Assembly: GCA_964646345.1 (NCBI GenBank)
Contig: CAZYDU010000001.1
Location: forward strand, 12,583 to 76,582
Origin: an uncultured Lachnospiraceae bacterium
GTDB taxonomy: Bacteria > Bacillota > Clostridia > Christensenellales > UBA1242
Length of the DNA: 64,000 bases
Reading direction: 5' to 3'
Part shown: piece after piece, positions 1 through 64,000 of the stretch
How the letters are laid out: each line of letters opens with the position of its first letter
How positions within the stretch are numbered: the first letter of the stretch is position 1
The notes under the pieces: generated by a model
What the model was told of the DNA's origin: nothing
The model's database searches: none
The model's input: the letters and a program-made list of their open reading frames with translations, nothing else
Made by a program: the position numbers and the translations under genes

Positions 1-566
1 TTATTGCCATTTTTATCTTTGCCACTTATATAATAACTTATGTCACGAAGCGACCTATCATTCACATCTAGGCATCTATGAAATAAAATATTATTAACGT
101 CAATATCAAGCTTGTTTCCGTTGAAAATATGATTATCAATCATCGCACACAAAAGATTGTTTGCAGACGTTATAGCATCAAAATCTCCCGTAAAACTCAA
201 ATTAATATCTTCCATTGGAAGCACTTGACTGTATCCGCCACCAGCAGCACCACCTTTAATCCCGAAAACAGGACCAAGAGATGGCTCACGGAGTGCAAGT
301 GACACTTTCTTATTTTTTAATGCTAAAGCATCTGCAAGACCAATGGATACTGTTGTTTTTCCAATACCAAACTTTGTTGGACTCATTGCTGTAACAAGTA
401 TTAGTTTGCCTTGATTTCCACTATCTAAATATTTTTGATAATTTTTTACCTTTGCTATGGTATCGCCATACTTACTAAGGTCACTTTCTGCAATATTGAG
501 TTTAAGTGCAATTTCTTCAATAGGCAGAAGTTTTGATTCTTGTGCAATTTCAATATCAGTTTTCAT
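1..566 (-). CDS. fhs: formate--tetrahydrofolate ligase, N-terminal part (3' end lies outside the window)
   Basis: Not in the ORF track because it runs off the window edge. Own translation from ATG at 566-564 gives [25 protein letters not shown]...[20 protein letters not shown]...[19 protein letters not shown], a typical FTHFS N-terminus and P-loop. GGAG RBS upstream. Confidence 0.85.
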
Positions 567-1518
567 TCGCATTATTCTCCTTTAAATAATTTATAATTTC
601 TTTTTCAACTAAATTCTCAGCACTTGTCAAACTATCTATAATCAAACACCCCGAAGCATTTTTATGTCCGCCACCGCCAAATTTTTCTGCAATTTTAGAT
701 ACATCATATTCAAACTTTGACCTAAAAGAACAATGTATGCCGTCTATTTTTTGCTTTAAAATTACACCAATTTTGTAACCACAATTTAAAAATGAATTTG
801 GCAAATTTCCAATATTTTCATTTTCACTAGCACCAAATCTTTCATAATCTGAAGTTGACACACTCATTATTACAAACTTATATTCTTCATTAACTATTGC
901 ACCCATTATTGCATTAGAAGTTAAATATAAGTTTTCAATCGTTCTTTTATCGAAAAACTCACTATAAACCTTTCTTATTTCTGCTTGTTTTTCCAAAAGT
1001 TCAGAACAAACCAGGAATGTTTTTGAATCGGTATTATTATTTCTAAATATTCCGGTGTCTCCACATATCGCTAGATACAAAGCCGTTGCAATTTCTTTTG
1101 TGATTTTTATTTTCATAAGTTTTAAAAGATCATAAATAACAATAGCACACGCACTTTCTGGTTTCACAACTTCATGTTTAGCAAATCTTGAACCATTTGC
1201 ATGATGGTCAATTTTCGCCGTATTTGTAAAACCACAAAAAGGTTCTTCATATTTACCCAATAAGTTACTCGAAGCCACATCTACTGATAAATACAAATCA
1301 AAACCCGACAAGTCCATTTTGTTATATTCTTCAAAGCCTTCCAAAAAAGAATAATTGCCAGTCATTTCATCATCACAAAACAATCCAACATTTTTGCCAA
1401 GTTTTAGTAGTGCTAATCTCAAAGCTAATGCTGAACCAATCGCATCAGGGTCTGGACTTTTATGTGAAAAGATAGCAATATTTTTAGATTTCTTTATTAA
1501 ACTTATAATATTTCGCAT
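556..1518 (-). CDS. nrnA: DHH/DHHA1 phosphoesterase, NrnA-like oligoribonuclease/pAp phosphatase
   Basis: 320 aa ORF with [18 protein letters not shown] and GGGHKNASG motifs (DHH and DHHA1). Confidence 0.8.
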
Positions 1519-1668
1519 GAATTTCTCCTTACTTATTTAATAATAGCACAATTTTTAGCATTCACAAACAAAAACAAAGTTTTATTTATCAAATTTCAAC
1601 ATAAAAAGACATCTTGAGCACATTTAGCAAGAAATGTTTTCAAAATGTCTAGAATTGAAACTTGACTT

Positions 1669-2493
1669 TTAAGCAAAATTTTTCAGAAAGTTATTTGCAT
1701 TACAAAAAAAGATTTTATCTATAGCTTTTTCAGTGTATCCCATTTTTAGCAACCCTTTTGAGACTTTACTAATTAAACCGGAGTAATCTTTGATACCCTT
1801 AGGCATGTGCTTAGTTCCGTAAAAATCCGTGCCAATGGCAAGATTATCAATGCCGTAATGACAAGCAAAATAATCTATGTGGCAAATTATATCATCAACA
1901 ATACATTTCTTTTCGCCACTAATAAAATCACTAACCAAACACAAACCAACAAGCCCACCACTCTCACAAATCATTTTTATTTGATAATCTTTTAAGTTTC
2001 TTGGGTTGTTACAAAGCGAAAAACATGCAGTATGAGAGCAAAACAAGGGCTTATTTGACACCTTTGCAACATCTAAAAAACTACTTTCATTTAAGTGTGC
2101 CAAATCAATTTTTATGTAATTATCTTCAAGCTTTTTCACAACAAGTTTACCAAAATTGGATAGTCTGCCAGTTTCAAAAGCACCACCCGCCAATGCGTTA
2201 CAATTATTCCATGTAAGTCCCGCATAAATTGGTTTAAACTTAACAAAATCATTCAAGTTATCTTTATTTAAAAAATGCAAATCTTCGACAGCTAAAAATA
2301 ATTTTTCATTTTTATTTACAAAATCCCTAGCTTTATCTAGCATAACAAACGAATCATGCTCATTCATTTCAGACGTCCAAATAGCTGAAACAATAGTCTC
2401 TGCATCGCATGATTTGTTTAAATATTTTTGTTTTTTATGGTCCTTTGGTATTTGCAAAAAATAATCATTATGTAAATCAAAGAGTTTATACAT
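1669..2493 (-). CDS. membrane dipeptidase family (peptidase M19) protein
   Basis: FDLHNDY start motif, LTWNNCNALAGG, IDLAHLNE, SHTA, GTDFYG pattern as in M19 dipeptidases. Start moved to the ATG (MYKLFDLHND); the ORF-track start is an upstream extension. Confidence 0.65.
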   Translation of the reverse strand: MYKLFDLHNDYFLQIPKDHKKQKYLNKSCDAETIVSAIWTSEMNEHDSFVMLDKARDFVNKNEKLFLAVEDLHFLNKDNLNDFVKFKPIYAGLTWNNCNALAGGAFETGRLSNFGKLVVKKLEDNYIKIDLAHLNESSFLDVAKVSNKPLFCSHTACFSLCNNPRNLKDYQIKMICESGGLVGLCLVSDFISGEKKCIVDDIICHIDYFACHYGIDNLAIGTDFYGTKHMPKGIKDYSGLISKVSKGLLKMGYTEKAIDKIFFCNANNFLKNFA

Positions 2494-2570
2494 ATTATAA
2501 TATATTGCGAAAAACAACAAAATTATACAAAAAATAAAAAAATAGTTGCTTAAATTAAAGCAACTATCAT

Positions 2571-3053
2571 TTAGTCTTCATTTCTAATTATATGTTTAAG
2601 TTCATAATCTTTATCTTTTAAAATTTGTTTTAAGTTTCCCGGACGAATATCAACATCATCAAGATTTTGAATATCAAACCATTTGAAAATTAGATGCACA
2701 ATTTTGCCTTCGTCATTTTCATCAACTTCCCAATCTTTTAGCTTATCATCAGGTATTTCGCCTTGCATCAAATAATAAAAACTAATCTCATGAAAACGTT
2801 TATCCTTTTTGCTAGGAAAAAAACTTTCCATCATCAAGATTAATTTTGCATCATCAAAACCAACTTCAACTTCTTCTTTAATCTCACGAATAACTGCTGT
2901 TTTGCTATCTTCATTTAAATGAATATGCCCACCAGGACAACACCAAAATTCATTGGTTTTAATTTTGCACATCAAGACTTTATTATCATGCACAATCAAG
3001 CCATTTGCCCTAACTTTTAGTTTTGAATTTCCGTCATTGATTTCTAAATCCAT
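2571..3053 (-). CDS. NUDIX hydrolase
   Basis: Nudix box GGHIHLNEDSKTAVIREIKEEVEV in a 160 aa ORF. Confidence 0.75.
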   Translation of the reverse strand: MDLEINDGNSKLKVRANGLIVHDNKVLMCKIKTNEFWCCPGGHIHLNEDSKTAVIREIKEEVEVGFDDAKLILMMESFFPSKKDKRFHEISFYYLMQGEIPDDKLKDWEVDENDEGKIVHLIFKWFDIQNLDDVDIRPGNLKQILKDKDYELKHIIRNED

Positions 3054-3080
3054 AATTCTCTCCTTAAATATTTTTTATAA

Positions 3081-3106
3081 ACAAAAACTGCCCAAGTCGG
3101 CAGTCT
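3081..3106 (-). terminator. rho-independent terminator after rny
   Basis: Stem ACTGCC (3087-3092) / GGCAGT (3099-3104), followed by a T-run on the minus strand. Confidence 0.6.
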
Positions 3107-3115
3107 TTATTTGTT

Positions 3116-4669
3116 TTATGAAGCAACATCAGTTGCTCTTGTTTCACGAATAATATTAACTTTGATTTGACCAGGATATTCAAGTTCTGATTCAATTTTT
3201 CTCGCTATTTCCTTTGCCAAAATAACCATTGAAGCATCATCAACTTCTTCAGGTCTAACAGCAATACGGATTTCACGTCCAGCTTGAATGGCATAAGATG
3301 AATCAACACCTTTGAAACTATTAGCGATTTCTTCAAGTTTTTCAAGACGTTTTACGTAAGCATCTAAGCTTTCACGTCTTGCACCAGGTCTTGCAGATGA
3401 AATTGCATCAGCAACCTGAACAAGAATTGCTTCAATAGATTTAAACTCAACACCACCATGATGAGCTTCGATACAATGAATAACTTCTGGGCTTTCTTTG
3501 TATTTCTTTGCAACATCAACACCGATTGAAACGTGAGTTCCTTCCATTTCAAAGTCTAGAGCTTTTCCAATGTCATGAAGAAGTCCTGCACGTTTCGCTA
3601 AACTTACATTTGCACCAAGCTCACCAGCTAAAAGCCCTGCAATATAAGATGTTTCCAAGCTGTGTTTTAATACATTTTGACCATAGCTTGTTCTGTATTT
3701 AAGTCTACCCAAAATCTTAATGAGTTCTGGGTGAAGATTGAATACACCAGCTTCAAAACTTGCGTTTTCACCAGCTTCTTTGATGGTTTTTTCAATATCC
3801 TTTTTAACTTTTTCAACGATATCTTCAACACGTGCTGGGTGAATACGACCGTCAGTTATAAGTTTTTCTAGTGTTAATCTTGCAACTTCCCTTCTAATGG
3901 GGTCAAAAGAAGAAAGAATAACAGCATCAGGAGTATCATCAACAATCAAGTCAACTCCTGTTGCATTTTCAATGGCACGAATATTACGACCTTCACGACC
4001 AATAATTCTACCTTTCATTTCATCAGTTGGCAGAGCAACAGTTGTTACAGTTACATCTGCAGTTTGGTCAGTTGCACATTTTTGAATGGCTAAAGTAATA
4101 ATATCTCTTGCTTTTTTCTCGCCTTCTTCTTGGGCTTGTTGTTCAATTTCACGAACAATATTTCCCGCATCTTTTCTTGCATCATCAATAATTGAATCAA
4201 CAACTTGTTTTTTTGCTTCTTCTCTTGAAAGATTTGCAACTTTTTCAAGCTCTTTAGCAATATTTTCTCTTTCTTTTAAGATGTCTAGTTTAGCATTTTC
4301 AAGGTCTTGTTTTTTGTTTTCCAAGTCTTGTTTTGCATCGTCAATCGACTGCATTTTTTTATCCAAAATATCATTTTTCCTGTCAAGATTTTCTTCTTTT
4401 TCTAAAATTCTTGACTCCATTTTTTGGATTTCACTTCTTCTTTCTCTACATTCATTTTCTGTGTCAGTTTTTAATTTTAAAACTTCTTCCTTGGCCTCTA
4501 AAACGGCTTCTTTTTTAATTGAAGATGCTTTTTCTTCAGCATCTTTAATAGCTTTTTCAGCAATATTTTTAGCATTACCTAGTTTTTTTTCGATTACTTG
4601 CTTTGTAATAAAATAACTAGCAGTTCCACCTAAGCCCAAGGAAACAATTATAGCAATAGCATAAAACAT
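3116..4669 (-). CDS. rny: ribonuclease Y
   Basis: N-terminal TM helix, long coiled coil, KH motif [17 protein letters not shown] motif LLHDIGKA. 517 aa. Confidence 0.95.
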
Positions 4670-4830
4670 GATTTGTTCCCCCCTAAAATATATGTATAAA
4701 CAAAAAAAATTAAACCTATTTTGTTTTATTTACCCATATAATAATATTATCATAGTATTTTCTTTTAGTCAAGTAATCAAGGGGCTTAGCATAATATTAC
4801 TTATAGCAAATTTTGTAGAATTTTAGACAT

Positions 4831-4862
4831 GAAAAAAGACATTTGGAAAATCCAAAATGTCC
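4831..4862 (-). terminator. rho-independent terminator after recA
   Basis: Stem GACATTTGG (4838-4846) / CCAAAATGTC (4852-4861), with a T6 run on the minus strand. Confidence 0.6.
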
Positions 4863-4869
4863 TATTATT

Positions 4870-5910
4870 TTAATCTGCTGGTTCATCAACTTCGGTATTT
4901 GGAATAGCAACTGCTTTAACTTTTTCAGCAATTTCTTCACAAAAAGCAACATTTTCAACGAGCATTTTTCTAACATTTTCTCTGCCTTGACCAATTTTCT
5001 CGCCGTTATAGCTAAACCATGCACCACTCTTTTGAATGATATCATTTTGCACAGCCAAGTCAAGTATACAACTTTCGTTTGAAATACCTGCACCAAAAAT
5101 CATATCAAATTCAGCAGTTTTGAATGGTGGAGCACATTTATTTTTAACAACTTTAACCTTGGTTTTCGCACCAATAGTAGCATCTCCTTCTTTGATTAAC
5201 TCGCCTTTTCTAACATCAAGACGAACACTTGAATAGAATTTCAAAGCTTTTCCACCAGGAGTTGTTTCAGGACTACCAAACATAACACCAAGTTTATCAC
5301 GTAATTGGTTAATAAATATAACACAAGTTTTTGTTTTAGCAACAATACCTGTAAGTTTTCTCAAAGCTTGACTCATTAGTCTAGCTTGCAAACCCATGTG
5401 ACTGTCGCCCATTTCGCCATCAATTTCAGCTTTTGGAGTGAGTGCCGCAACAGAGTCAACAACCAAAATATCAATAGACCCAGACCTAACCAAACTTTCA
5501 GCAATCTCAAGACCTTGCTCGCCATTGTCAGGTTGTGAAACGTAAAGATTATTAATATCAACCCCAAGTCTTGCAGCATATGTTGGGTCAAGAGCATGTT
5601 CAGCATCGATAAAAGCTGCAGTGCCACCAAGTTTTTGAGCTTCTGCAACAATATGAAGTGATACTGTTGTTTTACCTGAACTTTCAGGTCCATAGATTTC
5701 AACAATTCTTCCCCTTGGTACACCACCAACACCCAAAGCCAAATCAAGGCTCAAGCAACCAGTTGGAATAACATCAATATTTTGCACGCTATATTCGCCC
5801 AAACGCATGATGCTACCTTTGCCATATTCTTTTTCGATTTGAGCTATTGCCTGCTCCAAATTTTTTGCTTTATCATTAGTTTTTTCAACGTCTTTTTCTT
5901 TAACAGCCAT
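4870..5910 (-). CDS. recA: recombinase RecA
   Basis: [12 protein letters not shown]alker A and FIDAEHALD. Full-length 346 aa RecA-like sequence. Confidence 0.98.
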
Positions 5911-5921
5911 AAAATTCTCCT

Positions 5922-6557
5922 TTATTCGTCAACTTCTTCTTCAGCTTCTTGAAGTTCAATACTTGGTTTTGAGAGTTGTTTTATTGCACTTACTGTATAA
6001 TTTACGCAAGAAACAACAGATAAAACAACACCAATAATCATAAGTGATAGACCAAATACTTGAACATAACGTAAGAAGTCGCTATTTGTAACTTTTGTTA
6101 AACCGATATATAAAATCAAAACCATTGAAGCTAAATCCAAGAAAAACGATTTAACTTTGCCGAAAATATCGGCAGCGATAACAACATTATTATTAGCAGC
6201 AACCATTCTGATACCACTAATTAAAATGTCACGAAGAACAACAATTAAAAGCATTAAAACAGCAAGCCAATTTGCAGTAACAGAAATTTTGCCAAATAAG
6301 ACCAAAATCATTGCTGTTGTTGTGATAAATTTATCAGCAATTTGGTCCATAAATTTGCCAAAATCAGTGATTAAATTGTATTTTCTAGCAATGTGACCAT
6401 CTAAAAAGTCAGTTAAACATGCTAAAACATAAATACCAAGAGCAATAAACACACCGATACCCTTTGAAATTGGTAATAAAAACATTAAAACCATGAGTGG
6501 TGTGCAGAAAATTCTTACCATTGTAAGAGCGTTTGGAACATTCATTTTAAATTTCAT
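5922..6557 (-). CDS. pgsA: CDP-diacylglycerol--glycerol-3-phosphate 3-phosphatidyltransferase
   Basis: CDP-alcohol phosphatidyltransferase motif [27 protein letters not shown]. Start set at the ATG (MKFKMNVPN) 9 nt after AAGGAGA. Position before recA matches Bacillus. Confidence 0.85.
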
Positions 6558-7953
6558 TTTGTACATCTCCTTGTAAATCATAACCCTTAACTTTTGTTAT
6601 TTTCACTTTATAAATTTTCCCAATTTCAAGCGGAACTTTAGACTTGAAAAATACTAAAGTATCAGCTTCAGGAGTTTGATATTGACTTCTTCCAAAGAAT
6701 AATTGTTTTTCATAGTCAATACCTTCATAGCAAACATCTAAAGTTTTTCCAACAAAACTTTTATTGATTTCATTTGCAATCTTTTGCTGAATACGCATAA
6801 GTTTTAAAAGCCTGCGGGTTTTTATATCATCAGGGATTTGGTCAACGAAGTTCGCAGCAGTTGTGTCAGCTTCTTTTGAGTAAGCGAAAAATCCAACATG
6901 CATGAGCTTGTATTTTTGAATAAACTCAACAAGTTCATCAAAATCCTTATCAGTCTCCCCAGGAAATCCTACCATATAAGTCGTTCTAATTGCAATAAAT
7001 TCAGGTGCATTTTTGATTTTTTCTAGCAAATTAACTATATCTTTTTGGCAAGTTTTTCTATTCATTCGTTTCAAAACTTTATCGGAAACATGTTGAAGCG
7101 GAATGTCAATATATTTGCAAACCTTAGGATTATTGATGATTTCATTTAAAAGTTCATCTGAGAGTTTTTCAGGATAACAATACAAAAGTCGAATCCATTT
7201 TAAGTCTTCAATCGTTGAAAGTTTCTTTATAAGCTTAACAATTTCAGGCTTGCCGGTTTTGTCTTCGCCGTATCTTGAAATATCCTGGGCAACTAAGATA
7301 AGTTCACTTGCACCATTTTCAACAAGTTTCACTGCTTCTTCATACAAATTATCAATATCCATTGACCTGTAACGCCCGCGAATAAACGGAATCGTACAGA
7401 ATGTGCAAAAGTTATCACAGCCGTCCGCAATTTTTAAATATGCATAGTGCATTGGAGTTGTGACAACTCTATTTTTTATGAAAGGCAAACTTTTCGTGCT
7501 TCCAACTTTCACAATTTTTTTACTGCTATCAAAAGATGCTTTCAAAATGTTTGCAATCTCTGGATAACTATCAATACCCAAAACAATATCTATTTCAGGA
7601 AATTCATTTAATATATTTGAAGACCACCTTTGTGGCAAACAACCGGTAACAACCAATCTCTTGCAACGATATTTCGGATTTTTTCTATATTGAACCATCT
7701 CAGCAATAGCTTCCATTGATTCATTTCTTGCTGTCTCAATAAAACCACAAGTATTAATGATAATTATATCCGCATTTGATGCATCGGCAGTGAATTTGTA
7801 TCCAGCTTCAAATAAATAGGTCAGCATAATTTCAGAATCAACTCTATTTTTATCGCAACCCAAAGAAATTACCCCAACATTCATAGGTCTTGTTATGGTA
7901 GCATTCGTTTCTTTTGTATTTGTTTTTTGTTTAGCTTTTGTAGTTTCAGCCAT
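6547..7953 (-). CDS. rimO: ribosomal protein S12 methylthiotransferase RimO (MiaB-family radical SAM)
   Basis: ISLGCDKNRVDSE N-terminal MTTase motif, radical SAM CDNFCTFC, C-terminal TRAM-like domain. Confidence 0.85.
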   Translation of the reverse strand: MAETTKAKQKTNTKETNATITRPMNVGVISLGCDKNRVDSEIMLTYLFEAGYKFTADASNADIIIINTCGFIETARNESMEAIAEMVQYRKNPKYRCKRLVVTGCLPQRWSSNILNEFPEIDIVLGIDSYPEIANILKASFDSSKKIVKVGSTKSLPFIKNRVVTTPMHYAYLKIADGCDNFCTFCTIPFIRGRYRSMDIDNLYEEAVKLVENGASELILVAQDISRYGEDKTGKPEIVKLIKKLSTIEDLKWIRLLYCYPEKLSDELLNEIINNPKVCKYIDIPLQHVSDKVLKRMNRKTCQKDIVNLLEKIKNAPEFIAIRTTYMVGFPGETDKDFDELVEFIQKYKLMHVGFFAYSKEADTTAANFVDQIPDDIKTRRLLKLMRIQQKIANEINKSFVGKTLDVCYEGIDYEKQLFFGRSQYQTPEADTLVFFKSKVPLEIGKIYKVKITKVKGYDLQGDVQNEI

Positions 7954-7959
7954 TTGATA

Positions 7960-9633
7960 TTAGTCCTCCAAATCCTTAATTATAAGGTCAAGTTCGGTGT
8001 CGTTAACCATTGCGGATTTTATGTGTGTAATCTTTCCATTTGAAATATTATAATAAAGTGCATCACTTTCTTCAGGCAAATCTTCAGCACCCTTTTCGCC
8101 AATAGTAAATCTTGAATCTTCATCACTTTTAAAGCTGATTCTTGAAGATAAGTTATAGTTAACTTGATTTGATTCAATAGGCAACTTTGCGGTTACCACA
8201 CAATAAACTCCTGCAATTCTTCCAAATTTTAATATTTGATAAAGACAAGTGTTAATTTTGTCTTTATCGGTCGCCTGAGACGCTGATGTATAGTTATTAA
8301 ACACAACATTTATATAAGGCATAGTAGAAAATCCACCAGAAACTGCACCTTCATTATAGCCTTCGACAGTCTTTACACCAAGTTCCGCCATTTTGTCGTA
8401 TCTATTATCTATTTCCTTTGCAATCTCAATCAAAGTATCAGCAATTTCTTTATTTGTTTTTGCAATACGATTGAAATAAAGGTAAGAACTTTTATTGTAA
8501 ACTTCAAAGGAACTATCAATATTAGAATCCAAAAGCACAAAATTAACATCATGATAACTATTTTTTAAGCATAAGCTCAAAATCATGGAATTTAAAAATG
8601 AATTTGTAATAAGATCGTTTTTACCAAAAACTGCAAGATTAAAATGTTCTTTGAAATTGCCAAAAATCGTTTCAGCCTTTTCATTTTTTCCCATAATATA
8701 TGAGAGTTTATCAGTATTCTTAAACTCGTCAGTGGTTATTTCATTGATAAATTTAAAATCTTCAATGATTTGATATTTTGAACTTATAATTTTCTTTTCT
8801 TCAGCTTCCGCTTGTTTTTCCTTTTCAGCATTTTCACTTTCTTTAAGCTCGTTTTGCAAGATTTCTTTAAGTTGATTAAAGTCAGTGATAATATCCAAAT
8901 CTTCGTCTGATGTTTGTGGATTAGCTGTTTCTTTGCTCGAAACATTTTCTAAAACTTTGTTAGATTCTTCAGGTTCAGCAACGGATTCTTCCAATTCGTC
9001 AACAGAAGTTTCTTTAGCATTATCCAAATCTTCAGATTCTTCGGAAATATTTTCAGTTTGTTCTAATGTTTCTTCAGAATCTTCCATAATCTCAACTTTT
9101 TCATCTTCATCAAATTTTGGTTCAATGTCAATACTGGTATTAAAATCATTATTAAAATCGTCTTCCGAATTTGTTTCTTCAGTGTCTTTGATTTCGTTAT
9201 TTTCAACATCGCTGGTATCAAATTCTTCAGTGTCCATATCTTCTAGCAATTCATTAAGCAAATCATCTAATTCATGTTTGTTTTTTGATTCTGGTGGTGG
9301 AGTTGGTTTTTCAGGTTCTGAAGCAGGCTGAGCCGATGGAACTGTGTCATCTTTGACTTCAAAAGCCGAGAAAGCACTAAATTTAGATAAGTTTTCTTCA
9401 CTTAATCCTTCATCTTCTTGAACTTTATCAGAACTAGCTTCGCTGGAATTTAATTCATTTACTTCAGATTCTGCACTATCTGAAGCATTTGAATTTTCCA
9501 ACTGAATTTCTTCTCTATTTGGATTGTAGTCATTATACATATTTGGGTCAGATTCAACGCCACGTTCTCTATCAAGTTCTTCCCTAGCTTTTTTTAATTC
9601 TTCTAAATCAACACCACTTACATTTTTATCCAA
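7960..9633 (-). CDS. acidic protein with a degenerate (Walker A/B-less) FtsK/SpoIIIE-like C-terminal domain
   Basis: TTG start 7 nt after GAGGA, 15 nt downstream of the ftsK stop. The N-terminal ~300 aa are D/E/S-rich. The C-terminal ~230 aa are collinear with the FtsK motor, but GSTGSGKS is replaced by FGKNDLITNS and IVDELAE by VVFNNYTS. Confidence 0.6.
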   Translation of the reverse strand: MDKNVSGVDLEELKKAREELDRERGVESDPNMYNDYNPNREEIQLENSNASDSAESEVNELNSSEASSDKVQEDEGLSEENLSKFSAFSAFEVKDDTVPSAQPASEPEKPTPPPESKNKHELDDLLNELLEDMDTEEFDTSDVENNEIKDTEETNSEDDFNNDFNTSIDIEPKFDEDEKVEIMEDSEETLEQTENISEESEDLDNAKETSVDELEESVAEPEESNKVLENVSSKETANPQTSDEDLDIITDFNQLKEILQNELKESENAEKEKQAEAEEKKIISSKYQIIEDFKFINEITTDEFKNTDKLSYIMGKNEKAETIFGNFKEHFNLAVFGKNDLITNSFLNSMILSLCLKNSYHDVNFVLLDSNIDSSFEVYNKSSYLYFNRIAKTNKEIADTLIEIAKEIDNRYDKMAELGVKTVEGYNEGAVSGGFSTMPYINVVFNNYTSASQATDKDKINTCLYQILKFGRIAGVYCVVTAKLPIESNQVNYNLSSRISFKSDEDSRFTIGEKGAEDLPEESDALYYNISNGKITHIKSAMVNDTELDLIIKDLED

Positions 9634-9648
9634 AATCTTATCCTCACT

Positions 9649-12462
9649 TTATGAATTATAATCTTCACCAAAAATTTCTTTAAATTTATCGGGAGTAATT
9701 AAAATTTGTCTTTGTTTAGCACCAGTTGCAGGTGCAATGTATCCTTTTTCTTCCATTTGGTCAACAATTCTAGCAGCTCTTGAATAACCTATTGAAAGTC
9801 TACGTTGCAAGTAACTTACAGAAGCCGAGCCATTTAACATAACTGACTTAACTGCAATTTTAAAGTATTCGTCAACTCTATTGTTTGCAGGAGCTGAATC
9901 AACAAATTGGTCGCCTGAACCCGCATCTCCAGACACTTGTGGGTCTGATGTGAATGCTTTTTCCGCTTCTTCATCAAAGACAGCAACGTTGTTTCGTTTT
10001 ACAAAATCAACAACAGCTTTTATTTCGTCATCTGATGCATAAGCACCTTGAAGTCTAGGCATAGCCGAAGTATCGGTTAATTGCATGAGCATATCGCCTT
10101 GATTTAAGAGTTTTTCAGCACCAACAGTATCAAGCATGGTTTTTGAGTCAAATGAAGACTGGAGACGGAAAGCAAATCTTGATGGAACGTTGTTTTTAAT
10201 GACACCAGTAATGATATTTACTGAAGGTCTTTGAACAGCTAAAACCAAGTGCATACCGCACGCACGAGCAAGTTGTGTGATTCTTTGAATAGCTGGGTCT
10301 GCTTCCTTTTTGTAGTTAATCATAATTTCTGCAAGCTCATCGACAATAATAACAATATATGGGAAATGCTCGAATTGACCAGATTTTACAAGCTCCGACT
10401 TGTTGTAATCTTCAATGTTTTTGTAGTTGGCTCTACCCATGATTTCAAAACGTCTATCCATTTCTTTAACACACCACTTGAGTGCACTTACCGCTTTTTC
10501 AGTGCCAAGCACAACCTTTGGTGCAACAAGATGCGGAAGACCATTATAAAACCCAAATTCAACTTGTTTGGGGTCAATCATAACAAGTCTTAAATCTTCT
10601 GGGCCATACTTGTAAATCAAACTTAACACTAGGTTATGAATGAAAACAGATTTACCTGAACCGGTTGAACCAGCAATCAAAACGTGAACCATTTTTGCTA
10701 AGCTTTTAACAATGATTTGTCCTGAAATATCTTTTCCGATAGCGATTGGAAGTGGACCTTTTGCGTTTTGAAACTCAGGAGATTCCAAAAGCTCTCTTTC
10801 AAATACACTTGTGAATGTATCATTTTCAAGTTCAATACCAACATAACTACTTCCAGGAATTGGAGCTTGAATTGTAACAGATTTGGCAGCCAAAGCTCTT
10901 TGAATGTCTTGTTCATAGTTTGGAATTTTCTTGACAGAAACACCATAAGGCACTGACAATTCATATCTAGTAATTTTTGGACCACGAACTATATTTACAA
11001 CTTTTGCAGGCACATTGAATGATTCCAAAACATCTTCAAGTTGCTTAGATTTTCTAGCTTGTTCTTCCGAATAATTCCCAGTATCTTTAACAGGACGAGC
11101 AAGCAGTGAAAGTGGTGGCGGATTGTATCTCACACCAATCATTGATGTTTGTTTTCCATTTGGCACAACCGGTTTTTCAACCTTTTCAACTTTTGGAGAT
11201 GTTGGAATACCCGTCAAAATTCCTTTGTTTCTATCTTCAATATTGTCAATATTATTTTCATAAGGATTTGAAACCGGCGGATTGATATTTTCACCAAATG
11301 GTTCTGGAGAAACTGGTTTAATATTTAAAATATCGTCTTTTGGCTCATTGAAAACAGGCTCGAATGGCGTAATATCATCAGGTATTAAATTTTCAACATC
11401 ATCTTCTTCTTTTGTTAAAATATCTTTAACATTATCGGCAATTTTTATATCATCTGGCGACTCGCCATTACCCCACAAATCATTAGAACCCTTTGGTGTT
11501 TTTGGAATTTCAACCGTTTCAAAACCTGTCAAATCAGTACCAAAATTTGAATAGTTGTTTGGTTGTTCATCTAATTCGTATTCAGTCTGTTTAACTTCAT
11601 TTGTGTTTTGCCCAAAATTACCAAAAGTTCCAGAAATAAATTCTTGTCTAGATTTTGTTAAGGTCTCGTTATCATAAGTTTTGAAAGGATTATTGTATGA
11701 TTCTTCAGACTCAGGATAATCATTCCCATTAACTGGTTCTTCATATTCATCAACAATATCGTCTGGAGAATAAACCGGAGCTTCTTTGTATTCAGTTTGC
11801 GAATAATTAATATCTTCTTCAGTAGCTTCAATAGTACCAAGTTCATCTGAATATTTATTATACCCATAACTTGGCATACCATTTTTGGCATCTTTATCAC
11901 TATTATTCACTTTCTCACGTTGCTTTTTTGTTGATAATTTTTTTATGTTTTCGTCAAACTTGCCATAGTTTTCATAATCAACAATCAAACCAACTGAAAT
12001 TGTAAACAATATAACAAAAGCAACTATCGCACCCATAGCACCAAGCAACATTGCAAATAATCCAACAAAAATTGAACCAAATGAACCGACTAGAGTAATT
12101 TTATCGGTGTATGAAAATTTTAAATAAGTTTTTAATGATGCAAATGACACAACCTTGTCGAGTTGTTTATATGTTGAAATTGCTTGGATAACAAACAATA
12201 AACTTACCAGAATTAAGATAAAATAAACCGTTGATTTTTTATTTCTTTTGTATTTTAAACCTAAGAACTTTGCAAGCTCAATCAAACTTAAAATCAAAAA
12301 CAATGGATAAGTCATGATACCAAATGTGCAAACAATCCACTTGCCTATTGGCAACACACTTTTTAAGCATGCAAAAATAAAAGCAAGCGAAAAAACTATC
12401 AAGCAAATCATGCTTAATATTTTTCGTTTTTGCAAATTGATATTATTAGTTTTGTTTTCCAA
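9649..12462 (-). CDS. ftsK: DNA translocase FtsK/SpoIIIE
   Basis: N-terminal TM helices, linker, Walker A GSTGSGKS, Walker B IVDELAE, gamma winged helix SYLQRRLSIGYSRAARIVDQMEEKG. Confidence 0.93.
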   Translation of the reverse strand: MENKTNNINLQKRKILSMICLIVFSLAFIFACLKSVLPIGKWIVCTFGIMTYPLFLILSLIELAKFLGLKYKRNKKSTVYFILILVSLLFVIQAISTYKQLDKVVSFASLKTYLKFSYTDKITLVGSFGSIFVGLFAMLLGAMGAIVAFVILFTISVGLIVDYENYGKFDENIKKLSTKKQREKVNNSDKDAKNGMPSYGYNKYSDELGTIEATEEDINYSQTEYKEAPVYSPDDIVDEYEEPVNGNDYPESEESYNNPFKTYDNETLTKSRQEFISGTFGNFGQNTNEVKQTEYELDEQPNNYSNFGTDLTGFETVEIPKTPKGSNDLWGNGESPDDIKIADNVKDILTKEEDDVENLIPDDITPFEPVFNEPKDDILNIKPVSPEPFGENINPPVSNPYENNIDNIEDRNKGILTGIPTSPKVEKVEKPVVPNGKQTSMIGVRYNPPPLSLLARPVKDTGNYSEEQARKSKQLEDVLESFNVPAKVVNIVRGPKITRYELSVPYGVSVKKIPNYEQDIQRALAAKSVTIQAPIPGSSYVGIELENDTFTSVFERELLESPEFQNAKGPLPIAIGKDISGQIIVKSLAKMVHVLIAGSTGSGKSVFIHNLVLSLIYKYGPEDLRLVMIDPKQVEFGFYNGLPHLVAPKVVLGTEKAVSALKWCVKEMDRRFEIMGRANYKNIEDYNKSELVKSGQFEHFPYIVIIVDELAEIMINYKKEADPAIQRITQLARACGMHLVLAVQRPSVNIITGVIKNNVPSRFAFRLQSSFDSKTMLDTVGAEKLLNQGDMLMQLTDTSAMPRLQGAYASDDEIKAVVDFVKRNNVAVFDEEAEKAFTSDPQVSGDAGSGDQFVDSAPANNRVDEYFKIAVKSVMLNGSASVSYLQRRLSIGYSRAARIVDQMEEKGYIAPATGAKQRQILITPDKFKEIFGEDYNS

Positions 12463-12470
12463 AATAACTC

Positions 12471-13736
12471 CTATAAAACTGTATCTAACAAATCGTCATA
12501 ATCAACATTGAAATCATGTCCAACAAAAGCAATTAACATCTTGTCAAAATCTAAAATTTTTTTCAAGAGTTTATTAGCATCTTTATTGGTTAAAATTTCG
12601 ATTTTTAATCTTTCGGTATTTTCGCTGAAAGCTTGTTTTGTGAGTGCTAAAGTTTTTGCTGATAAAAGCGAACTTTCCAAAACATCGTCACATTTATTCA
12701 TAAATTCAGTAACAAAAACCTTCTTCTCAATATCAAATTCTTCAGCAGAAATTTCACGATTTTTAATATCTGTGTTTAGTGCTGAAACAAAGTTATACAA
12801 ATGGTCTTCCGCAAAATCGTAGTCAACGTTGATTTCAAAAGCAATATTACCATTATTGGCATAATACTTTGTTTTTATCTTTGTGTCGAAATAATAGTTT
12901 TGATTCGCAAGTGCAAGCTTGATATTTTTAATCAAAATTGGTTTCACAATCTCAATTAAATATTTTTCTTTTTCTTTGAAAGAAACTGTTGGAAAAGCAA
13001 CCGTAATTCTTGTTTGGTTTAGTCTTTTAACCCTGCCTTTGATATCGCCCAAAAAGTTATCAACAGTTGAAACATACTTTAATTTTTTATAATCTGTTTC
13101 AGTATCTTTCATTCTATCAAAAAAATGAAGTTTTACTAAATCATAAATTTGCTCTTGAGTTGTGTCACCCACAACAGAAATTATAGTATTTCGTGGAGTG
13201 AAAATTCTTTCCAAGAAATCTTTTGCATCTAGTGGTCTAAATCTTGAAACAGTGATATTTGTTCCCGACTTTGGATTTGATAAACCTGTTCTATAATATA
13301 AAGTTGTATTAACAAGCCTATCCAAAATATAAGCGGGATTTTCATTTAATAACGCAACTTGTGACAAAAGTTGTTTTCTAACCTTATCTCCATTTTCGAG
13401 AGAAAATGTTGTGTCAAAAGCAATTTCAGATAACAACTGAACTGCCACAGCAATGTTTTCACGTGGACAAATTGCACTTATAGTGATGCTTTCTTTTGAG
13501 TTATGTGGGGTCAAAATAATACCGTTTGATTTAGCATAATTCAATAATGCTTCACGTGTTGAATGTTGTTTTGTGCCCATAAGCATAATTTTTGTTAAAT
13601 AATCACTAATACCACTTTGATAATTTTTTTCAGACTGTGTTCCACCTGCAATGTGCAAAACAACACAAGCAACTTTCTTTTCTTTTTTTGGAATACAAAC
13701 AAGTCTTAATCCATTTGAAAATGTATTTAATGCCAT
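12471..13736 (-). CDS. peptidase M16 family protein, non-catalytic type (no HxxEH)
   Basis: M16 fold pattern, but the zinc motif position reads GISDYLTKIMLMGT. Start moved to the ATG 6 nt after GGAG. Its position after the deacetylase and pnp matches B. subtilis mlpA. Confidence 0.75.
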   Translation of the reverse strand: MALNTFSNGLRLVCIPKKEKKVACVVLHIAGGTQSEKNYQSGISDYLTKIMLMGTKQHSTREALLNYAKSNGIILTPHNSKESITISAICPRENIAVAVQLLSEIAFDTTFSLENGDKVRKQLLSQVALLNENPAYILDRLVNTTLYYRTGLSNPKSGTNITVSRFRPLDAKDFLERIFTPRNTIISVVGDTTQEQIYDLVKLHFFDRMKDTETDYKKLKYVSTVDNFLGDIKGRVKRLNQTRITVAFPTVSFKEKEKYLIEIVKPILIKNIKLALANQNYYFDTKIKTKYYANNGNIAFEINVDYDFAEDHLYNFVSALNTDIKNREISAEEFDIEKKVFVTEFMNKCDDVLESSLLSAKTLALTKQAFSENTERLKIEILTNKDANKLLKKILDFDKMLIAFVGHDFNVDYDDLLDTVL

Positions 13737-13776
13737 ATAATTCTCCAAGATAAATTATTACATATACATTATATAA

Positions 13777-13805
13777 CAAAAAAATCCGTCATCAAAACGG
13801 ATTTT
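13777..13805 (-). terminator. rho-independent terminator after the deacetylase gene
   Basis: Stem AAATCCGT (13782-13789) / ACGGATTT (13797-13804), with a T7 run on the minus strand. Confidence 0.65.
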
Positions 13806-13862
13806 GTATATTTTTCAATATTTTTTATAAAAAATTAACATTTTTAGGTCTTATTTTAATAA

Positions 13863-14588
13863 TTATAAACACAAAGTTTTACTTACTGGAACAATCTCAA
13901 AACCATGACCTTTTGCATAACAAATTATATTGGTCAAAGCTTCAACTGTATTTTCAGTTGGGTGCATTAAAATCAAATCCCCACCCTTCATATTTGTAAC
14001 TGCTCTATTATAAATCAAACTTGAGTTATGGTCTCGCCAATCAATGGTATCTCTTGTCCACATTATAGTCTTATAATTCAAAAATGAAGCTGACTTAACC
14101 GTATTTTCATTGTATGAACCACCTGGCGGAGCAAATAGCTCCATATCAATACCTAGAATATCTTTTACAACTTCATGGCATGTTTGAATTTCGGTTAAGT
14201 TATCGGTATAACTTAACTTTCCATGCTCTTTATGATTAAAACCATGGCTTGCAATTTCGTGACCTTTTGCATAAATTGACTTTAGTAATTCAGGATTTTC
14301 CTTTGCCCAAGTTCCACCAATAAAAAATGTGGTCTTAACGTTATATTTATCCAAAATGCCCAACATTTTCACAAGCGAGTCATTTCCCCAGTAAACATTT
14401 ATCATTAAACTAATATATTTTGAGTTTTTGTCGCCTGCATAAATTGTACCTTTGTATTCGCTATTTGCAGTTTGAGTAACTTGATTTTTGCCACCAGTAA
14501 AACAGCACACAACAAAAATAAGTGCAACTAGCGAACTTAAAACAATATTGCTAATCACACTTATAAAAATTTTTTCTTTCTTTTTCAT
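13863..14588 (-). CDS. polysaccharide deacetylase family protein (YlxY/PdaB-like)
   Basis: Signal/TM anchor, TFFIGGTWAKENPELLKSIYAKGHEIASHGFNH NodB motif. Located directly downstream of pnp as in Bacillus. Confidence 0.85.
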   Translation of the reverse strand: MKKKEKIFISVISNIVLSSLVALIFVVCCFTGGKNQVTQTANSEYKGTIYAGDKNSKYISLMINVYWGNDSLVKMLGILDKYNVKTTFFIGGTWAKENPELLKSIYAKGHEIASHGFNHKEHGKLSYTDNLTEIQTCHEVVKDILGIDMELFAPPGGSYNENTVKSASFLNYKTIMWTRDTIDWRDHNSSLIYNRAVTNMKGGDLILMHPTENTVEALTNIICYAKGHGFEIVPVSKTLCL

Positions 14589-14627
14589 AGTAAAGTATAT
14601 GTCTAAAAATCACAAACTTTACAAAAA

Positions 14628-16724
14628 TTATAATTTTTTAACGAGTTTCAAATCAACTCTGCCTTTTTCGTCAACTTTGATAACTTCAACTTCAACTTTA
14701 TCGCCAATTTTAACAACATCTTCAACTCTCTCAACTCTCTTTGTTGAAAGCTTAGAAATATGAATCATACCATCACAAGTCGATGAAATTTCAACAAATG
14801 CACCAAATTGCATAAGTCTAACAACGCTTCCAGTGTATCTTTCGCCAACTTCAGGAACAAATACTATATCTTCAATGATTTTCTTTGCTTCGTTGCAAGC
14901 ATCAATATTAGATGAAGAAACCATAACTGTACCATCGTCTTCAATATCAATCTTAACGCCGGTTTTTTCAATGATTTTGTTGATTGTTTTTCCGCCTTGA
15001 CCAATAACTTCGCCAATCTTTTCGGGATTAATCTTGAAAGTGATGATTTTTGGAGCATATGGACTCAAGTGGTCACGGTATTCAGGGATTGTTGCAAGCA
15101 TTTTATCCATAATTTCAAGTCTGCCTTCTTTTGCTTGAGCAAGAGCAGTTGTTAAGATGTTTTCATCAATACCTTTGATTTTAATATCCATTTGAATTGC
15201 AGTGATACCATTTTTTGTACCAGCAACTTTGAAGTCCATATCGCCATAGAAATCTTCAAGACCTTGAATATCCGTCATAACGATAACCTTTCCAGATTCT
15301 TCATCTTTGATAAGACCCATTGCTACACCTGCAACCGGAGCTTTGATAGGCACACCAGCGTCCATAAGTGAAAGAGTGCTTGCACAAACTGAAGCCATTG
15401 ATGATGAACCATTTGATGACAACACTTCTGAAACAAGACGAAGTGCATATGGAAATTCTTCTTCACTTGGAATTACTGGTAAAAGTGCACGTTCAGCAAG
15501 TGCTCCGTGACCAATTTCACGGCGACCAGGAGACTTTAAGTTTCTAGCTTCACCTGTTGCATAAGGTGGCATGTTGTATTGATGAATATAACGTTTGTAA
15601 GCGTCTTCTTCATCATCTAAGCCATCAACTCTTTGAGCTTCTGAAATTGTAGCAAGAGTCAAACAATTCAAAACTTGAGTTTCGCCACGAGTGAACACGC
15701 CAGTTCCATGAACTCTTGGAAGCACGCCAACTTCACACCAAATTGGTCTGATTTGTTTTGTTGCTCTGCCGTCTGGACGAACACCTGTTGTAATAATTGT
15801 TTTTCTAACAATTTCTTTTTGCATTTTGTAAAGAAGTTCATCAATTTCTTGTTCTCTTTCTTCATATTTTGAAGCAAAATGAGTTCTGCAATCATCTAGA
15901 ACTGCATTAATTCTTTCATTGAGTGCAACTTTATCTGCAAGTGGTTGCATAGCCTTTTGAAGATTTGCAGTAACATAATCACGAACATCTTTTTCTACAT
16001 CTTCGCCAATATGGAAAAGTTCAACTTCACGTTTTGGTTTGCCTGTTTCTTTTGCAATTTGTTCAATAAATGCAACAATTTCTTTAATATATTTATGAGC
16101 AAACAAAATTGCATCTTTGATTTCATCTTCAGAAACTTCTTTTGCACCAGCTTCTACCATCATTATAGCATCTTTTGTTCCAGCAACATAAACATGCATT
16201 CTGCTTCTTTCACATTCTTCAACAGTTGGATTGATAACAAACTTGCCATCAACTTGACCAACGATAACTGAACCTGTTGGGCCAGCAAAAGGAATGTCAG
16301 AAACAGAAAGAGCAACTGATGAACCAATCATAGCCATGATTTCTGGTGGGAAATCAGGGTCAGCAGAAAGAGCTGTTGCAACAACAGCAACATCATAATA
16401 AAAACCTTTTGGGAAAAGTGGACGTATTGGTCTGTCAATAAGTCTTGAGTAAAGAATAGCTTGGTCGCTTGCTCTACCTTCTCTCTTTTTATATCCGCCT
16501 GGAAATTTTCCAACTGCATACATTTTTTCTTCAAAATCAACGCAGAGTGGGAAAAAGTCTGCACCTTCTCTTGGCTTATCAGACATTGTTACGTTAACCA
16601 TAACAACGGTATCGCCACATCTAACTTGACAAGTACCATTAGCTTGACCGCAATATTTGCCGGTTTTAACAAAAATATCTTTGCCTGCTAAATTTAATTT
16701 GTATTCTTTTTCTTCACCAAACAT
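14628..16724 (-). CDS. pnp: polyribonucleotide nucleotidyltransferase (PNPase)
   Basis: Two RNase PH domains, KH (IGEVIGQGGKTINKI) and S1 domain. 698 aa. Confidence 0.97.
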   Translation of the reverse strand: MFGEEKEYKLNLAGKDIFVKTGKYCGQANGTCQVRCGDTVVMVNVTMSDKPREGADFFPLCVDFEEKMYAVGKFPGGYKKREGRASDQAILYSRLIDRPIRPLFPKGFYYDVAVVATALSADPDFPPEIMAMIGSSVALSVSDIPFAGPTGSVIVGQVDGKFVINPTVEECERSRMHVYVAGTKDAIMMVEAGAKEVSEDEIKDAILFAHKYIKEIVAFIEQIAKETGKPKREVELFHIGEDVEKDVRDYVTANLQKAMQPLADKVALNERINAVLDDCRTHFASKYEEREQEIDELLYKMQKEIVRKTIITTGVRPDGRATKQIRPIWCEVGVLPRVHGTGVFTRGETQVLNCLTLATISEAQRVDGLDDEEDAYKRYIHQYNMPPYATGEARNLKSPGRREIGHGALAERALLPVIPSEEEFPYALRLVSEVLSSNGSSSMASVCASTLSLMDAGVPIKAPVAGVAMGLIKDEESGKVIVMTDIQGLEDFYGDMDFKVAGTKNGITAIQMDIKIKGIDENILTTALAQAKEGRLEIMDKMLATIPEYRDHLSPYAPKIITFKINPEKIGEVIGQGGKTINKIIEKTGVKIDIEDDGTVMVSSSNIDACNEAKKIIEDIVFVPEVGERYTGSVVRLMQFGAFVEISSTCDGMIHISKLSTKRVERVEDVVKIGDKVEVEVIKVDEKGRVDLKLVKKL

Positions 16725-16740
16725 AAAACCTCCTAAGTGA

Positions 16741-16775
16741 AAAAAAGGGAGCAGAAAAATCCAACTCCCCCTTTA
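16741..16775 (-). terminator. hairpin + T-run between rpsO and pnp (terminator/attenuator)
   Basis: Minus strand reads AAAGGGGGAG-loop-CTCCCTTTTTTT. Confidence 0.45.
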
Positions 16776-16779
16776 ATAA

Positions 16780-17043
16780 CTATTTTCTAATATTTAATTT
16801 CTTAATCAAATCTCTATAGCCTTCAATATCTGTCTTTTTCAAGTATTCAAGCAAACCACGTCTGCGACCTACAAGTTGCATAAGTCCACGGCGAGAATGG
16901 TTATCTTGCTTGTTGCTCTTTAAATACTCTGTTAAGTTATTGATTCTTTCAGTCAAAAGTGCGATTTGAACGAATGGTGAACCAGTATCATTCTCAGATT
17001 GAGCATAAGTTTTGATAAGTTCTTGTTTCTTTAATTTATCCAT
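16780..17043 (-). CDS. rpsO: 30S ribosomal protein S15
   Basis: 87 aa with [30 protein letters not shown]. Confidence 0.97.
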
Positions 17044-17173
17044 GTTTTTTCCTCCATATCAAATTTGCCAGGTCTTGAGCTTACTAAATCGGAAAAAGGA
17101 ATTTAGCTCTCTCGAACGGTATGCTGATATTCTACCACTAAAGCGATGGTTTGTAAAGTGTTTTTTTAAATTT

Positions 17174-19273
17174 CTAGTCAAAAGTACGATTTATTGTCTT
17201 AACCCCTTTTACTTTTGAAATTTCATCTACAATCTCTCTAAGTTGCAAAGCATTTTTAACCTTTAGCATCAGTTTTAGTTCGCAATCAATTTCTCTTGAC
17301 TTTGCCACAATTTTTGTTACATTCACTCCAAGTTCTGAAATTACACCAAGAACTTTTGAAGCAAAACCAATGGAATCTTTTGCTGTAATTTTCAAACTAA
17401 CTTCAAAACCTTGTTTTACATTATCTTTCCACAAAGCTTTCATTATTTTATTTTTTTCAATACGTGACAAATTTGTGCAATTACATCTATGAACCGACAA
17501 TCCGTTCTTTTGTTTTACAGCAACAATTTCATCTCCATTAATTGGACAACAACATTTTGACAAAACAACACTATGAGCAAAAGTTTCGCCAGCAACTATA
17601 ACAGGTGCTTTTGTAAGAGCATTATTCTTTAGGTTTTCATTTGAAGCTAAACCTATAATTTGAGATGCTTTCAATCCCCCAACACCAACAGTAGCGAGCA
17701 TATCATCAAAAGAAACAAACGCATACTCAAATTTAATTTTTTCATAAATATTAGCAAGCTCACTTAAATTGCAATTATTTTCTTCACAAGCTTTAGATAA
17801 CTCAATTTTCCCAAGTTTAATATTTTCACGAGTGAGATTGATTACAAAATACTCACGAATTTTATTTCTTGCAAGTTGAGTTTTTGCAACACTGAGCCAA
17901 GCTCTGCAAGGAGCTTTATTTTCATGCGATGAAGTTATTTCCACAACATCGCCACTTTTAAGTTGTGCACCAAGTGATACATGTTTACCATTAACAACAG
18001 CTCCAACTGCATTATGTCCAACACTATCCCCCAGTACATAAGCAAAATCAATAGCCGTTGGCGAGCTAGATTCAATTTTTGTTGGCTTAAATTTAGACGA
18101 AAACACCCAAGTAGACTTAGATGAGATATCTTTTTTTATCGCATCAACAAACAAAGTGCTTTCTAAATCGCCCCTTTTTATTTCTTCAGAAATAATATTT
18201 TTTAAGCGGTTATATCTTTCAAACTTTGAATTGAAATTTTCCTTTGAATCCTTGCTACTAGCCAGTGCAAACACACCATATTCACAAACTCTATTCATTT
18301 CAGGCGTTCTAATCATAACGCTAAAAGTTAATGAATTATCTTCACTTAAAACCACTGTTTGAAGTGATTGATAGCCATTGATTTTAGGAGAAGCTATATA
18401 ATCTTTTATTTGAGAAGGTATTGGTTTGTAAATTTGATGTACAATTCCCAAAGCCTTATAACAATCATCAATCGTTGGCACAATGATTTTAAACAAAACC
18501 AAGCCATAAGCTTTATTAAATCCCGCTTGTTTGATTTTTTTGTAAATTGAATAATACCTTTCAGGCCACCAAGACACTATTGCATTTATTCCTTTTTTGT
18601 TAAATGCATCGTTGATTTTTTTATCTATAGCGACAATCTTTTTATATTTTTCTTGAAGTTGATTGTCTTGTTCTTGTTTGATTTTTTCATAAGAATCTTT
18701 AAACAAACACTCAAAAGTTAGAGATTGAAGTTCACTTCTTAAGTTTCTAACACCCAAAAGTTCTGCGATTGGAATAAATAATTCTTGAGTTTCTTTTGAA
18801 ATTGCTTCTTGTCTTTCTGGAGACAAATACTTGATAGTACGCATATTATGAAGTCTATCCGCTAGTTTTATAAATATAACTCTTATATCGTCACCCATGG
18901 CAAGCAATAATCTTTTTAAACTATCGTTTTCATTTAGATTTTCTTTTTTCACTGTTAGCTCATCAATTTTTGTGACACCATCAACAAGTTTTGCTACGGT
19001 TTTGCCAAAAGTCTTTGTTATCTCATCAAGCGAAATTTCAGTATCTTCAACCACATCATGCAAAAGTCCCGCAATGACTGTTGAGTAATCCATTTGGTTA
19101 TCCATCAAAATTTGCGAAACTGCTATAGGGTGAATAATGTAAGGTTCGCCACTTTTTCGAACAATGCCTTCATGTGACTTTGTCGCAAAAGCCAGAGCAT
19201 GCAAAATTTTATCCTTGTTTTTCGGATAATTAATTTCAACATCTTGGATAAATTTTTTAAATAAATCTGACAT
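17174..19273 (-). CDS. long RelA/SpoT-homolog (RSH) protein. HD hydrolase motifs are intact; synthetase motifs are degenerate.
   Basis: HD: HPIAVSQIL, LLHDVVEDT, ADRLHNMRT. TGS and ACT regions present. The synthetase region differs at conserved catalytic positions (see finding). Confidence 0.88.
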   Translation of the reverse strand: MSDLFKKFIQDVEINYPKNKDKILHALAFATKSHEGIVRKSGEPYIIHPIAVSQILMDNQMDYSTVIAGLLHDVVEDTEISLDEITKTFGKTVAKLVDGVTKIDELTVKKENLNENDSLKRLLLAMGDDIRVIFIKLADRLHNMRTIKYLSPERQEAISKETQELFIPIAELLGVRNLRSELQSLTFECLFKDSYEKIKQEQDNQLQEKYKKIVAIDKKINDAFNKKGINAIVSWWPERYYSIYKKIKQAGFNKAYGLVLFKIIVPTIDDCYKALGIVHQIYKPIPSQIKDYIASPKINGYQSLQTVVLSEDNSLTFSVMIRTPEMNRVCEYGVFALASSKDSKENFNSKFERYNRLKNIISEEIKRGDLESTLFVDAIKKDISSKSTWVFSSKFKPTKIESSSPTAIDFAYVLGDSVGHNAVGAVVNGKHVSLGAQLKSGDVVEITSSHENKAPCRAWLSVAKTQLARNKIREYFVINLTRENIKLGKIELSKACEENNCNLSELANIYEKIKFEYAFVSFDDMLATVGVGGLKASQIIGLASNENLKNNALTKAPVIVAGETFAHSVVLSKCCCPINGDEIVAVKQKNGLSVHRCNCTNLSRIEKNKIMKALWKDNVKQGFEVSLKITAKDSIGFASKVLGVISELGVNVTKIVAKSREIDCELKLMLKVKNALQLREIVDEISKVKGVKTINRTFD

Positions 19274-19274
19274 T

Positions 19275-21605
19275 TTACACCCCCCTTAAAATAGTTTGAT
19301 AAAACTTTGAGCTAGTGATTTCTGCTTTTTTTACCTTTAATATTGTCATCTGATTTAGCGTTTCATCAAATTCAATAAAGTTTAGTTCCATGAATACGCA
19401 AATGCTAAACAAAATTTGAGCTGAGCTGAGGCTAGATGACTTAATTTTTAGTTTTCCGCATAAATCCAAAACATCGTTTGCCTTTAACCCACTAAAAGAA
19501 TTAATCAGCTTATAAATAGACGCAAAAATATTTCTATCGCCACTCAAATTTTCAGCAATAGTTTCAGTTTCTCTTGGTTCATAAACAGTTAAACTTTGCG
19601 AAAAATACAAATGTTCATTTTCAAAGTATTTATGCAAAAAGATTATGTTTTTATAACTTTGTACATCAGCTAAATTATAAACCTGTCTTGGATTTACCAC
19701 AACCACATTTTGTGAATTTTTATAAGGCTCATGATGCATAAATTTTTCAAGACCAAGTTCTTTAATTAGCTTAAAATCTTCATTATTTGAGCAAATAACA
19801 ACTGTTCCATAATCACTTTCAGCAAATTTTTGTTTGATTATAGTTTTCAAATCGTCTTCAATTTTATAGTTTTCTAGATTATTAAAATCAAAAACTGAAT
19901 AATACAAATTATAAATTGCTGACATAAAATCTTCAGTCTTGTCAGAAGAAAACAATGGATTTGTGATTTGCAAAGATTTTGCGTAACAGTTGCGTTGTTC
20001 TTTGCCTTTATAGTAATTTGTTACAAGGTCAACAAAGATTGTTTTTTGAAAATCAGACGAACATACCAACGCTTCTTTATAATAGTTAAAAGCAACTATT
20101 GAATTGTTTTTTTGAGTGAAAAGTTTATAGTGCTTAAATGCTTTTTCATTGATTGGTTGAACAATCATTTTTCCCTGATTTATCGCAAGTTTAGGTTTTT
20201 CGTTGCCTTCGCCAAAAGGTTCAAGCAAATCTAATTGCTTAGCGAAACTGCCGTCAAGGTCATCTTCTGATAGCTCAATATCCGCCTGTTTTTCATGTAT
20301 AATAAAATCTTCAGGATTTGATAAAGACAAGATTTTTTCATTCAAAAGATTTTTAAATTCATCAAAAAAATCTTCTTCAATTTCAAGCCCCACAGCCATT
20401 TTATGTCCACCAAAATTGACAAGTTTGTCAGCTAGGCAAGAAATAATTTTATGCAAATCTATTGCTTCAATACTTCTGCCACTACCCTTTAATGTTCCGT
20501 TCTCGGTTTTTGCAAAAATGATTGTTGGTTTATGAAATGATTGAACAATTCTAGATGCCACAATACCAACAGTTCCTTCATGAAAATCGCCTTTAAGCAA
20601 AATAGAAGGCTCATTGAAGTTATTATTTTGTAACAATTTATCGACAAGTTTATTACTTTTATCAATGGTCGCAAGTCTTAAATTATTATCACTTTCAATT
20701 TCTAAATATGTTTCTTCAAGTGCATGTCTTTCAGTTTGTATTAAAAAATTAAATACCTTTAAAGCATTGTCCATGCGTCCTGAACTGTTAAGACGTGGAA
20801 CAATTTTAAAGCTTATGTCAGTGGACGTCATTTTTTCAATTTCAAGTTTTTCTTTGATAAACTTAATACTTTCTAAACAATCCCCGCTATTGATTTTTTC
20901 TAAGCCAAATTTAGCAATTACTCTATTTTCGTCAATAAGCGGAACAATATCACCAACAGTCGCAATGGCAACAATATCGAGATATTTATTCGCAACGTCC
21001 CTACCGCTAATTGCTTCAACAAGTTTATAAGCCACACCAGCACCGCAAAGCCCGTCAAAACCATAATCCAAATTATCATATTTTGGGTCAATCAAAACGC
21101 AATCCGGAACTTCCGAAAGTGGCAAATGGTGGTCTGTTATAACAATATCAATACCTTCTTGTTTGATGATTTCAACTTCTTCAATCGCAGTTATACCAAG
21201 GTCAACTGTAACAATTAAATCAGGCTGATAATCTTCTAATATAATCTCTATTGTTTCAACAGAAATTCCGTATCCATTTTCAAATCTATTTGGTATAAAC
21301 ACATCAACATTTGCACCAAGCGACTTAAGATGCAAATAAAGGATAGTTGACGCACAAATCCCATCAGAATCATAATCGCCATAAACTAGGATTTTCTTAT
21401 TATCCTTTATTGACGTTTTGATTTTATCAACAGCGATATCAATATTTTTTAGTTTTTTCGCATCACGAAGAAGTTCTAGCGTTGGATTTATATAATTTTC
21501 CTTATCAAATTCTTTCCCAAACTTATTTTCTATAAACCTTTCAATTCTTTCATCTAATAATTTCATCATATCATTTTTCCAATTAATTTGTTTTGATTTT
21601 AACAC
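19275..21605 (-). CDS. recJ: single-stranded-DNA-specific exonuclease RecJ
   Basis: DHH motifs YGDYDSDGI, TVDLGI, ITDHH. 776 aa. Located downstream of the rel-like gene as in Bacillus. Confidence 0.9.
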   Translation of the reverse strand: MLKSKQINWKNDMMKLLDERIERFIENKFGKEFDKENYINPTLELLRDAKKLKNIDIAVDKIKTSIKDNKKILVYGDYDSDGICASTILYLHLKSLGANVDVFIPNRFENGYGISVETIEIILEDYQPDLIVTVDLGITAIEEVEIIKQEGIDIVITDHHLPLSEVPDCVLIDPKYDNLDYGFDGLCGAGVAYKLVEAISGRDVANKYLDIVAIATVGDIVPLIDENRVIAKFGLEKINSGDCLESIKFIKEKLEIEKMTSTDISFKIVPRLNSSGRMDNALKVFNFLIQTERHALEETYLEIESDNNLRLATIDKSNKLVDKLLQNNNFNEPSILLKGDFHEGTVGIVASRIVQSFHKPTIIFAKTENGTLKGSGRSIEAIDLHKIISCLADKLVNFGGHKMAVGLEIEEDFFDEFKNLLNEKILSLSNPEDFIIHEKQADIELSEDDLDGSFAKQLDLLEPFGEGNEKPKLAINQGKMIVQPINEKAFKHYKLFTQKNNSIVAFNYYKEALVCSSDFQKTIFVDLVTNYYKGKEQRNCYAKSLQITNPLFSSDKTEDFMSAIYNLYYSVFDFNNLENYKIEDDLKTIIKQKFAESDYGTVVICSNNEDFKLIKELGLEKFMHHEPYKNSQNVVVVNPRQVYNLADVQSYKNIIFLHKYFENEHLYFSQSLTVYEPRETETIAENLSGDRNIFASIYKLINSFSGLKANDVLDLCGKLKIKSSSLSSAQILFSICVFMELNFIEFDETLNQMTILKVKKAEITSSKFYQTILRGV

Positions 21606-21642
21606 CTATAAGCAAAAAATGCAATCTTATTTTCGGTAAAAT

Positions 21643-21670
21643 AAAAAACGGACACAAAATTCCGTTTTTT
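21643..21670 (-). terminator. rho-independent terminator after secF
   Basis: Stem AACGGA (21647-21652) / TCCGTT (21661-21666), with a T-run on the minus strand. Confidence 0.6.
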
Positions 21671-21675
21671 ATATG

Positions 21676-22680
21676 TTATTTATCTTGTTTTTTAGCCTTA
21701 GCAATTTTCTTTTTGATAACTTTATTAACTGTATCATTTCTGCTCAAAGTTGCTTCAAAATTAGCTTTAGCTATATCCATAAACGAACCGTAAACTGCTG
21801 GGCCAATGATTAAACATGTATAAGCTGATACAACAAGAGCAATCAAAATTGTTAATGATGAGAATAACACATTGTTAACTGGCACAAATACCATGAATAA
21901 GCTAAAAGCAACAACAGCTAAAGCCACAAAGAAATATGGTTTCACAGCCTGAACTTCAACACGAATAAGTCTTGAACTTGGTGTTTCTTTTTCAGCTAAA
22001 TGCATTTCACTTTCAATTTTATTCTTTTCAAATATACTAACTAGAACTGCTGTCATAACAAGAGTTAAAATAGAAATTCCAGCAAGAGAAACCAAACTTA
22101 ATGGAACTCTTGTTAAAATTATAAATGACAAGAACAAAATTAGATTATGAAGAATTGATAACAAGAATGATAGTCCCGCAAAAACATTATATCTAAATAG
22201 TCCAAACAGAAATAGGCAAACAGCAATGATTCCAACACCCAAACCAAACAATAAAATATCTTTTGATTTGATAGAACTAATAATATTTTCAATGCCAGAG
22301 ATATTATCAATGGAAACACCAAATTTTTCAGAAATTTGTGTTCTTATTGCAAGTTCAACATCATCTGAAATATTAGATTTATTTAAATTTACTAAAATTC
22401 TTCTTGTTGAATATTCGCCAGTTGCAATAACACTAGAATTATCTTCAACAGTGAATGAATCATATGAAACATCATTTTTTGAAAGGATATTCTTTATATC
22501 CTGAACTACTGTTTTTTGGTCTAAGGTGTCAGGAATAATAACTTCAAATTGGCTTCCACCACCAAGAGATGGGTTTAGTTTTATTCCGCAAAAAGCAAGA
22601 ACAAAAACCGAAGCAATAACAATAACGCAAGAAACAATCAAACTAATTAAAAGTGGATATTTTTTTGGTAATTTTTTCAT
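21676..22680 (-). CDS. secF: protein translocase subunit SecF
   Basis: 334 aa polytopic membrane protein directly after secD. SecF-like periplasmic loop plus 5 C-terminal TM helices. Confidence 0.85.
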   Translation of the reverse strand: MKKLPKKYPLLISLIVSCVIVIASVFVLAFCGIKLNPSLGGGSQFEVIIPDTLDQKTVVQDIKNILSKNDVSYDSFTVEDNSSVIATGEYSTRRILVNLNKSNISDDVELAIRTQISEKFGVSIDNISGIENIISSIKSKDILLFGLGVGIIAVCLFLFGLFRYNVFAGLSFLLSILHNLILFLSFIILTRVPLSLVSLAGISILTLVMTAVLVSIFEKNKIESEMHLAEKETPSSRLIRVEVQAVKPYFFVALAVVAFSLFMVFVPVNNVLFSSLTILIALVVSAYTCLIIGPAVYGSFMDIAKANFEATLSRNDTVNKVIKKKIAKAKKQDK

Positions 22681-22681
22681 A

Positions 22682-24091
22682 TTAGTTTTCCCCCTTTGCG
22701 TTTTGATTATCTAGCACAAGTTCATCAAGATTTTTACGTTTAGCTAGCAAGAATAATTTTCTATCAAAACCTTTAAACGAAATTCCAATTTTTACAAGGA
22801 ATGGAACAAGGCAAAGATTTGTAAACAAACTTAGTGCAGACATAACGGCAAAAGAAATTGCAACACTAGTTAATTCACTAAATGAAAGTGCCATCAAAAT
22901 AAGCGATGAAGCAAACAAAATAATATTTGTTATAACTTCGCCCAAAATTGATTTTTTGTAACTTGATTCAAGTGAAGCTTGGAGTGATTTACCTTGATTG
23001 TATTCTTGCTTTACAGTTTGAGCAAAACTATAAACATAAGAATATATTAGTGATGAACCGACCACGAGCGACAATATAACTGAAAGTCCAATTTCAAATG
23101 ATGGAACTAAACAAACAATAAACAAGAACAAGTAAATGTTAATAAGCATTGAAACCAATGCAACTATTACAAAGAATCCAAACTTGATTGCAAAAATTGC
23201 TAGCATCAAAACCAAAACAAAAATAAATGCTGACATTGTAACAACATAAGTTGTGCTTGAGTAAAATGAGTCATCTAAAGATGAACTTGAAGCTTCGCCA
23301 GCGGTTAAAGTTGCTGACATAGTGTTAACAGTTGCATTTGTGCCATCTAATTCAACTTTCGTGCAACCTAGTTGAATTTTTTGTTCTAATGCAATCATAT
23401 TTTCCCAATCTTCATTTGATAAAGTTAATTCTGAGTAACTTTGAACAGATGAATAAATTGTAATACCTTGAGAGTATGAGCCCAAAACAAGATAAAGTGT
23501 TCCACTTGAGCTTGTTCCAACAACCTTTTCACAAAGCTCTTGGTATTTTTTCTGACCTTCTTGGTTAAACTTAATTGTGATATATTTTTGGTCGTTGTTT
23601 GTTGAAACTGTTACTTTCTTGATATATTTTGAACCCTCAACTGTAATTGGGTCACTAGTGTCACTTGATGACGAAGAAGATGATGTTGGGTCAATATTTG
23701 AAAGTGAAAATGCACCTGCACCTACATTTTTAAGTTTTGAGTAAGACGTAGCAAAAGACTCATCTCCATTTGGAAATGAAAGTTCAATTCTAACTTTTTT
23801 GCTACCAACAGCATAAACATTTACATTTTTATAGCCATCTTCTTCAAAAACACCACGAATTAATGAAATTGTTTCGATAATATCACTTTCTGTTGGATTT
23901 TCTGTTGTAATGTCATATTCGCCATACAAACCACCCACCATATCAGTGGAAATATTGAGAGTTTTTGACAACGAATTAAATTTGCCACTTGAAAATTTAA
24001 TTGGAACAAAATTAAAAATTGCACCAACAACCAAAACAACAAACATTAAAACTGTCAAAACTATTGCTGTACTTTTGTTAAATTTCTTCAT
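22682..24091 (-). CDS. secD: protein translocase subunit SecD
   Basis: 469 aa with an N-terminal TM helix, a large extracytoplasmic domain and a C-terminal TM bundle. Forms a yajC/secD/secF cluster. Confidence 0.85.
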   Translation of the reverse strand: MKKFNKSTAIVLTVLMFVVLVVGAIFNFVPIKFSSGKFNSLSKTLNISTDMVGGLYGEYDITTENPTESDIIETISLIRGVFEEDGYKNVNVYAVGSKKVRIELSFPNGDESFATSYSKLKNVGAGAFSLSNIDPTSSSSSSSDTSDPITVEGSKYIKKVTVSTNNDQKYITIKFNQEGQKKYQELCEKVVGTSSSGTLYLVLGSYSQGITIYSSVQSYSELTLSNEDWENMIALEQKIQLGCTKVELDGTNATVNTMSATLTAGEASSSSLDDSFYSSTTYVVTMSAFIFVLVLMLAIFAIKFGFFVIVALVSMLINIYLFLFIVCLVPSFEIGLSVILSLVVGSSLIYSYVYSFAQTVKQEYNQGKSLQASLESSYKKSILGEVITNIILFASSLILMALSFSELTSVAISFAVMSALSLFTNLCLVPFLVKIGISFKGFDRKLFLLAKRKNLDELVLDNQNAKGEN

Positions 24092-24236
24092 TGCATAAAA
24101 GTCCTTATTCTAATAATCTCATACATTATAACCCAAACGCTTTGGTTTGGTCAACATATTATAAAAATTATTTTTCATTTTTGTAACTTTTATAACCAAT
24201 GTTTTTACCAATATTAGCCAATTTAATTAAAATTTG

Positions 24237-24623
24237 TCACTTATTGACCTTAATTATTCCAACAAGCCCACCAGCAAGACAAGCAAATACAACATCAAGT
24301 AAAAAAGATAAGTCCATTGCAAATGTTTTTGCTAAAAAGGAAAAGCTTAAAAAAGCCACAATAATATACAATAGTCCAAATCCAACTCCTTGCAATAGAC
24401 CTTTTGATTCTCCTTTAATCGCAATGCTACTTCCCACTAAAACACTGATTGTTTTTATTGCTAAATTTAACGGAGAAATATATTTCTCATCAAATGAAAA
24501 CCATTTTAAACAAAATGCTAAGAGAATAATTAATCCAAAAGAAATTAACATTGAAACAATCAACCCCTTAACGAAACGTATTATAAAATTATTACTTAAT
24601 CTATCTGATTTTGCAAAAGCCAT
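24237..24623 (-). CDS. small 4-TM membrane protein (YrzE/TIGR04086-like by shape and position)
   Basis: 128 aa hydrophobic ORF on the operon strand, between yajC and secD. The overlapping plus-strand ORF 24199..24663 is rejected. Confidence 0.55.
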   Translation of the reverse strand: MAFAKSDRLSNNFIIRFVKGLIVSMLISFGLIILLAFCLKWFSFDEKYISPLNLAIKTISVLVGSSIAIKGESKGLLQGVGFGLLYIIVAFLSFSFLAKTFAMDLSFLLDVVFACLAGGLVGIIKVNK

Positions 24624-24672
24624 GATTTTACTCCTGGTAAAGTGTATGTTCTTTTGCCATTGATTATGATAA

Positions 24673-24806
24673 ATTCGGATACCTTTTTAAAGAGATCTCT
24701 CCACGCAGTCGCTTCGCTCCTTTGGTCGAGATGACAAAGTAGACCCAGTGTCATTTCGAGCAGAGTGAAACGAAGTCGAGAAATCCCCCATCTCAAAGAC
24801 GTTACA
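24673..24806. repeat. dispersed palindromic-module repeat, locus 1 (B module then A module)
   Basis: B: GAGATCTCTCCACGCAGTCGCTTCGCTCCTTTGGTCGAGATGACA. A: GTGTCATTTCGAGCAGAGTGAAACGAAGTCGAGAAATCCCCCATCTCAAAGACGTTACA. The same modules recur at 26915, 37898 and 50888. Confidence 0.85.
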
Positions 24807-24830
24807 AACCTTTCCCAGTTTTTAGGCAAA

Positions 24831-24855
24831 TAAAAATCCGATATTTCTATCGGAC
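24831..24855 (-). terminator. rho-independent terminator after yajC
   Basis: Stem TCCGATA (24837-24843) / TATCGGA (24848-24854), with a T5 run on the minus strand. Confidence 0.6.
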
Positions 24856-24859
24856 TTAA

Positions 24860-25351
24860 TTATTTTTTACTTGTTTTTGTTGTTTTTTTTGTTGCAGTTT
24901 TTTTAGCAGTAGATTTTTTTGGCTTTTCTGTTTTTGTTTCTTCAGTTGCTTCTGCATTTACTTTTTCTTCAACTGGAGTTTCTTCAACCGCTTCTGCTTT
25001 AGCTTCAGATTCTTCTTTTGATTCTTCAACTTTGGTTGATTTCAAAACACAGTAGATTGAACTCATATCAAATTCCATATAAGATTTCTCAGATTTTGAA
25101 CCAGTTTCTAAAATAACAGTTTTTATTTCGCCTTTATCGGTAATTTTTGTTACCCTACCAATAATTCCGCCAGCAGTTTTAACCAAATCTCCAACTTTGA
25201 TACCTGAAAGCATATCCATGTATTGTTGATTTCTTTTTCTATTTGTAAAGTATGGCAAAATAAGCATTGCAACAACCATTACAATTAAAATAACATAAAT
25301 TACAATACTGCTTCCATTTGATGCTTCATCAGCACATAAAAAATTTAACAT
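24860..25351 (-). CDS. yajC: preprotein translocase subunit YajC with a long E/K-rich C-terminal tail
   Basis: TM helix plus the GDLVKTAGGIIGRV YajC core. About 60 extra charged residues at the C-terminus. Confidence 0.85.
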   Translation of the reverse strand: MLNFLCADEASNGSSIVIYVILIVMVVAMLILPYFTNRKRNQQYMDMLSGIKVGDLVKTAGGIIGRVTKITDKGEIKTVILETGSKSEKSYMEFDMSSIYCVLKSTKVEESKEESEAKAEAVEETPVEEKVNAEATEETKTEKPKKSTAKKTATKKTTKTSKK

Positions 25352-25449
25352 ATTACTTCTCCTTTAATGAACATAGTTTAGCAAAATTTCACATGTTTTG
25401 CAAGTCTTTTTAGCTTAAAAACAATGCTTCTATGTAACATTTTGACGAA

Positions 25450-26882
<1,433 letters not shown>

Positions 26883-26914
26883 AATCTTCTCCTTTTTGTA
26901 TATGATTATTAATA

Positions 26915-27106
26915 GTGTCATTTCGAGCGGAGCAAGGCGGAGTCGAGAAATCCCCCATCTCGAAGACGTAACACATTTCATACGGATAGTTCATGGGGCT
27001 CTCTCCACGCAGTCGCTTCGCTCATTTGGTCGAGATGACACAACACCCCAGTGCCATTTCGACTGGAGCGTTAGCGGAATGGAGAAATCCCCCATCTCGA
27101 AGATGC
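26915..27106. repeat. dispersed palindromic-module repeat, locus 2 (A - linker - inverted B - A')
   Basis: A is 26915-26972, linker CATTTCATACGGATAGTTCA, B runs to 27042, and a second A-like unit is 27051-27106. The ends GTGTCATTTCGAGC / GGTCGAGATGACAC are imperfect inverted repeats. Confidence 0.85.
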
Positions 27107-27113
27107 TTTCTAT

Positions 27114-28148
27114 TTAACAAAAGAAACAACAATCGCCAAAACTAAAAAATCTATACTTTTCTTTTACAGCTTCTTTGTAAATCTCAAGAGTTTTATCTTT
27201 GCCAATAAATGCCGAAACAAGCATAATCAACGTGCTTTCAGGTAAGTGAAAATTAGTAATTAATGCATCAACAAATTTCAACTTTACACCAGGATAAATG
27301 AAAATATTTGTTTCTTTTTGGCATTCATGCAAAACGCCATTGTCATCACTTGCAGACTCTAATGTTCTAACAGTTGTTGTGCCCACTGCAATAATTCTTT
27401 TACCATCTTGTTTTGCTTTGTTAAGTCTTTTAGCAACTTCTTTTGAAACAACAATTTCTTCGCTATGCATTTTATGATTTAATGCATTTTCTTCTGTTAC
27501 AGGTCTAAAAGTACCAAGCCCAACTTGCAAAGTTACTTCTTCAATTTGAACACCCTTTTCACGAATTTTCTGCATCAATTCTTCGGTAAAGTGCAAGCCA
27601 GCTGTTGGTGCTGCCGATGAGCCTTTAATTTTAGAGTAAATCGTTTGATATTCTTCATCGTCTTCAAGTTTTTCATGAATATATGGTGGAAGCGGAATAT
27701 TTCCGATTTTGTCAAGTTCTTCTTCAAGTGTTCCTTGTGAAACATGAAATCTAACAACTCTGCCACCAATTTCTTCTTGGTTTTCAATGGTTTCTAAATA
27801 TAAATTATCTGAAACAATAAGTTTAGTTCCAACTGGACATTTCTTTGCTGGTTTCATCAATACTTCGTAATCGGTTAAATTGAGTCTTTTTAACAAAAAT
27901 ACTTCAATTTTCGCACCAGTTACCTTACTTGCAAAAAGACGAGCTGGAATAACTCTTGTATTATTAACAACCAATACATCATTTGGTGTTAAATAATCTA
28001 AAATATCTCTAAAAATTTTATGCTCCAATTTATCTTCTTGTTTGTTGTAAACAAGCATTCTTGCACTATCTCTTGGAACTGCTGGAGTTTGTGCAATTAA
28101 TTCTTCCGGCAAGTCGTAATAAAAATCACTAGTTTTTAAAGTTTCCAT
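27114..28148 (-). CDS. queA: S-adenosylmethionine:tRNA ribosyltransferase-isomerase
   Basis: FYYDLPEELIAQTP, LPPYI, AAPTAGLHFT. Confidence 0.97.
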   Translation of the reverse strand: METLKTSDFYYDLPEELIAQTPAVPRDSARMLVYNKQEDKLEHKIFRDILDYLTPNDVLVVNNTRVIPARLFASKVTGAKIEVFLLKRLNLTDYEVLMKPAKKCPVGTKLIVSDNLYLETIENQEEIGGRVVRFHVSQGTLEEELDKIGNIPLPPYIHEKLEDDEEYQTIYSKIKGSSAAPTAGLHFTEELMQKIREKGVQIEEVTLQVGLGTFRPVTEENALNHKMHSEEIVVSKEVAKRLNKAKQDGKRIIAVGTTTVRTLESASDDNGVLHECQKETNIFIYPGVKLKFVDALITNFHLPESTLIMLVSAFIGKDKTLEIYKEAVKEKYRFFSFGDCCFFC

Positions 28149-28151
28149 AGT

Positions 28152-29201
28152 TTATCCTTTTAAAATATCTTCTATATTGTAACCTAAATGTTTGTAGGCA
28201 GGCTCAAGTGGAATACGTCCACGTGGGGTTCTTGCAATAAATCCAATTTGCATTAAATATGGCTCATAAACATCTTCAATAGTGTCAGGTTCTTCGCCAG
28301 TAACAGCCCCCAAAGTATCAAGACCAACAGGCTTGCCCTTAAAGTTTTCAATCATAGTCTTTAGCATTTTTCTATCCACACCATCAAGTCCTATCTCATC
28401 AATATCCATTTTTTCTAAAGCATGGTTTGTTACATCTTGATTGATTTTTCCGTCATTTAAAACATCGGCAAAATCACGCACACGTTTGAGTATTCGGTTT
28501 GCAATTCTTGGAGTTCCCCTGCATCTTGATGCTATTAACCCAGCTGAAATCTTGTCAATTTCCGCTCCTAAAATTTTTGCAGAACGTAGTACTATGGTTT
28601 CAAGCTCGTCATTTGTGTAAAGTTCAAGCTTACAAATAACACCAAACCTATCACGTAACGGACTTGAAATCATACCTGCTTTTGTGGTTGCCCCAACCAA
28701 AGTAAATGCTGGAAGTGGTATACGCATACTTCGTGCTGATGGTCCTTTGCCAATAACATAGTCAAGTGCATGGTCTTCCATAGCTGGATATAAAACTTCT
28801 TCGATTGAATGATTGAGTCTATGAATTTCATCAATAAACAAAATATCGCCTTCTGAAAGGTTTGTTAAAAGCGATGCTAGGTCTACTGGTTTTTCAATAG
28901 CTGGTCCTGAAGTCTGTTTAAAACCAGTGCCCATTTCGTTCGCAATAATAGCTGAAAGTGTGGTTTTGCCAAGTCCTGGTGGGCCGTATAATAAAACATG
29001 GTCAAGTGCTTCGCCACGTTTTTTTGCAGCCTTAATGTAAACAAGTAAATTTTCTTTCACTTGTTTTTGCCCCACATACTCATCAAATGTTTTTGGTCGC
29101 AAGATATTTTCAACCATGTCATCTTCATTTATTTTCGATGAACTAACAAAACGTTCTTCTTCCATTTCTTGTGGATTGAAACTGCTTTCAAAACTAGCCA
29201 T
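28152..29201 (-). CDS. ruvB: Holliday junction branch migration helicase RuvB
   Basis: GPPGLGKTT Walker [18 protein letters not shown]. Confidence 0.97.
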
Positions 29202-29219
29202 ACATTCTCCTTTTTGTAA

Positions 29220-29831
29220 TTATTTATGTAAATTCTTTAAACATACAACAACAAGTTCTTCACTCTTCATTCCGCTTTCGTAGTTGTTTTTTACACTTTC
29301 GGTGGCGGTATTTTTCTGAACACCCATGTTAGTTAAAACATCATAAGCTTCTTGCATTTCTTTGTTTAATGCAGGAGTTCCAAGGTTTAGATTTGTATCA
29401 TTTGCAATCAAGTTTTCTAAGTTTGCTTCCCCGCCAAGCTTCCCATTAAGTTCCAAAACAATTCTTTCAGTTGTCTTTTTGCCAAGACCTTTTATGCTAG
29501 ACAAAAGTTTAACATCGCCTGAAATAATTGCTCTTATAATTTCATCAATAGGAAGCCCTGAAAGTATTGTTATTGCCATTTTTGGACCAACCCCCGAAAC
29601 CAATAAAAGGTCATTAAATAATAACTTTTCTTTTTTATCTAAAAATCCAAACAAACTCATTCCGTCATCTCTAACTTGCAAATATGTCAAAATGGTTTGT
29701 GGTTCAGCTGAACCTGAAAGTTTGTATGCCGTGTATGATGAACAAACAACTTCAAATGCAATAGCACCAGTATCAACAACAACCGTATTGTCATCAATCA
29801 TTGTAATTTTTCCAGTTAGTGAATAAATCAT
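29220..29831 (-). CDS. ruvA: Holliday junction DNA helicase RuvA
   Basis: MIYSLTGK start, HhH motifs VSGVGPKMA and IKGLGKKTTERI. Confidence 0.93.
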   Translation of the reverse strand: MIYSLTGKITMIDDNTVVVDTGAIAFEVVCSSYTAYKLSGSAEPQTILTYLQVRDDGMSLFGFLDKKEKLLFNDLLLVSGVGPKMAITILSGLPIDEIIRAIISGDVKLLSSIKGLGKKTTERIVLELNGKLGGEANLENLIANDTNLNLGTPALNKEMQEAYDVLTNMGVQKNTATESVKNNYESGMKSEELVVVCLKNLHK

Positions 29832-30391
29832 TATTTTAATTTCCTTTTTATAGTTTGATTAATATCATTTTTCATTAAGTTATTATTAGTCCAAACAGTT
29901 GCGTCACTATTTGTAAGTTTTGTATTGGTTTGAGCCAAAGTTAAAGCAACAGCCAAAGCGTCCGCAGCATCATCAGGCTTTGGAATGCTTTTTAATTTAA
30001 GTATAGTTTTTGTCATAAACTGAACCGATTTTTTATCAGCTTTGCCATCACCAGTAATCGAAAGTTTAATTTGCATTGGAGTAAATTCAAAAACATTTGG
30101 GACGGTTTTTATTGCCGTACACAAAATAACTCCCCTTGCTTCGGCAACCGCAATACCCGTTGTTATATTTTGATTAAAAAACAATTCTTCAACAGCTACT
30201 GCATCGGGCTGAAATTTTTCCATAAGCTCCTGCATTCCGTCTTGTATCATAGCAAGTCTCACTGGAAAATCTTCTTCTTTCGGTGTGTTTATCGCACCAA
30301 AATCCAAAACCCTGCAATTTCCCCTGTTATCCTTTTCAATTACGCCATAACCAACTATCGCATATCCTGGGTCAATACCTAATATTCTCAT
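29831..30391 (-). CDS. ruvC: crossover junction endodeoxyribonuclease RuvC
   Basis: MRILGIDPGY canonical N-terminus, EELFF, DAADALA. Start set at ATG 30391; the ORF-track TTG extension is rejected. The stop overlaps the ruvA start (TAATG). Confidence 0.92.
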   Translation of the reverse strand: MRILGIDPGYAIVGYGVIEKDNRGNCRVLDFGAINTPKEEDFPVRLAMIQDGMQELMEKFQPDAVAVEELFFNQNITTGIAVAEARGVILCTAIKTVPNVFEFTPMQIKLSITGDGKADKKSVQFMTKTILKLKSIPKPDDAADALAVALTLAQTNTKLTNSDATVWTNNNLMKNDINQTIKRKLK

Positions 30392-30487
30392 AATAATAAA
30401 ATAAACCAAATAAACATTAAAGTCAATAAATTTGCAATACGTGAAGAATTAAAGTAATTTAGACTACTTAAAAAAATAAAAAGACTA
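30384..30487. repeat. 104-bp direct repeat, ruvC-proximal copy
   Basis: Base-for-base identical to 32469-32572. Contains the first 8 nt of ruvC (ATGAGAAT on the minus strand) plus its upstream region. Confidence 0.95.
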
Positions 30488-30520
30488 GGCAAAATTGAAG
30501 TGCACCCCCAATGCCTAGTT
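30471..30520 (-). terminator. putative terminator after the radical SAM gene
   Basis: Stem ACTAGGCA (30484-30491) / TGCCTAGT (30512-30519) with a 20-nt loop, then a T-rich tract on the minus strand. The stem starts inside the repeat. Confidence 0.4.
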
Positions 30521-30532
30521 ATATTTAGTAAG

Positions 30533-32019
30533 TTAAACTTTCATTATTTCACTACTTTTTAGTTGATTCACATCATGTGAATAATTTAAATATTCAAATA
30601 ATCGATTTGATTGATTTTTTTTCAAATAGTTATTTTCACTAAAAAATTGCTCTATCTTCAACAATAAATTTGCATCTTTGATAAAATAATGTCCATTCTT
30701 TATTAAATTATAATAATCAAATAAAACTGTTTCATCAATTTTACCCTGATTGTTTAATTGTGTAAGAATATCATATGTTGATTGATTATAAAAAGTTTCC
30801 AATTCATCATCCGACATATTTATAAACATTTTTAAATCGTTAGATAACAAATCAACCTGCTCTTTACCAACTAATCCACTTTTTAGATATCTTTTTAAAA
30901 TGGTAATTTGATAAAATAATAATGTATTCTTTTCTTGCAACAAATACAGGCCTGAATAGTCACGTATATTTATTGCAATAGCCCTATCTGCCGCACACTT
31001 ATTTACCTTTCGCACTATTCTGTCCCGTTCAAAATAATTCATGTTTAAAAAAGAATAACTAACAGGGTCTTTATAAAGTTTTTCTAATATTTCTAACTTT
31101 GAATGCTTGTAAATATTTGGCATATTTTCCAACTGATAATTTCCCCAAGTTGAAATATTGCCTGCATAATTTATAAGAAAATCTAATCCATATTCACCTA
31201 AACTATCTCTATAAATTGAAAAATTATTCATCGGGCTACTATTAATATCTTTCTCAAACACATCAAAAGCTCTTTTTACTAAATTTTTATCATTCAAATT
31301 TACATTAAGATTTGGATAAAACATTTTCGATACTTCTATATCAAAAGATAAACCATTTTTAGTCTTGCCTATGTATTTTTTATTTTTAATTATTTCTTTA
31401 ATTGAAACATTATTAGCTAATTTTGAAAAAATCGTTTCATCATTTTCCATTGTATGGAATTTTACTTGAAAGTTCTTCAACTTCGAATAATTTTCATCGA
31501 AATAATCAATAATATTCTCAATATTTGAAAAATTAACATTTTTATTGTGAAACTTATCCACTGATAAACGCAATATAACATTTACATCATTATTTCTTGC
31601 AATCTTTTCATTATATATGGTATTTATAATTTCAAAAGTCTGTTCTTTATTATCAGCCCAATATCCACTAGTAACAATTATAATATTATCAGTTTTAACG
31701 GTTCTTACTAACCTTATTAATTGTTCAAAATTCTCAAATGGTTCACCGCCACCAGATATTTCCAAAGTTTCCAAATTAACAAAATTTAGAAATTCAACCA
31801 ATTTTTCAGTTCCACGTTTTGAAAATTCATTCATTTCAGAATTATATTCAACGTTTCTTTTTTTGACTGAAAAAAACAAAAAGGACATTCTACAGGACAA
31901 AATTTCGTTAGAAAAACAACCGCCATAGACTTGCCCCTATAATAAGAAGGTTTATCTATTTTTACTTTTTTATTAATTTCTTCTATATATTTTTGTGGAT
32001 AATCAAATATATTTTTCAC
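30533..32019 (-). CDS. radical SAM protein with a long Cys-poor C-terminal region. The frame is interrupted at an A7 run (needs a -1 shift; pseudogene, slippage or homopolymer error).
   Basis: ORF 31831..32019 carries LTKFCPVECPFCFF (CxxxCxxC). ORF 30533..31900, in the -1 frame, carries ISGGGEPF about 40 aa later. The frames join at TCAAAAAAAG (31858-31864). The GTG start overlaps the NUDIX stop (GTGA). Confidence 0.7.
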
Positions 32020-32432
32020 AATTTTGTCCCTATTATTTTTAATATCCTTTCATAAACATCAGGATATGTTGTATTATTTGGAAATTTTTCAAATAATTTA
32101 ATTTCGGCCATTTCATAATTTGGCAAAGATTCCAATTTATTAATATTCGCATAAAATAAGGCACTATATTGAATGGGACTCATATTATAATTCGCAAGAT
32201 AACCTAATAGTTTAAATTCATCACAAATAGCTCCGGATTCTTCAAATAATTCCCTTCTAGCAGCTTCTACCATAGTTTCATTTTTTTCAATATGCCCACC
32301 AACTATTTCATAAGTACTTCTTTCTTTGTGTCTACAAAAAACCCACTTATCCTTATACCTTGCTAAAACCAAAACTATTGAAATATTCTTAGTTTTTAAA
32401 TTATTATAATATCTAATGTTTCGAACACTCAT
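32016..32432 (-). CDS. NUDIX hydrolase
   Basis: Nudix box GGHIEKNETMVEAARRELFEESG. Start set at the ATG (MSVRNIRYY) 8 nt after GGTGG. Confidence 0.8.
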   Translation of the reverse strand: MSVRNIRYYNNLKTKNISIVLVLARYKDKWVFCRHKERSTYEIVGGHIEKNETMVEAARRELFEESGAICDEFKLLGYLANYNMSPIQYSALFYANINKLESLPNYEMAEIKLFEKFPNNTTYPDVYERILKIIGTKL

Positions 32433-32468
32433 ATTAATTACCACCAACCATGTTAATTATAATAACTA

Positions 32469-32572
32469 ATTCTCATAATAATAAAATAAACCAAATAAAC
32501 ATTAAAGTCAATAAATTTGCAATACGTGAAGAATTAAAGTAATTTAGACTACTTAAAAAAATAAAAAGACTA
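32469..32572. repeat. 104-bp direct repeat, distal copy
   Basis: Identical to 30384-30487. Here the ruvC start is followed by a 7-codon stub (MRISYYN*) and then the NUDIX gene. Confidence 0.95.
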
Positions 32573-32593
32573 AACAATAAATTTAGTCTTTTT
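32563..32593 (-). terminator. rho-independent terminator after the zeta-like gene
   Basis: Stem AAAAAGACTAAA (32563-32574) / TTTAGTCTTTTT (32582-32593). The 5' arm lies inside the 104-bp repeat. Confidence 0.65.
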
Positions 32594-32608
32594 CAAGTTT
32601 GTTATTTT

Positions 32609-33568
32609 TTATTGAAATTGTTTTGTGTTTTTTATAACATTGCAAACATCTTCAAATTGGTTTACATGTGCTGAAATTGCACCCCTTTTTTCCATTTGAG
32701 TTTTCACTTTAGCTATCCTTTCGTCAGCTTCTTGCATTGTTAAATCTCTATCTTCATCAACTGCTTCTCTATATTCAGCAAGAAGTATAGATTTATCATC
32801 TGTTATAAATATTGGTTCTGGTAATTCTTCTTCATTACCAGTAATCACTGCTCTTTTTAATAAATTTATACTAACTTCTGGGTGATTTATAAGCAAATCT
32901 TTAATAACAATTTCAACTGCCTTAAATGATTCTCTTGCACGATTAAAATCAGTTAATTTTGGAGATTGCATATTTGATTCAATCTGACCCTCGAAACGTT
33001 CATGTATAGAAAGAAGACTATTTTCTTCCGAAACTGCTAAAATATAAGCTTCAATATCATAACCAAAACGTGCAAGTTCTTCAAAATTAATATTAAACAA
33101 AAGTTCATTTGGAGATGGAGCGACTTCTATTAGAATATTATATCCTTTTTGTAACGCTTCTGCATAAACTTCATCTCTATGCAAATAAGCATCAAGTCCT
33201 GTTAAATGACCATAATATTGTGGATACTTTTCTTTTATTTCGTCCTTGTTTGGATTAAAAGCCTTAAATTCATCAGAGTCAATGATGATTGTATTGCTGT
33301 TATTTTTATAAATAGCTGTTGTTAAGTTGCTTTTTCCAGCCCCAGTTTGTGCAATAACCAAAAATGCTTTTGGTCTCTCAACTGCACGGTCGACAGGTTT
33401 CTTATTCTTAAAACAATTATCCCTAATCTGTTGCAAGACTCTATAATGTTCTTCTTCACTTAAAGCATAATCTAACATAAGCTGTGCAACTTCTGGCTTG
33501 ATTTTTGGCGAAATTCTTGGTTTCAAAAATTCAATATATTCTGGGCTTTTCATGTTTTTTTGTTCCAT
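32609..33568 (-). CDS. zeta/PezT-like toxin family P-loop kinase
   Basis: Walker A AQTGAGKSN, then IIIDSDEFKAFNP and GYNILIEVAP, laid out as in zeta toxins. 319 aa with about 60 extra C-terminal residues. Confidence 0.72.
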   Translation of the reverse strand: MEQKNMKSPEYIEFLKPRISPKIKPEVAQLMLDYALSEEEHYRVLQQIRDNCFKNKKPVDRAVERPKAFLVIAQTGAGKSNLTTAIYKNNSNTIIIDSDEFKAFNPNKDEIKEKYPQYYGHLTGLDAYLHRDEVYAEALQKGYNILIEVAPSPNELLFNINFEELARFGYDIEAYILAVSEENSLLSIHERFEGQIESNMQSPKLTDFNRARESFKAVEIVIKDLLINHPEVSINLLKRAVITGNEEELPEPIFITDDKSILLAEYREAVDEDRDLTMQEADERIAKVKTQMEKRGAISAHVNQFEDVCNVIKNTKQFQ

Positions 33569-33780
33569 TATTTCACCCCTTTATTTGTGTTTAACACAAA
33601 ATCTATTGCTCTCATATTACCCCTGAAAATAAGCTCTTTTTCATTGAAAGCCTCGTTAAGTTCTTGATTGTATAGCTCAACTTCATACTCGTTTTTTGCT
33701 GAGTCTAATTTGTTGTAAATATCAGCAATTTTTTCCGTTATAATCTGAATTGCTATTTCTAGTTTGACATGACTTACCAT
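33568..33780 (-). CDS. putative antitoxin (small helical protein, epsilon/PezA-position)
   Basis: 70 aa ORF. Its stop overlaps the toxin start (TAATG), and the RBS for the toxin lies inside its 3' end. It sits behind a strong promoter. Called by context only. Confidence 0.5.
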   Translation of the reverse strand: MVSHVKLEIAIQIITEKIADIYNKLDSAKNEYEVELYNQELNEAFNEKELIFRGNMRAIDFVLNTNKGVK

Positions 33781-33808
33781 TACAATTCTCCTAAAATTTT
33801 CTAATTAT

Positions 33809-33838
33809 ATTATATTAGAAAAGCCTCAAATTTGTCAA
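33809..33838 (-). promoter_or_regulatory. sigma-A type promoter for the antitoxin/toxin operon
   Basis: Minus strand: TTGACA (33838-33833), N18, TATAAT (33814-33809). AGGAGA RBS before the ATG at 33780. Confidence 0.55.
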
Positions 33839-33988
33839 CATTGTAGCATATATTAAATATAAATTACTATAATGACTAAAACTTATGACAACAATCTTAA
33901 TTTAATTTTTCTAATAATAACCGATAGTTACCATATTTTACATTTAGTACTCAATAAAGATACACTAGCTTTGAAATTTTATATTCTG

Positions 33989-34732
33989 TTACTTGTAAGT
34001 TTCTTCGAGTTCATGTTGAATTTCTTCTGCACGAGCAATTTGCTCATTCAAATTCCATTTACCAATATTTTTGCCGTCTCGTAAAAACATTGAACCACAT
34101 TGATGAAAATAAAATTCAATATTTCGTTCTTTTGCTTCCAAAAACAAATCCCTAACCCATTCAAATCTAATTGGACGAACTTCGTTTTGTGGAGCCATTT
34201 CGCCTCCAACATTTACACACTTAATTAAACCAGTGTCTAAATATTTTCCAAGTTTTATTGGACCAATTAGCGGAGAACAAAAAACTTCTCTATGTTTTAC
34301 TGGTGCTTTCAAAAAATGTTGTAGACGAATATCAGCCATCTCTTGATTTTCTATTGAAATACTAATATGTACATGATCCCAACCATCGCCCCAATCTGAC
34401 GGAACACACTCTGCAATTCTTTCTGGTCTTTTCGTGGTTGTAACAAAAATGCAATCCTTTCTTCTGCGAATAAAATTCCAACATTCCTCACGCCACTCAT
34501 CTGCTTCTTCAATAAAAAAATCCGAAGAAAAGCACAACTTAACCAATGAATTTGGTGGACAATCTTTATCTTTCAATTCAAAAGTCGTTTTTCCTTTCGT
34601 TATAATGGTCGTATCTCTACCATATCTTTTATCCATTTTATAAACAAAACAATTCTTACAACCAGCACTAGCTTTTTTGCAACCATGCCAAGGGTTCCAA
34701 GGAATTGCTTTCCCAATTTTATCATTTTGCAT
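33989..34732 (-). CDS. DUF5131 / phage Gp37-Gp68 family protein
   Basis: N-terminal IPWNPWHGCKKASAGCKNCF signature, SSDFF, TTTKRPERI, VGGEM..RP, FYFHQCG. Collinear with the Gp37/Gp68 family. Confidence 0.8.
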   Translation of the reverse strand: MQNDKIGKAIPWNPWHGCKKASAGCKNCFVYKMDKRYGRDTTIITKGKTTFELKDKDCPPNSLVKLCFSSDFFIEEADEWREECWNFIRRRKDCIFVTTTKRPERIAECVPSDWGDGWDHVHISISIENQEMADIRLQHFLKAPVKHREVFCSPLIGPIKLGKYLDTGLIKCVNVGGEMAPQNEVRPIRFEWVRDLFLEAKERNIEFYFHQCGSMFLRDGKNIGKWNLNEQIARAEEIQHELEETYK

Positions 34733-34807
34733 AATATATTACCCCCATTAAAAAAGAGCTTGCTTATTGCAAATTACAATAATTTCAAGCTATCTTTTAC
34801 TTATATT

Positions 34808-35545
34808 TTATTCATCTAAAATAGAAAGGTCGGCACTTGTGTAAACATTTTGAACATCGTCCAAATCCTCAAGAGCTAAAACTAGTTTATTTACAGAAAT
34901 TGCTGAGTCTTTATCAAGTGCGATTTGGTTTTGTGGAACATATTCAACTTCACTTGAAACAAGTTCATAGTTTGCAGTTTCACAAGCCTTTGCTACTTCA
35001 TGCAAATTTTCAGGACTTGTGATAATTTCGAAGCATTCATCATCAACAATAACATCATCTGCACCATTATCCAAAGCAACCATCATAACATCATCTTCAG
35101 TTATACCATCTTTCTTATTAATGATGATTATACCTTTATAATCAAACATATATGTTACACTTCCGCTAGTTCCAAGTGAACCATTATATTTATCAAATAA
35201 GTGTCTAACATCTGCAGCGGTTCTATTTCTGTTATCAGTCAAGCATTCAACGATAAAAGCAACACCATGTGAACCATATCCTTCATAAGTGATTGCATCG
35301 TAGTTTCCACCATCTTCACCACCACTAGCCTTCTTGATTGACCTTTGAATATTATCGTTTGGCATGTTGTTTTGCTTAGCTTTTTGAATAACATCATAAA
35401 GTTTGCTATTAATGTTAGGGTCAGGGCCACCCAACTTAACTGCAACAGCAATTTCACGACCTATTTTTGTAAAGATTTTTCCCCTAGCAGCATCAGCTTT
35501 GTTTTTTGTAGCTTGAATGTTGTGCCATTTTGAGTGTCCGCTCAT
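34808..35545 (-). CDS. yebC: YebC/PmpR family DNA-binding transcriptional regulator / translation factor
   Basis: MSGHSKWHNIQ start. 245 aa. Confidence 0.95.
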   Translation of the reverse strand: MSGHSKWHNIQATKNKADAARGKIFTKIGREIAVAVKLGGPDPNINSKLYDVIQKAKQNNMPNDNIQRSIKKASGGEDGGNYDAITYEGYGSHGVAFIVECLTDNRNRTAADVRHLFDKYNGSLGTSGSVTYMFDYKGIIIINKKDGITEDDVMMVALDNGADDVIVDDECFEIITSPENLHEVAKACETANYELVSSEVEYVPQNQIALDKDSAISVNKLVLALEDLDDVQNVYTSADLSILDE

Positions 35546-35612
35546 AAAATTTCCCCCTAAATTAATTTACTTTTCTATTATATACATTTCTTTTGAATTA
35601 ATCAATTATTTT

Positions 35613-36386
35613 TTATATATCTTTTCCAAGCAAGGTGTACATCAAAACACTTGCGGAAATTCCAGCATTTAATGATTCCATTAATGGTTTCATTGGAAGC
35701 GAGATAATTCTTCCATGAGTTTTAAAATATTCACTAACTCCTTGACCTTCATTACCAATAACTAAGGCAAAGTTTTTGTTTTCAATTTTGCTATTAAAAA
35801 TGTTTTCGCCTGCCATATCAGCAACCAAAAGCTCAATATTATGATTTTTGCAAAAGCTAGCAATTTCATTTTCGGATAGTCTGAAAATATCCAAATAAAA
35901 CACCCCGCCCGATGAACTTCTAATAACTTTTGGTGCATATGCATCAGTACAATCTATTAAAACTATAGTTTTTATTCCGACTGCAGTGGCTGTTCTAATA
36001 ATTGTGCCCATGTTTCCAGGGTCTTGAATACGGTCTAATATTAAAATTGGCTGGTTTAATTCAGGAGCAAACTCGCCTGTTTCATTCATATAAACTTCTG
36101 CTATAATTCCTTGTGGTGTATTGTTTTCTGATAAACTCGCCATTACTTTGGCAGTTATCGGTACAACTCTACCATCGAACTTTTTTAGAATGTAATCGAA
36201 TTCTGATAGTTTTGTGCTATCGACAAAAATTTTATCCGCAACACCTGCACCGCAAACAATTTCACGCACAAGTTTTTCGCCATCAACCAAAAACTTACCT
36301 AGTTCCCTTCTAAATTTTTTATCATTTAAGCTTCTGGCTTCTTTTATCATTTTATTATCAGTGCTTGAGATAATTTCACCTACCAT
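35613..36386 (-). CDS. TrmH/SpoU family RNA 2'-O-methyltransferase
   Basis: GNEGQGVS and ESLNAGISASVLMY SPOUT motifs. Start set at the ATG 6 nt after AAGGAG. Confidence 0.8.
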   Translation of the reverse strand: MVGEIISSTDNKMIKEARSLNDKKFRRELGKFLVDGEKLVREIVCGAGVADKIFVDSTKLSEFDYILKKFDGRVVPITAKVMASLSENNTPQGIIAEVYMNETGEFAPELNQPILILDRIQDPGNMGTIIRTATAVGIKTIVLIDCTDAYAPKVIRSSSGGVFYLDIFRLSENEIASFCKNHNIELLVADMAGENIFNSKIENKNFALVIGNEGQGVSEYFKTHGRIISLPMKPLMESLNAGISASVLMYTLLGKDI

Positions 36387-36410
36387 AATTTGCTCCTTGA
36401 TTTTTTCAAA

Positions 36411-36441
36411 CAAAAAAGCTTAACACATTTGTATTAAGCTT
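36411..36441 (-). terminator. rho-independent terminator after rplT
   Basis: Stem AGCTTAA (36417-36423) / TTAAGCT (36434-36440), with a T6 run on the minus strand. Confidence 0.65.
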
Positions 36442-36447
36442 TAAAAA

Positions 36448-36804
36448 CTATTTTGCAAGTGCATTTTTTGCTTGTTCGCAAACTTTAGCAAAAGCTGGTT
36501 TATCAGAAACTGCAAGGTCAGCAAGAACTTTTCTATTAAGTTCAATATTAGCAAGCTTCAAACCATGAATTAAATTGCTGTAAGAAAGTCCATTAACTCT
36601 TGCTTCAGCGTTAATTCTAACATTCCAAAGACGTCTGAAATCTCTCTTTTTATCACGTCTTGCAACATATGCATAGTTACCACTTTTCATAACTGCTTCA
36701 CGAGCAACTCTGTAAAGCTTAGATTTAGCACCATAGTAACCTTTAGCTGATTTTAAAATTTTAGCACGTTTTTTGTGTGCATTTACTGCTCTTTTAACTC
36801 TCAT
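36448..36804 (-). CDS. rplT: 50S ribosomal protein L20
   Basis: [18 protein letters not shown]... 118 aa. Confidence 0.98.
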
Positions 36805-36822
36805 TTATCCGTCCCCCTTACC

Positions 36823-37023
36823 TTAGTCTTGATTTCCTACAAGATTTCTAACTGTCTTGATTTGTTTACCTTCAACATAAGCACCTTGTCTTAATGCTCT
36901 TTTTCTACCTGTTTCTTTGTGAGCAAGTAAGTGTCTTTTGTTTTGGCGTCCTCTTTTTACGTTACCGCTAGCGAGAACAATAAATCTTTTTTTAGCGGCT
37001 GAACTGTTTTTTTGTTTTGGCAT
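36823..37023 (-). CDS. rpmI: 50S ribosomal protein L35
   Basis: [14 protein letters not shown]... 66 aa. Confidence 0.97.
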
Positions 37024-37067
37024 AATAAAATTCCTCCTAATACCTACTAAATTCTAGTTTTATATGG

Positions 37068-37595
37068 TTATTTCTTTGCGGTTTTTGGAGCTAAAATCAT
37101 AATGATATTTCTTCCTTCAACCTTAGCTTCTTTTTCAATAACTGCAATTTCTGATAAACTTTCAGCAAACTTGTTTTCTGTTTCAATACCTCTTTCAAAG
37201 TAAGCCTGTTGCCTGCCACTCATACGGATTGAAACCTTAACTTTGTCGCCATTGTTTAAGAATTTCACAGCATTTTTTGCTTTAATGTCAATGTCATGTT
37301 GTTCGATTGTCATTGAAAGCTGAACTTCTTTTAGCTCAACAATTTTTTGATTTTTTCTTTGTTCTTTTTCTCTTTTTGTTTTGTCAAAAAGATATTTTCC
37401 GTAGTCCATAATTCTGCAAACCGGTGGAACTGCACTTGGAGAGATTTTAACCAAATCTAATCCTTCCTTGTCTGCGATTTCTTGAGCTTCCCTTGAACTC
37501 ATAATGCCAAGTTGCTCGCCATTTGAACCAATAACTCTGATTTCAGGGTCACGAATTGCTGAGTTAATTTGGGTTTCTTGTTGCTTAACTGCCAT
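37068..37595 (-). CDS. infC: translation initiation factor IF-3
   Basis: INSAIRDPEIRVIGSNGEQLGIMS... 175 aa. First gene of the infC-rpmI-rplT operon. Confidence 0.97.
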   Translation of the reverse strand: MAVKQQETQINSAIRDPEIRVIGSNGEQLGIMSSREAQEIADKEGLDLVKISPSAVPPVCRIMDYGKYLFDKTKREKEQRKNQKIVELKEVQLSMTIEQHDIDIKAKNAVKFLNNGDKVKVSIRMSGRQQAYFERGIETENKFAESLSEIAVIEKEAKVEGRNIIMILAPKTAKK

Positions 37596-37803
37596 ATTAC
37601 TCCTATAAATTTTATTTCAAGTTTTCTTTTTACAAGAAAAAATGAGTGGTTTACGAAGAAATCCACTCACTATATATAATAAACCAAATTCATAGTGCGA
37701 GAAACTAAGTCTCGCCAAGACATCTGGGTTTATGCATTATATATTTGACCTACTCAAAATCTTTCATTTGGAAGGTGGAAAGTGTTCTTTCTCTTCAATA
37801 AAC
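37596..37803 (-). promoter_or_regulatory. infC operon leader with terminator-type attenuator (candidate L20 leader)
   Basis: About 200-nt untranslated leader. Hairpin GCGAGAC..GTCTCGC near 37698-37716. Attenuator GAGTGG (37644-37649) / CCACTC (37663-37668) followed by T6 on the minus strand just before the infC RBS. L20-mediated attenuation is known for this operon in Bacillus. Confidence 0.45.
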
Positions 37804-37809
37804 GAGCAT

Positions 37810-37838
37810 ATTTTATCACACCCGAGAATCTTTGTCAA
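37810..37838 (-). promoter_or_regulatory. sigma-A type promoter of the infC operon
   Basis: Minus strand: TTGACA (37838-37833), N17, TAAAAT (37815-37810). Confidence 0.5.
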
Positions 37839-37897
37839 CAGTTTTGATAAAGTTTTTTTATTGACTTTTACGCGAATACTACACCCAACTTTCTCAT

Positions 37898-38051
37898 TGT
37901 CATTTCGAGCGAAACGTAGTGTAGTCGAGAAATCCCCTTTCTCGGAGACGTTACACATTTTCATACGGATAGTTCAGGGAGATCTCTCCACGCAGTCACT
38001 TCGCTCCTTTGGTCGAGATGACAAGGCAAGACAAAACGGTCGAGATGGCAC
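37898..38051. repeat. dispersed palindromic-module repeat, locus 3 (A - linker - inverted B - partial B)
   Basis: TGTCATTTCGAGCGAAACGTAGTGTAGTCGAGAAATCCCC..CATACGGATAGTTCA..GATCTCTCCACGCAGTCACTTCGCTCCTTTGGTCGAGATGACA, plus GGTCGAGATGGCAC. Confidence 0.85.
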
Positions 38052-38134
38052 AAAAATAAGTGCTCTTGTCCCAATTCGAAAGACTTGGTATTGACTAGTT
38101 TTACTGCTACTTTTCAATGTCAATGTGTTTAAAC

Positions 38135-40045
38135 TTAAACTCTCTTTTCGTCAATATCAGCTTTTATCATTTTATATGCTTCATCAAGCGATAAATCTTT
38201 GATTTCTTCGCCATTTCTCTTACGAATCGAAACATTATTTGAATTTGCTTCCGATTCGCCTAAGATAATCATATAAGGCACTTTTTCCATTTGTGCTAAT
38301 CTAATTTTATAGCCAATTCTTTCGTCACTGTTATCAGTTTCTGTTCTAATGCCCATATCTTCAAGGGATTCTGCGACCTTACTTGCATACCCTGCACTCT
38401 TTTCAGAAACTGAAATAACCTTTGCTTGAACTGGGCAAAGCCATGTTGGGAACACACCTGCAAAATGCTCTGTGATGATACCAATAAATCTTTCAAATGA
38501 ACCATACAAAGCACGATGAATCATGATTGGCATCTTTTTAGTGCCGTCTTTATCATTATAGGAAAGGTCAAATCTTTGTGGAAGTTGGAAATCAACTTGG
38601 ATAGTACCCATTTGCCATTCTCTGCCCAAACAATCTTCCATTTTAATGTCGATTTTTGGACCATAGAAAGCACCATCACCTTCGTTAATTCTGTAATTTC
38701 TTTCGCCACAAATCTCATTAAGTACATCTTTTAGTTCTGCTTCTGCTTTATTCCAAGTTTCAATGTTACCCATAAAATCTTCCGGTCTCGTTGAAAGTGT
38801 AAGTTTATAAGGAAGCTTAAATACATCATAAATTTGTTTAGCAATTTTTAAAATTTCCTTAATTTCCGAGCCAATTTGGTCTTCAGTTACAAAATTATGA
38901 GAGTCATCTTGGTGGAACATTCTAACTCTGAACAAACCATTAAGTTGACCTGATTTTTCATTTCTATGAATAACGTCAATGTCAGATAGTCTTAATGGCA
39001 AATCCTTATAAGAACGCATTTTGCTTTGATAAATTCTAATAGAGTTTGGACAGTTCATTGGTTTTAATGCTTGTTCGTTGCCGTCAGCATCGGTCAAAAC
39101 GAACATATCTTCTCTATAATGATCCCAGTGACCTGAAGTTTTCCAAAGTACACTAGAGTTTAGTTGTGGAGCTGAAAACTCTTGATAGCCTGCTTTTTTG
39201 TGAAGTTTTCTCCAGTAATCAACCAAAGTATTAAACATTACAAAACCCTTTGGAAGCCAATAAGCCATACCTGGAGCAGTTTCATCAAAGAAGAATAACT
39301 CAAGTTCTTTGCCAAGTTTTCTATGGTCACGTTTCATTGCTTCTTCCAAAAGTCTGAAATACTCGTCCATCTCGCTCTTTTTATCAAAAACTACACCATA
39401 AATACGAGTGAGCATTTTATTTTTGCTATCGCCTTTAAGGTAAGCACCTGAAATTTTTGTAAGTTTAAATGCTTTGATTAAACCAGTTGATTTAAGGTGT
39501 GGACCACGGCAAACTTCGATGTAATCGCCCTGAGTGTAAGTTGTGATTTGAGTATTATCGTCCATTGCTTCGATAAGTTCAACCTTATATGGCTCGCCTG
39601 CTTTTTTCATGAGTTTAATAGCATCTGCTTTCGAAATTTCTTTGCGAACAATATCAAAATTAGCTTTAATAATCTTGTTCATTTCAGCTTCAATAGTTTT
39701 TAAATCTTCGTTTGTGATTGGAGTTTTAAAATCAAAGTCATAGTAAAAACCGTCCTTTGTTGCAGGACCAACCCAACATTTTGTGTTCGGATAAATTGTT
39801 TTAACAGCTTGAGCTAAAACGTGAGCTGTTGAATGACGCAAAACTTCTTTGTATTCATCAGATTTTGTTGTGATGATTTCAAGACTGCAATCATTTTCAA
39901 GTGGTTTGTTTAAATCAACAAGTTCGCCATCAATTTTTCCGCAAACCGCCATTCTAGCTAAGCCTTCTGAAATAGATTTTGCAATATCTAAAACTGAAAC
40001 TCCTTTATCAAATTCTTTTATCTCATCTCTTAATTTAATTTTCAT
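38135..40045 (-). CDS. thrS: threonine--tRNA ligase
   Basis: TGS domain, second additional domain (HSTAHVLAQA), class II core and anticodon-binding domain. Start set at the ATG (MKIKLRDEI) after AAAGGAGAAAATT; the upstream ORF-track extension runs into the T-box terminator. Confidence 0.97.
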   Translation of the reverse strand: MKIKLRDEIKEFDKGVSVLDIAKSISEGLARMAVCGKIDGELVDLNKPLENDCSLEIITTKSDEYKEVLRHSTAHVLAQAVKTIYPNTKCWVGPATKDGFYYDFDFKTPITNEDLKTIEAEMNKIIKANFDIVRKEISKADAIKLMKKAGEPYKVELIEAMDDNTQITTYTQGDYIEVCRGPHLKSTGLIKAFKLTKISGAYLKGDSKNKMLTRIYGVVFDKKSEMDEYFRLLEEAMKRDHRKLGKELELFFFDETAPGMAYWLPKGFVMFNTLVDYWRKLHKKAGYQEFSAPQLNSSVLWKTSGHWDHYREDMFVLTDADGNEQALKPMNCPNSIRIYQSKMRSYKDLPLRLSDIDVIHRNEKSGQLNGLFRVRMFHQDDSHNFVTEDQIGSEIKEILKIAKQIYDVFKLPYKLTLSTRPEDFMGNIETWNKAEAELKDVLNEICGERNYRINEGDGAFYGPKIDIKMEDCLGREWQMGTIQVDFQLPQRFDLSYNDKDGTKKMPIMIHRALYGSFERFIGIITEHFAGVFPTWLCPVQAKVISVSEKSAGYASKVAESLEDMGIRTETDNSDERIGYKIRLAQMEKVPYMIILGESEANSNNVSIRKRNGEEIKDLSLDEAYKMIKADIDEKRV

Positions 40046-40270
40046 AATTTTCTCCTTTGGTGGCATAAAAAAATCCTTATGCAAAAATTGCATAAGGACG
40101 ATATTTTACCGTGGTTCCACCTTATTTCGTTGATAAATCAACCTTCGTTAAATTATTAAGTTTTATAAAATGTAGGTGGTTTCAAATATAAGCTTAACAG
40201 GGAAACTTACAGCCCACGATTTCCCTTCTCTTGGTCAGTTTTTATATCCTACTTGTTCTACAAGTGTACA
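40046..40270 (-). promoter_or_regulatory. T-box riboswitch leader (Thr, ACC specifier) with terminator
   Basis: Minus strand: AGAGA box, specifier context GAA-ACC-A (ACC at 40180-40178), T-box sequence AAGGTGGAACCACGG (about 40109-40123), terminator TCCTTATGCA/TGCATAAGGA (40074-40098) plus T7. Confidence 0.85.
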
Positions 40271-40275
40271 ATATT

Positions 40276-40303
40276 ATTATATAACTAAATTTTTGTTTGT
40301 CAA
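40276..40303 (-). promoter_or_regulatory. sigma-A type promoter of the thrS leader
   Basis: Minus strand: TTGACA (40303-40298), N16, TATAAT (40281-40276). Confidence 0.55.
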
Positions 40304-40317
40304 CGTTTTTATTCAAT

Positions 40318-41055
40318 TTAGACAAAATAAATTTTATCATTAAAAACCTTTAATAAAACATTAGTTACTTCCTTTAGTTCATTGCTTTCATCGAAACTTT
40401 TTATATTTATTTTTGTTGGATTAAGTTTTATCATTTCTTCAAACATCTTTGAAATTCCAACTTCATCTTTCTTAAATTTCTTTTTTATCAAAAAATTTTT
40501 AATCTCAATTTGTTTTTCTGTAAAATTCAAATCAACCAAAACCGAATTGTTTTCAGATACTCCACAAAGATATCTCAAAACTTCACTCATTGAATTTTCA
40601 CTATTCATAATTAAATTTTGACTGATAATTTCCGCTGTTTTTTTCCATCTTAACATCAAACACTGAAGCTTGAAATAAAACAAACTCTCAATTACAATTT
40701 CATTTGAAAACTCCAAAACTCCAGCAATTATCTCTTTGTCAAAATCTGTATCGAAACAAGCAATCGCACGAAAAAATGCTTCGGTTAATTTGTTATTTTG
40801 CCTAATCTCTATATTGTTTTTGAAAAATTCATACTTAAAATCTTCTTCGATTACCTTTGTAACAAAATCCAAAACTTTGGACTTTAAGTATTCTTTTTTA
40901 TTTTCAGAAACAGCAATAGACAAATAACTTTTTCCGCCACTGTTATGTTTTATAATTATTCCATTATCGGATTTCACAATCGGAAGCAAATTTTTGTAAA
41001 ACGTGCTAATATATTTTTGTCTTTCAAAGCAAACACATAAAGTAAGTTCAAACAT
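40318..41055 (-). CDS. hypothetical protein, possibly YtxC-like sporulation protein (called by position upstream of thrS)
   Basis: 245 aa from the ATG after GAGG. No motif recognised. In B. subtilis ytxC sits directly upstream of thrS. Confidence 0.4.
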   Translation of the reverse strand: MFELTLCVCFERQKYISTFYKNLLPIVKSDNGIIIKHNSGGKSYLSIAVSENKKEYLKSKVLDFVTKVIEEDFKYEFFKNNIEIRQNNKLTEAFFRAIACFDTDFDKEIIAGVLEFSNEIVIESLFYFKLQCLMLRWKKTAEIISQNLIMNSENSMSEVLRYLCGVSENNSVLVDLNFTEKQIEIKNFLIKKKFKKDEVGISKMFEEMIKLNPTKINIKSFDESNELKEVTNVLLKVFNDKIYFV

Positions 41056-41126
41056 TTGTTTTACCTCAGAAATAGTGTATGCTTTAGCTCTTTGTTTTAC
41101 TCTCAAAATTCAAAAGTTAGACAAAA

Positions 41127-41708
41127 TTAAATCCAAAATTTGTATTTTTGCAATATTTTTTGTTTTTCTTCGGGTTTAGTTGCCACAGATTTCTTTTGTT
41201 CAAGTTTAATTGACGGAGCATAAATTCTAACTAAATTTAGCATTACATCTCTATCAATCAATTTCACATCATGCTCGCTAGCCAAAACCATTGCATCTTT
41301 TGAAAAATATCTATTGGTGGCAACAAACATTTCATCAGCTCCATAATGTTTTTTTGCTGAAATAATTTCTTGAATTGCCTTGATTCCTATATTTTTTCCA
41401 TAACATTTGGCTTGCACTATTGTTGTTTTATTTTTTTTCGTCAAAACTAAATCCGCACCATAATCATGGCTCTTTTTTGTAAGTTCAACACCATAACCTT
41501 GACTAATAAATATTTCTTTTAATAAATTTTCAAACTCTATCCCACTTAAATCATCAATTTGCGAAATGTTGTAAACATCAATGCTATCTTGCATTCGGAG
41601 TCTTTTTAGTTTATTTTTCCTACAAATCAACCAAACAATAACAATCGGAAACAATAAAACAATCAAAATAATACGTATTGGTTTTAAAATTTTATTTATT
41701 TTGCTCAT
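41127..41708 (-). CDS. membrane-anchored restriction endonuclease-like (Mrr_cat) protein
   Basis: N-terminal TM helix, then GIEFENLLKEIF..GYGV..HDYGADLV..IVQAKCY (the D-x(n)-QxK nuclease core of the Mrr catalytic domain). Confidence 0.7.
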   Translation of the reverse strand: MSKINKILKPIRIILIVLLFPIVIVWLICRKNKLKRLRMQDSIDVYNISQIDDLSGIEFENLLKEIFISQGYGVELTKKSHDYGADLVLTKKNKTTIVQAKCYGKNIGIKAIQEIISAKKHYGADEMFVATNRYFSKDAMVLASEHDVKLIDRDVMLNLVRIYAPSIKLEQKKSVATKPEEKQKILQKYKFWI

Positions 41709-41811
41709 AATTAAATAATATATTAAAATAACTAAAATTCAAAATAAATAGCTTAATTTGTTTTGAAATTTTATTAAATTATTATATCATTAATAGCATA
41801 AGGAGAATTTT

Positions 41812-42501
41812 ATGATAATAGCAATAGATGGAACATCTGGTTCTGGAAAATCAACCTTAGCGAAAACGCTCGCAAAAAAACTTAATTTTGGATTCTTTAG
41901 TGCTGGTTCACTTTATAGAACAATAACACTAAAAGCATTAAACCTGCATATCAACCCTGACGAAGACGATAAACTTCAGTACATGATTGACCATACTGAA
42001 ATTATTTATTCTTATGACGGCACAAAAAACACCATGCTTCTTGATGGTATTGATGTCGCAGATTCGCTTCATAATGAAGAAATTTCATCAAACGTTGCAA
42101 AGTATGCTTGCAAACCATATATTAGAGAATTTGTACGCAAACTTCAACGTGACACCCAAAATCACAATGAAAACATTGTTATGGAAGGCAGAGATATTGG
42201 CTCTGTTATCTTCCCTAACGCTGAAATGAAAATCTATGTCGATTGCAATGTTGAAACAAGAGCAAAACGTAGATTTGCAGACTATGCAAAACAAGACCCT
42301 AATGTAACATTAGCTCAAGTCTTGGAAGATTTGAAAGATAGAGATTATAAAGATATGCACCGAGAGATTTCCCCACTAATTATGTGTGAAAATGCATATT
42401 TAATAGATAGTAGTTTAAACACTGCAGATGAATGCATTAATCTTGCTATAAACGAAATGATAAGACGTGGACTTATCACAAAAGACCAAATCGTTGGTTA
42501 G
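41812..42501 (+). CDS. cmk: cytidylate kinase
   Basis: IAIDGTSGSGKST P-loop, MEGRDIGSVIFP. AAGGAGA RBS. One of only two plus-strand genes. Confidence 0.95.
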   Translation: MIIAIDGTSGSGKSTLAKTLAKKLNFGFFSAGSLYRTITLKALNLHINPDEDDKLQYMIDHTEIIYSYDGTKNTMLLDGIDVADSLHNEEISSNVAKYACKPYIREFVRKLQRDTQNHNENIVMEGRDIGSVIFPNAEMKIYVDCNVETRAKRRFADYAKQDPNVTLAQVLEDLKDRDYKDMHREISPLIMCENAYLIDSSLNTADECINLAINEMIRRGLITKDQIVG

Positions 42502-42520
42502 TTAATAATTTAATAAAATT

Positions 42521-42563
42521 AAAAAACACCAAGTAAGCACACTCACTTACCTGGTGTTTTTAT
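42521..42563. terminator. bidirectional terminator between the convergent cmk and grpB remnant
   Basis: Stem ACACCAAGTAAG (42526-42537) / CTTACCTGGTGT (42547-42558), flanked by an A-run and a T-run. Confidence 0.6.
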
Positions 42564-42577
42564 TATTAATTTCTAAT

Positions 42578-43086
42578 TTACCTATTTTCTTTTGCTCGTT
42601 TAATAAGGTCAGTTACATAGGTAGATTTCTCGGCTCTATAATTTTTTCGTTCGGTAACCTCATTTTGAATTAATTTTAATTTAAAATCAGAATAAGCCTT
42701 CACTTTGCTTGGATTTTTTCTTAAGTAATCACACAAGACAACAAAATCATCATATCTATCAGTATTAGTTAAACAAAGATGAATATGGACATCACCGTCA
42801 TCGGTTTCTTCCACTCTACTTGCAAAAGAATGATAAATATCAGAACTAAAATTTGTACTATCAAAATAACCCAAATTTTATAATTCCTTAAATGTTACAT
42901 CAAAATCTCCACTTGTTTCAACCCCAACCAAAATATCCAAAATGTTTTTTCCATACATATTTTTGATGGCGGTTGAGCCAACATGCTCAATGGTTTTTGT
43001 GGCAGTCAAATCAGCCAAGAATTCTTGTTTTATTTTTTCAAAAAACTTTATGTTTTTTCATAATCTTGATAAACTAAATCAACCAT
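42578..43086 (-). pseudogene. GrpB family protein, disrupted (one frameshift plus one in-frame TAA)
   Basis: Own translation. ATG at 43086 gives MVDLVYQDYEKT*. The next frame gives KNIKFFEKIKQEFLADLTATKTIEHVGSTAIKNMYGKNILDILVGV...KEL, then TAA (42880-42878), then the ORF-track 98 aa with HIHL..FVVLCDYLRKNP (GrpB C-terminal motifs). The shift is at the A6 run 43053-43058. Confidence 0.75.
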
Positions 43087-43092
43087 AACTTA

Positions 43093-43683
43093 TCAATATC
43101 CTTTCTTTAAGCTCTCTGTAGCTTCTTGGGCTTGAATCGCAAGAGCGAACTCGCAACCGCAATAATTTTGACGATAAATATTGTTTTCTTTTGATAACTC
43201 TACACTTCTTTTGTATCCATTTTGTTTTTTGAAGTTAGACACTAAAAACTTAACGCCCGTTTCTTTTTCTAAAGCAAGTCCAATCAAATTTATTAGTTCA
43301 GCATTTTTGTGCGGACTGACCGTTAAAGTTGTGCCAAACAAATCAAAGTTATGTTCTTTAGCAAGTTCTACAGTTTTTTCAAGTCGAAGTCTAAAGCAAA
43401 TTGCACATCTTGCACCACCTTCTCTTTCGTTTTCATATCCTTTGGTTTTTTCATAAAACTTTTCACTTTCATAATCGCAGTCAAGCATGGAAATTTTATA
43501 ACCATTTTCGTTTAGGTGCTTTAAATATTTGATTTCTTCGTTTTTGCGTTTAATGTATTCTTCTTCCGGATAAATATTGGGATTATAATACAGAATTGTG
43601 ATATCATATTCATCATAAAGTCTTTCAATAACAGCAGTTGAGCAAGGAGCACAACACGAATGAAGCAAGATTTTTTGTTTCAT
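43093..43683 (-). CDS. queH: epoxyqueuosine reductase QueH (DUF208)
   Basis: LLHSCCAPCS N-terminal motif and C-terminal YCGCEFA. 196 aa. Confidence 0.9.
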   Translation of the reverse strand: MKQKILLHSCCAPCSTAVIERLYDEYDITILYYNPNIYPEEEYIKRKNEEIKYLKHLNENGYKISMLDCDYESEKFYEKTKGYENEREGGARCAICFRLRLEKTVELAKEHNFDLFGTTLTVSPHKNAELINLIGLALEKETGVKFLVSNFKKQNGYKRSVELSKENNIYRQNYCGCEFALAIQAQEATESLKKGY

Positions 43684-43690
43684 AAATCAC

Positions 43691-45475
43691 CTACATTTTA
43701 TCTGGAATTTCAAAAGCCAAAACAAATGAAGCTTGTTTTAATGCTTTCAAAACAAGATAGCAAAGAGCAAGATATGAATTTTTCTTTTGGTCGTCTTTTT
43801 CTGAAAGTATTCTTGTATCGTTGTAGAATTTTGCGAAACTTGATGCAAAATCATAGCATGAATTACAAAGAGCAACAAGCGAAGTATCTTTGTAGCAAGA
43901 ATAATAGCTATCTTGTAGTTTTAAGAAATTCATTGCAATATTTCTTTGATTTTCATCTGTAATATCAATTAAATTAAGATTTTCAAAATAATTTTTTTTA
44001 TCAAATAAACCTGATTTTCTCAAAAGCGAATTTATTCTCGCACCTGTATATTGAATATATGGTCCTGTCTTCCCTTCAAATGATGCGAACTTTTCAATAT
44101 CAAATATATAATCTTTATAAGGGTCATTGCTTAAATCTCCAAACTTCATGGCAGCAACACCAATTTTGAGAGCAAGCGAACCATCTTCGTCTTCAATACC
44201 ATTTTCTTGAAGTTTTTTAGATGCACCGCTAGAAATTAGGTTAATAATATCTTCAAGCTTAATAGTGTCGCCTGACCTTGTTTTGAAAGGCTTGCCGTCA
44301 GAACCATTTATTGTGCCATAACCAACGAATTGCAACTCTTGATTTTCTGACGAAATTCCCGCCATCTTCACAGCTCTAAAACAACGCTCAAAGTGAATAC
44401 CTTGACGTTTGTCAACAATATACATAATCTTATCTGGATTGAAATCACGATTTCTTTGATAAATTGTAGTTATATCAGTTGTTGCATAAACATCTGCACC
44501 ATTGCTCTTTTTTAAATAAACTGGTGGCATTGGATTTTTGTATAACTGTGGGTCTTCTGGGTTCTTCTTTTCAATAGGAATATTCTCGCCGTCCTTGGCA
44601 ACATCAACAATAATCGAACCTTGGTAATCTTTTGTTAAACCCTTATCAATAAACATTTGCACAACACCGTCTACAAGGTCGGCACATGTACTTTCTCCAT
44701 ACCATAAATCAAAGAAGCAGTTTAAATTTTCATAATTTGCCTTAATTCTCTTTACTGAAATTTCACGGATTTCTTGATAGATTGACCAATAAGGTTCTTT
44801 TTTGTCTTGCACAAACTTTGTATAAGTTTCTGCTTTTTTTCTAAACTCATCATCAGTAGCTTTTCTTTTTGATGCTTTTGGATATTCTTCATTCAAAGTA
44901 TCAAGAGTAATTTCTTTATTTTGTTTTGTTTTGTCAAAAAATCCATCAACATAACCATCTTCTTGAAGCTGAGCAATAGTTAAACCCATTTGGAGTCCCC
45001 AATCCCCAAGATGAGTATCTGTGATAACTTTATTGCCTAAAAGTTTATAAAGTCTTGCAAAAGATTCTCCGACAACTGGCGAACGCAAGTGACCAATATG
45101 AAGTTCTTTCGCAACATTTGCACCACCATAATCCATAACAACAGTTTTTGGATTTTCAATTTTTTCAACACCTAAATTTTCTTGTGATAAAGCTGAATTT
45201 AATGCTAGTGATAATGCTTCGTCTTTTAGCTTAAAATTAATAAAGCCTGGTTTAGCAAAAGACACTTCTGCCACGTCTTGTTTTAAATTGCTAATAATTG
45301 AATTTGCAATAATCTCTGGACTTGTGTGCATTTTTTTAGCTAGCCCAAAAGCTGAATTACACTGAAAATCCGCACCTTCTTTTGATGAAAATGCAAGTGA
45401 AATATCTTCAGTTGGATAATTTAAATGCATAAAAGTTTCGTTTAAAGCATTGTATAAAATTTTCTTAATATTCAT
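43691..45475 (-). CDS. argS: arginine--tRNA ligase
   Basis: HIGHLRS (HIGH), FKTRSGDT, DALR-type anticodon-binding C-terminus. 594 aa. Confidence 0.95.
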   Translation of the reverse strand: MNIKKILYNALNETFMHLNYPTEDISLAFSSKEGADFQCNSAFGLAKKMHTSPEIIANSIISNLKQDVAEVSFAKPGFINFKLKDEALSLALNSALSQENLGVEKIENPKTVVMDYGGANVAKELHIGHLRSPVVGESFARLYKLLGNKVITDTHLGDWGLQMGLTIAQLQEDGYVDGFFDKTKQNKEITLDTLNEEYPKASKRKATDDEFRKKAETYTKFVQDKKEPYWSIYQEIREISVKRIKANYENLNCFFDLWYGESTCADLVDGVVQMFIDKGLTKDYQGSIIVDVAKDGENIPIEKKNPEDPQLYKNPMPPVYLKKSNGADVYATTDITTIYQRNRDFNPDKIMYIVDKRQGIHFERCFRAVKMAGISSENQELQFVGYGTINGSDGKPFKTRSGDTIKLEDIINLISSGASKKLQENGIEDEDGSLALKIGVAAMKFGDLSNDPYKDYIFDIEKFASFEGKTGPYIQYTGARINSLLRKSGLFDKKNYFENLNLIDITDENQRNIAMNFLKLQDSYYSCYKDTSLVALCNSCYDFASSFAKFYNDTRILSEKDDQKKNSYLALCYLVLKALKQASFVLAFEIPDKM

Positions 45476-45489
45476 AATCTTCTCCTAAT

Positions 45490-47583
45490 TTATCTAAGCA
45501 TTGCTCTCAAGCCGTTTAGCACCGCTATTAAACTTACGCCAACGTCTGCAAAAACCGCCAGCCACATACCTGATATTCCAAAGCCAATAGCTAAAAGAAT
45601 AATAAGTTTTATGGAAATAGAGCCAATGATATTTTGTTTTGCTATTCTTTTTACTTTCTTTGCTTTTTTTATTGCTACCGCCACCTTGCTTGGTTCATCG
45701 GTCATTATAACAACATCTGATGCTTCAATACTTGCATCTGTGCCAAATCCCCCCATTGAAATGCCAACACTTGACATTGCTATTGATGGTGCATCATTAA
45801 TGCCATCGCCAACAAAAGAAACTTTCTTCTTTTGTGCAATTTGTTTGCTTATTATTTCAACCTTATCTTCAGGAAGCAATCCCGAATATACGGTATCCAC
45901 CCCAATTTTATCAGCAACAAACCTAGCTGAATTTTCTTCATCTCCAGTGCTGATAGCAATATTATCTATCCTAAGTTCTTTTAAACTTTTTACCGCTTTT
46001 GCCGAGTCTCGTTTAATCTCATCACAAATAACAATATAGCCATAATATTCTCCGTTTCCAGCAACATGCAAAACCGTCCCCGATTTCTGCACATCTGGAA
46101 AATTTATCTCATTATTTTTTAATAATGTTTTATTACCAACCAAAACATTTATGCCAAATATATTTGCTTGAATGCCAAGACCAGCGGTTTCTGTGTAGTC
46201 TGAAATCCAAGCCGTATTTATTGGCTTTGTTGGGTTTTTCTCATTATATAATTTTTTTATAGATTTTGCAATCTTATGATTTGAAAAACTTTCACTATAA
46301 GCAGAAAGCTCCAAAATTTCATCTTCAGTGTGTTCTTTTGTAGCGTATATTTCACTTATTTCAAAAATGCCTGTTGTTAAAGTCCCAGTTTTATCAAAAA
46401 TAACACTATCAGTTTCAGCCAAAGCTTCAATAAATGTTGCACCTTTAACCAAAACCCCAAGTCTTGCCATAGAACCAATACCAGCAAAAAAAGTTAATGG
46501 AACGGAAATAACCAATGCACAAGGACAAGATACAACTAAAAAACACAATGCCCTGTAAGCAAAAACCGAAAAGCTTGAAAAGCCGTAAAATATCGGTGGA
46601 ATAAATGCTAGTAAAAACGCACATAAAATTACAACAGGTGTATAAATTTTAGAAAATTTAGAAATGAATTTCTCGCTTTTTGCCTTTGATTCAGTTGCAT
46701 TTTGAACCATGTCTATAATTTTTGAAACAGTGCTATCTTTTTCAAGTTTTGTTACCTTTACAAGAAGCAAGCTTGAACCATTAATTGAACCCGAAAGAAC
46801 ATTATCTCCAACCGTCACTACTTTTTCTCTAGACTCCCCTGTTATTGCGGAAACATCTAAATAACTTGTGCCTTCAACAACAACTCCGTCCAATGGAACT
46901 CGCTCTCCTGGTTTAACATGAATAAGTGCTCCAACCCCAACAAACTTTAGCTCAACTTGCCTGTCACTTTCGCCATCATAAACATTTGCAAATGGTTGTT
47001 TTATTTCTAACAAAGACTTCACACGATTGCGGGATTTATCTACTGCCAAGTTTTCAAAAATTTCTCCAATACCATACAAAACCATAACACAAATCGCTTC
47101 AATATATTCGCCAATCACAAAAGCCCCGATTGACGCCAAACTCATCAAGAGTTTTTCGTCAAAAATGTTTTTGCCTTTAAAGTTGAGTATTGCTCCCCAA
47201 ATAACATCGTAGCTTGAAAGAATATATGAAACTGCAAACATGCTAATTTTTAACCAGTTAGTTTTCAAAACAACGCCAACTATTAATAATAACACAGATA
47301 ATGAAAACCGACAAATATTGATAATCCTTTGTTTTTTTTCTTTGCTTTCAATATCATCATTTGTATCAAAATCCAAAAGCTCAATAGAATGGTCAAACTT
47401 TTGAATAGCAATTTTTACTTCTGTTAATGTATCAGCTGGGCTATCCGAAGTAATATCAAGTTTTAACTGTTTCGTTACAAAATTTATTTCTGCGTGTACA
47501 CCAAAAATAGCATTCAGATTTTGCTCTAATGCTAGTGCACAGCCTGCACAATGTACCTTCGACAGTTTAAACTTATACTCCAT
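45490..47583 (-). CDS. heavy-metal translocating P1B-type ATPase (Cd/Zn/Co type)
   Basis: N-terminal HMA domain with CAGC, TM CPC motif (SCPCAL), DKTGTLT phosphorylation site, GDGINDAP. Confidence 0.9.
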   Translation of the reverse strand: MEYKFKLSKVHCAGCALALEQNLNAIFGVHAEINFVTKQLKLDITSDSPADTLTEVKIAIQKFDHSIELLDFDTNDDIESKEKKQRIINICRFSLSVLLLIVGVVLKTNWLKISMFAVSYILSSYDVIWGAILNFKGKNIFDEKLLMSLASIGAFVIGEYIEAICVMVLYGIGEIFENLAVDKSRNRVKSLLEIKQPFANVYDGESDRQVELKFVGVGALIHVKPGERVPLDGVVVEGTSYLDVSAITGESREKVVTVGDNVLSGSINGSSLLLVKVTKLEKDSTVSKIIDMVQNATESKAKSEKFISKFSKIYTPVVILCAFLLAFIPPIFYGFSSFSVFAYRALCFLVVSCPCALVISVPLTFFAGIGSMARLGVLVKGATFIEALAETDSVIFDKTGTLTTGIFEISEIYATKEHTEDEILELSAYSESFSNHKIAKSIKKLYNEKNPTKPINTAWISDYTETAGLGIQANIFGINVLVGNKTLLKNNEINFPDVQKSGTVLHVAGNGEYYGYIVICDEIKRDSAKAVKSLKELRIDNIAISTGDEENSARFVADKIGVDTVYSGLLPEDKVEIISKQIAQKKKVSFVGDGINDAPSIAMSSVGISMGGFGTDASIEASDVVIMTDEPSKVAVAIKKAKKVKRIAKQNIIGSISIKLIILLAIGFGISGMWLAVFADVGVSLIAVLNGLRAMLR

Positions 47584-47593
47584 ATTCTATCCT

Positions 47594-48052
47594 TTATTTA
47601 TGATAAGGGAGACCTTCAATAATTGTCAATGCTCTGTAAATTTGTTCTATTAAAACAACTCTAAAAAGCTGATGTGGAAATGTAATTTTTCCAAAAGATA
47701 ACACTAAATCCGCTTTGCTCAAAACTTCTTGCGACAAACCATTAGAGCCACCTATAACAAATGAAATTGTACTATTTCCTTGGTTTTTCTTTGTTTGTAT
47801 AAAATTAGATATTTCAACACTTGACAGCATCTTCCCGCCACCATCTAAAGCAACAATAACCCCAGCACATTTTGCCAATAATTTTTCGCCTTCAAGTTTT
47901 GATTTTTGCTCAAGATTTGACTGTTTTGATTCTTCGTCAACTTCTATTATTTTTAGTTCAGCAAATCTTGAAATCCGTTTCGAATATTCCTTGATTGCAT
48001 CAGTAAAAAAAGTTTCTTTAATCTTCCCAACGCATACAATATTTATTTTCAT
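47594..48052 (-). CDS. rlmH: 23S rRNA (pseudouridine1915-N3)-methyltransferase RlmH
   Basis: MKINIVCVGKIKE..., IGGSNGL, SPOUT C-terminus PHQLFRVVLIEQIYRA. Start set at the internal ATG. Confidence 0.9.
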   Translation of the reverse strand: MKINIVCVGKIKETFFTDAIKEYSKRISRFAELKIIEVDEESKQSNLEQKSKLEGEKLLAKCAGVIVALDGGGKMLSSVEISNFIQTKKNQGNSTISFVIGGSNGLSQEVLSKADLVLSFGKITFPHQLFRVVLIEQIYRALTIIEGLPYHK

Positions 48053-48101
48053 AACTAAAATATAATACATTTGGCTAAATTTTGCAATAAAAAAAATTCA
48101 A

Positions 48102-48641
48102 TTACACCACACAAACGAAAATTTGTTTGGATTTGTAATTGAATTTTAAATTTCTTTTTTGATAGTCATCAAAATTAACGGGGTCGTTAATAAAATACTT
48201 TATCGTTAAATTAAGAACCATTGTTTCTTTACCTGCAAGAGCGATTGGTTTTTGAACATCGCCATAATCAATATCGTAAAGCTGACATTGGCCATTGGAA
48301 TCATAATTAACACTAATCAAATCTGGGTCAATTTGAGCAGTTTTATTATCTTTATTTGTGATAAATAATTTAGCTTCAAATATTAGCAATGTTGTTTCTT
48401 TTTGGTAAGACTTACTCTTGACTACAGATGGTTCATTTATGTAAAACTCCAAGTTATTATCTTTTGTTTCATTGCCATTGTTATAATCATTAATAATGCC
48501 TTCGCCAACAACTTCTGCCGTATCTTCGTCCTGATTTGTTCTGCCACGTTTATTCAAATTATTAACCATAAATCCGGTTACAATCGTAACGGAAATAATA
48601 ATAAAAGCTACCAATATAAGTCTAAAATTTTTCCTTGTCAT
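48102..48641 (-). CDS. hypothetical membrane-anchored protein
   Basis: Start at the ATG after AGGAGA. One N-terminal TM helix, then a beta-rich extracytoplasmic domain. No recognisable family. Confidence 0.5.
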   Translation of the reverse strand: MTRKNFRLILVAFIIISVTIVTGFMVNNLNKRGRTNQDEDTAEVVGEGIINDYNNGNETKDNNLEFYINEPSVVKSKSYQKETTLLIFEAKLFITNKDNKTAQIDPDLISVNYDSNGQCQLYDIDYGDVQKPIALAGKETMVLNLTIKYFINDPVNFDDYQKRNLKFNYKSKQIFVCVV

Positions 48642-48771
48642 TTGTATTTCTCCTAAAAAAACAACCCGTCTATTGTAGCACAAACTAATGTTATTTCAAA
48701 AAATTTTTTAAAAGTTTTTTTAATTTTTACACCTAACATCAAAAGCGATATTTGTCAATAAAATTTTATAC

Positions 48772-48810
48772 AAAAAAAAGAAAAACCAGAAAAATTTTCT
48801 AGTTTTTCTA
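48772..48810 (-). terminator. rho-independent terminator after htpG
   Basis: Minus strand: AGAAAAACTAG..loop..CTGGTTTTTCT followed by T8. Confidence 0.6.
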
Positions 48811-48847
48811 AATTTCTACATATATTTTTTCAAATCTTATAAAATAA

Positions 48848-50719
48848 TTATTGAGAAATATATTTTGTTGCAAGTTCAACAAATTTTGCCATATCTTCAA
48901 CTGGCAAACCTTCAATAAGTTTTGCTTCGTCCAACAAAACTCTTGAAACTTCTTTCAGTGCATCTTGATTATTTTCAAATAATGTTTTGATTTTTTCGTA
49001 AATTTTATGCTCACGATTGATTTGCAAAACCTTTTTAGCACGAATATCTTGATTTGCATCTGTGTTTGGCATATTCCTTAATACTTTCTCCATTTCAATC
49101 GAAACTTCGCCTTGAGCAAGCAAACAAACTGGGTGTTCGCCAAGATTTGAAGCAAACTTAACATCTAGAACTTCGCCGTCAAGAGAATTTTTAATAAACT
49201 CTAACACAGGTTTTTCTTCTTGTTTTTCTTCTTCTGTTTCGTTATCCAAACCATTGTCGCCATCAGTTACATTTTTAAACTCTTTACCATTATAAGACAT
49301 AATATATTTTATTGCAAATTCATCAACATTATCAGTCATACACAAAACATCATATCCACTTGCCAAAACTTTTTCAACTTGTGGCATTTTCTTGATTGAA
49401 AGAATAGAAGAACCTGCTGAATAGTAAATGTATTTTTGACCTTCAGCCATTGCTTCAGTGTATTCTTTAAATGTTACAAACTTATCTTGCTTTATTGAAT
49501 AATACAAAATTAAATCTTGGAGTTTGTCTTTATCCATACCCCAGTTATTGTAAATTCCAACCTTTAATTGTAAACCAAAGTTTTTGAAAAATTCTTCATA
49601 TCTTGGTCTATCTTCATTTAAGATTGTTTCAAGTTCCTTTCTGATTTGCTTTTCAATATTTGTTGAAATTTTATGCAAAATTCTATCATGTTGCACAGTT
49701 TCACGTGAAATATTAAGCGAAAGCTCACTATCAACCAAACCTTGAACAAATCCAAAATATTCAGGAATAAGCTCTTTACATTTATCCATTATCAAAACGC
49801 CATTTGAATATAGTTTTAAGCCACGTTCAAAATATTTTGAAAAGAAAGCTTCTGGACATTTTTTTGGAATATACAAAAGTGCTTTATAATCAACCACACC
49901 TTCAACTGAATAATGCAAATGCATGAATGGGTCTTCAAAGTCATAGAACATATCCTTATAAAATTTATTGTAATCTTCATCAGTTAATTCAGTTTTTGAT
50001 TTTTTCCACATAGGAATCATTGAGTTAATTGTTTCCCACTCGGTTTTTGTTTCAATCTTTTTGTTTTCTTGAGTTTCATCTCCAGCAACTGGAACTTTAG
50101 TCTCAAGTTTTATTGGATAACGAATATAATCTGAATAACGTTTTATAAGCTCACGAAGTTTATAAGTTTCCAAAAATTCTGAGTATTTTTCATCATCGGT
50201 ATCAGCTTTTAAGTAAATTACTATATCAGTACCATTTGTTTCTTTATCAGCTTCTTTAACTTCATAACCTTCTGTTCCAGAACTTATCCAAACATTAGCT
50301 TTTGTCTCACCATAAGCTTTTGAATAAACTTCAACTTTTTCAGCCACCATGAACACAGAATAGAAACCAACACCAAATTGACCGATGATATCAATATCTT
50401 CTTTCTTTTCTTTTTCATTTTTAAAAGCAAGTGAACCGCTTTTTGCAATAGTTCCAAGGTTGTTTTCAAGTTCTTCAGCAGTCATGCCAATACCATTATC
50501 GGAAATTGTTAAAGTTTTCTTTTCTTTGTCTGCTTTGATTTTTATATCAAATTCTTCCTTCTTTAATCCTAGGTTTTCTGATAATGATTTGTAATAAAGC
50601 TTATCAATCGCATCTGAACAGTTTGAAATAAGCTCTCTTAAAAATATTTCTTTATGCGTATAAATTGAATTAATCATCAAATCCAAAATACGTTTGCTTT
50701 CAGTTTTAAAATTTTTCAT
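48848..50719 (-). CDS. htpG: molecular chaperone HtpG (Hsp90)
   Basis: FLRELISNCSDAIDK, GQFGVGFYS. 623 aa. Confidence 0.97.
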   Translation of the reverse strand: MKNFKTESKRILDLMINSIYTHKEIFLRELISNCSDAIDKLYYKSLSENLGLKKEEFDIKIKADKEKKTLTISDNGIGMTAEELENNLGTIAKSGSLAFKNEKEKKEDIDIIGQFGVGFYSVFMVAEKVEVYSKAYGETKANVWISSGTEGYEVKEADKETNGTDIVIYLKADTDDEKYSEFLETYKLRELIKRYSDYIRYPIKLETKVPVAGDETQENKKIETKTEWETINSMIPMWKKSKTELTDEDYNKFYKDMFYDFEDPFMHLHYSVEGVVDYKALLYIPKKCPEAFFSKYFERGLKLYSNGVLIMDKCKELIPEYFGFVQGLVDSELSLNISRETVQHDRILHKISTNIEKQIRKELETILNEDRPRYEEFFKNFGLQLKVGIYNNWGMDKDKLQDLILYYSIKQDKFVTFKEYTEAMAEGQKYIYYSAGSSILSIKKMPQVEKVLASGYDVLCMTDNVDEFAIKYIMSYNGKEFKNVTDGDNGLDNETEEEKQEEKPVLEFIKNSLDGEVLDVKFASNLGEHPVCLLAQGEVSIEMEKVLRNMPNTDANQDIRAKKVLQINREHKIYEKIKTLFENNQDALKEVSRVLLDEAKLIEGLPVEDMAKFVELATKYISQ

Positions 50720-50758
50720 AATTTTGCACTCCTTTTTAGCAATACAATTTTTTAATTG

Positions 50759-50785
50759 TTAGCACTCTCGTATAACAACTGCTAA
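50759..50785. promoter_or_regulatory. CIRCE-like inverted repeat (HrcA operator) upstream of htpG
   Basis: TTAGCACTC-N9-AACTGCTAA versus the consensus TTAGCACTC-N9-GAGTGCTAA: left arm 9/9, spacer exactly 9, right arm 7/9. Confidence 0.6.
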
Positions 50786-50786
50786 C

Positions 50787-50815
50787 AATATAAACCTAAA
50801 AAAAATTATTGTCAA
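50787..50815 (-). promoter_or_regulatory. sigma-A type promoter of htpG
   Basis: Minus strand: TTGACA (50815-50810), N17, TATATT (50792-50787). It abuts the CIRCE-like element. Confidence 0.5.
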
Positions 50816-50887
50816 CTGCTTAGTGACAATATTTGTAACTTTTTTTGACGAAAAAAATAAGGTATAACTAAACTAAGTGTGTATTCC

Positions 50888-51005
50888 GTGTCATTTCAAC
50901 TGAAGTGTTAGCTGAATAAAGAAATTCCCTTGGTTTTTCCCCGTCATTTCGACTTTTTTCTTTTGTGTCATTTCAAGCAAAGCAAAGCGGAGTCGAGAAA
51001 TCCCC
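50888..51005. repeat. dispersed palindromic-module repeat, locus 4 (degenerate A, fragment, A)
   Basis: GTGTCATTTCAACTGAAG..GAAATTCCC, then CGTCATTTCGAC, then GTGTCATTTCAAGCAAAGCAAAGCGGAGTCGAGAAATCCCC. Confidence 0.8.
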
Positions 51006-51059
51006 TATTCTATCTTTTATAAATAAAAAACACCCTTATTCAGAGTGCTTTTGTTCCTT

Positions 51060-52316
51060 TTAAAACTCAATGTCTTCTTGCCTTAAACCTTTGCCAACCG
51101 CAACAACATTATAAACTTGTTCACTAGCAATTCGTTTTGCAAACTCATTAACTTGTTCACGTGTAACATCTTGAGTACGTTTAAAATTCTTTTCAATGTC
51201 AAAAATTTCATTAAAAACATTATATAAAGTGCCATTAATTTCAGCTAAATTGCTATTTGTTTCAGTACCAAATGAAAAGCATGATTTTTTCCAGTTTTTA
51301 GCTCTTTCAAGTTCTTCTTCACTTGCACCATTTTCCGCAAAATCCAGCATAGCCTTTTTAATTTCTACCATAGCTTTTCTAACATTTTTAGGTCTTGTGC
51401 CAAAAACTATTAAAAGTTCCCCAGTTTTTGTAGTCATTTCGTTATACGCATAAATTGTATAAACTAAACCCAGCTTTTCACGTATAATTTTAAATAATCT
51501 CGAATTTTGCGAACTACCCAAAATACTTGTATAAAGGTCAGCAATATATTTATCTTTATCCACAGACGTTGGGGATTTTATCACAATACAAACATTTGCT
51601 TGATTATCGTCACGTTCGACAATATCATACTTTTTAGCAATTTGAATTGAATAAGGAGTTTTGTTAACTTCAAGTGGATTTGCTTCATAATTAAATCCTT
51701 CATCAAACCATTTTGTTACAATTTTATCTAATTTGTCAAATTCAACATCTCCCACAACCGAAATCACACAGTTTTCAGGCTTGTAGTACTTGGTTTTATA
51801 TTCAAGCAGCTGCTCTCTTGTTACGTTTTCGATTGTTTTTTCATCGCCGAGTTCATCATGAGCAAATGAAAGACCGTTGAAATAGTTCTCCATTGCTCTT
51901 TTATACATCACTTCGGTTGGCTCGTCATCGCAACGTTTCATTTCTTCAATGACAACCTGCCTTTCACGGTCAAGTTCTTCAGTATCCAACTCAGCATTAA
52001 TCAAAATATTAGCATAAATATCAAACACACTTTCAAAATTTTCAGACAAACATTTAAAGATAAATTTTGTTGAAGTTTTTGATGTATAAGCATTAAAATC
52101 AGCACCTAAAAAAGTGAGTTTATCCATAATTTCAACGGAGTTAATTGTTTTTGTGCCTTTAAAAATCATATGCTCAATAAAATGTGAAAAACCTTCTTCG
52201 TGTTTTTCTTCATTTTGCGAACCAACATTAAAAATAATATTGCTAGCAACAACTTTTTTGTCGTTTCGTTCATGGATTAATCTTAATCCATTTTTATAAA
52301 CCTTTGTTTGTATCAT
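51060..52316 (-). CDS. peptidase M16 (pitrilysin) family zinc protease
   Basis: Intact HFIEHMIFKGT (HxxEH) zinc motif. 418 aa. Confidence 0.85.
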   Translation of the reverse strand: MIQTKVYKNGLRLIHERNDKKVVASNIIFNVGSQNEEKHEEGFSHFIEHMIFKGTKTINSVEIMDKLTFLGADFNAYTSKTSTKFIFKCLSENFESVFDIYANILINAELDTEELDRERQVVIEEMKRCDDEPTEVMYKRAMENYFNGLSFAHDELGDEKTIENVTREQLLEYKTKYYKPENCVISVVGDVEFDKLDKIVTKWFDEGFNYEANPLEVNKTPYSIQIAKKYDIVERDDNQANVCIVIKSPTSVDKDKYIADLYTSILGSSQNSRLFKIIREKLGLVYTIYAYNEMTTKTGELLIVFGTRPKNVRKAMVEIKKAMLDFAENGASEEELERAKNWKKSCFSFGTETNSNLAEINGTLYNVFNEIFDIEKNFKRTQDVTREQVNEFAKRIASEQVYNVVAVGKGLRQEDIEF

Positions 52317-52388
52317 AGCATTTCCTTTCTCGTCATTTTATAAATCTAAGTTAAACTATAATTTTTGATAAAACTAAATTAAATATCA

Positions 52389-52895
52389 TTATTTTTTATT
52401 ATCTTTAAGATATTTCAAGAGTGGCACTAAACTTTCATTAATAGTTGGAACAAATAAACCTTTTTCAAGCATAGTTTTTAGTTTTTCCAAATTTATCCAT
52501 TTTGCCTGATAAACTTCTTTGCGTTGAAGGCTCAATTCTTGAATCTCAAAATCTTGTTTCAAAAGCCAAATATCCACAAAATCTTTTTCACGTTTAATTG
52601 TATCAATAATTTGTGCATTAGCGGTGTCAGGAAAAATTCCAAGTTCTTCCAAAAACTCTCTTTTGAAAGCATCTTCGCTCGACTCGCCAATCACTGCACA
52701 ACCACCCGGATTTTCCCAAAGATTAGGATATGGTTCTTTTTGCTTAGCACGCCTTTGAATATAAATTTCTCCTTTACTGTTCATAATCCAAACATGAACA
52801 GATAATGCAAATCTTCCTTTAGGCATTTCTTCTCCACGTTTAATTGTTTCGCCTGTTAATTGTTTGTTTTTATCATATAAATCAATCGTTTCCAT
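52389..52895 (-). CDS. NUDIX hydrolase
   Basis: Nudix box GGCAVIGESSEDAFKREFLEELG. Confidence 0.8.
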   Translation of the reverse strand: METIDLYDKNKQLTGETIKRGEEMPKGRFALSVHVWIMNSKGEIYIQRRAKQKEPYPNLWENPGGCAVIGESSEDAFKREFLEELGIFPDTANAQIIDTIKREKDFVDIWLLKQDFEIQELSLQRKEVYQAKWINLEKLKTMLEKGLFVPTINESLVPLLKYLKDNKK

Positions 52896-53051
52896 AAAAT
52901 TTCTCCAAAATTAACTTCTTTTGGTAGTATACACCAAAATTTTAAGTTATTTCAACCATTTTTGCGTTTTTTATTAATAATTACCTAAGTTATAATTAAA
53001 ATAATAAAACATAAAATTTTTTCGGTAATCATAAATTTTATTAAATAAAAC

Positions 53052-53080
53052 TTGCATAATCTAAAATTATATTGTAAAAT
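53052..53080 (+). promoter_or_regulatory. candidate promoter for tRNA-Thr
   Basis: TTGCAT (53052-53057), N17, TAAAAT (53075-53080), about 70 nt upstream of the tRNA. Confidence 0.45.
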
Positions 53081-53152
53081 ACAAAAGGTAAAAAGATACT
53101 AAATCTTAAACAGTTAATACAAATAAATTATTGTGCTTTTTACAAATTAAAT

Positions 53153-53227
53153 GCTGGCGTAGCACAGTGGTAGTGCAATTGATTCGTAATCAATAGGTCG
53201 GGGGTTCAAATCCCTTCGCCAGCTCCA
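53153..53227 (+). tRNA. tRNA-Thr (anticodon CGU), CCA encoded
   Basis: Hand-folded cloverleaf: acceptor GCTGGCG/CGCCAGC, D stem GCAC/GTGC, anticodon stem ATTGA/TCAAT with loop TTCGTAA, T loop TTCAAAT, 3' TCCA. Confidence 0.92.
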
Positions 53228-53283
53228 AATTCGATTGAAAGTGAATTCAACCCACCCCTGCTTGCGATGGGATTTTTTAACAC

Positions 53284-53316
53284 AAAAAAACGTATCAAAA
53301 AAGATACGTTTTTATT
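53284..53316. terminator. bidirectional terminator between tRNA-Thr and plsC
   Basis: Stem AACGTATC (53289-53296) / GATACGTT (53303-53310), flanked by an A-run and a T-run. Confidence 0.65.
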
Positions 53317-53348
53317 TTTTGTTAATTTACCATATTTTAATATTAAAT

Positions 53349-53984
53349 TTAAGATTTCTTATGCTTGCGTTTCTTACCTTCAACATATTCATCTAATTCT
53401 TTTCTTAAGTTTGCCAAAACAAGCAAGTATCTTTCAAGATTTTCTTCCAACTCATCTTTTGTGAGACGTTTTGTATTTTCGCCAATAAGCTTAAAAGGCT
53501 TACCCACAATAATATAATTTTGTTTTAAAAGTTTTGGTTTTTGATACATAAGCATTGGAATAATTTCACAATCAGCCCTTGATGCAAAAGACAAAAAACC
53601 TGATTTTATTTCTAATAGTTCTTTTGAACCTGATTTATTTCTAGTCCCTTCAGGAAAAATGAAAACTGGGTGTGATTTATTAAGTTCTCCCATAACAGTT
53701 TTATACGAACTAGGCGACATACTTTCTCTATCAACAGGTATACCACCAATACCTTTTAAAATAAAACCAACTAATTTATTTTCAAACAATTCTTTCTTTG
53801 CCAAAACTCTAAGCTTTCTTCCAAGTTTTGCATCATAAATAATAGGGTCCCAATTCGAATAATGGTTAGATGTAAAAATTACTTTTTTACCCTTCTTCGG
53901 TAAATTTTCCTTATGCAAAAGTTTTGTCGGGTGAAAAATAACGGTTGGTATAAACATAACAATAAAAGCTAAAATATAAATCAT
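53349..53984 (-). CDS. plsC: 1-acyl-sn-glycerol-3-phosphate acyltransferase
   Basis: NHYSNWD (HX4D) and FPEGTR motifs. Confidence 0.85.
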   Translation of the reverse strand: MIYILAFIVMFIPTVIFHPTKLLHKENLPKKGKKVIFTSNHYSNWDPIIYDAKLGRKLRVLAKKELFENKLVGFILKGIGGIPVDRESMSPSSYKTVMGELNKSHPVFIFPEGTRNKSGSKELLEIKSGFLSFASRADCEIIPMLMYQKPKLLKQNYIIVGKPFKLIGENTKRLTKDELEENLERYLLVLANLRKELDEYVEGKKRKHKKS

Positions 53985-53986
53985 AA

Positions 53987-55222
53987 TTACCCCCTTAAAT
54001 CTTTAAAATCACTTGAACAAGTAACCGCCGTTGAAAATGCAAGTTGCAAATTGTAACCACCAGTCAAAGCATCAATATCTAAAACTTCGCCAACAAAATA
54101 TAAACCTGAAACCAGTTTACTTTTCATGTATTTTGGATTGATTTCTTTTAAATTAACTCCGCCTGAAGTAACAATAGCTGTATCAATATTTTCAAGAGAT
54201 TTAAATGAAATTTTAAAGTTTTTCAACAAAAATGATAACATTTTGCGTTTTTCTTTATCTAATTGATTTGCTTTAAACGTTAAATCTATCTTTAATCTAT
54301 CAGCAAAAACTTTAACAAGTGACTTTGGCAAAAATCCTTCTAATAGCGAAGAAAATTGTTTTGCTTTTAAAGAAATAATATCTCTATCAATTCTATTTAA
54401 CAAACTATCATTTGATAAAGCCGGTTTAAAATCAATAAACAATTTTATATCTTTAGCATCAAACTTATTTATAAAACTGGAACATGACAAAACAATCGGT
54501 CCTGAAATGCCATTATCCGTAAAAAGCATTTCTCCAACTTCACTTTCATAAACAATCTTTTCTTTTACTTTGGCAATTAGTTTTACATTTTTCAAACTTA
54601 AACCTTGTAACGATTTAATATCTAAATCATTCGAAATAATGGCACAAAGTGCAGGCTTAGTTTTTTCAACAGAATGTCCTAGACTTTCCGCAAATTTATA
54701 TCCATCGCCAGTCGAACCAGTTGTAGGATAACTCACACCACCTGTAGCAACCACAACAGAATCAAAATTTATTTTTTCTCCATTAACCACAACACCTTGA
54801 ACAACGTTTTCTTCTGTTAAAATTTTATCAACTTTTGTGTTTAGCTTAACATCAACACCCGCCCAATGCATTGCTTTTTCGAAGGCCTTAATTATATCAC
54901 TAGATTTATCACTTTCAGGAAACACTCTGCCACCACGTTCGATTTTTAATTTAACACCAAGTTCTTCAAAAAAGTTGCGAGTGTCTTCAGAATTAAATCT
55001 AGTAATTGCACCCATAACAAATTTTTTACCATTAACAACATTATTCAAAAAATCATTACCCGTACTAACATTAGTTACATTACATCTGCCCTTGCCAGTT
55101 ATGTAAATTTTCTTGCCAAGTTTTTCATTTTTTTCAAAGAGTGTTACTTCATGACCTTTTCGTGCAATCATTGTTGCACACATCATACCCGAAGCACCAC
55201 CACCAATTACACAAACTTTCAT
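53987..55222 (-). CDS. NAD(P)/FAD-dependent oxidoreductase, HI0933/BaiN-like flavoprotein
   Basis: VIGGGASGMMCA dinucleotide-binding motif. 411 aa with the C-terminal GEVLDIDALTGGYNLQ pattern of the family. Confidence 0.8.
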   Translation of the reverse strand: MKVCVIGGGASGMMCATMIARKGHEVTLFEKNEKLGKKIYITGKGRCNVTNVSTGNDFLNNVVNGKKFVMGAITRFNSEDTRNFFEELGVKLKIERGGRVFPESDKSSDIIKAFEKAMHWAGVDVKLNTKVDKILTEENVVQGVVVNGEKINFDSVVVATGGVSYPTTGSTGDGYKFAESLGHSVEKTKPALCAIISNDLDIKSLQGLSLKNVKLIAKVKEKIVYESEVGEMLFTDNGISGPIVLSCSSFINKFDAKDIKLFIDFKPALSNDSLLNRIDRDIISLKAKQFSSLLEGFLPKSLVKVFADRLKIDLTFKANQLDKEKRKMLSFLLKNFKISFKSLENIDTAIVTSGGVNLKEINPKYMKSKLVSGLYFVGEVLDIDALTGGYNLQLAFSTAVTCSSDFKDLRG

Positions 55223-55230
55223 CTTTCCAC

Positions 55231-55938
55231 CTATATTGATTTTAAATAATTAATTTCACTTGGCTTAAGAAGTCTGCAAGTTCCACGTGTAAGCCCGCCA
55301 AGTTTAATAGTTCCTATCGACACACGTTTTAAGAAAATTACATTATAACCAAACTTATCAAAAATCTTTCTAATTTCTCTATTTTTTCCTTCGGTTATTC
55401 TAACTTCCAGTTTTGTTTTTCTATCCTTGATTTCCAAAATCTTAATTTTGCATGGACGGAATTTTTCGCCATTAATTGTTTCAACACCTTTTTCCATTTC
55501 CAAAACATCATTTGCCGAAACTTCCCCTTCAACCTTAACTGAGTAAGTTTTTTCAACATGCTTTGCAGGACGCATAATATTTTGAGCAACTTCCCCATCA
55601 TTAGTAAACAAAAGTAAACCTTCAGAATTATAATCCAATCTTCCAATAGGTTTCAAAAAATTAAATTCAGCTGGCAATAAATCCATAACAGTTTTTCTTT
55701 GTCTATCATCAGATAATGTTGTCAAATAACCTTTTGGTTTATGCATCATTAAATAAGTATATTTCATTGGAAGTGAAACTGGTTTATCATCAACCAATAC
55801 CTTGTCATTTTCAGACACATCAAAAGCAAGGCTGGTGACCACCTTACCATTAACCTTAACTCTTTCACTCAAAACATATTCTTCACATTTTCTTCTTGAT
55901 GTAAGTCCAGTACTCGCCAAAAATTTATTAATTCTCAT
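55231..55938 (-). CDS. rluB: pseudouridine synthase, RsuA/RluB family
   Basis: S4 domain MRINKFLASTGLTSRRKCEEYV, catalytic GRLDYNSEGLLL. Start set at the internal ATG. Confidence 0.85.
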   Translation of the reverse strand: MRINKFLASTGLTSRRKCEEYVLSERVKVNGKVVTSLAFDVSENDKVLVDDKPVSLPMKYTYLMMHKPKGYLTTLSDDRQRKTVMDLLPAEFNFLKPIGRLDYNSEGLLLFTNDGEVAQNIMRPAKHVEKTYSVKVEGEVSANDVLEMEKGVETINGEKFRPCKIKILEIKDRKTKLEVRITEGKNREIRKIFDKFGYNVIFLKRVSIGTIKLGGLTRGTCRLLKPSEINYLKSI

Positions 55939-56396
55939 AACAAAAAATCCATACAAAAAATTAAAAAATAAGATGCAACCAAAGATTAAGTTTTTAACTT
56001 TTATACCTTATTTTCCAATTAATATAGTATAGTTTTTTAATAAAAAAATCAAGTCATTTTCATTCAGTAAAACTTTTATTATAATGCATTATATTGTTTT
56101 AAAGACAAATAAGAATAAAATAAAAATACAAAAAATTAAACAATTTTGCCACAAAATGTATATTTTTCACATATTTTTGTTAAATTTTGCGTTTTAAAAT
56201 TTAATTCATAATTATTTAATTAATGATTTTATAGTGTAAAATCAGGTTAATATGTTATAAAAATTTACATTATAAGTTATTTTAAGGCCACAACCACACA
56301 CCAATTAAATAAATTTCATCGCAAAACTAAGATTAATAAATAAAACGCAAAATAAGTCAAAAGATTTCTAAATTTTATAGTTCTATATTAATTTTG

Positions 56397-56789
56397 CTAT
56401 TTTTCTTTTGAAAAATTTTTATTGATAAAATTCGCAACTTCAGGTATTGTTTCAATTAATTTTTCAATCGCACCTTTTTGTTCTATTTTTACAAGCTCAA
56501 CATTGTTTTGTTTTATAACCAAAAACCCTATTGGTTGAACCGAGACACCACCACCTGAACCACCAGAAAAAGGATACTCAGTATCTCGTCTAATTTCTTT
56601 TAACTCTGAATAATATTCACCACCACCAGAAACATAACCAAGAGTTACTTTTGTAATAGGAATAATTTCCAAATCTCCACTTTTAATAATTTTGCCAATT
56701 ACCACATTTGAGTCAATCAATGGCTTTAAATTTTCCATTGCAGATGTCATAATATCATTGATTTTATTTATATAGATTTTATCTTTCAT
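56397..56789 (-). CDS. ytfJ: sporulation protein YtfJ (GerW family)
   Basis: IIPITKVTLGYVSGGGEY...GGSGGGVSVQPIGFLVI pattern. 130 aa. Confidence 0.8.
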   Translation of the reverse strand: MKDKIYINKINDIMTSAMENLKPLIDSNVVIGKIIKSGDLEIIPITKVTLGYVSGGGEYYSELKEIRRDTEYPFSGGSGGGVSVQPIGFLVIKQNNVELVKIEQKGAIEKLIETIPEVANFINKNFSKEK

Positions 56790-57336
56790 TTTCTATCTCC
56801 TTTAATTCACTAATTTTCTTTCCAGCACCCAATAAGCTTTTTATAATTTTAAATATACTAAAACTCACAACCAAATCTAACGTTAATTCCAAATTATTTT
56901 CACCAAAAGTTGGACTAATATCTTTATATAATTTCACATTATCAAATTTTAAAGACAAATAGCCATAGAACGATTCAACTATAGACACAATAGTCCCACA
57001 CATTATTGCAGAGGCATAAGAATTTTCTTTAAATCCACCTGTAAAAAATATTTCTATTTTTTTCACATCTAACTTTTGTAACATTTCCCCAAAAAACTTT
57101 TTCATAAATTCATCATTAAATGACCCCGATAAAAAAGTATTTTCATTCATCATTTCTAATTTACCATTCTCAAGTTCAATCTTGCCACATAACAATTTTA
57201 ATATCCAGGATTTTACTGAATAATAGCATTTCATCTCAAGCAGATTCACATGTCCCATAACTCTGGTTTTAAACGGAAAGATAAAGCATAAAAATAATAA
57301 ACAGATAACAAAAAAAACTATAAGCAGATTTCTCAT
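56779..57336 (-). CDS. DUF2953/YtfI-like membrane protein
   Basis: 185 aa with an N-terminal TM helix. Overlaps the ytfJ start by 11 nt, matching the ytfI-ytfJ pair of Bacillus. Called mainly by context. Confidence 0.5.
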   Translation of the reverse strand: MRNLLIVFFVICLLFLCFIFPFKTRVMGHVNLLEMKCYYSVKSWILKLLCGKIELENGKLEMMNENTFLSGSFNDEFMKKFFGEMLQKLDVKKIEIFFTGGFKENSYASAIMCGTIVSIVESFYGYLSLKFDNVKLYKDISPTFGENNLELTLDLVVSFSIFKIIKSLLGAGKKISELKEIENER

Positions 57337-57368
57337 ACTTATAGTTTGTGAATTTTGTATTAAATTAT

Positions 57369-58016
57369 TTATAAATCGTCATTCGTTTTTGGCGATTCGC
57401 TTTTGTTTATTTCTTCAAGTTTCTTATCTAAATCTTCTTCTTGTGGAATAACCGGTTCAAATCTGTTAAATAAACTATCTGAATACGTTTCACGAATTTT
57501 CTCAATTTGTGCCATTAAGTCTTCATATTTTGGAAGGTCTGAAACATTTGAAATATCAAATCTTTTCAAAAACTCATCTGTAGTACCAAATAATGATGGC
57601 TTTCCAACAGTATCTTTTTTTCCAACAATCTCGATTAATTTATGTTCAAGCAAAACGTTAATAGCATAGTCTGAGTTAACTCCACGAATTTCTTCAATTT
57701 CAAGTCTAGTTACTGGTTGCTTGTAAGCAATAATCGCAATCGTTTCAAGTGTTGCTTTTGTTAAATTTCTTTGCCTGATTGGATTTAGCACCGAAGTTAC
57801 ATAATCAACATATTTTGGGTTTGAAGAAAATTGAATTTTATTATTGAAAAGCAAAATTTGTATTCCACTTTTTTCATCATATTTTTTCTTTAAATTTTCT
57901 ACCGCTTTTTCTATTTGTTTTTGCTTAACATCAAATTTTAAACATAAATCTGAAACAGGCACAGGTTCGCCCGCCACAAAACAAACGCTTTCAATTACAT
58001 TTTCTAAATTCTCCAT
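57369..58016 (-). CDS. scpB: segregation and condensation protein B
   Basis: ESVCFVAGEPV, ETIAIIAYKQPVTRLEIEEIRGV winged-helix repeats. Confidence 0.9.
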   Translation of the reverse strand: MENLENVIESVCFVAGEPVPVSDLCLKFDVKQKQIEKAVENLKKKYDEKSGIQILLFNNKIQFSSNPKYVDYVTSVLNPIRQRNLTKATLETIAIIAYKQPVTRLEIEEIRGVNSDYAINVLLEHKLIEIVGKKDTVGKPSLFGTTDEFLKRFDISNVSDLPKYEDLMAQIEKIRETYSDSLFNRFEPVIPQEEDLDKKLEEINKSESPKTNDDL

Positions 58017-58936
58017 TATTTTTCATCTCCATCAAATTCACTATTTGCAATCTCAATCATTCTTGATTCAACGTCATCATTTCTCACGATATCAATATCA
58101 TCAAACAAATCATTTTGCACTACAGTTATATATTGTCTTTTCAATAACTCAAGCAAAGCCAAAAATGTATTGATAACTTCACTCCTTGTGTAAGATTCTT
58201 CAAACATTTCACTAAACTTAAATTCTTTTTTTGTCAAAAGAGTATCTTTTATCTGATTGATTTTTTGTGCAACTGTAAATCTATCTTTTACAATCTTTTT
58301 CTCTTGCACAACTTCAGCCTTAACCGTCATTTTTTGCATTAAAGATTTAAAAGCTTCAACTAATGCATCACTTGAAAGTTTGTCAGGTAGTTCATATTTA
58401 AACTCACCAACCGAGTTATCTGGTGCTTTGTAAAATCTAGAAATATCTTCAATTTTAGCAAAAACTTCGCCCTGCTCTTTAAATATCTTATATTCTTCAA
58501 TCTGACGAATAAGTCTTTGCTCAGGGTCTTCTTCTTCAATTTCTTCAGATTCCACAGGAAGCAAGTGTCTTGATTTTATTTCCAATAAAGTTGCCGACAT
58601 ATTGATAAATTCACTAGCTTTTTCAATATCAACATCATCTATATTTTTCATCATTTCAAGGTATTGTTCAGTTATGTCCGATAAAAATATATCACGTATA
58701 TCAATTTTTGTTATCTTTATTAAATGCAACAACAAATCAAGCGGACCTTCAAATTGATTTAGCTTAAATTTATAATCATCTTCTTCGGTTTCTTCCAAAA
58801 TTTCAAGAGACTTTTTATCCAATTTTATTGTATCAAAAACTGAAGGAGTGGTCTTTTCTTCTTGAACAACCGATTCATCTTGTTTTGTTTCAGATTGTTT
58901 TTCTTCATTTGTATCCAGATTTTTTTCTTCCATCAT
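58016..58936 (-). CDS. scpA: segregation and condensation protein A
   Basis: FEGPLDLLLHLI kleisin N-terminal motif. Its stop overlaps the scpB start. Confidence 0.9.
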   Translation of the reverse strand: MMEEKNLDTNEEKQSETKQDESVVQEEKTTPSVFDTIKLDKKSLEILEETEEDDYKFKLNQFEGPLDLLLHLIKITKIDIRDIFLSDITEQYLEMMKNIDDVDIEKASEFINMSATLLEIKSRHLLPVESEEIEEEDPEQRLIRQIEEYKIFKEQGEVFAKIEDISRFYKAPDNSVGEFKYELPDKLSSDALVEAFKSLMQKMTVKAEVVQEKKIVKDRFTVAQKINQIKDTLLTKKEFKFSEMFEESYTRSEVINTFLALLELLKRQYITVVQNDLFDDIDIVRNDDVESRMIEIANSEFDGDEK

Positions 58937-59607
58937 AACCCCAAAATTTTACTAAATAAATCTACTAAAAACGTAAACAAATTTTCAATAACTATGCCAT
59001 AGCAGAAATCATAAATACCGGTAATAATAAGTAATATGAAAATAACAAGCGAGTATTTTTTTGCAAATTTTAGGTATGCATTTTCATATCTACACATACT
59101 ATCAATCATATTATAACCATCAAATGGATAAATTGGCAACAAATTAAAGAACGCTAGTCCAAAATTTAATGAAAATGAGTAATACAGAAACAATTCAAGC
59201 ATATATCCATAAATACCACTTTCAAAAAAACCATAGTCAATTCTTAAAATCAACATATAAATAAACAAAAAACCAATGCCCAGCAAAAGATTCATAACAA
59301 TCCCGGCAACAGAAACTAAAAATTGGCTTTTTCTTCCACGTTTAAAATTATTGGAATTTATTGGAACAGGCTTTGCCCAACCAAATCCAAAAAACAACAT
59401 CATCAAAAATCCACAAATGTCGAAATGAGCAAAAGCTTCTGGTGTGCAACGCTTATAAGCAACGGCAGTATAATCGCCTTCTTTTTTAGCCACCCAAGCA
59501 TGGGCAAATTCATGAAACGGTATTGCTATAAACAATGCCATTACAAGTGCAACCAATCCTAACACAGCTTCAAGCAATCCACTACCTAGATGATTAAAAA
59601 ATACCAT
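58933..59607 (-). CDS. site-2 protease (M50) family membrane metalloprotease
   Basis: HEFAHAW (HExxH) in a TM helix, plus the later NLLPIYPFDG motif. Start set at the ATG after AGGAGA. Confidence 0.75.
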   Translation of the reverse strand: MVFFNHLGSGLLEAVLGLVALVMALFIAIPFHEFAHAWVAKKEGDYTAVAYKRCTPEAFAHFDICGFLMMLFFGFGWAKPVPINSNNFKRGRKSQFLVSVAGIVMNLLLGIGFLFIYMLILRIDYGFFESGIYGYMLELFLYYSFSLNFGLAFFNLLPIYPFDGYNMIDSMCRYENAYLKFAKKYSLVIFILLIITGIYDFCYGIVIENLFTFLVDLFSKILGL

Positions 59608-59765
59608 ATTTTCTCCTATCTCCACGATTATAGCAAAAAACAACTTTCAAGTCAATAAAAAAGCGATTTTGAACCTAGTGCAAAACCGCTTAATTTGTCT
59701 AATATTAATAATTATAACAATCAATTTAACACAAAATTAAAATTGTAACTTCCAAGTAAATAACA

Positions 59766-60932
59766 TTACCATTTCTTTACTATTAAATCTAATTTTTCTC
59801 TTAATCCAACTTCTCCAGTGCTTTCGCCCGAAATCAAGTTAACTTCATCAACCACTAAATTATTTTTATCAAAAATAAACATTTTACCAACAGCATCTCC
59901 TTGTTTTATTGGAGCTTTTATATTGTCATAAATTTCATAGTCAGTCGAAAACTCAAACTGTTCATTTTTCTCTAAAAACACATTTATTTCTTTTTCTGGG
60001 AAAATAGAAACTTGATTCAATGCATTTTTGAATTTAAAAACCGTTACCGGCGAGTCATTATTTATTAATATTTTTGTTTCGTAATTAGCAAACCCATAGT
60101 TAAATAATTTACTCATTTCGGCAAATCTTGTTTTACTGTCATCTGAACCAATGATAACACCAATCAATCTCGTTTGTCCACGTGATGCAGAAGCTGTCAA
60201 ACAAAACTTAGCTTTGTTTGTGTATCCCGTTTTACCACCATCAATACCATCGTAAGTCTTTATTAATCTGTTTGTATTTACAAGCTCAGTTTTTCTTCCA
60301 CTTGGGTGAATAAAATCTTCAATCCAAATTTTTGAGTATTTTTTGTATAAAGCATTTTCACTTACTTGCTTATAAATTTTTACCATATCACTTGCTGACG
60401 AATAATGATTATCAACGGGAAGTCCTGTGACATTTTCAAAATGAGTATCCATTAATCCTAAACTAGAAACAAGTTTATTCATTTTTTGAACGAAACTTTC
60501 TTCACTGCCCGCAACAAATTCAGCAAGAGCAACCGCACTATCATTTGCTGAAGCAATCACAACACTTTTAATAAGTTCCGATACTTTATAACTAGAACCC
60601 GCATCTAAAAATGCTGACGACCCACCAGTATTTCCAGCATTATCTGAAACACAAACAAGGTCATTCTCTTTTATAATTCCTTTATTTAAATAATCAAAAA
60701 CTATCGCAAGTGTTGCAAGTTTTGTCATCGAAGCAATCGGCAATCTTTTATTTGCCTCTTTTTCATAAATAACTTTTTCAGAATTATAATCAACCAAAAT
60801 CGCCGACTTGGAAGTGATTTTCATTTCTTCATTAGTAGCATGTGATATTAAATTATTACCGCCTATCATTGGGATAAAAAACGCAAAAATTAGTAAAAAT
60901 ATCCAAAATTTAATTATTTTTTGTCTTTTCAT
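59766..60932 (-). CDS. D-alanyl-D-alanine carboxypeptidase (PBP5/DacB-DacF type)
   Basis: Signal peptide, SMTK (SxxK), SANDS (SxN), KTGYT (KTG), C-terminal PBP5_C-like domain. Confidence 0.85.
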   Translation of the reverse strand: MKRQKIIKFWIFLLIFAFFIPMIGGNNLISHATNEEMKITSKSAILVDYNSEKVIYEKEANKRLPIASMTKLATLAIVFDYLNKGIIKENDLVCVSDNAGNTGGSSAFLDAGSSYKVSELIKSVVIASANDSAVALAEFVAGSEESFVQKMNKLVSSLGLMDTHFENVTGLPVDNHYSSASDMVKIYKQVSENALYKKYSKIWIEDFIHPSGRKTELVNTNRLIKTYDGIDGGKTGYTNKAKFCLTASASRGQTRLIGVIIGSDDSKTRFAEMSKLFNYGFANYETKILINNDSPVTVFKFKNALNQVSIFPEKEINVFLEKNEQFEFSTDYEIYDNIKAPIKQGDAVGKMFIFDKNNLVVDEVNLISGESTGEVGLREKLDLIVKKW

Positions 60933-60986
60933 AATACTTTCTCCTAAAAGTATTATTTGTCAAAGTTTGTCAAAATATGTAGAAAA

Positions 60987-61604
60987 TTAAAATATTATAA
61001 AAATTCTAGACCGTAAGATGAGAAATAATATTAAATTGATAATAAACGAAAAACAAATCATAAAAGCAATTAATATTAAAACTGGTATAAAAAAATCTCT
61101 ATCTTTAAATCCAAAGGAAAACCGTTTGTATCTCTTTGAGTAAAAACTACGCCTTAAGCAAAGCGATGAAAAAATTATATTTGAACCAAACAAAATGAGA
61201 TTAATTGGCAGTTGCAAAAACAAAACAATCATTAGTCCACTCAATCCAAATTCAGTTATTATTGCAACTACCGACAACATTAAAGTTGCACTTTGATAAG
61301 ACACAAATAGATAACAAATTAAACTTGGATAGAAATCCAAACACAATAAAAATATTATCAACTCAAATAGTAAATTTTTTATAATTAAGCTAGTAACTTG
61401 TTTTGATAAACTAACACTCCCTTTTACATAATCATAATAAATTTTATCTGTTGATGACAAAATTGATAAATACGAGTCTGAAGTAATCGCAATAATTACA
61501 CCAATAAGTAATCCGATTACAAAAAAACAAAAAAGCCAAAATAAATATTTTTTGTGCTTTTCAAAAAAATATCTAATGTCAACAAATGAATAATTAAAAC
61601 TCAC
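60987..61604 (-). CDS. spoIIM: stage II sporulation protein M-like polytopic membrane protein
   Basis: 205 aa with about 5 TM helices, lying between dacB-type and spo0A/spoIVB-type genes. The family call rests on topology and context. Confidence 0.55.
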   Translation of the reverse strand: MSFNYSFVDIRYFFEKHKKYLFWLFCFFVIGLLIGVIIAITSDSYLSILSSTDKIYYDYVKGSVSLSKQVTSLIIKNLLFELIIFLLCLDFYPSLICYLFVSYQSATLMLSVVAIITEFGLSGLMIVLFLQLPINLILFGSNIIFSSLCLRRSFYSKRYKRFSFGFKDRDFFIPVLILIAFMICFSFIINLILFLILRSRIFIIF

Positions 61605-61639
61605 ATTATAGTTTATGCTATCTACTTAAAAAGTTAAAA

Positions 61640-62119
61640 CTAGATTTGGAATTTTAATTTATTTTGTTGAAACATCTTTGAAGAAATTAATTCCACAATC
61701 TTAACAACAAGCTCACTGTTATGTGGATATAAAATGGTATTCTTTAAATAAGTGCATATAAAATTCCCTTCATTTTTAGACGCAAAATATAAAACGTTTT
61801 CAAAACACCTTCGCATCGCTCTATCAACACACATGGTTGTGGTTTCATATTTTCTAGAAATTAAAGGATAAATGTCATTGCAAATACTAACTTTCTTTTT
61901 GCTTGACATTAAATACAAAAATATTGCATCCTTCCAAAACAAATAACCCGATTTATTAGGCAAAATATTTAGAGCCGAAAAAACTATGTCAACATCAAGG
62001 CTAACAGCAACATACATTTCTTGCAAGGTTTGCTTTTGCAAATTTAATTCCACATTGTTTTGAACATAAAAATCTCTATAAGAAATTTTCAAGTTTAGAT
62101 AAGATTCAACATTTTCCAT
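61640..62119 (-). CDS. Spo0A C-terminal (DNA-binding) domain protein lacking a receiver domain
   Basis: NKSGYLFWKDAI, IYPLISRKYETTTMCVDRAMRRCFENV and HNSELVVKIVELI align with the Spo0A effector motifs [40 protein letters not shown] and TNSEFIAMVADKL. Only 159 aa. Confidence 0.65.
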   Translation of the reverse strand: MENVESYLNLKISYRDFYVQNNVELNLQKQTLQEMYVAVSLDVDIVFSALNILPNKSGYLFWKDAIFLYLMSSKKKVSICNDIYPLISRKYETTTMCVDRAMRRCFENVLYFASKNEGNFICTYLKNTILYPHNSELVVKIVELISSKMFQQNKLKFQI

Positions 62120-62197
62120 ACCTTCTATTATAATAATATTTTTGATTAAATCAATTAATTTTGTTTATTTTTGAATAATATTGTATAATAATGTGAT

Positions 62198-63337
62198 TTA
62201 TTTATTAATCATTAAGTCTGCAAAAATGCCATAACCTTTTGTTGGGTCTGAAACAAATACATGCGTTATTGCTCCAACAAGTTTACCATTTTGTATTATT
62301 GGACTTCCACTCATTCCTTGCACAATTCCACCAGTTTTTTCAATAAGACTTTTATCAGTTACTCTTATAAACATGCTTTTTGTGTCTGAGTTTGTTTGAA
62401 AATAAGTTTTTACAATTTCTATTTCATATTCTTCTGGTGTAAATCCATCAAGAGTACATCTAATCGTTGCTTTTCCGCTTTTAATTTCACTTCTATCAGC
62501 AACTTGCATTTCTTGAAATGAATAATCTTTTAAACAATCTTCACTAAACTTGCCAAATACACCACTATTATTATTTGTATCAAGCGAGCCAAACATATTG
62601 CCATTTCTCAAAAACAAACCTTTAAGTTCGCCTGGATTATTTTTAACACCTTTTTTCACACCAACAATATTACACTTAAAAATGTTTCCACTAGATACCG
62701 GCATGATTGAACCCGTGTCAATATCACAAACCGAATGCCCCAACGCCCCAAATCTTAAGTTATCTTTTCGAATGTAGGTCAAAGTTCCAACACCGGCTGA
62801 ATCGTCCCTTATCCAAAGCCCGAGTTTATACTTGCCTGTTTCGCTATCAAATATTGGTTTTATCTTTGCACTTTGTTCTTCATTTTTTCTTAAAATTGTT
62901 AAGTTTACATTTTCTTTAGCATCAATTTTATCATTCAAAACTTCCGAAATATTTTCAGTACTATTAATGGAATAATTCTCAATTTTCTTTATGATATCGC
63001 CTTCCGATAAATTTTCAACATTATCATTTGAAATCGCAACAACCAGCACTCCGTCACATTTAAATGTAAAACCCAAAGGTATTCCACCAACATAGACAGA
63101 AATCTTTTCATTTAAAACTGTAGTTTTTTCATTTTTGTTGAATAACTTTTTTACAAATTTTTTTATGCTTGGAAATTCATAAGAATATGCAACTGAACAA
63201 AACTTCGCTTGCGTTGGTTTTACTGAAACGGGATTAATAATAGTAAAGCAACATGAAACAAATGCAAGCAACGTTAAAATTAAATTTTTCCAGCCAAATC
63301 TTTTTGATTTATTTTTCAATGAAAAAAAACTACCCAT
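62198..63337 (-). CDS. spoIVB: SpoIVB peptidase (S55)
   Basis: TM anchor, PDZ-like region, GVGTLTYI, GALGH, GMSGSPI catalytic serine motif. Confidence 0.85.
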   Translation of the reverse strand: MGSFFSLKNKSKRFGWKNLILTLLAFVSCCFTIINPVSVKPTQAKFCSVAYSYEFPSIKKFVKKLFNKNEKTTVLNEKISVYVGGIPLGFTFKCDGVLVVAISNDNVENLSEGDIIKKIENYSINSTENISEVLNDKIDAKENVNLTILRKNEEQSAKIKPIFDSETGKYKLGLWIRDDSAGVGTLTYIRKDNLRFGALGHSVCDIDTGSIMPVSSGNIFKCNIVGVKKGVKNNPGELKGLFLRNGNMFGSLDTNNNSGVFGKFSEDCLKDYSFQEMQVADRSEIKSGKATIRCTLDGFTPEEYEIEIVKTYFQTNSDTKSMFIRVTDKSLIEKTGGIVQGMSGSPIIQNGKLVGAITHVFVSDPTKGYGIFADLMINK

Positions 63338-63366
63338 ATTAAGTAGTTTTCTTTCTTTACAAAAAA

Positions 63367-64000
63367 TTATGTATTTTGATTGAATTTATATCCAGATTCA
63401 AGCATAAGTTTTGCATGTTCCAAAGAAAAGTCTGAAATATTGCCACCAATAAGCCTTGCAATCTCCGAAACTCTGCCATTGTTAGATAACAATTCTAATT
63501 TTGTTTTTGTTTTCCCATCAATATCAGCTTTTGAAATAAAGAAATGTGTTGAGCCGAAACTTGCAACCTGAGCTAAGTGAGTAACGCAAATTACTTGATG
63601 ATTTCTTCCGATTGATGCTAGTTTCACAGCTAATGCATTGGCTGTATCACCACTAATTCCTGTGTCAATTTCATCAAAAACCATTGTATCAACCGACACA
63701 ATATCAGCTGTAACATTCTTGACAGATAGCATAAATCTACTCATTTCACCACCACTTGCAACCTTGTTTAATGGTTTTAATGGCTGACCAGCATTAGCGG
63801 TAAACATAAATTCTATTCTATCAAAACCTGCCTCATCACAATTATTTTCATCTAGTTCATAAAATAATATTTCAAACTTAGAACTACGCATTGATAATTC
63901 CGCTAAATTTTCTTTTACTTTTTGCACAAAGACTGATGCATATTTTTTCCTAAGACAAGTTAGTTCTTTTGCCGAAATTTTTAATTTTTCTATCAATTTA
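63367..64000 (-). CDS. recN: DNA repair protein RecN, C-terminal part (5' end outside the window)
   Basis: ASGGEMSRFMLSVK signature motif and MVFDEIDTGISG Walker B. The ORF is open to the window edge. Confidence 0.9.
   Translation of the reverse strand, partial: KLIEKLKISAKELTCLRKKYASVFVQKVKENLAELSMRSSKFEILFYELDENNCDEAGFDRIEFMFTANAGQPLKPLNKVASGGEMSRFMLSVKNVTADIVSVDTMVFDEIDTGISGDTANALAVKLASIGRNHQVICVTHLAQVASFGSTHFFISKADIDGKTKTKLELLSNNGRVSEIARLIGGNISDFSLEHAKLMLESGYKFNQNT

Follow-up and report, generated by a model that had tools for sequence, protein, structure and literature searches.

The DNA analyzed here (the window) is a stretch of 64,000 nucleotides, positions 12,583 to 76,582 of contig CAZYDU010000001.1 in GenBank assembly GCA_964646345.1, from an uncultured Lachnospiraceae bacterium (GTDB lineage Bacteria; Bacillota; Clostridia; Christensenellales; UBA1242). 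It carries on its minus strand a canonical ftsK gene, whose product has transmembrane (TM) segments, a linker, and alpha, beta, and gamma domains, with Walker A, Walker B, and the arginine finger intact. Adjoining ftsK is the open reading frame (ORF) 7960-9633, the product of which we call psFtsK (Table 1). A preliminary description of this DNA had placed here a TTG-initiated ORF of 557 aa, beginning 15 nt past the ftsK stop and preceded by a GAGGA ribosome-binding site (RBS), and both the coordinates and the sequence of the 15-nt gap (AGTGAGGATAAGATT) agree with that placement; the two ORFs share one reading frame. The TTG start and the RBS upstream of it are kept in 6 homologous loci, one of which encodes a protein just 31% identical to psFtsK, and the psFtsK homologues all open with M[DE]K[NK]V. 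Since the start and its RBS are conserved and the N-terminus is common to the homologues, we take the TTG to be the right start codon.

Table 1. Features of the ftsK-psFtsK-miaB locus, in window coordinates (res, residues of psFtsK)
Feature	Coordinates	Strand	Details
MiaB/RimO-type radical-SAM methylthiotransferase gene	6547..7953	(-)	6 nt downstream of psFtsK
psFtsK gene	7960..9633	(-)	557 aa, TTG start, TAA stop
FtsK beta-domain (RecA-like) homologue	7963..8793	(-)	res 281-557; pLDDT about 90; pI 4.8; omega 0.054
GRIAG	8209..8223	(-)	res 471-475; R472 corresponds to the FtsK arginine finger (PaFtsK R620)
Walker B position, FNNY	8290..8301	(-)	res 445-448; DE replaced by NN
Degenerate Walker A position	8602..8625	(-)	GKNDLITN, res 337-344; GSTGSGKS in FtsK
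Long helix running into the domain	8782..8880	(-)	res 252-284; pLDDT 83-86; conserved start TDFNQLKEILQ (family TDxxQLxEILQ)
Acidic, mostly disordered region	8884..9513	(-)	res 41-250; pLDDT <50 outside motifs; omega 0.50
Conserved amphipathic helix	9229..9282	(-)	HELDDLLNELLEDMDTEE; res 118-135; pLDDT about 79
Short conserved motif	9355..9396	(-)	NLSKFSAFSAFEV; res 80-93; short predicted helix 79-89
Conserved N-terminal module	9514..9633	(-)	MDKNVSGVDLEELKKAREELDRERGVESDPNMYNDYNPNR; res 1-40; predicted helix 10-24; E12 and R17 invariant
Ribosome-binding site GAGGA in the ftsK-psFtsK gap	9641..9645	(-)	8 bases ahead of the TTG
Canonical ftsK	9649..12462	(-)	937 aa; stop TAA at 9649-9651

Downstream, the RBS of the MiaB/RimO-type gene (GGAGGA) is embedded in the final psFtsK codons (LED), and beyond that gene come pgsA, recA, and rny. 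A consensus scan of the minus strand, covering the interval from a hairpin-plus-promoter-like pair upstream of an M16 peptidase gene (13805-13768) to the end of rny, found no terminator in the ftsK-psFtsK gap or in the psFtsK-miaB gap; its sole terminator-like match sits within ftsK itself (10265-10249). Since the scan placed no terminator in these gaps, ftsK, psFtsK, miaB, and their neighbors look like a single long operon. The earlier proposal that psFtsK is encoded together with ftsK gains from the two short gaps (15 nt and 6 nt), the lack of an intervening terminator, and synteny in all loci examined.

psFtsK is a soluble paralog of the FtsK motor that keeps the beta (RecA-like) fold. Judged by homology, it is a member of the FtsK/SpoIIIE family (PF01580), the one Pfam family that it matches (score 44 bits, cut-off 24); the PF01580 profile search that the preliminary description had proposed as a check was thus significant, with an E value of 2.4e-11. 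BLASTP with the window's own FtsK gave 23% identity over 260 aa (E 1e-18), and phmmer aligned psFtsK with the solved FtsK motors of E. coli (E 1e-15) and P. aeruginosa (E 3e-11). When a profile of 42 psFtsK family members was compared with one of 21 FtsKs in hhalign, residues 281-557 of psFtsK proved collinear with residues 534-823 of FtsK (99.8% probability, E 8e-29), a span that opens with the final strand of the FtsK alpha domain and closes where the beta domain ends, psFtsK itself stopping there too. An AlphaFold2 model computed from an alignment of 42 sequences was searched against the PDB with Foldseek; the best 17 matches are FtsK motors only (E 1e-21 to 1e-17, rmsd 1.7-2.3 Å), and EccC, TcpA, and EssC come after them. 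Pfam detected neither an alpha domain (PF17854) nor a gamma wHTH domain (PF09397) in psFtsK, and no TM segment was found, the maximum KD19 hydropathy being 1.2 as against 2.9 for FtsK. These values bear out the earlier statement that TM helices and a gamma domain are absent. The accompanying statement, that the C-terminal ~230 aa run parallel to the alpha/beta motor, holds for the homology but not for its extent: the homologous part is about 275 aa long and comprises the beta domain only.

Of the functional hallmarks of a translocase, the arginine finger is the only one that the sequence of psFtsK shows. In PaFtsK, the catalytic Glu is E596 and the arginine finger R620; T630-Q631 form the sensor, and R632, in loop II, grips DNA (bioRxiv 10.1101/2022.01.03.474797); we carried this numbering to psFtsK through the phmmer alignment, checked it by counting, and took a census of the motifs in 84 homologue clusters aligned with FtsKs. 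The Walker A Lys is found in 0 of the 84 clusters and the stretch around it is variable across the family; in the AlphaFold2 model the former P-loop has become an N-terminal extension of helix alpha1, which begins at residue 340. At the Walker B position, where FNNY is conserved in the family, Asn stands in place of Asp in 82 clusters and in place of Glu in 83. The sensor and loop II sequence, TQRP in FtsK, reads AKLP in psFtsK and is followed by a 3-residue deletion, so that the sensor Gln is lost, and the DNA-gripping Arg of loop II is present in 1/84 clusters. A shifted but intact P-loop was found in none of the 84 clusters, all of which show the same loss. The preliminary description had read both Walker motifs as lost, and GKNDLITN, NN, and the census agree with it; its broader characterization of the protein as a catalytically degenerate paralog of the FtsK motor also stands, homology and motif loss both being established. 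With neither P-loop nor Walker B acids, and with the sensor Gln and the DNA-gripping Arg gone as well, psFtsK should neither bind nor hydrolyze ATP, nor translocate DNA. A loss of DNA binding is further suggested by the pI of the domain, 4.8 as against 8.3 for the FtsK motor.

The arginine finger is the sole catalytic element that psFtsK retains, and it had been overlooked in the preliminary description. R472 and its flanking residues G471 and G475 are each invariant (84/84). Other FtsK residues kept by psFtsK are R411-Y412, N427, R498, and the GAE motif, and the psFtsK alignment as a whole has 27 invariant columns among relatives that extend down to 28% identity.

The psFtsK gene is present in all seven genomes searched from the window's genus, at 38-54% identity, and in 0 of 194 genomes representing 57 other genera of the family, where as a rule just an FtsK-level match was obtained; searches of other families of the order likewise returned nothing past FtsK-level matches. 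With 57 other genera sampled and the gene in none of them, psFtsK is evidently no general requirement of FtsK in this family, and the earlier remark that a dead paralog beside ftsK is not a standard arrangement is supported by its confinement to one genus. The related loci derive from metagenome-assembled genomes of uncultured gut Clostridia, and one psFtsK homologue is annotated in one source as a "hypothetical protein." Wherever psFtsK occurs, ftsK and miaB flank it; of the 10 loci examined from other genera, 9 have miaB directly after ftsK. Some relatives have extra stand-alone gamma-domain genes within this same ftsK-miaB gap.

Two sets of high-scoring sequences were considered as more distant relatives and set aside. 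One was a 322-aa degenerate FtsK-like protein that outscored ordinary FtsKs on the psFtsK profile and might have linked psFtsK to a wider family, yet it is a singleton in an unrelated context. The other comprised giant proteins that are multi-domain and have intact Walker A motifs, their scores being summed over domains.

The psFtsK clade is monophyletic (100/100) and is joined to FtsK by a branch some 4.4 substitutions per site long; the topology within the clade mirrors that of the FtsK tree of the same genus. AU tests did not distinguish a placement as sister to the genus's own FtsK (p 0.50) from one among distant FtsKs (p 0.29), the branch being too long, so that the phylogeny does not establish descent from the neighboring ftsK. 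The simplest origin of psFtsK would be that part of ftsK was duplicated locally in an ancestor of the genus.

psFtsK is a functional gene maintained by purifying selection, which is strong on its C-terminal domain. Comparison of the psFtsK locus with that of one strain (98%-identical; dS about 0.15) gave an omega of 0.054 for the domain, 0 for the N-terminal module, in which there was zero non-synonymous change, and 0.50 for the acidic region; in the same strain comparison, omega was 0.054 for FtsK, 0.03 for MiaB, and 0.006 for RecA. Copies of psFtsK were found in 84 clusters at 90% identity and, by an exhaustive HMM search, in about 65 representatives at 50%, and all of them are intact. Between species the psFtsK domain diverges 2-3x faster than the FtsK motor, and for some species pairs the psFtsK tree distance is up to about 20-fold that of FtsK. 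This faster evolution, the single-genus distribution, and the disappearance of all of the catalytic motifs are what one might expect if psFtsK were functionless and in decay, a leftover from partial duplication of ftsK; against that idea stand the intact ORFs in all those clusters, a domain omega as low as that of FtsK, the columns that remain invariant down to 28% identity, and the conserved start codon and RBS. We consider a decaying remnant barely credible, and the selection data effectively refute it.

The N-terminal half of psFtsK is built differently from the domain. The preliminary description had called it polyacidic, which is true of residues 41-250 (34% D/E, 6% K/R, net charge -60) but not uniformly so, since at least four conserved islands can be distinguished. 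Across the family the acidic region measures 145-510 aa, with 25-40% D/E and a net charge of -60 to about -94. It is under relaxed constraint (omega 0.5), the short conserved motifs excepted. The motif at residues 80-93 has the family consensus [DN][FL]x[VK]YDxFxxFE[VI], and, in addition to the amphipathic helix, the N-terminal module, and the start of the long helix listed in Table 1, a fifth island, D-x-EP-x-FD, lies at about residues 168-175. The N-terminal module is exclusive to proteins that also bear the dead FtsK domain, and in the genome we found no second copy of this module, of the FEV motif, or of helix 118-135. An FSAFEV look-alike noticed by eye in the window's FtsK was considered as a linker motif common to the two proteins and rejected; a pattern scan, whose printed output carried an index offset, did not recover it in other FtsK linkers. 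The short conserved motifs of the tail look like partner-binding peptides.

The charge of this region invites another interpretation, a stronger form of the DNA-mimic suggestion in the preliminary description, namely, that psFtsK is an inhibitor that mimics DNA: its acidic tail would fill the DNA channel or occupy the gamma domain of FtsK, with the beta-like domain as an anchor, and FtsK would be kept off DNA until division. The strong net charge that the family maintains over tails of very different length is consistent with such a role, as is the acidity of the psFtsK domain where the FtsK motor is basic, and the stand-alone gamma-domain genes found in the gap in some relatives suggest that this locus experiments with accessory parts of FtsK. 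The argument, however, rests on charge, and the linker of the window's FtsK is acidic as well (21% D/E), so acidity may be a lineage-wide property of linkers; moreover, the sequence and length of the tail are weakly constrained, with an omega of 0.5 and threefold variation in length. An inhibitor of this kind seems to us improbable, and a DNA-mimic role for the tail is pure speculation.

Comparison with better-known members of the family helps to define what is unusual about psFtsK. SftA of Bacillus subtilis is a soluble FtsK paralog and an active translocase; its Walker motifs are intact, it has a gamma domain, and its gene is not known to neighbor spoIIIE/ftsK. psFtsK resembles it in being, in a Firmicute, a second member of the FtsK family that has no TM segments, and differs in being catalytically dead, in having no gamma domain, and in lying next to ftsK. 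With the FtsK/SpoIIIE motor (PDB 2IUS, 2IUU, 6T8B), psFtsK shares the RecA-like beta fold over about 275 collinear residues and the arginine finger; it lacks Walker A, Walker B, the sensor Gln, the loop II Arg, the TM segments, and the alpha and gamma domains, it is acidic where that motor is basic, and it has in addition an acidic, disordered N-terminal region with motifs of its own.

Degenerate FtsK-like domains with regulatory or structural roles are known from the EccC/EssC proteins of type VII secretion systems (T7SS), and in the crystal structure of EccC5's DUF domain the P-loop is folded as an extended alpha1 helix and the Arg finger is lost (PMC11154593). The D2, D3, and DUF domains of EccC/EssC are, like psFtsK, RecA-like domains of the FtsK family without catalytic motifs, and the extended alpha1 helix that replaces the P-loop in the EccC5 DUF structure is matched in the AlphaFold2 model of psFtsK. 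The differences are that the dead domains of EccC/EssC are fused to an active D1, whereas that of psFtsK is a separate protein, and that psFtsK retains the Arg finger that the EccC5 DUF domain is without. Since psFtsK has a single domain and scores 50 bits where the cut-off is 778, and 37 where it is 509, with the NCBIfam EssC/EccC equivalog models, it does not appear to be a T7SS EssC/EccC.

The T7SS precedent, in which D2, D3, and DUF domains serve as substrate-binding or structural modules, lends itself to the suggestion that psFtsK is a scaffold that works independently of FtsK. On this suggestion, the dead domain self-oligomerizes or uses a surface that evolved anew to bind a different partner, the tail motifs bring in proteins of division or segregation, and the position of the gene reflects local duplication only. 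A candidate for such a surface can be named: residues 376-397 (FEVYNKSSYxxFNRIAKTNKEI), the most conserved block of psFtsK, are nearly invariant, specific to psFtsK, and unlike FtsK, and they may form a new binding surface unrelated to FtsK. The very long branch to FtsK points in the same direction, as do the missing alpha domain and several conserved short tail motifs that a pattern scan did not find in FtsK linkers. On the other hand, the locus encodes no other candidate partner, and an arginine finger that is invariant in 84/84 clusters would have no obvious use in a ring unable to bind ATP. We regard a scaffold independent of FtsK as somewhat unlikely.

The role that we consider most likely, with a probability of roughly 45%, is that psFtsK is a non-catalytic partner of FtsK, be it a dead subunit, a cap, or a regulator. 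Since an arginine finger is useful only beside a subunit that binds ATP, we infer that psFtsK acts on FtsK; and because ftsK and psFtsK are the only genes in the 1.04-Mb genome whose products pass the PF01580 cut-off, there is no further FtsK-family protein on which it might act instead. The suggestion made in the preliminary description, that the protein joins or caps FtsK hexamers, is favored here for a related reason: the trans-acting finger is invariant in 84 of 84 clusters, and every cis-acting element has been lost. The beta-like domain of psFtsK would most likely dock on an FtsK beta domain at the face that holds the ATP site and, once docked, would modulate the assembly, ATPase activity, or processivity of the FtsK ring, and the conserved tail motifs most likely bind additional partners or serve to tether and position the protein. 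The conserved TTG start would fit a sub-stoichiometric, regulatory dose of psFtsK.

Several considerations temper the proposal that psFtsK is a partner of FtsK. The alpha domain of FtsK contributes to ring contacts, and its absence from psFtsK counts against psFtsK as a subunit of the FtsK ring. It is also conceivable that R472 could persist as a structural salt bridge instead of as a trans-activator. The conserved block at residues 376-397 may mark a site for something other than FtsK, and the genomes sampled from 57 other genera of the family do without the gene.

That a dead subunit can sit in an FtsK ring has been demonstrated by engineering. FtsK hexamers tolerate 2 dead subunits, keeping their speed and losing the ability to displace roadblocks (PMC2868570), and since the engineered hexamers tolerate two such subunits, a dead-subunit role for psFtsK is reasonable. 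The resemblance is that dead subunits sit in the ring and alter its properties, as we propose for psFtsK; the difference is that the constructs of Crozat et al. 2010 (PMC2868570) were artificial covalent trimers with full alpha-beta-gamma, and no natural dead subunit was described. In its most specific form, the proposal would be that psFtsK is a natural dead subunit that completes or caps one ATP site of FtsK and thereby gates ring closure, firing order, or roadblock clearance, with the tail motifs coupling it to the division machinery or competing with DNA; we consider this version unlikely. In the literature searched, the coverage of which was incomplete, we came across no account of a dead FtsK paralog that stands alone, and novelty is not proven by that absence.

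The reach of these observations is limited by the confinement of psFtsK to one uncultured gut genus. Within that genus, an extra gene of 1.7 kb has been kept in a genome of about 1 Mb, which implies a real benefit, and if our reading is right, psFtsK would exemplify how a pseudoenzyme evolves through local duplication when a genome is strongly reduced. FtsK is a model ring translocase, and the coordination of its subunits has so far been probed mainly by means of engineered dead subunits. A dead paralog shaped by natural selection, with the trans-activating residue alone retained, would be a probe of FtsK that nature already supplies, and it could reveal what an arginine-finger donor without an ATP site of its own does to ring assembly, firing order, and force.

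It seems likely that a long operon, M16, ftsK, psFtsK, miaB, pgsA, recA, begins upstream of the M16 peptidase gene, where a promoter-like site reading TTGATG-16-TATAAT comes immediately after a terminator-like hairpin. The 3′ flank of ftsK seems to undergo partial duplication readily. In some relatives, additional stand-alone genes for FtsK gamma domains lie between ftsK and psFtsK, the catalytically degenerate beta-domain paralog, and at loci L004 and L007 these copies share 36-57% identity with the FtsK gamma domain; no stand-alone gamma-domain gene lies between the two genes in the window.

At the junction itself, ftsK and psFtsK of the window occupy one reading frame, separated by TAA and five codons, and read-through of the ftsK stop would there yield an FtsK-psFtsK fusion. 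This sharing of a frame is not conserved, since the gap at L044, a relative's locus, is 16 nt. At the other end of psFtsK, the miaB-like gene that comes next has its ribosome-binding site, GGAGGA, inside the final psFtsK codons L-E-D (TTGGAGGAC). The acidic C-terminus is conserved in the psFtsK family as LED, LEE or IEE, and this overlap may be part of the reason.

Coordinates of the features discussed
Feature	Location	Description
Hairpin and promoter-like site	window 13768-13805 (-)	upstream of M16 peptidase gene
FtsK motor gene	window 9649-12462 (-)	
ftsK-psFtsK junction	window 9634-9651	
Final psFtsK codons, with the miaB-like gene RBS	window 7963-7971	
L004 gamma-domain genes	L004:7093-7982	94-aa gene and 194-aa gene, 3 gamma domains in total
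L007 gamma-domain gene	L007:7719-7967	single, 82 aa
P0198	L046:2871-3839	singleton; flanked by GDSL lipase and LysR regulator genes; not adjoining ftsK

Metagenomes hold further short proteins consisting only of an FtsK beta domain (P0198, P0226 and P0265; 287-372 aa), in which Walker A and Walker B are degenerate and a QxAR-type arginine finger is kept; dead FtsK domains may therefore have originated repeatedly. At the opposite extreme of size, the representative library includes four giant proteins of 2,800-3,075 aa (P0185, P0193, P0195 and P0214). In each, 4-8 stretches match as FtsK-like and the Walker A motif occurs 7-10 times, far more than in EssC/EccC with its three or four domains.

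In our tree, the FtsK motors of the window's genus, that of the window included, form a stem separate from the other genera of the family (length 0.34, support 100/100). Such a stem could merely reflect phylogeny; it could also record the adaptation of FtsK in this genus to the new partner.

Follow-up and report, generated by a model that had tools for sequence, protein, structure and literature searches.

The locus at 26915–27106 raises the question of what kind of element is repeated in the spacers between genes of this small clostridial genome, and whether it acts as DNA or as RNA. The window, that is the whole stretch of 64,000 nucleotides analysed, carries related imperfect palindromes at four intergenic loci. 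A sequence-only reading had described them as a module 'A' and a diverged, inverted copy 'B', belonging to no named family that it knew of and representing either a non-autonomous MITE- or REP-like repeat or an RNA-level structural element. When the four loci were re-read, all of the copies that it had listed were present, within 1–4 nt of the positions it gave, and the window was found to contain nine modules and two head fragments. The arm motif GTCATTTCGAGC occurs 11 times with at most 2 mismatches (3.0 expected) and the arm motif GTCGAGAAATCCCC 9 times with at most 3 mismatches (1.7 expected); none of 100 dinucleotide-preserving shuffles reached either number.

Locus 1, between yajC and a DUF3792 gene, consists of a 47-nt C-type module on the minus strand (24691–24737; TGTCATCTCGACC...GTGGAGAGATCTC; covariance-model hit C1:37273-37319) placed head-to-head, across a 10-nt spacer, with a 41-nt T-type module on the plus strand (24748–24788), whose tail extends as CATCTCAAAGACGTTACA to about 24806. 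At locus 2, between queA and a 102-aa ORF/tgt, a 41-nt T-type module of the GC/G-C subtype (26915–26955, plus strand) and a 47-nt C-type module (26995–27041, minus strand) are the left and right arms of a tail-to-tail heterodimer, joined by a conserved 39-nt linker (26956–26994; CATCTCGAAGACGTAACACATTTCATACGGATAGTTCAT). The same C-type module is also head-to-head, with a 9-nt spacer, with a 42-nt T-type module of the CT/A-G subtype (27051–27092, plus strand) that has the tail CATCTCGAAGATG. A second heterodimer lies at locus 3, between thrS and infC, with a 41-nt T-type left arm (37897–37937, plus strand), a conserved 40-nt linker of the same class (37938–37977) and a 47-nt C-type right arm (37978–38024, minus strand); a C-type head fragment (GTGCCATCTCGACC; 38038–38051, minus strand), read directly from the sequence, follows it. 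Locus 4, between the M16 peptidase gene and htpG, holds a degenerate 42-nt T-type module (50888–50929, 47 bits), a head-only fragment that the earlier list lacked (GTCATTTCGACT; 50943–50954) and a 41-nt T-type module (50965–51005), all on the plus strand. The unit of A, linker and inverted B is real, including the linker CATACGGATAGTTCA, whose 38–40-nt class recurs in seven dimers genome-wide, and the ends of this unit of about 128 bp are inverted repeats of 12 nt with 92% complementarity. The intergenic placement was borne out at all four window loci, as was the statement that the modules create spurious ORFs, for instance 37732–38094 on the plus strand and 26574–26981 on the minus strand.

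The 'A' and the inverted 'B' are the T-type and C-type subtypes of one hairpin module. The layout of the T-type is TGTC-ATTTC-GA-SY...R(T)S-GA-GAAAT-CCCC and that of the C-type is TGTC-ATCTC-GA-CC...G(T)G-GA-GAGAT-CYCY, so that 'B', which had been taken for a separate diverged copy, belongs to the same module type, its stem showing a compensated change from ATTTC/GAAAT to ATCTC/GAGAT. Modules fall into size classes of 31, 39, 41, 42 and 47 nt, and the minimal form is GTGTCATTTCGAGC-GAA-GTCGAGAAATCCCC. In the fold that we derived by hand, the 5-bp stem is followed by a G·A/A·G tandem of the sheared type, two base pairs with a bulged T between them, GNA/GNA, a 2-bp mini-stem and a loop of 3–4 nt. 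Across the size classes the loops range from 3 to 19 nt, and the variable tip carries GNA motifs and mini-hairpins resembling GCGAAGC. In 37 aligned modules the head, stem and tail are conserved while the tips vary; the head TGTC is unpaired, and its positions T2, G3, T4 and C5 are invariant or at least 90% conserved. The first stem pairs are A-U at 6-38 (37/37) and U-A at 7-37 (36/37), and A-T/T-A first pairs are also found in three congeners (G016, G004 and G006) and in the matches from other phyla described below. The tail, also unpaired, is CCCC here and CCCA in G016.

RNAalifold independently returned the hand-derived structure. Among the 37 distinct 41/42-mers, 96.7% of the pairing cells are paired, against 86.2% after shuffling, and 46 cells show double-sided changes, against 17.8 in shuffled and 0–10 in slid controls; these counts overstate the number of independent events, because copies within one genome are paralogues. 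Pair 13-31 covaries between GC (18) and CG (15), pair 14-29 between CG (19) and UA (16), and the tip stems between GC:GC, AC:GT and GT:AC. In congeners, independent stems (TCC/GGA, TCT/AGA, GTT/AAC, ACT/AGT and CCT/AGG) are set in the same scaffold. The fold is backed by covariation at three levels, namely among the copies of this genome, between congeners and across more than 15 phyla. Nearest-neighbour energies computed with DNA parameters do not set single modules apart from shuffles (z of about 0 to +1.4), and it is therefore covariation alone that carries the fold. The earlier proposal that the T–linker–C unit is one long hairpin stands in part: with -22.9 kcal/mol for 128 nt (z = -3.2) such a structure is possible, but the covariation shows that each module also pairs with itself.

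The host genome is 1.04 Mb long, with 31% GC, in 12 contigs, and is 94.8% complete. A genome-wide copy count and a covariance model had been suggested as a check on the family, and both bear it out, with 102 modules at 44 loci detected by an nhmmer profile made from the copies in the window (E < 0.01), 108 modules detected by the covariance model, and covariation present. All 44 loci are intergenic; 15 lie between convergent, 25 between tandem and 4 between divergent genes, in a genome with 106 convergent and 107 divergent spacers. Contig C4 (110 kb) alone has 17 of the 44 loci. The modules are dispersed, gene-less and intergenic, in about 100 copies, as expected of the non-autonomous MITE- or REP-like repeat that had been proposed.

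The arrangement of the modules follows a simple rule. There are 22 tail-to-tail and 18 head-to-head inverted dimers, and each of these 40 combines one T-type with one C-type module, while direct (head-to-tail) neighbours are both T-type in 15 of 17 pairs. Tail-to-tail linkers form two classes, one of 26–29 nt (...CTAGAAAGCGGAAATATTTTCAA...) and one of 38–40 nt (CATCTCGAAGACGTAACACATTTTCAYACGGATAGTTCAT) that includes the linker noticed in the window; head-to-head spacers measure 8–11 or 25 nt. One tail-to-tail dimer is present in tandem triplicate with a period of 109 (C5:44682-44995). Upstream of T-type heads lies a pyrimidine tract that is nearly devoid of G, and C-type heads are without it. 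This organisation is that of the BIMEs of E. coli.

Comparison with relatives indicates that the copies were acquired within this lineage. The exact pattern of this genome (G000) is absent from 40 relatives; with a generalised pattern, modules were found in about 8 of 20 congeners and none in the other 12, while reversed-pattern controls gave about 0. G016 has 37 modules, G006 19, G004 14 and G013 5, with a few elsewhere, and G023, of another genus, has 5. Each module-bearing species has its own complementary stems. The spacer between queA and the next gene is 0–80 nt in congeners and 231 nt here, the yajC|DUF3792 spacer is module-free in a related metagenome contig (tgt 92% identical in amino acids and 77% in nucleotides), and the spacers of G016 that are orthologous to the module loci of C4 are short or module-free. 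Since orthologous spacers in congeners are short or empty, the copies are lineage-specific gains. The empty orthologous sites, the patchy occurrence across the genus and the species-specific stems are again what a MITE- or REP-like element would show. That the module-rich contig C4 is syntenic with the region of G016 where modules abound was considered and rejected, as C4 maps to a module-free part of G016. At the level of strains, an exact-protein look-up for insertion polymorphism returned only near-identical strains with identical repeats, and a metagenome scan returned only other species (at most 92% amino acid identity) without modules.

The module is not confined to this genus. When public genomes, each species being represented by one, were scanned for GTCATNNNGAGCGAAG(N)CGANNNATC, at least 146 matches from more than 15 phyla were obtained. 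Of the 146 matches listed, 132 have Watson-Crick complementarity at each of the three N pairs, against a chance expectation of 1/64, with 11 distinct stems of perfect complementarity among them. Acidobacteriota, Bacteroidota, Nitrospirota, Planctomycetota, Verrucomicrobiota, Chloroflexota, Patescibacteria, Gemmatimonadota and Bacillota are among the phyla represented in the matches listed, together with others. Single genomes contain from 53 to 413 strict matches, with 0 in the reversed control.

A candidate partner gene came to light through whole-genome searches for GIY-YIG proteins rather than through ORF clustering at the loci. Two genes for 97-aa GIY-YIG proteins lie within the module-rich region of G016, each of them bracketed by modules, and modules also flank the homologues found in G004 (69% identity) and in G024 (59%). 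Three distant genomes rich in the module subtype all have GIY-YIG homologues, with 44–62% identity. In a Nitrospirales genome with two paralogues, one is flanked by NTS-like modules (TGTCATTCCCGC..GCGGGAATCC; NTS is described below) and the other by TGTCATTCTGAGCGAAGCGAAGAATC, a pattern suggestive of paired specificities; the homologue of a Latescibacterota genome is also accompanied by modules of the TGTCATTCTGAGCGAAGCGAAGAATC type. The homologue of an Acidobacteriota genome (44–50%) is frameshifted and flanked by NTS-like modules, not by the subtype studied here. The 97-aa protein is a single-domain Pfam GIY-YIG protein, with otherwise just a weak structure match to UPF0213, and its single-domain homologues, about 95 aa long and 65–75% identical, number in the thousands across phyla. 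Its assignment to cd10448 is putative.

In the genome studied here, a PF01541 search found only a UvrC-size ORF of 614 aa and a weak match within a giant ORF, tblastn with the 97-aa protein of G016 found neither a gene nor a remnant, and a search for RAYT (PF01797) gave no match, whereas six control genomes were positive. A hidden ssn copy is not especially likely, because the contig ends lie outside modules and several of them overlap one another. Given that the genome has neither a small GIY-YIG gene nor a RAYT, its copies are orphans, and, because the small GIY-YIG gene is missing here, the Ssn link rests on relatives. Modules with no detected ssn are also found in G006, G013 and G023.

A recent study characterised SsnA, a 94-aa single-domain GIY-YIG nuclease of Neisseria whose partner repeat is the NTS, CGTCATTCCCGCGMAVGCGGGAATCYRG (Chenal et al. 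2025, Nat Commun 16:2388, PMC11893778). SsnA binds the folded top strand and cuts single-stranded DNA upstream of it, leaving double-stranded DNA, RNA and the reverse strand untouched, and ssn genes are typically flanked by such repeats (PMC11893778). We consider it likely that the modules described here are hairpin repeats at the level of DNA, members of the REP class with a TGTC head that accompanies Ssn-type GIY-YIG single-strand nucleases. Each module of 31–47 nt folds on the strand that reads 5'-TGTCAT, the top strand. By analogy with SsnA, the 97-aa protein of the relatives would bind this strand in its folded form and cleave single-stranded DNA immediately upstream of the head. An enzyme of this type may have recognised or spread the copies found here. 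This genome would then have lost ssn, or never kept it, and the roughly 100 copies would have been left by an earlier expansion.

The orientation of the modules provides a further regularity. Taking local GC skew with an absolute value of at least 0.03 as a proxy for the replication strand, the top strand of T-type modules lies on the C-rich (lagging) strand in a ratio of 51:5, and that of C-type modules on the G-rich strand in a ratio of 19:2. Counted by locus the ratio is 30:4 (30 of 34 loci, p = 6e-6). Polarity and gene orientation are confounded in this genome, and just six loci separate the two. G016 leans weakly in the same direction (25:13), and its modules and both its ssn genes surround a change in the sign of the skew. 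The searchable text of the two main sources on such repeats (PMC3733652 and PMC11893778) contains no mention of replication-strand bias. The polarity may reflect single-strand exposure at the replication fork, a top strand of the cleavable type being tolerated mainly on the leading-strand template, where it would rarely be single-stranded. A more far-reaching proposal, which we put forward tentatively and hold to be rather doubtful, is that the polarity and the strict T/C pairing are the footprint of Ssn action on its own chromosome, and that orphan arrays are still biologically relevant. T-type top strands are almost never placed on the lagging-strand template, and the C-type is a second, differently flanked module strictly paired with the T-type; on this proposal, cleavable hairpins would survive only where they are rarely single-stranded. 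If this were true, orphan arrays could, for example, make DNA restrictable on uptake by gut relatives that bear Ssn, and the pattern would be the first genomic handle on the in vivo role and spread of Ssn repeats outside Neisseria.

The modules might instead act in RNA, as transcribed 3' UTR terminators, mRNA stabilisers or processing sites, roles that have been proposed for many REPs and that the sequence-only reading had left open. The excess of convergent and tandem over divergent contexts, which is a bias towards gene 3' ends, would agree with such a role, RNA, too, commonly contains G·A tandems and GNA loops, and the tail-to-tail dimer folds well. However, in tandem contexts the T-type is antisense to the upstream gene in a ratio of 28:13, so that most transcripts would contain the complementary sequence, with C·U/U·C in place of the conserved G·A pairs. 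At the loci where gene direction conflicts with the regional majority or skew, the module follows the skew and not the local gene in five of six cases. The modules also lack the features of an intrinsic terminator, ending in CCCC and a conserved tail rather than a T run, with no U tract, and locus 1 has a separate canonical hairpin-plus-T-run terminator of its own at 24834–24857. A search of the window at Rfam gathering scores found tRNA only, an E-value search of eight loci gave only a sub-threshold match to RF02901 at a Hymenobacter locus, and the characterised partner enzyme is inactive on RNA (PMC11893778). An RNA-level function is thus unsupported here, and we regard it as unlikely. Hammerhead ribozymes, K-turns, attC sites, CRISPR repeats and domain V of group II introns were also considered and dropped, their defining motifs being absent from the sequence.

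It is very unlikely, in our view, that the modules are DNA architecture sites domesticated by the host, such as binding sites for nucleoid proteins or gyrase or replication-oriented signals, selected independently of any nuclease. Conserved heads, stems and tails with variable tips, the strong polarity, and the persistence of copies without ssn, here and apparently also in G006, G013 and G023, would all be compatible with such sites. The loci, however, differ between species, and the 12 of 20 congeners that have no modules mean that no essential conserved role is needed.

Mobilisation in trans of a TIR-type MITE by a DDE transposase, with the T–linker–C unit as the mobile entity, is highly improbable. 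There are indeed heads-out units of 97–128 bp with the terminal inverted repeats GTGTCATYTCGA, and sites that are empty in related species. But inspection of the outer flanks of 21 tail-to-tail dimers, and likewise of 14 head-to-head dimers, revealed no visible target-site duplication, single modules and direct arrays occur as often as dimers do, and covariation within each arm is unexpected for a duplex TIR bound by protein. ORF clustering at 120 module loci from other phyla likewise gave no recurrent neighbour gene. The remaining alternative, that these are classical REP/BIME elements mobilised by a RAYT (TnpA-REP, Y1 HUH) transposase, would account for the BIME-like mosaic of two alternating module types with conserved linkers and the tandem dimer on C5, and for a strand polarity expected under single-strand transposition, but it is hardly credible given the head TGTC instead of GTAG, the GIY-YIG rather than Y1 gene that modules flank in relatives, and the lack of any RAYT match in this genome or in the searched assemblies of module-bearing congeners.

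Our preferred reading, that of hairpin repeats accompanying Ssn-type nucleases, extends the Ssn-repeat system to Clostridia with small genomes. The structural subtype with tandem G·A, a bulged T and tips of the GCGAAGC type is abundant in more than 15 phyla and yet is missed by the published search string, so the reach of Ssn-type repeats has probably been underestimated. Two simple, testable regularities, the heterodimer rule and the strand polarity, bear on how gene-less repeats spread and on how a nuclease affects its own chromosome. In practical terms, the modules create spurious ORFs and break metagenome contigs, and should be masked as repeats.

In E. coli, REP/BIME elements have a GTAG tag and a RAYT (TnpA-REP), which is a Y1 transposase; Ton-Hoang in 2012 and Nunvar in 2010 reportedly described these elements together with RAYT. 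The modules resemble them in having two types of palindromic unit in strictly alternating orientation, conserved linkers, tandem amplification and an imperfect hairpin with an unpaired tetranucleotide tag, but differ in that the tag is TGTC rather than GTAG, there is no Y1 transposase, and the gene of the relatives encodes a GIY-YIG nuclease. With the IS200/IS605-type systems of single-strand transposition, such as IS608 and ISDra2, they share imperfect, strand-specific hairpins, an extrahelical T, conserved flanking nucleotides and an orientation tied to the replication strand, whereas TnpA and TnpB are absent, the modules are far shorter, and there is no sign of excision or insertion chemistry.

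Closer counterparts are found in the CGTC-tagged REPs, whose families CGTC-1 to -4 include dRS3 of Neisseria and RPE-4/-6 of Rickettsia (Di Nocera, De Gregorio & Rocco 2013, BMC Genomics 14:522, PMC3733652). These repeats have an unpaired CGTC or TGTC head (the tag may also be CCTC), stems of 8–9 bp that begin with complementary A and T, and a short CCA-like tail; their dimers are predominantly head-to-head, frequently join unlike modules and have spacers that are conserved and structured, and the repeats lie between unidirectional or convergent ORFs and have no dedicated transposase (PMC3733652). The modules studied here share the unpaired TGTC head, the A-T/T-A first pairs, about nine stem positions and the short C-rich tail, as well as dimers in both inverted arrangements, chiefly heterodimers whose spacers are conserved and structured, the unidirectional or convergent intergenic placement, and the lack of a dedicated transposase (here, PF01797 was searched). 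They differ in two non-Watson-Crick stem positions and a bulge, in loops of 3–19 nt, and in tail-to-tail dimers that are as common as head-to-head ones (22 vs 18) and were rare in the survey. The survey allowed at most one stem mismatch and loops of 4–5 nt and reported no Firmicutes (PMC3733652); because of their two stem mismatches and bulge, the modules would fail this filter.

The CGTC/TGTC-tagged superfamily corresponds to the Ssn-related motifs (SRM) of Chenal et al. (2025), and the module fits this superfamily. In common with the Ssn-related motifs (PMC11893778) it has a (C/T)GTC head followed by AT, an AT-closed hairpin core, a tail of C and pyrimidines, directional flanks, tens to hundreds of clustering intergenic copies and, through the relatives, a gene for a single-domain GIY-YIG protein of about 95 aa with repeats on both sides. 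Unlike those motifs, it lacks a continuous GC-rich palindrome and has instead the tandem G·A/A·G, the bulged T and tips of up to 19 nt, and its host is a clostridial genome of 1 Mb without ssn. The published SRM search string, HGTCWYN(0-2)YYVSBRHN(0-5)WNVSBRGN(0-2)RNCYNB (PMC11893778), matches none of the 102 modules and nothing else in the genome (0, against about 0.55 in shuffles); its head and tail parts fit the modules and its stem part fails at the G·A positions. A literature search by sequence strings gave nothing relevant, and one for follow-up Ssn papers returned only the original (PMC11893778). The sequence-only reading had known of no named family; in head, AT-first stem, tail and dimers the modules nevertheless match the CGTC/TGTC-tagged REPs (PMC3733652), and sister species carry an Ssn-type GIY-YIG gene of the kind described in PMC11893778, flanked by the same modules. 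What appears to be undescribed are the details, namely the failure of the SRM string, the T/C heterodimer rule with its conserved linkers and the orientation with respect to the replication strand. The modules are a structural subtype outside the published search definitions, and not a new kind of element.

Between the repeats of locus 2, the module locus next to queA in the window, and tgt lies an open reading frame of 102 aa (window 26574-26882, minus strand), which congeners also have. A related metagenome contig (L168), whose tgt product shares 92% amino acid identity with that of the genome under study and is the closest among the metagenome scan matches listed, does not carry this frame, and its queA-tgt gap is 35 nt.

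Small GIY-YIG genes with flanking hairpins were also found in distant phyla. The Nitrospirales chromosome OZ251550.1 has two paralogous genes of this kind (L248 and L251), one of them flanked by hairpins like the Neisseria NTS (TGTCATTCCCGC..GCGGGAATCC), whereas hairpins with a GAGCGAAGCGA core flank its paralogue, in what looks like the coexistence of two enzyme-repeat pairs. In an Acidobacteriota MAG, the small GIY-YIG homologue (G043:C4:705875-706157; L250/L252) is probably frameshifted, given that it is split across two frames. The hairpins beside it are essentially identical to the NTS consensus, and the same genome contains more than 400 modules of the GA-core subtype.

In the sister species G016, the GC skew changes sign at approximately 565 kb in the region examined (C1:525000-645000; L268-L273), which is possibly a replication origin or terminus. 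Clustered around this point, no more than about 50 kb away in either direction, are the modules together with the two GIY-YIG genes of 97 aa, at 557 and 587 kb. The Latescibacterota chromosome OZ242005.1 (G042) carries seven head-to-head heterodimers between 0.45 and 4.71 Mb, each pairing an ACT-stem with a GCT-stem module, and the four located no further than 2.20 Mb are oriented opposite to the three from 2.35 Mb onwards. This flip fits the expectation of a replichore-dependent polarity, for which the GC-skew sampling is too noisy to serve as confirmation.

In the genome under study, 17 of the 44 repeat loci are on C4, a 110-kb contig separate from the window, along which the GC skew is nearly flat. 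This contig also holds a single open frame of approximately 10,600 aa (C4:4842-36695, minus strand), with a weak GIY-YIG-like stretch inside it. Several of the contigs share terminal overlaps of about 55 nt (the end of C1 with the start of C8, the end of C2 with the start of C11, the end of C7 with the start of C9 and, in reverse, the starts of C6 and C12), and therefore the assembly is nearly joinable; a (GCAA)n microsatellite forms the end of contig C3.

A tail-to-tail dimer of the TGTC-headed family in Hymenobacter glaciei (L085:3498-3721) matches the Rfam family RF02901 (Aggregatibacter sRNA 41) on both strands with E = 5e-9, at a score under the gathering cut-off, and RF02901 may have been built on a repeat of this hairpin class. 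In the Bacteroidaceae MAG JAZNUE010000016.1 (L029:3563-4217), seven modules (GTCATGTTGAGCGAAGCGAAACATC), all in direct orientation with a period of exactly 105 nt, form a regular array as opposed to a dispersed set. On contig C5 of the genome under study (44682-44995, outside the window), three near-identical copies of a tail-to-tail T/C heterodimer with its head-to-head spacer stand in tandem, with a period of 109 nt. This triplication is a local amplification that resembles BIME-2, among the mosaics of inverted REP units of E. coli.

Follow-up and report, generated by a model that had tools for sequence, protein, structure and literature searches.

Analysis of the 64-kb stretch of DNA considered here (the window) revealed a NUDIX hydrolase gene and a radical-SAM gene that lie together between two identical 104-bp direct repeats (R) next to ruvC and are missing from near-identical strains. 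On balance, we favour reading this arrangement as a strain-variable insertion of a promoter-less NUDIX–radical-SAM operon into the promoter region of ruvC, with a 104-bp duplication of the target, in a hotspot between yebC and ruvC.

Structure of the repeat and the insert

The two R copies agree at all 104 bases and the match ends abruptly on either flank, with 2,085 nt from the start of one copy to the start of the other (Table 1). R is the sole exact repeat of at least 30 nt on either strand of the window, and within 8 kb no other exact direct repeat exceeds 24 nt. The segment between the copies has a GC content of 25.4%, against 34.9% for the core genes flanking it. Pfam searches of this segment detected a NUDIX domain (PF00293) and a radical-SAM Fe–S domain (PF13353) and nothing more, with no transposase or integrase among the matches; its ends carry no inverted repeats, and no recombinase was found in the yebC–ruvC interval or among the large ORFs scanned. 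A preliminary description of this DNA had reported the 104 identical positions, a segment limited to NUDIX and radical-SAM genes, a seven-codon stub, a GTGA overlap and the absence of mobility genes and inverted ends, all of which were recovered. It also had R run from 8 nt inside ruvC into the 5′ arm of the zeta terminator; the ruvC boundary stands, but by the direction of transcription the arm is the 3′ one.

Table 1 Features in and around the yebC–ruvC interval, by position in the window
Feature	Positions	Strand	Description
ruvC	29831–30391	−	186 aa, intact; PF02075 3e-47; then ruvA, ruvB, queA
Proximal R	30384–30487	−	cassette terminator 3′ arm and T-tract, promoter, first 8 nt of ruvC
Cassette terminator hairpin	30484–30519	−	ACTAGGCA...TGCCTAGT; −19 kcal/mol, z −3.1 (fold)
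Unique cassette segment	30488–32468	−	1981 bp; missing from empty-site contigs L001–L003
Radical-SAM gene	30533–32019	−	~495 aa if repaired; frameshifted
Homopolymer at the radical-SAM frame break	31858–31864	−	A7 on coding strand (plus-strand T7); A8 would restore frame
NUDIX hydrolase gene	32016–32432	−	138 aa, RppH/YtkD-like; PF00293 E 1.2e-10
Stub ORF MRISYYN*	32453–32476	−	7 codons; ruvC start codon running into cassette leader
Distal R	32469–32572	−	zeta terminator 3′ arm and T-tract, ruvC upstream region, promoter-like site, ATGAGAAT
Zeta terminator hairpin	32563–32593	−	AAAAAGACTAAA-TTTATTG-TTTAGTCTTTTT; 3′ arm in distal R; −13.6 kcal/mol, z −3.2 (fold)
Zeta-toxin-like gene and upstream ORF	32609–33780	−	zeta 319 aa (32609–33568), PF06414 1.5e-22; ORF 70 aa (33568–33780), overlapping
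DUF5131 gene and yebC	33989–35545	−	DUF5131 33989–34732; yebC 34808–35545

A promoter scan placed a promoter-like site in each copy of R, with TTGACT (32511–32506) and TATTTT (32488–32483) 17 nt apart in the distal copy and the same boxes at the same spacing (30426–30421 and 30403–30398) in the proximal one. On the coding (minus) strand both copies end in ATGAGAAT. ruvC is probably leaderless, because the −10 box ends 6 nt before its ATG and a Shine–Dalgarno sequence is lacking. Beyond the distal copy the same start codon opens the stub, which reads ATG AGA ATT AGT TAT TAT AAT TAA (32476–32453) and is followed downstream by a GGTGG ribosome-binding site and the NUDIX ATG (32432). The cassette terminator hairpin runs 4 nt into proximal R, whose T-tract comes next, and the zeta terminator hairpin is kept in the empty-site lineages. 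Since R combines a terminator's T-tract arm with the promoter of ruvC and the opening 8 nt of the gene itself, one copy probably drives the cassette while the other keeps ruvC expressed. The first half of this arrangement had been proposed before, and it agrees with a promoter-like site suitably placed for both units.

The insert does not have the make-up of an IS element or DNA transposon, as it lacks a transposase and terminal inverted repeats and its duplication measures 104 bp, not 2–15 bp. Nor does it have that of an integrase-mobilised element (prophage, ICE/IME, CIME or IMEX), since no recombinase is present and the repeats around the window cassette and a sister cassette (L068/L072, below) are unrelated in sequence. 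With regard to integron cassettes, whose marks would be an attC site at the 3′ end and an intI/attI platform, the interval holds no integrase, and the one structure at the 3′ end is a hairpin of the terminator type that leads into a T-tract; an integron-like array with a copy of the ruvC promoter before each cassette was discarded, as no R-like sequence lies upstream of the other modules in four lineages. Because termini and repeats wholly differ among family members, the cassette is not an element with its own ends.

Genes of the cassette

The NUDIX protein has an intact Nudix box (Gx5Ex7REUxEExGU; GHIEKNETMVEAARRELFEESGA) and matches TIGR02705 (1e-17, below the cut-off) and PDB 4jzu (2e-11). 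Its stop codon overlaps the GTG start of the radical-SAM gene (GTGA, 32016–32019). The two-gene cassette of the preliminary description is thus confirmed, except that a −1 frameshift had been overlooked, which splits the radical-SAM gene into pieces of 62 aa (31831–32019, with CxxxCxxC) and 455 aa (30533–31900). Intact relatives read CPFCFFQSKKRK in the frameshift region. The motifs CPVECPFC and SGGGEP, invariant in alignment A2, are both present, on two reading frames in the window copy, and the AF2 model of a protein 71% identical to the window enzyme (P0002) has a pLDDT of 91.8. A sequencing error is unlikely to account for the frameshift, because 53 other A/T runs of at least 7 nt in the same window sit in intact genes. 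Phase variation via homopolymers was also considered and rejected, the lesion in another copy (L076) being a nonsense substitution. As the radical-SAM gene has become frameshifted since insertion, the cargo is probably decaying.

The pair recurs elsewhere as a unit and also as one fused gene, in line with the co-occurrence that had been anticipated. Radical-SAM enzymes of this family are recurrently fused to NUDIX or histidine-phosphatase domains, which suggests that the enzyme acts on a nucleotide-type substrate. Searches for a cargo function with PADLOC, NCBIfam, PDB sequences and folds returned only a generic radical-SAM core and an RppH/YtkD-like NUDIX; for the radical-SAM protein, the best PDB and fold matches, all to the generic core, were EpeE/YydG, anSME and MoaA. 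Pfam, NCBIfam and PADLOC detected no restriction or modification domains in the cassette, and a literature search yielded no description of the pair. Some pairs of radical-SAM enzyme and phosphohydrolase make nucleoside analogues, as in oxetanocin synthesis by OxsB/OxsA and in viperin-type enzymes. The cassette resembles such pairs in the obligate pairing or fusion of a radical-SAM enzyme with a nucleotide phosphohydrolase of the NUDIX or histidine-phosphatase type, but the window enzyme lacks a B12 domain and its kinship in sequence and fold is limited to the generic radical-SAM core.

Empty sites and the yebC–ruvC interval

Three metagenome contigs (L001–L003) carry the zeta gene, a single R and ruvC, and align without gaps at 99.95% identity to the window minus 2,085 bp. 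They provide the empty site, with one R between zeta and ruvC, that the preliminary description had proposed to look for, and the exactness of this site in near-identical strains establishes a real presence/absence polymorphism. The same order of zeta, terminator, single R and ruvC is found in L008–13 (95% identity) and L014–16 (83%). Both window copies are identical to the repeat of L001, and that of L008 differs at 3 positions; the duplication, or its last homogenisation, is therefore young. The polymorphism may be read as an insertion in the window strain or as a deletion in its sister strains.

The window-type cassette was encountered in the window's own assembly only. No donor was found, and a scan of genome contigs turned up neither a close relative nor, outside this genus, any linkage to ruvC. 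A donor tract marked by SNPs was discarded, since the mismatches number just 2, at 34089 and 30212 (L003 left out), and a near-identical strain contig (L078) could not serve as a witness to the cassette because it stops where DUF5131 starts.

The conserved left border of the variable interval is yebC. Between it and ruvC the contents vary by lineage and comprise a toxin–antitoxin-like pair, DUF5131, DuOB, DUF488, a YpsA-like gene and NUDIX–radical-SAM, which makes the interval an accessory-gene hotspot in this uncultured Clostridia genus. The zeta gene and its 70-aa companion form a resident module whose terminator abuts R and which is kept beside ruvC in L001, L008 and L014; for the 70-aa protein no antitoxin family was matched, and zeta scores far under the cut-off of the PezT equivalog. 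DUF5131 corresponds to the PADLOC candidates PDC-M41B/M30B, and PADLOC matches in the interval are weak or fall in candidate families only. Core defence hotspots likewise lie between conserved genes (Johnson et al. 2023, PMC10250203), and the fixed yebC–ruvC interval with its strain-specific accessory modules resembles them, except that these modules include no validated defence system.

A sister cassette at another locus

An equivalent structure was found at an unrelated locus of another organism, where the sister cassette (L068/L072) is bracketed by an exact repeat of 35–36 nt with GGAT microhomology. Two independent records carry it in assembled form, one of them on a scaffold of 498 kb. 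This repeat and R have no common sequence and are of unequal length. A metagenome scan for the empty site of the sister cassette gave an occupied record only.

A further set of sister-cassette contigs, 2,177–2,181 nt long with identical 25-nt ends, was considered as a free 2.1-kb circle and rejected. All share the same start and end positions, being arms of an assembly graph with fixed ends and not rotated circles, and their 'partial' proteins are due to internal mutations. At k=31, the 25-nt overlap of the ends predicts a flanking repeat of 35 nt, which was confirmed in the chromosomal copies.

Comparison with insertion with long target duplication

The preliminary description had taken the geometry to be undescribed. 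[quoted passage not shown] 2000, Gene 259:99; Furuta, Abe & Kobayashi 2010, PMC2853133), where the repeats exceed 30 bp and often span a start codon, mobility genes are lacking and the empty site has one copy (PMC2853133). The definition used there asks for absence in a close relative with aligned flanks, a repeat of more than 30 bp that is single at the empty site, an insert of less than 20 kb without mobility genes, and restriction and modification genes (PMC2853133); the window insert has every one of the structural features, and restriction and modification genes are absent from it. In both settings a small gene unit sits between direct repeats far longer than a transposase target duplication (46–423 bp there, 104 bp here) that are local and unique in the genome and single at the empty site of a related genome, the insert lacks a transposase or integrase and deviates in GC from its genome, and a translation start or stop often falls within the repeats. 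The authors suggested that breakage by the restriction–modification cargo drives insertion (PMC2853133). Unlike those insertions, the window cargo includes no DNA-cleaving enzyme, so this suggestion cannot apply as such. A second difference is that the window duplication comprises a whole promoter and start codon, so that the expression of both units is solved too.

As a form of gene mobility, insertion with long target duplication recurs but lacks a mechanistic explanation, and it has so far been tied to restriction–modification genes. A clean case in which the empty site and the repeats are exact, both joints show microhomology and the cargo includes no nuclease points to a general host recombination process, for which the 104-bp promoter segment and the 2-kb insert offer a defined test substrate. 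It also flags for functional work a widely scattered, uncharacterised radical-SAM/phosphohydrolase pair and the yebC–ruvC hotspot in gut-type Clostridia.

Possible origins of the arrangement

Microhomology is present at both cassette junctions. In the course of events that we propose, source DNA would have come from a congeneric donor, and the recombination and replication machinery of the host itself would have joined it at two short, AT-rich microhomologies taken in 'crossed' order. The 5′ end of the cassette would have been joined at ruvC +8 (cassette TTAGTTATT against ruvC TTAGGTATT) and its terminator end 104 nt farther upstream, at the TAGT/T-tract that belongs to the zeta terminator; with the joints crossed at this distance, the stretch between them would be copied twice. 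The outcome would be self-consistent, with distal R serving as the cassette promoter, proximal R keeping the leaderless ruvC expressed and a terminator for each unit, and the identical repeats would then permit RecA-dependent deletion to the exact empty site, or amplification. Recombinase-free joining at short microhomologies during DNA uptake is known as HFIR (PMC3240628) and SPDIR/DIR (bioRxiv 10.1101/2023.11.22.568220), with single strands annealing at replication forks as the proposed intermediates (PMC3240628; bioRxiv 10.1101/2023.11.22.568220). The documented events are mostly replacements, deletions and microindels, and crossed anchors that insert 2 kb and duplicate 104 bp would be an extrapolation from them, to an outcome that these papers do not report.

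The preliminary description had instead proposed Campbell-type integration of a ~2.09-kb circle or another homology-mediated capture. Campbell-type insertion-duplication is a laboratory method in Streptococcus and Bacillus that uses a non-replicating circle with one homologous segment; its product, a homologous segment on either side of an insert excisable by RecA, has the layout seen here. A 2,085-bp circle of one R plus the cassette, derived from a strain with the cassette beside ruvC, would give exactly R–insert–R by a single RecA crossover in the R of an empty-site strain, and 104 bp is long enough for RecA recombination. Support also comes from L004, a related lineage with the same cassette type directly upstream of the ruvC promoter, an arrangement which implies that donors with the order cassette, R, ruvC exist in the genus. 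Several observations nevertheless make this route unlikely. Neither a circle nor a circle junction was observed, and the ~2.18-kb 'circles' of the sister cassette are graph arms with a 35–36-nt repeat; the module is missing from plasmid, phage and viral collections. The R of the donor must match at 104 of 104 positions, yet that of the nearest other lineage differs at 3. A pre-formed circle with the target segment would moreover require an illegitimate joint for its natural origin, and the first joint of R to NUDIX is left in need of an illegitimate event.

Less probable again is that R–cassette–R is an old resident of the genus, with copies homogenised by gene conversion and 'empty' strains derived by RecA deletion. 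Here L004 supplies evidence on both sides. Its cassette occupies the same position, and dS between it and the window (0.9–1.3) equals that of core genes (1.0–1.2), which is compatible with a possible long residence in the genus as well. Deletion between 104-bp repeats would be precise and easy, and no selection to keep the cassette is expected because the radical-SAM gene is already a pseudogene. A 60-nt promoter-like sequence upstream of the L004 NUDIX gene resembles the ruvC promoter (72% identity, a score reached by 0 of 2,000 shuffles). The preliminary description had named relatives with diverged repeats as the mark of an old fixed duplication, and L004 goes part of the way, with a cassette in the same place and a diverged promoter-like repeat only. 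We considered this sequence as proof of an ancient duplication but downgraded it after calibration with an unrelated consensus promoter, which scores nearly as high against the L004 element (32–34, against 42 for the ruvC promoter), so that the resemblance may reflect a shared promoter class only.

Further features of L004 and other lineages count against long residence. The order zeta, terminator, R, ruvC is shared by three lineages, down to 83% identity. The L004 cassette is joined to a zeta remnant at another breakpoint, through an in-frame fusion at ATGTRAAYCAA, and the simplest origin of this fusion is a cassette upstream of zeta, the reverse of the window order. The tail is not native to the radical-SAM family, as the tails of distant homologues are unrelated and it is kept in the zeta genes of cassette-free lineages. 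In L004 the cassette has a GC3 of 0.18, against 0.37 for the core genes of its host, a value that it has not approached; we conclude that the cassette moved horizontally. The different breakpoint shows repeated illegitimate joining in the hotspot, the process on which the insertion model draws.

Site-specific integration by a recombinase acting in trans, with the repeats as attL and attR of a cis-mobilisable element or IMEX, is highly improbable. Integrase-mediated insertion typically leaves direct repeats on either side of the insert and a restored target gene, and large serine recombinase genes lie near the distant family members L039, L046 and L051. However, no recombinase lies in or beside the cassette, the cassettes do not have conserved termini, the repeats of the window and of L068 share neither sequence nor length, and the L004 junctions are at other positions.

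We give equally little credence to an assembly artefact, in which the assembler would have routed the chromosomal path once through a mixture of strains or through a free or tandem 2,085-bp unit that has R in common with the chromosome. In its favour, the occupied allele is in one assembly only, three samples from a series in which the same strain background occurs assemble the empty allele straight through R, and repeats longer than the k-mer size make graph loops, as with the sister cassette. Against it, any such path needs real molecules with both junctions (R to NUDIX and radical-SAM hairpin to R), the cassette carries no gene for replication, its promoter, ribosome-binding site and terminators form a biologically coherent layout, and the sister structure stands in its two records. 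Should the case prove ordinary, it would still be a well-documented strain polymorphism of a kind that assemblers can mishandle.

Distribution in the wider family

A broader proposal, which we hold to be quite doubtful, is that NUDIX–radical-SAM cassettes form a family of recombinase-free mobile modules that insert into promoter regions with long target duplication, capture and regenerate the host promoter and spread as repeat-excised units, possibly aided by an activity of the cargo on nucleotides or DNA. For the insertion reading favoured above, the different housekeeping contexts in which the pair lies in L063 and L064 count in favour, and the occurrence of bracketing repeats in only 2 of ~37 lineages of the radical-SAM family counts against.

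Layout of the cassette locus

All genes of the region lie on the minus strand, and are listed below in the direction of transcription. Comparison of the two copies of the 104-bp repeat (R) revealed identity at 104 of 104 positions with an abrupt loss of identity at both edges, and the 1,981 bp between them were found to hold the NUDIX and radical SAM (rSAM) genes and no other gene, as the preliminary description had stated. The GTGA stop/start overlap of the two genes and the reduction of the distal ruvC start to a 7-codon stub upstream of the NUDIX ribosome-binding site are likewise present as described there. Across both strands of the 64-kb window, R is the sole exact repeat of at least 30 nt; the rest of the window resembles an ordinary Bacillota chromosome.

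Features of the cassette locus and of the repeat bracketing a sister cassette
Feature	Coordinates	Strand	Position or spacing
yebC	34808-35545	−	first in transcription order
DUF5131 gene	33989-34732	−	after yebC
70-aa ORF overlapping zeta-toxin-like gene	33780-32609	−	after DUF5131
R, distal copy	32572-32469	−	between zeta and NUDIX
NUDIX gene	32432-32016	−	after distal R
rSAM gene	32019-30533	−	after NUDIX
R, proximal copy	30487-30384	−	8-nt overlap with ruvC
ruvC	30391-29831	−	then ruvA, ruvB, queA
Bracketing repeat, scaffold L068	7436-7471 and 9592-9627		spacing 2156 nt

In the window, a −1 frameshift within a poly-A run (31858-31864 on the plus strand) breaks the rSAM gene; the corresponding sequence of P0002, an intact relative, is CPFCFFQSKKRK. 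Intact genes of the window contain 53 other A/T runs of at least 7, and we therefore took the frameshift as real. Another poly-A run, in the 3′-terminal part of zeta (window 32609-32640; L014:3070-3099; proteins P0126 and P0129), varies in length between strains and yields the alternative C termini ...KNTKQFQ*, ...KTQNNFNKK* and ...KKQNNFNKT*.

On the coding strand, R opens with TAGTCTTTTTATTTTTTT, the end of a hairpin 3′ arm followed by a T-tract; transcription-wise R starts in this 3′ arm, and not in the 5′ arm of the zeta terminator as had been proposed. Next comes the ruvC upstream region, in which a promoter scan found the promoter-like TTGACT-17-TATTTT, and R ends with ATGAGAAT, located 6 nt past TATTTT and devoid of a Shine–Dalgarno sequence. 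Given the 6-nt spacing between the −10-like TATTTT and the ruvC ATG (window 30389-30426) and the missing Shine–Dalgarno sequence, ruvC is probably leaderless. The hairpin 5′ arm and loop ahead of each R copy differ, with zeta contributing one set and the cassette the other, and the first bases of R complete both hairpins, whose folds are more stable than those of shuffled controls (z about −3.1). The duplicated R would thus supply a predicted promoter for the cassette, leave ruvC its own and provide terminators for both upstream units.

Empty site in near-identical strains

Exact look-up of the RuvC protein retrieved three metagenome contigs (L001-L003; runs SRR14160744, SRR14160769 and SRR14160758) in which only 132 nt separate zeta from ruvC. 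These contigs align without gaps, at 99.95% identity, to the window minus one R and the 1,981 bp, the two mismatches being at 34089 and 30212. An empty site of this kind, with zeta, a single R and ruvC, had been anticipated in the preliminary description, and its exactness backs the recent mobility suggested there. The indel among such closely related strains may reflect gain in the window strain or loss in the sister strains. The zeta–terminator–R–ruvC arrangement is also present in L008-13 and L014-16, which are 95% and 83% identical to the window in ruvC-ruvA. The L001 copy of R is identical to the two window copies and that of L008 departs from them at three positions, indicating that the R duplication, or its last homogenisation, postdates the L008 split.

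[quoted passage not shown]

At the left joint, ...ATGAGAAT is followed by TAGTTATTAT in the cassette and by ATTAGGTATT in ruvC, and with a 2-nt offset the two agree in 8 of 9 positions. The joint on the right falls within TAGT and a T-tract that the cassette terminator needs and the zeta terminator supplies. We propose that donor DNA could have been joined, without a recombinase, at two microhomologies 104 nt apart in crossed order, which would copy the interval between them on both flanks of the insert. Both homology-facilitated illegitimate recombination and the integration of single strands at microhomologies have been documented (PMC3240628; bioRxiv 10.1101/2023.11.22.568220), and a 104-nt duplication through crossed microhomologies would be an extrapolation from them. 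Campbell-type crossover of a pre-formed circle carrying R and the cassette, the route originally put forward, would give the same product and is less likely; it requires a donor with an identical R and still presupposes an earlier illegitimate joint. By either route, the R pair should permit precise deletion or amplification mediated by RecA.

The published class of 'insertion with long target duplication' comprises indels relative to a close genome that carry a direct repeat of >30 bp, single at the empty site, an insert of <20 kb and no mobility genes (PMC2853133), and the window cassette has all of these structural properties. Repeats of that class often span a translation start or stop, most of its hosts are naturally competent, and its mechanism was left open, with a tentative tie to DNA breakage by restriction enzymes (PMC2853133). 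Unlike the published examples, the window cargo is not a restriction–modification system and contains no nuclease, so breakage by a restriction enzyme is inapplicable here as the driver. Given this structural match, the earlier suggestion of an undescribed module is not upheld.

A second bracketing repeat was found around a sister cassette (54% identity) from another organism and an unrelated locus: in L068, a 498-kb scaffold, and L072 (JABLTK010062368.1), an exact direct repeat of 35-36 nt lies on both cassette sides, with a degenerate continuation to about 59 nt and GGAT microhomology at the inner joint. Among about 37 lineages of the family, such brackets occur in the window and L068 only, and exact repeats of at least 18 nt are rare overall in the family loci. 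The two repeats are unrelated in sequence, and the cassette termini lack conservation, which argues against a self-ended element or a dedicated recombinase; both cases fit recent insertions in which the target duplication would still be visible. That NUDIX–rSAM cassettes form a systematically promoter-capturing mobile family is, in our judgement, very unlikely.

Many metagenome contigs of 2177-2181 nt contain the L068-type cassette alone with identical 25-nt ends. We rejected free circles as their source: the ends are the same in all contigs, and, at k=31, a unit with a 35-nt repeat on each side is expected to leave a graph arm with such 25-nt ends. The truncated rSAM genes in these contigs stem from internal mutations, for example CAA to TAA (L076:1640). 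A GH77 (4-alpha-glucanotransferase-like) gene follows the sister cassette in L068 (9682-11130), L070, L071 and L072; in L069 (2979-3090) the same promoter-like region is present and the gene is missing, a further indel at this locus.

Variable yebC–ruvC interval and a second joining

The contents of the yebC–ruvC interval vary by lineage: DUF5131, ORF70/zeta and the NUDIX–rSAM cassette in the window; DuOB, DUF488 and ORF70/zeta in L008-13; ORF70/zeta only in L014-16; and two HTH genes, DUF488, a YpsA-like gene and NUDIX–rSAM in L004-7. The contig of a near-identical strain (L078; ThrRS about 100% identical, same run series) stops at the left border of the interval; named ThrRS relatives, at 82-86% identity, come from 'Clostridia bacterium' MAGs. 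Together, the window, L004, L008, L014 and L078 mark the interval as a strain-variable accessory hotspot. It resembles the core defence hotspots of Pseudomonas (PMC10250203), although no validated defence system is among its modules; the DUF5131 gene (33989-35545 region with yebC) corresponds to the PADLOC candidates PDC-M41B/M30B.

In L004, from a related lineage, a NUDIX–rSAM pair with 79% nucleotide and 71% amino acid identity to that of the window lies directly upstream of ruvC. The last ~19 codons of its rSAM gene and the terminator behind it share homology with the tail and terminator of zeta instead of with the window rSAM tail (L004:4474-4533 versus window 32608-32667). Because this tail is kept in zeta genes of cassette-free lineages, to 83% identity, and the tails of distant rSAM homologues are unrelated, the tail is native to zeta, and the L004 rSAM was hence fused in frame, across the imperfect microhomology ATGTRAAYCAA, to what remains of zeta. 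AlphaFold pLDDT falls below 50 for exactly this zeta-derived tail. The simplest origin would be a deletion between rSAM and a downstream zeta gene, in a module order opposite to that of the window, so the cassette has joined the locus at least twice, with different breakpoints. Upstream of the L004 NUDIX gene, a promoter-like sequence resembles the L004 ruvC promoter (60 nt, 72% identity; 0/2000 shuffles reach the score). As a diverged repeat it is only suggestive, because the L004 pair itself scores 42 and an unrelated consensus promoter from the window already reaches 32-34 against the same elements.

Synonymous divergence between the window and L004 (0.92-1.30 for the cassette, 1.0-1.2 for core genes) would fit co-divergence, against which GC3 composition argues. 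GC3 is 0.23 in core genes, 0.18 in the cassette and 0.20 in the zeta module of the window, 0.37 in core genes and 0.18 in the cassette of L004, and 0.37 in core genes and 0.27 in the zeta module of L014. Host composition has been partly adopted by the zeta module and not by the L004 cassette, so the latter was probably acquired from a third, lower-GC lineage.

Cassette family and cargo

The rSAM protein is a member of an unnamed, widely distributed family whose proteins measure about 500-530 aa. Fusions are common among them, either to a NUDIX domain at the N terminus (~650-690 aa; P0012, P0042, P0055 and others) or to a histidine-phosphatase domain (~710 aa; His_Phos_1 in P0050, P0095, P0105-P0120), and these recurrent fusions indicate that the NUDIX–rSAM pairing is functional. 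Relatives at 47-54% identity retain the overlapping two-gene form in other contexts: L063 has it between dnaJ and rsmE, L064 behind a RelA/SpoT-like HD-TGS gene, and L068-L072 between the GH77 gene and a 149-aa ORF. The family is often found behind a RelA/SpoT-like HD_4+TGS gene (L064, L048, L053, L055), which, along with the fusions, hints at nucleotide or alarmone-type substrate chemistry. Other neighbours include a dNMP-kinase-like protein, a GFO/IDH/MocA oxidoreductase, a second NUDIX, a B12-type rSAM and peptidase S51. The 46 species-representative genomes with the family span Clostridia, uncultured Bacilli, Chlamydiae, Legionellaceae, Patescibacteria and DPANN archaea, and in none of them does it adjoin ruvC.

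The window NUDIX resembles RppH/YtkD and has its Nudix box intact. The rSAM model, of P0002, is confident (pLDDT 91.8) and matched generic radical-SAM cores only, with no fold match for its helical C-terminal domain. PADLOC and NCBIfam searches gave no assignment for the cargo, the pair was absent from viral, phage and plasmid collections, and a literature search found no paper on it. A large share of sister-cassette rSAM genes in metagenomes (P0003 cluster, P0163-P0175) are truncated; with the window frameshift, this suggests that the rSAM gene is often inactivated.

Other features of the window

GC-rich repeated intergenic units at 24696-24806 and 26914-27103, around genes 24860-26571, look like REP-type elements (for example GTCATTTCGAGC...GAGTCGAGAAATCCCCCATCTCGAAGACGT, and TCTCTCCACGCAGTCGCTTCGCTC.TTTGGTCGAGATGACA at 98% identity), and near 37900 there is sequence of related appearance. 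The full-length ftsK (9649-12462) is immediately followed by a second, divergent FtsK/SpoIIIE-family gene (7960-9633; 557 aa; Pfam E 2.4e-11).

Follow-up and report, generated by a model that had tools for sequence, protein, structure and literature searches.

In the window, by which we mean the whole stretch of 64,000 nucleotides that was analysed, two adjacent genes on the reverse strand probably form a translationally coupled NUDIX/radical-SAM module of an undescribed and putatively nucleotide-modifying family, which has probably been acquired horizontally and is probably broken in this genome. Judging from its sequence, the radical-SAM enzyme belongs to an undescribed and uncharacterised family, for which 85 homologues were collected (163 representatives at E<=1e-30), and no account of this family or of its partner combination was found in the literature. 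To our knowledge, radical-SAM enzymes acting on free nucleotides are few, namely viperin, MoaA, QueE and OxsB. Each of these has opened a field, whether antiviral chain terminators, cofactor chemistry or nucleoside antibiotics. The present family has a fold predicted with confidence, its substrate-capping domain is new, its fusions are unusually numerous and varied, and the compound that it makes could be a novel antimetabolite or immune nucleotide. The coordinates of the features discussed are collected in Table 1.

Table 1. Features of the NUDIX/radical-SAM locus; positions are those of the window.
Feature	Position	Strand	Evidence or motifs
NUDIX hydrolase gene	32016..32432	-	PF00293, E 1.2e-10
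Radical-SAM 5' fragment, frame A (62 aa)	31831..32019	-	CPVECPFC; open reading frame and alignment to P0002
Radical-SAM main part, frame B	30533..31861	-	GGGEPF, VTSGYWA, LRLSVDKFH, HTMEND
A7 run, site of the frame change	31858..31864	-	alignment with L001 and L002
Direct repeat copy 1 (ruvC promoter, leader and first codons)	30384..30492	.	109 nt, 98% identical to copy 2
Direct repeat copy 2 (duplicated ruvC promoter region)	32469..32577	.	copy spacing 2085 bp

The NUDIX gene encodes 138 aa from the ATG at 32432, or 143 aa from an upstream in-frame TTG at 32447, and its stop overlaps the start of the radical-SAM gene by 4 nt (GTGA). The latter gene begins in frame A with a GTG at 32019, its 5' fragment being 76% identical to residues 1-58 of the intact homologue P0002, and frame A reaches a stop 10 codons past the frame break. 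The main part lies in frame B, in an open reading frame of 455 aa (30533..31900), where the motifs in Table 1 are accompanied by a beta-hairpin region and then by a C-terminal domain of ~190 aa, which is entirely helical and contains the motifs NIRDYSG and GHY. Relative to intact homologues, the reading register is shifted by one base at the A7 run, with P0002 (69-71% identical) reading ...FFQSKKRK... across the same site. It is because of this frameshift that the first-pass annotation had referred to a repaired protein, for which it gave no reason. The read-through protein has 495 aa and retains 25 of the 25 invariant and 31 of the 34 near-invariant residues of the family.

An audit against two genomes of the same genus detected frame splits in none of 216 other orthologue-like genes checked in the assembly; the break is therefore probably real and recent, and the module is consequently most likely inactive in the source genome, with at best a low level of expression through slippage on the A7 run. 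It is possible, though we think it doubtful, that the assembly is wrong at this site or that the cell bypasses the frameshift, and that the pair is fully functional in the source organism. The break does fall within a homopolymer, every invariant residue is intact, and A_AAA_AAA is a classical slippery heptamer at which a -1 slip would give exactly the register of the homologue. Nonetheless, the audit indicates that the assembly is not error-prone, and the homologue has a G within the run (AAAAAAGAG), thus the window differs from it by more than a simple miscount of run length, unless a synonymous change preceded. A stimulatory RNA structure is also absent downstream of the run, as the 91 nt around and after it fold no better than shuffles (z = 0.11), which leaves programmed frameshifting with no positive support.

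Assignment of the read-through protein to the radical SAM superfamily follows from CPVECPFC and GGGEPF, from Pfam Fer4_12 and Radical_SAM and from the match of a homologue's model to radical-SAM structures. The spacing between the two motifs, earlier given as about 40 aa, amounts to 42 residues (C48 to G90). Cysteines occur only at positions 41, 45, 48 and 342, hence the first-pass annotation was correct in describing a Cys-poor stretch of roughly 300 aa, with C342 as the single cysteine after the core, and in stating that the enzyme is not a SPASM/twitch maturase. C342 is not conserved, no cysteine beyond C41, C45 and C48 is invariant among 78 family sequences, and the C-terminal Cys-rich motif with auxiliary [4Fe-4S] clusters that characterises SPASM/twitch enzymes is lacking. 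The same annotation recognised no family for this region, which agrees with database searches: Pfam, NCBIfam, PADLOC and PDB (phmmer) searches with the window fragments returned nothing beyond Fer4_12, and the same was observed with the intact homologue.

An AF2 model of P0002 (pLDDT 91.5) predicts an N-terminal [4Fe-4S]/SAM partial TIM barrel, followed by a beta-hairpin and then a helical cap, free of Cys, in which the invariant polar residues N351, R353, D354 and H444 lie. Foldseek searches with this model and PDB profile searches match the radical-SAM core alone, while the hairpin and the ~190-aa helical domain have no counterpart in the matched solved structures. In both searches the best match is YydG/EpeE, at E 1e-12 over residues 35-239 in the profile search and at E 8e-10 in Foldseek (PDB 8AI1-8AI6; TM-score normalised to target, 0.65-0.69), with anSME and PqqE also among the matches. 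Such a ranking is what would be expected of a peptide- or protein-modifying enzyme akin to the YydG/EpeE epimerases, with the NUDIX gene as an unrelated neighbour, but we regard this explanation as very improbable. Among solved proteins YydG/EpeE comes nearest to the core in both sequence and structure, yet the similarity is limited to that core, and the family has neither auxiliary-cluster cysteines nor an equivalent of the catalytic Cys223, no conserved non-cluster cysteine that could act as hydrogen donor, and no precursor-peptide gene, as no conserved small precursor ORF was seen in the neighbourhoods examined. Its partners are instead nucleotide enzymes, and an unrelated neighbour becomes untenable in view of the domains that are found fused to the enzyme (NUDIX, histidine phosphatase, adenosine deaminase and dCTP-deaminase-like).

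The partner gene encodes a NUDIX hydrolase with an intact NUDIX box (G-HIEKN-E-TMVEAAR-RELFEESGA; GHIEKNETMVEAARRELFEESGA in the sequence), in agreement with the consensus Gx5Ex7REUxEExGU, and matches the Pfam NUDIX model PF00293 (Table 1). Its nearest NCBIfam model is of the YtkD type, reaching 64 bits against a cutoff of 154 bits, so that no YtkD equivalog assignment was made, and its match in PADLOC is generic only (candidate PDC-S07, E 4e-6). The protein is 73% identical to the NUDIX neighbouring P0002, and its identity to the NUDIX partners of other radical-SAM genes of clade I, the clade of the window, is 37-51%. Evidence on partners and fusions has been drawn from about 60 other genomes. 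In clade I the NUDIX gene is the sole partner and is adjacent in 8 of 8 loci, with the 4-nt overlap shared by L002-L004, L007, L014 and the window. Elsewhere NUDIX domains are fused to the N-terminus (P0011, P0012, L024) or to the C-terminus (L021, L023, L025, L026, L028, L050, L066), the two kinds of fusion being independent and derived from different NUDIX lineages. The NUDIX enzyme named in the first-pass annotation as the only partner is therefore a true functional partner. Counting against a coupled module, close NUDIX relatives (about 43% identity) exist without a radical-SAM gene, and non-nucleotide diphosphates are also NUDIX substrates, which counts against a nucleotide.

Other partners have been detected across the family. 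About 17 loci have a histidine phosphatase gene (His_Phos_1) next to the radical-SAM gene, L012 and P0084 carry the phosphatase as a fusion, and it is swapped with NUDIX inside one ATP-grasp-containing clade. A CYTH gene overlaps the radical-SAM gene in L056, an EEP gene occurs in a chlamydial operon, and a PHP domain is fused to one family member. Adenosine-deaminase-family proteins, which keep all zinc and catalytic motifs, are fused in L051, L052 and L061 and are neighbours in L027, L031-33, L036, L038, L057, L058 and L068; these could instead serve to clear the 5'-deoxyadenosine by-product. One case of a fused dCTP-deaminase/dUTPase-like domain, kinase neighbours of the dNK, TMK-like and HprK-like types, an aldo-keto reductase in two unrelated contexts, a member with a fused B12 radical-SAM domain (P0122) and a member fused to a ThsA-type SIR2 domain (E 4.5e-26) complete the set. 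Three unknown partner families (c1, c9 and c19) have no PDB profile match, and a fold model of c1 points weakly to ATP-grasp. Taken as a set, the fusions (NUDIX at either end, histidine phosphatase, adenosine deaminase, dCTP-deaminase-like, PHP, ThsA-type SIR2 and B12 radical-SAM) point to undescribed nucleotide chemistry.

A nucleotide substrate for the family is strongly suggested by these partners and fusions, that is, through guilt by association. On this basis, the enzyme would split SAM, and the resulting 5'-deoxyadenosyl radical would take a hydrogen atom from a nucleoside bearing phosphates, the likeliest substrate being the di- or triphosphate of a purine (adenine) nucleoside. The sugar or base would thereby be altered, and dehydration, deoxygenation and epimerisation are examples of such a change. 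Pyrophosphate would then be removed from the product by the NUDIX enzyme, and the product may be passed on as monophosphate or nucleoside or, as a toxic triphosphate, be kept at a low level. In sister clades this step may be performed by the histidine phosphatase, CYTH, EEP or PHP enzyme, and kinases, adenosine deaminase and keto-reductase may lengthen the pathway. We tentatively propose a wider model, to which we give less credence than to the coupled module itself, in which the family is a second nucleotide-modifying radical-SAM lineage, independent of viperins, that, paired with one of several exchangeable phosphoesterases (NUDIX, histidine phosphatase, CYTH, PHP), makes a new modified purine nucleotide or nucleoside, such as a deoxygenated or epimerised adenosine analogue, used in conflict, be it phage defence or antagonism by gut Clostridia, intracellular Chlamydiae and Legionellaceae.

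The same partner sets (kinase, radical-SAM enzyme, AKR or SDR reductase, phosphoesterase, deaminase) resemble a pathway, and they leave a limited but real chance that the family works in salvage or in the secondary metabolism of nucleosides or nucleotides. The four partner activities (kinase, phosphoesterase, deaminase and reductase) would then be steps in making an antimetabolite or signal, or in converting or cleaning up an unusual nucleotide. Stable synteny in one clade and the occurrence of the family in reduced, host-dependent genomes that rely on salvage would agree with such a role. However, a transporter, resistance gene or regulator is not consistently linked, the two-gene form found in the clade of the window is very small for a pathway, and a riboswitch was not found, as Rfam searches for RNA clues to a ligand gave no match around the window's module or at 11 homologous loci. 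In oxetanocin A biosynthesis, OxsB/OxsA offers an analogy for the proposed module: phosphorylated (deoxy)adenosine is the substrate of a radical-SAM enzyme, a phosphohydrolase trims the phosphates and a reductase finishes. Nonetheless, OxsB is cobalamin-dependent and OxsA is an HD-domain protein, the family has no sequence relationship to either, and P0122 is its only member with a fused B12 radical-SAM domain. NUDIX enzymes are also found in nucleoside antibiotic pathways, as with Pur7 in that of puromycin. The tubercidin pathway has the NUDIX enzyme TubG and offers metabolism a precedent for a radical-SAM enzyme with a NUDIX hydrolase (PMC6112128).

In the 1-Mb source genome the pair is accessory and is located in a 4.4-kb region (30410-34807), which is a true island since yebC directly adjoins ruvC, with the island absent, in two genomes of the same genus. 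Radical-SAM homologues are present in 2 of 120 other genomes of the taxonomic family. The first-pass annotation had named absence of the pair outside this genome as counting against its proposal; the pair is in fact widespread, though rare and patchy. Carriers of the family include Clostridia from the gut of humans and animals, cultured Thermoactinomycetaceae, among them Lihuaxuella thermophila DSM 46701 (L035) and Thermoactinomyces sp. DSM 45892 (L048), and intracellular bacteria associated with amoebae, as well as obligate intracellular Chlamydiae, and this occurrence makes the family experimentally reachable. The module probably arrived by horizontal transfer. In a search for a phage or plasmid origin, no relatives of the family were found in IMG/VR or among INPHARED phages, and PLSDB gave a single weak N-terminal match. 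The neighbours reported earlier in the island, a zeta-type toxin-antitoxin pair and a DUF5131 gene, were confirmed: a 70-aa ORF precedes a zeta-toxin-like gene (PF06414, E 1.5e-22), and DUF5131 was matched in Pfam (E 2.6e-32). The zeta toxin was considered as a kinase for the module and rejected as a conserved partner, given that the cassette of the closest relative has other neighbours (YpsA/SLOG-like, HTH and DUF488) and that a terminator and a promoter intervene between the zeta toxin gene and the module in the window.

Prokaryotic viperins (pVips), which turn an NTP into a 3'-deoxy-3',4'-didehydro-NTP and protect against phage, are often found beside nucleotide kinases. The family resembles viperin and pVips in being an N-terminal CxxxCxxC radical-SAM enzyme without auxiliary cluster, in its probable NTP substrate, in the kinase neighbours of some clades and in its patchy, mobile distribution. 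It differs from them in length, with about 495-530 aa in place of the compact architecture of about 300-360 aa with the viperin C-terminal extension, in its unique ~190-aa helical C-terminal domain and in its obligate phosphoesterase partner. Viperin identity was rejected: the PADLOC pVip model PDLC02903 has no match to P0002 or P0041 and reaches 17 bits over about 70 N-terminal positions of P0032 and P0084, viperin (6b4c and 7n7i) appears in the PDB profile search at E about 0.1, as opposed to 1e-12 for YydG, and no viperin is among the best 50 Foldseek matches of the P0002 model. Of the viperin-like nucleotide-modifying module that had been proposed, the nucleotide part is thus supported by the NUDIX, phosphoesterase, deaminase and kinase partners and fusions, and the tie to viperins is not.

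A viperin-like role in anti-phage defence, where an NTP would be turned into a chain-terminating or toxic analogue on infection and the NUDIX enzyme would protect the host or tune the level, is rather unlikely in our judgement, even though several observations are consistent with it. The family is spread patchily and by horizontal transfer, L012, L028, L053, L057 and L059 have integrase or relaxase genes close by, and L024 adjoins ToxN and a HinfI restriction-modification system. In the window, the zeta-type toxin pair and the DUF5131 gene share the island, the latter matching the PADLOC candidates PDC-M41B and PDC-M30B; the ThsA-type SIR2 fusion would also fit, and deaminase and kinase partners are reminiscent of known nucleotide-based defences. 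A precedent is provided by Ophion, a validated anti-phage system consisting of the radical-SAM enzyme OpnA, a PHP phosphoesterase and a PRTase (10.1101/2025.09.30.679545). Compared by description, it shares with the family a non-viperin radical-SAM enzyme and a phosphoesterase, one family member being PHP-fused, but a PRTase partner has not been seen for the family. Against defence, neither its sequence nor the ranking of its fold matches makes the enzyme a viperin, PADLOC-DB 2.0 gives no significant match for it, no conserved sensor or regulator accompanies it, the cassette most closely related to that of the window is flanked by other genes, and the family occurs in obligate intracellular Chlamydiae. 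Moreover, about 17 species of one Clostridia clade have the module at one conserved position, with a P-type ATPase gene on one side and rpsF-ssb-rpsR on the other, which is not what a typical defence island looks like.

The flanks of the module are marked by the direct repeats given in Table 1, with copy 1 immediately downstream of the radical-SAM gene and copy 2 now upstream of the NUDIX gene. Both copies have a promoter-like site (TTGACT-17-TATTTT), and copy 2 probably drives the NUDIX/radical-SAM pair. In this genome the module appears as a recently broken passenger at a recombination-prone site upstream of ruvC. A degenerate version of the repeat (60 nt, 72%) flanks the pair on both sides in L001 and L002.

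The radical-SAM gene and its NUDIX partner lie between ruvC and a zeta-toxin-like gene, flanked by a direct repeat that corresponds to the duplicated ruvC promoter, leader and first codons. The first-pass description was borne out in every detail that could be checked. The radical-SAM coding sequence is divided between two frames, with GGGEPF, VTSGYWA, LRLSVDKFH, HTMEND, NIRDYSG and GHY in the second. P0002, an intact homologue from metagenomes (501 aa, 69-71% identical to the window gene), runs uninterrupted as ...FFQSKKRKIENN... across the junction site, which places the window gene one base off the homologue's register at that point. The read-through protein, used for comparison only, comprises 495 aa with cysteines solely at 41, 45, 48 and 342. 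Measured against an alignment of 78 family sequences, it retains all 25 invariant residues and 31 of the 34 near-invariant ones.

Coordinates of the features discussed, as window positions
Feature	Position	Strand	Remarks
MazG-like ORF	26574-26981	minus	between queA and tgt
ruvC	29831..30409		one boundary of the module region
Direct repeat, 109 nt	30384-30492 and 32469-32577		flanks the NUDIX and radical-SAM genes; copies 98% identical
Radical-SAM frame B	30533..31900	minus	remaining ~440 residues
Radical-SAM frame A	31831..32019	minus	encodes MKNIF...CPVECPFCFFQSKK; stop 10 codons further
Frame junction A/B	31858-31864	minus	A7 run
Radical-SAM gene start	32019	minus	GTG; overlaps NUDIX stop by 4 nt
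NUDIX gene	32016..32432	minus	138 aa from its own ATG
Zeta-toxin-like gene	32609..33568		other boundary of the module region
DUF5131 gene	33989-34732	minus	
Island	30410-34807		NUDIX, radical-SAM gene, zeta-like pair, DUF5131

The reality of the frame break was assessed by searching 317 ORFs (150 aa or longer), from about 400 kb of two same-genus genomes, against the whole assembly. Orthologue-like matches were obtained for 216, with 203 full length in a single frame and none split over two frames, which indicates that the assembly is not prone to homopolymer errors and makes a true mutation of recent date the likelier explanation of the break. The homologue's register would be recovered by a -1 slip on A_AAA_AAA; programmed frameshifting is without positive support, the RNA downstream of the run folding no better than shuffled sequence (z = 0.11). 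The window copy is probably a fresh pseudogene.

Searches with the radical-SAM protein detected generic Fer4_12 and Radical_SAM core matches in Pfam and nothing in NCBIfam, PADLOC or a PDB sequence search, in agreement with the first-pass statement that no family was recognised. A structure search of the kind proposed there, with an AlphaFold2 model of P0002 built on the family alignment (pLDDT 91.5, pTM 0.91), likewise returned radical-SAM core matches only. The model consists of a partial TIM barrel (residues ~30-240) that is followed by a beta-hairpin region (~269-291) and then by a wholly helical domain (~308-480), and its best Foldseek match in the PDB is the peptide epimerase EpeE/YydG (E 8e-10), followed by MoaA, anSME and BlsE. 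A viperin-like module had been raised as a possibility, and all three comparisons speak against viperin identity: viperins are missing from the top 50 Foldseek matches, they reach E about 0.1 in a PDB profile search where YydG reaches 1e-12 over residues 35-239, and the PADLOC pVip model gives 17-bit matches to the cluster-motif region of two members and none to P0002 or P0041. The protein is therefore not a viperin. A SPASM/twitch enzyme is ruled out by the absence of auxiliary cysteines, as had been proposed, and a YydG-type epimerase because both the hydrogen-donor cysteine and a precursor gene are missing. An exhaustive profile search yielded 401 cluster representatives at E<=1e-10, of which 163 reach E<=1e-30. 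Literature searches turned up no description of the family; among nucleotide-directed radical-SAM enzymes it is an undescribed variant.

ORF calling, neighbour clustering and a maximum-likelihood tree of the radical-SAM domain from 57 loci revealed well-supported clades, each with a characteristic partner set. The pair extends beyond the window's genome, to the benefit of the first-pass proposal: throughout the eight-member clade I (window, L001, L005, L014, L022, L024, L035 from Lihuaxuella and L048 from Thermoactinomyces) a YtkD-like NUDIX gene is immediately upstream (8/8), fused N-terminally in L024. NUDIX relatives at ~43% identity occur in ordinary contexts without a radical-SAM gene, so the partner was recruited from a general Firmicute NUDIX lineage. 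Clade III (L051, L052, L061, L057) combines adenosine deaminase, NUDIX and a TMK-like or HprK-like kinase; the deaminase is fused to the radical-SAM domain in the first three and separate but adjacent in L057, where no NUDIX was seen. Clade IV (gut Clostridia) features adenosine deaminase, a small nucleotidyltransferase-like protein and, except in L036 and L038, aldo-keto reductase. Clade V (gut Clostridia) combines an ATP-grasp-like protein (pLDDT 81 for its fold model, with weak Foldseek matches) with one of two enzymes, a histidine phosphatase of 174 aa or a NUDIX of a different lineage fused at the C terminus, an exchange within one clade that is a non-orthologous swap. Clade VI (Chlamydiae, Legionellaceae, Paracaedibacteraceae) comprises a deoxynucleoside kinase, the radical-SAM gene, a 358-aa protein without known family, EEP phosphatase, NUDIX and aldo-keto reductase; the set is complete in Chlamydiae, and the 358-aa protein is the sole adjacent partner in Paracaedibacteraceae. 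Among singletons, a CYTH triphosphatase gene overlaps the radical-SAM gene in L056, and L012 and P0084 carry histidine-phosphatase fusions. An RmlD-like SDR is found in L067 and an adenosine deaminase in L068, the most distant branch; the deaminase partners retain the catalytic motifs DLHxH, HVGE, H and (S/T)DD.

Two partner proteins deserve separate mention. The clade VI protein (350-365 aa; L049:7547-8620, L054, L055, L059) always follows the radical-SAM gene in all three groups. It carries a hydrophobic segment at its N terminus and could be assigned to no family; two invariant motifs, HH..S.SHGKPVLGSG and SGHY.P, hint at an enzyme. A 126-149-aa protein (L027:152-571 and eight other loci) shows a minimal nucleotidyltransferase signature (G-A-S, 12 residues, D-L-D-L) and matched nothing in Pfam, NCBIfam or a PDB sequence search. 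The same radical-SAM domain also lies inside proteins of 1.1-6.6 thousand residues (P0094, P0101, P0102, P0122, P0132, P0135, P0142), and fusion partners in multidomain representatives include PHP, a dCTP-deaminase/dUTPase-like domain, a B12 radical-SAM domain and a ThsA-type SIR2 domain.

Four phosphoesterase folds and two nucleobase deaminase folds are repeatedly fused or adjacent to one radical-SAM domain, together with at least three types of adjacent kinase, a variety that is difficult to account for with any substrate other than a phosphorylated nucleoside. This strong comparative evidence upholds the nucleotide-modifying part of the first-pass reading, if not its viperin kinship, and such a mechanism is somewhat favoured for the family. 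NUDIX and CYTH partners suggest a di- or triphosphate and adenosine deaminases adenine as the base, while a keto intermediate would fit the reductases (AKR, RmlD-like SDR; compare radical dehydratase/reductase pairs). In the window's clade the system is reduced to the radical-SAM enzyme and NUDIX; the latter may act on the product or keep its level in check. The family is an attractive subject for enzymology.

A precedent for defence is offered by Ophion (10.1101/2025.09.30.679545), in which a radical-SAM enzyme other than viperin works with a PHP phosphoesterase, and PHP also occurs in multidomain members of the present family. The patchy, horizontally transferred distribution, the island or mobile contexts (window, L012, L024, L028, L053, L057, L059) and the SIR2(ThsA) fusion point the same way. 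Arguments against are that about 17 Clostridia species keep the module in constant synteny next to rpsF-ssb-rpsR, the occurrence in obligate intracellular bacteria, the lack of a PADLOC match or conserved sensor, and the absence of relatives from phage and IMG/VR collections. A conflict or defence role seems less likely than not, and a role in making or salvaging a modified nucleoside is no less probable.

The accessory island proposed in the first pass is borne out, since yebC directly adjoins ruvC in two same-genus genomes, which lack this stretch and mark it as an insertion. Just 2 of 120 other sampled genomes of the bacterial family carry a radical-SAM homologue, both distant fused forms (39% and 31% identity). 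In the metagenomic relatives bearing P0002, the NUDIX and radical-SAM genes likewise precede ruvC-ruvA-ruvB-queA, occupying the same site, and the remaining neighbours are different (YpsA/SLOG-like, HTH and DUF488 genes). In L001, the closest relative, the last ~17 radical-SAM codons (...HVCEIGKNTKQFQ, then stop) and the terminator (4470-4540) are homologous to the zeta-toxin 3' end in the window (32600-32660, minus strand; ...DVCNVIKNTKQFQ, then stop). These codons derive from the 3' end of a zeta-toxin gene, the cassette having recombined with one at the ruvC-upstream site. Together with the differing neighbours, this indicates that the site has been repeatedly rearranged and that the zeta pair and DUF5131 are not conserved partners.

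Two candidate-defence components of PADLOC, PDC-M41B and PDC-M30B, are matched by the DUF5131 gene (E about 1e-24), as is, weakly, the NCBIfam model TIGR04471 ('radical SAM mobile pair protein A'); the DUF5131 product has a C-x6-C-x2-C motif close to the N terminus. Beyond the window but in its genome, a gene at G000:C1:2707-3144 may be truncated, as two same-genus proteins (271 and 314 aa) align over just about half their length. The MazG-like NTP pyrophosphohydrolase ORF has no counterpart in the two same-genus genomes, whose queA and tgt genes adjoin each other, and represents a further small insertion of a nucleotide hydrolase, the second in this operon string.
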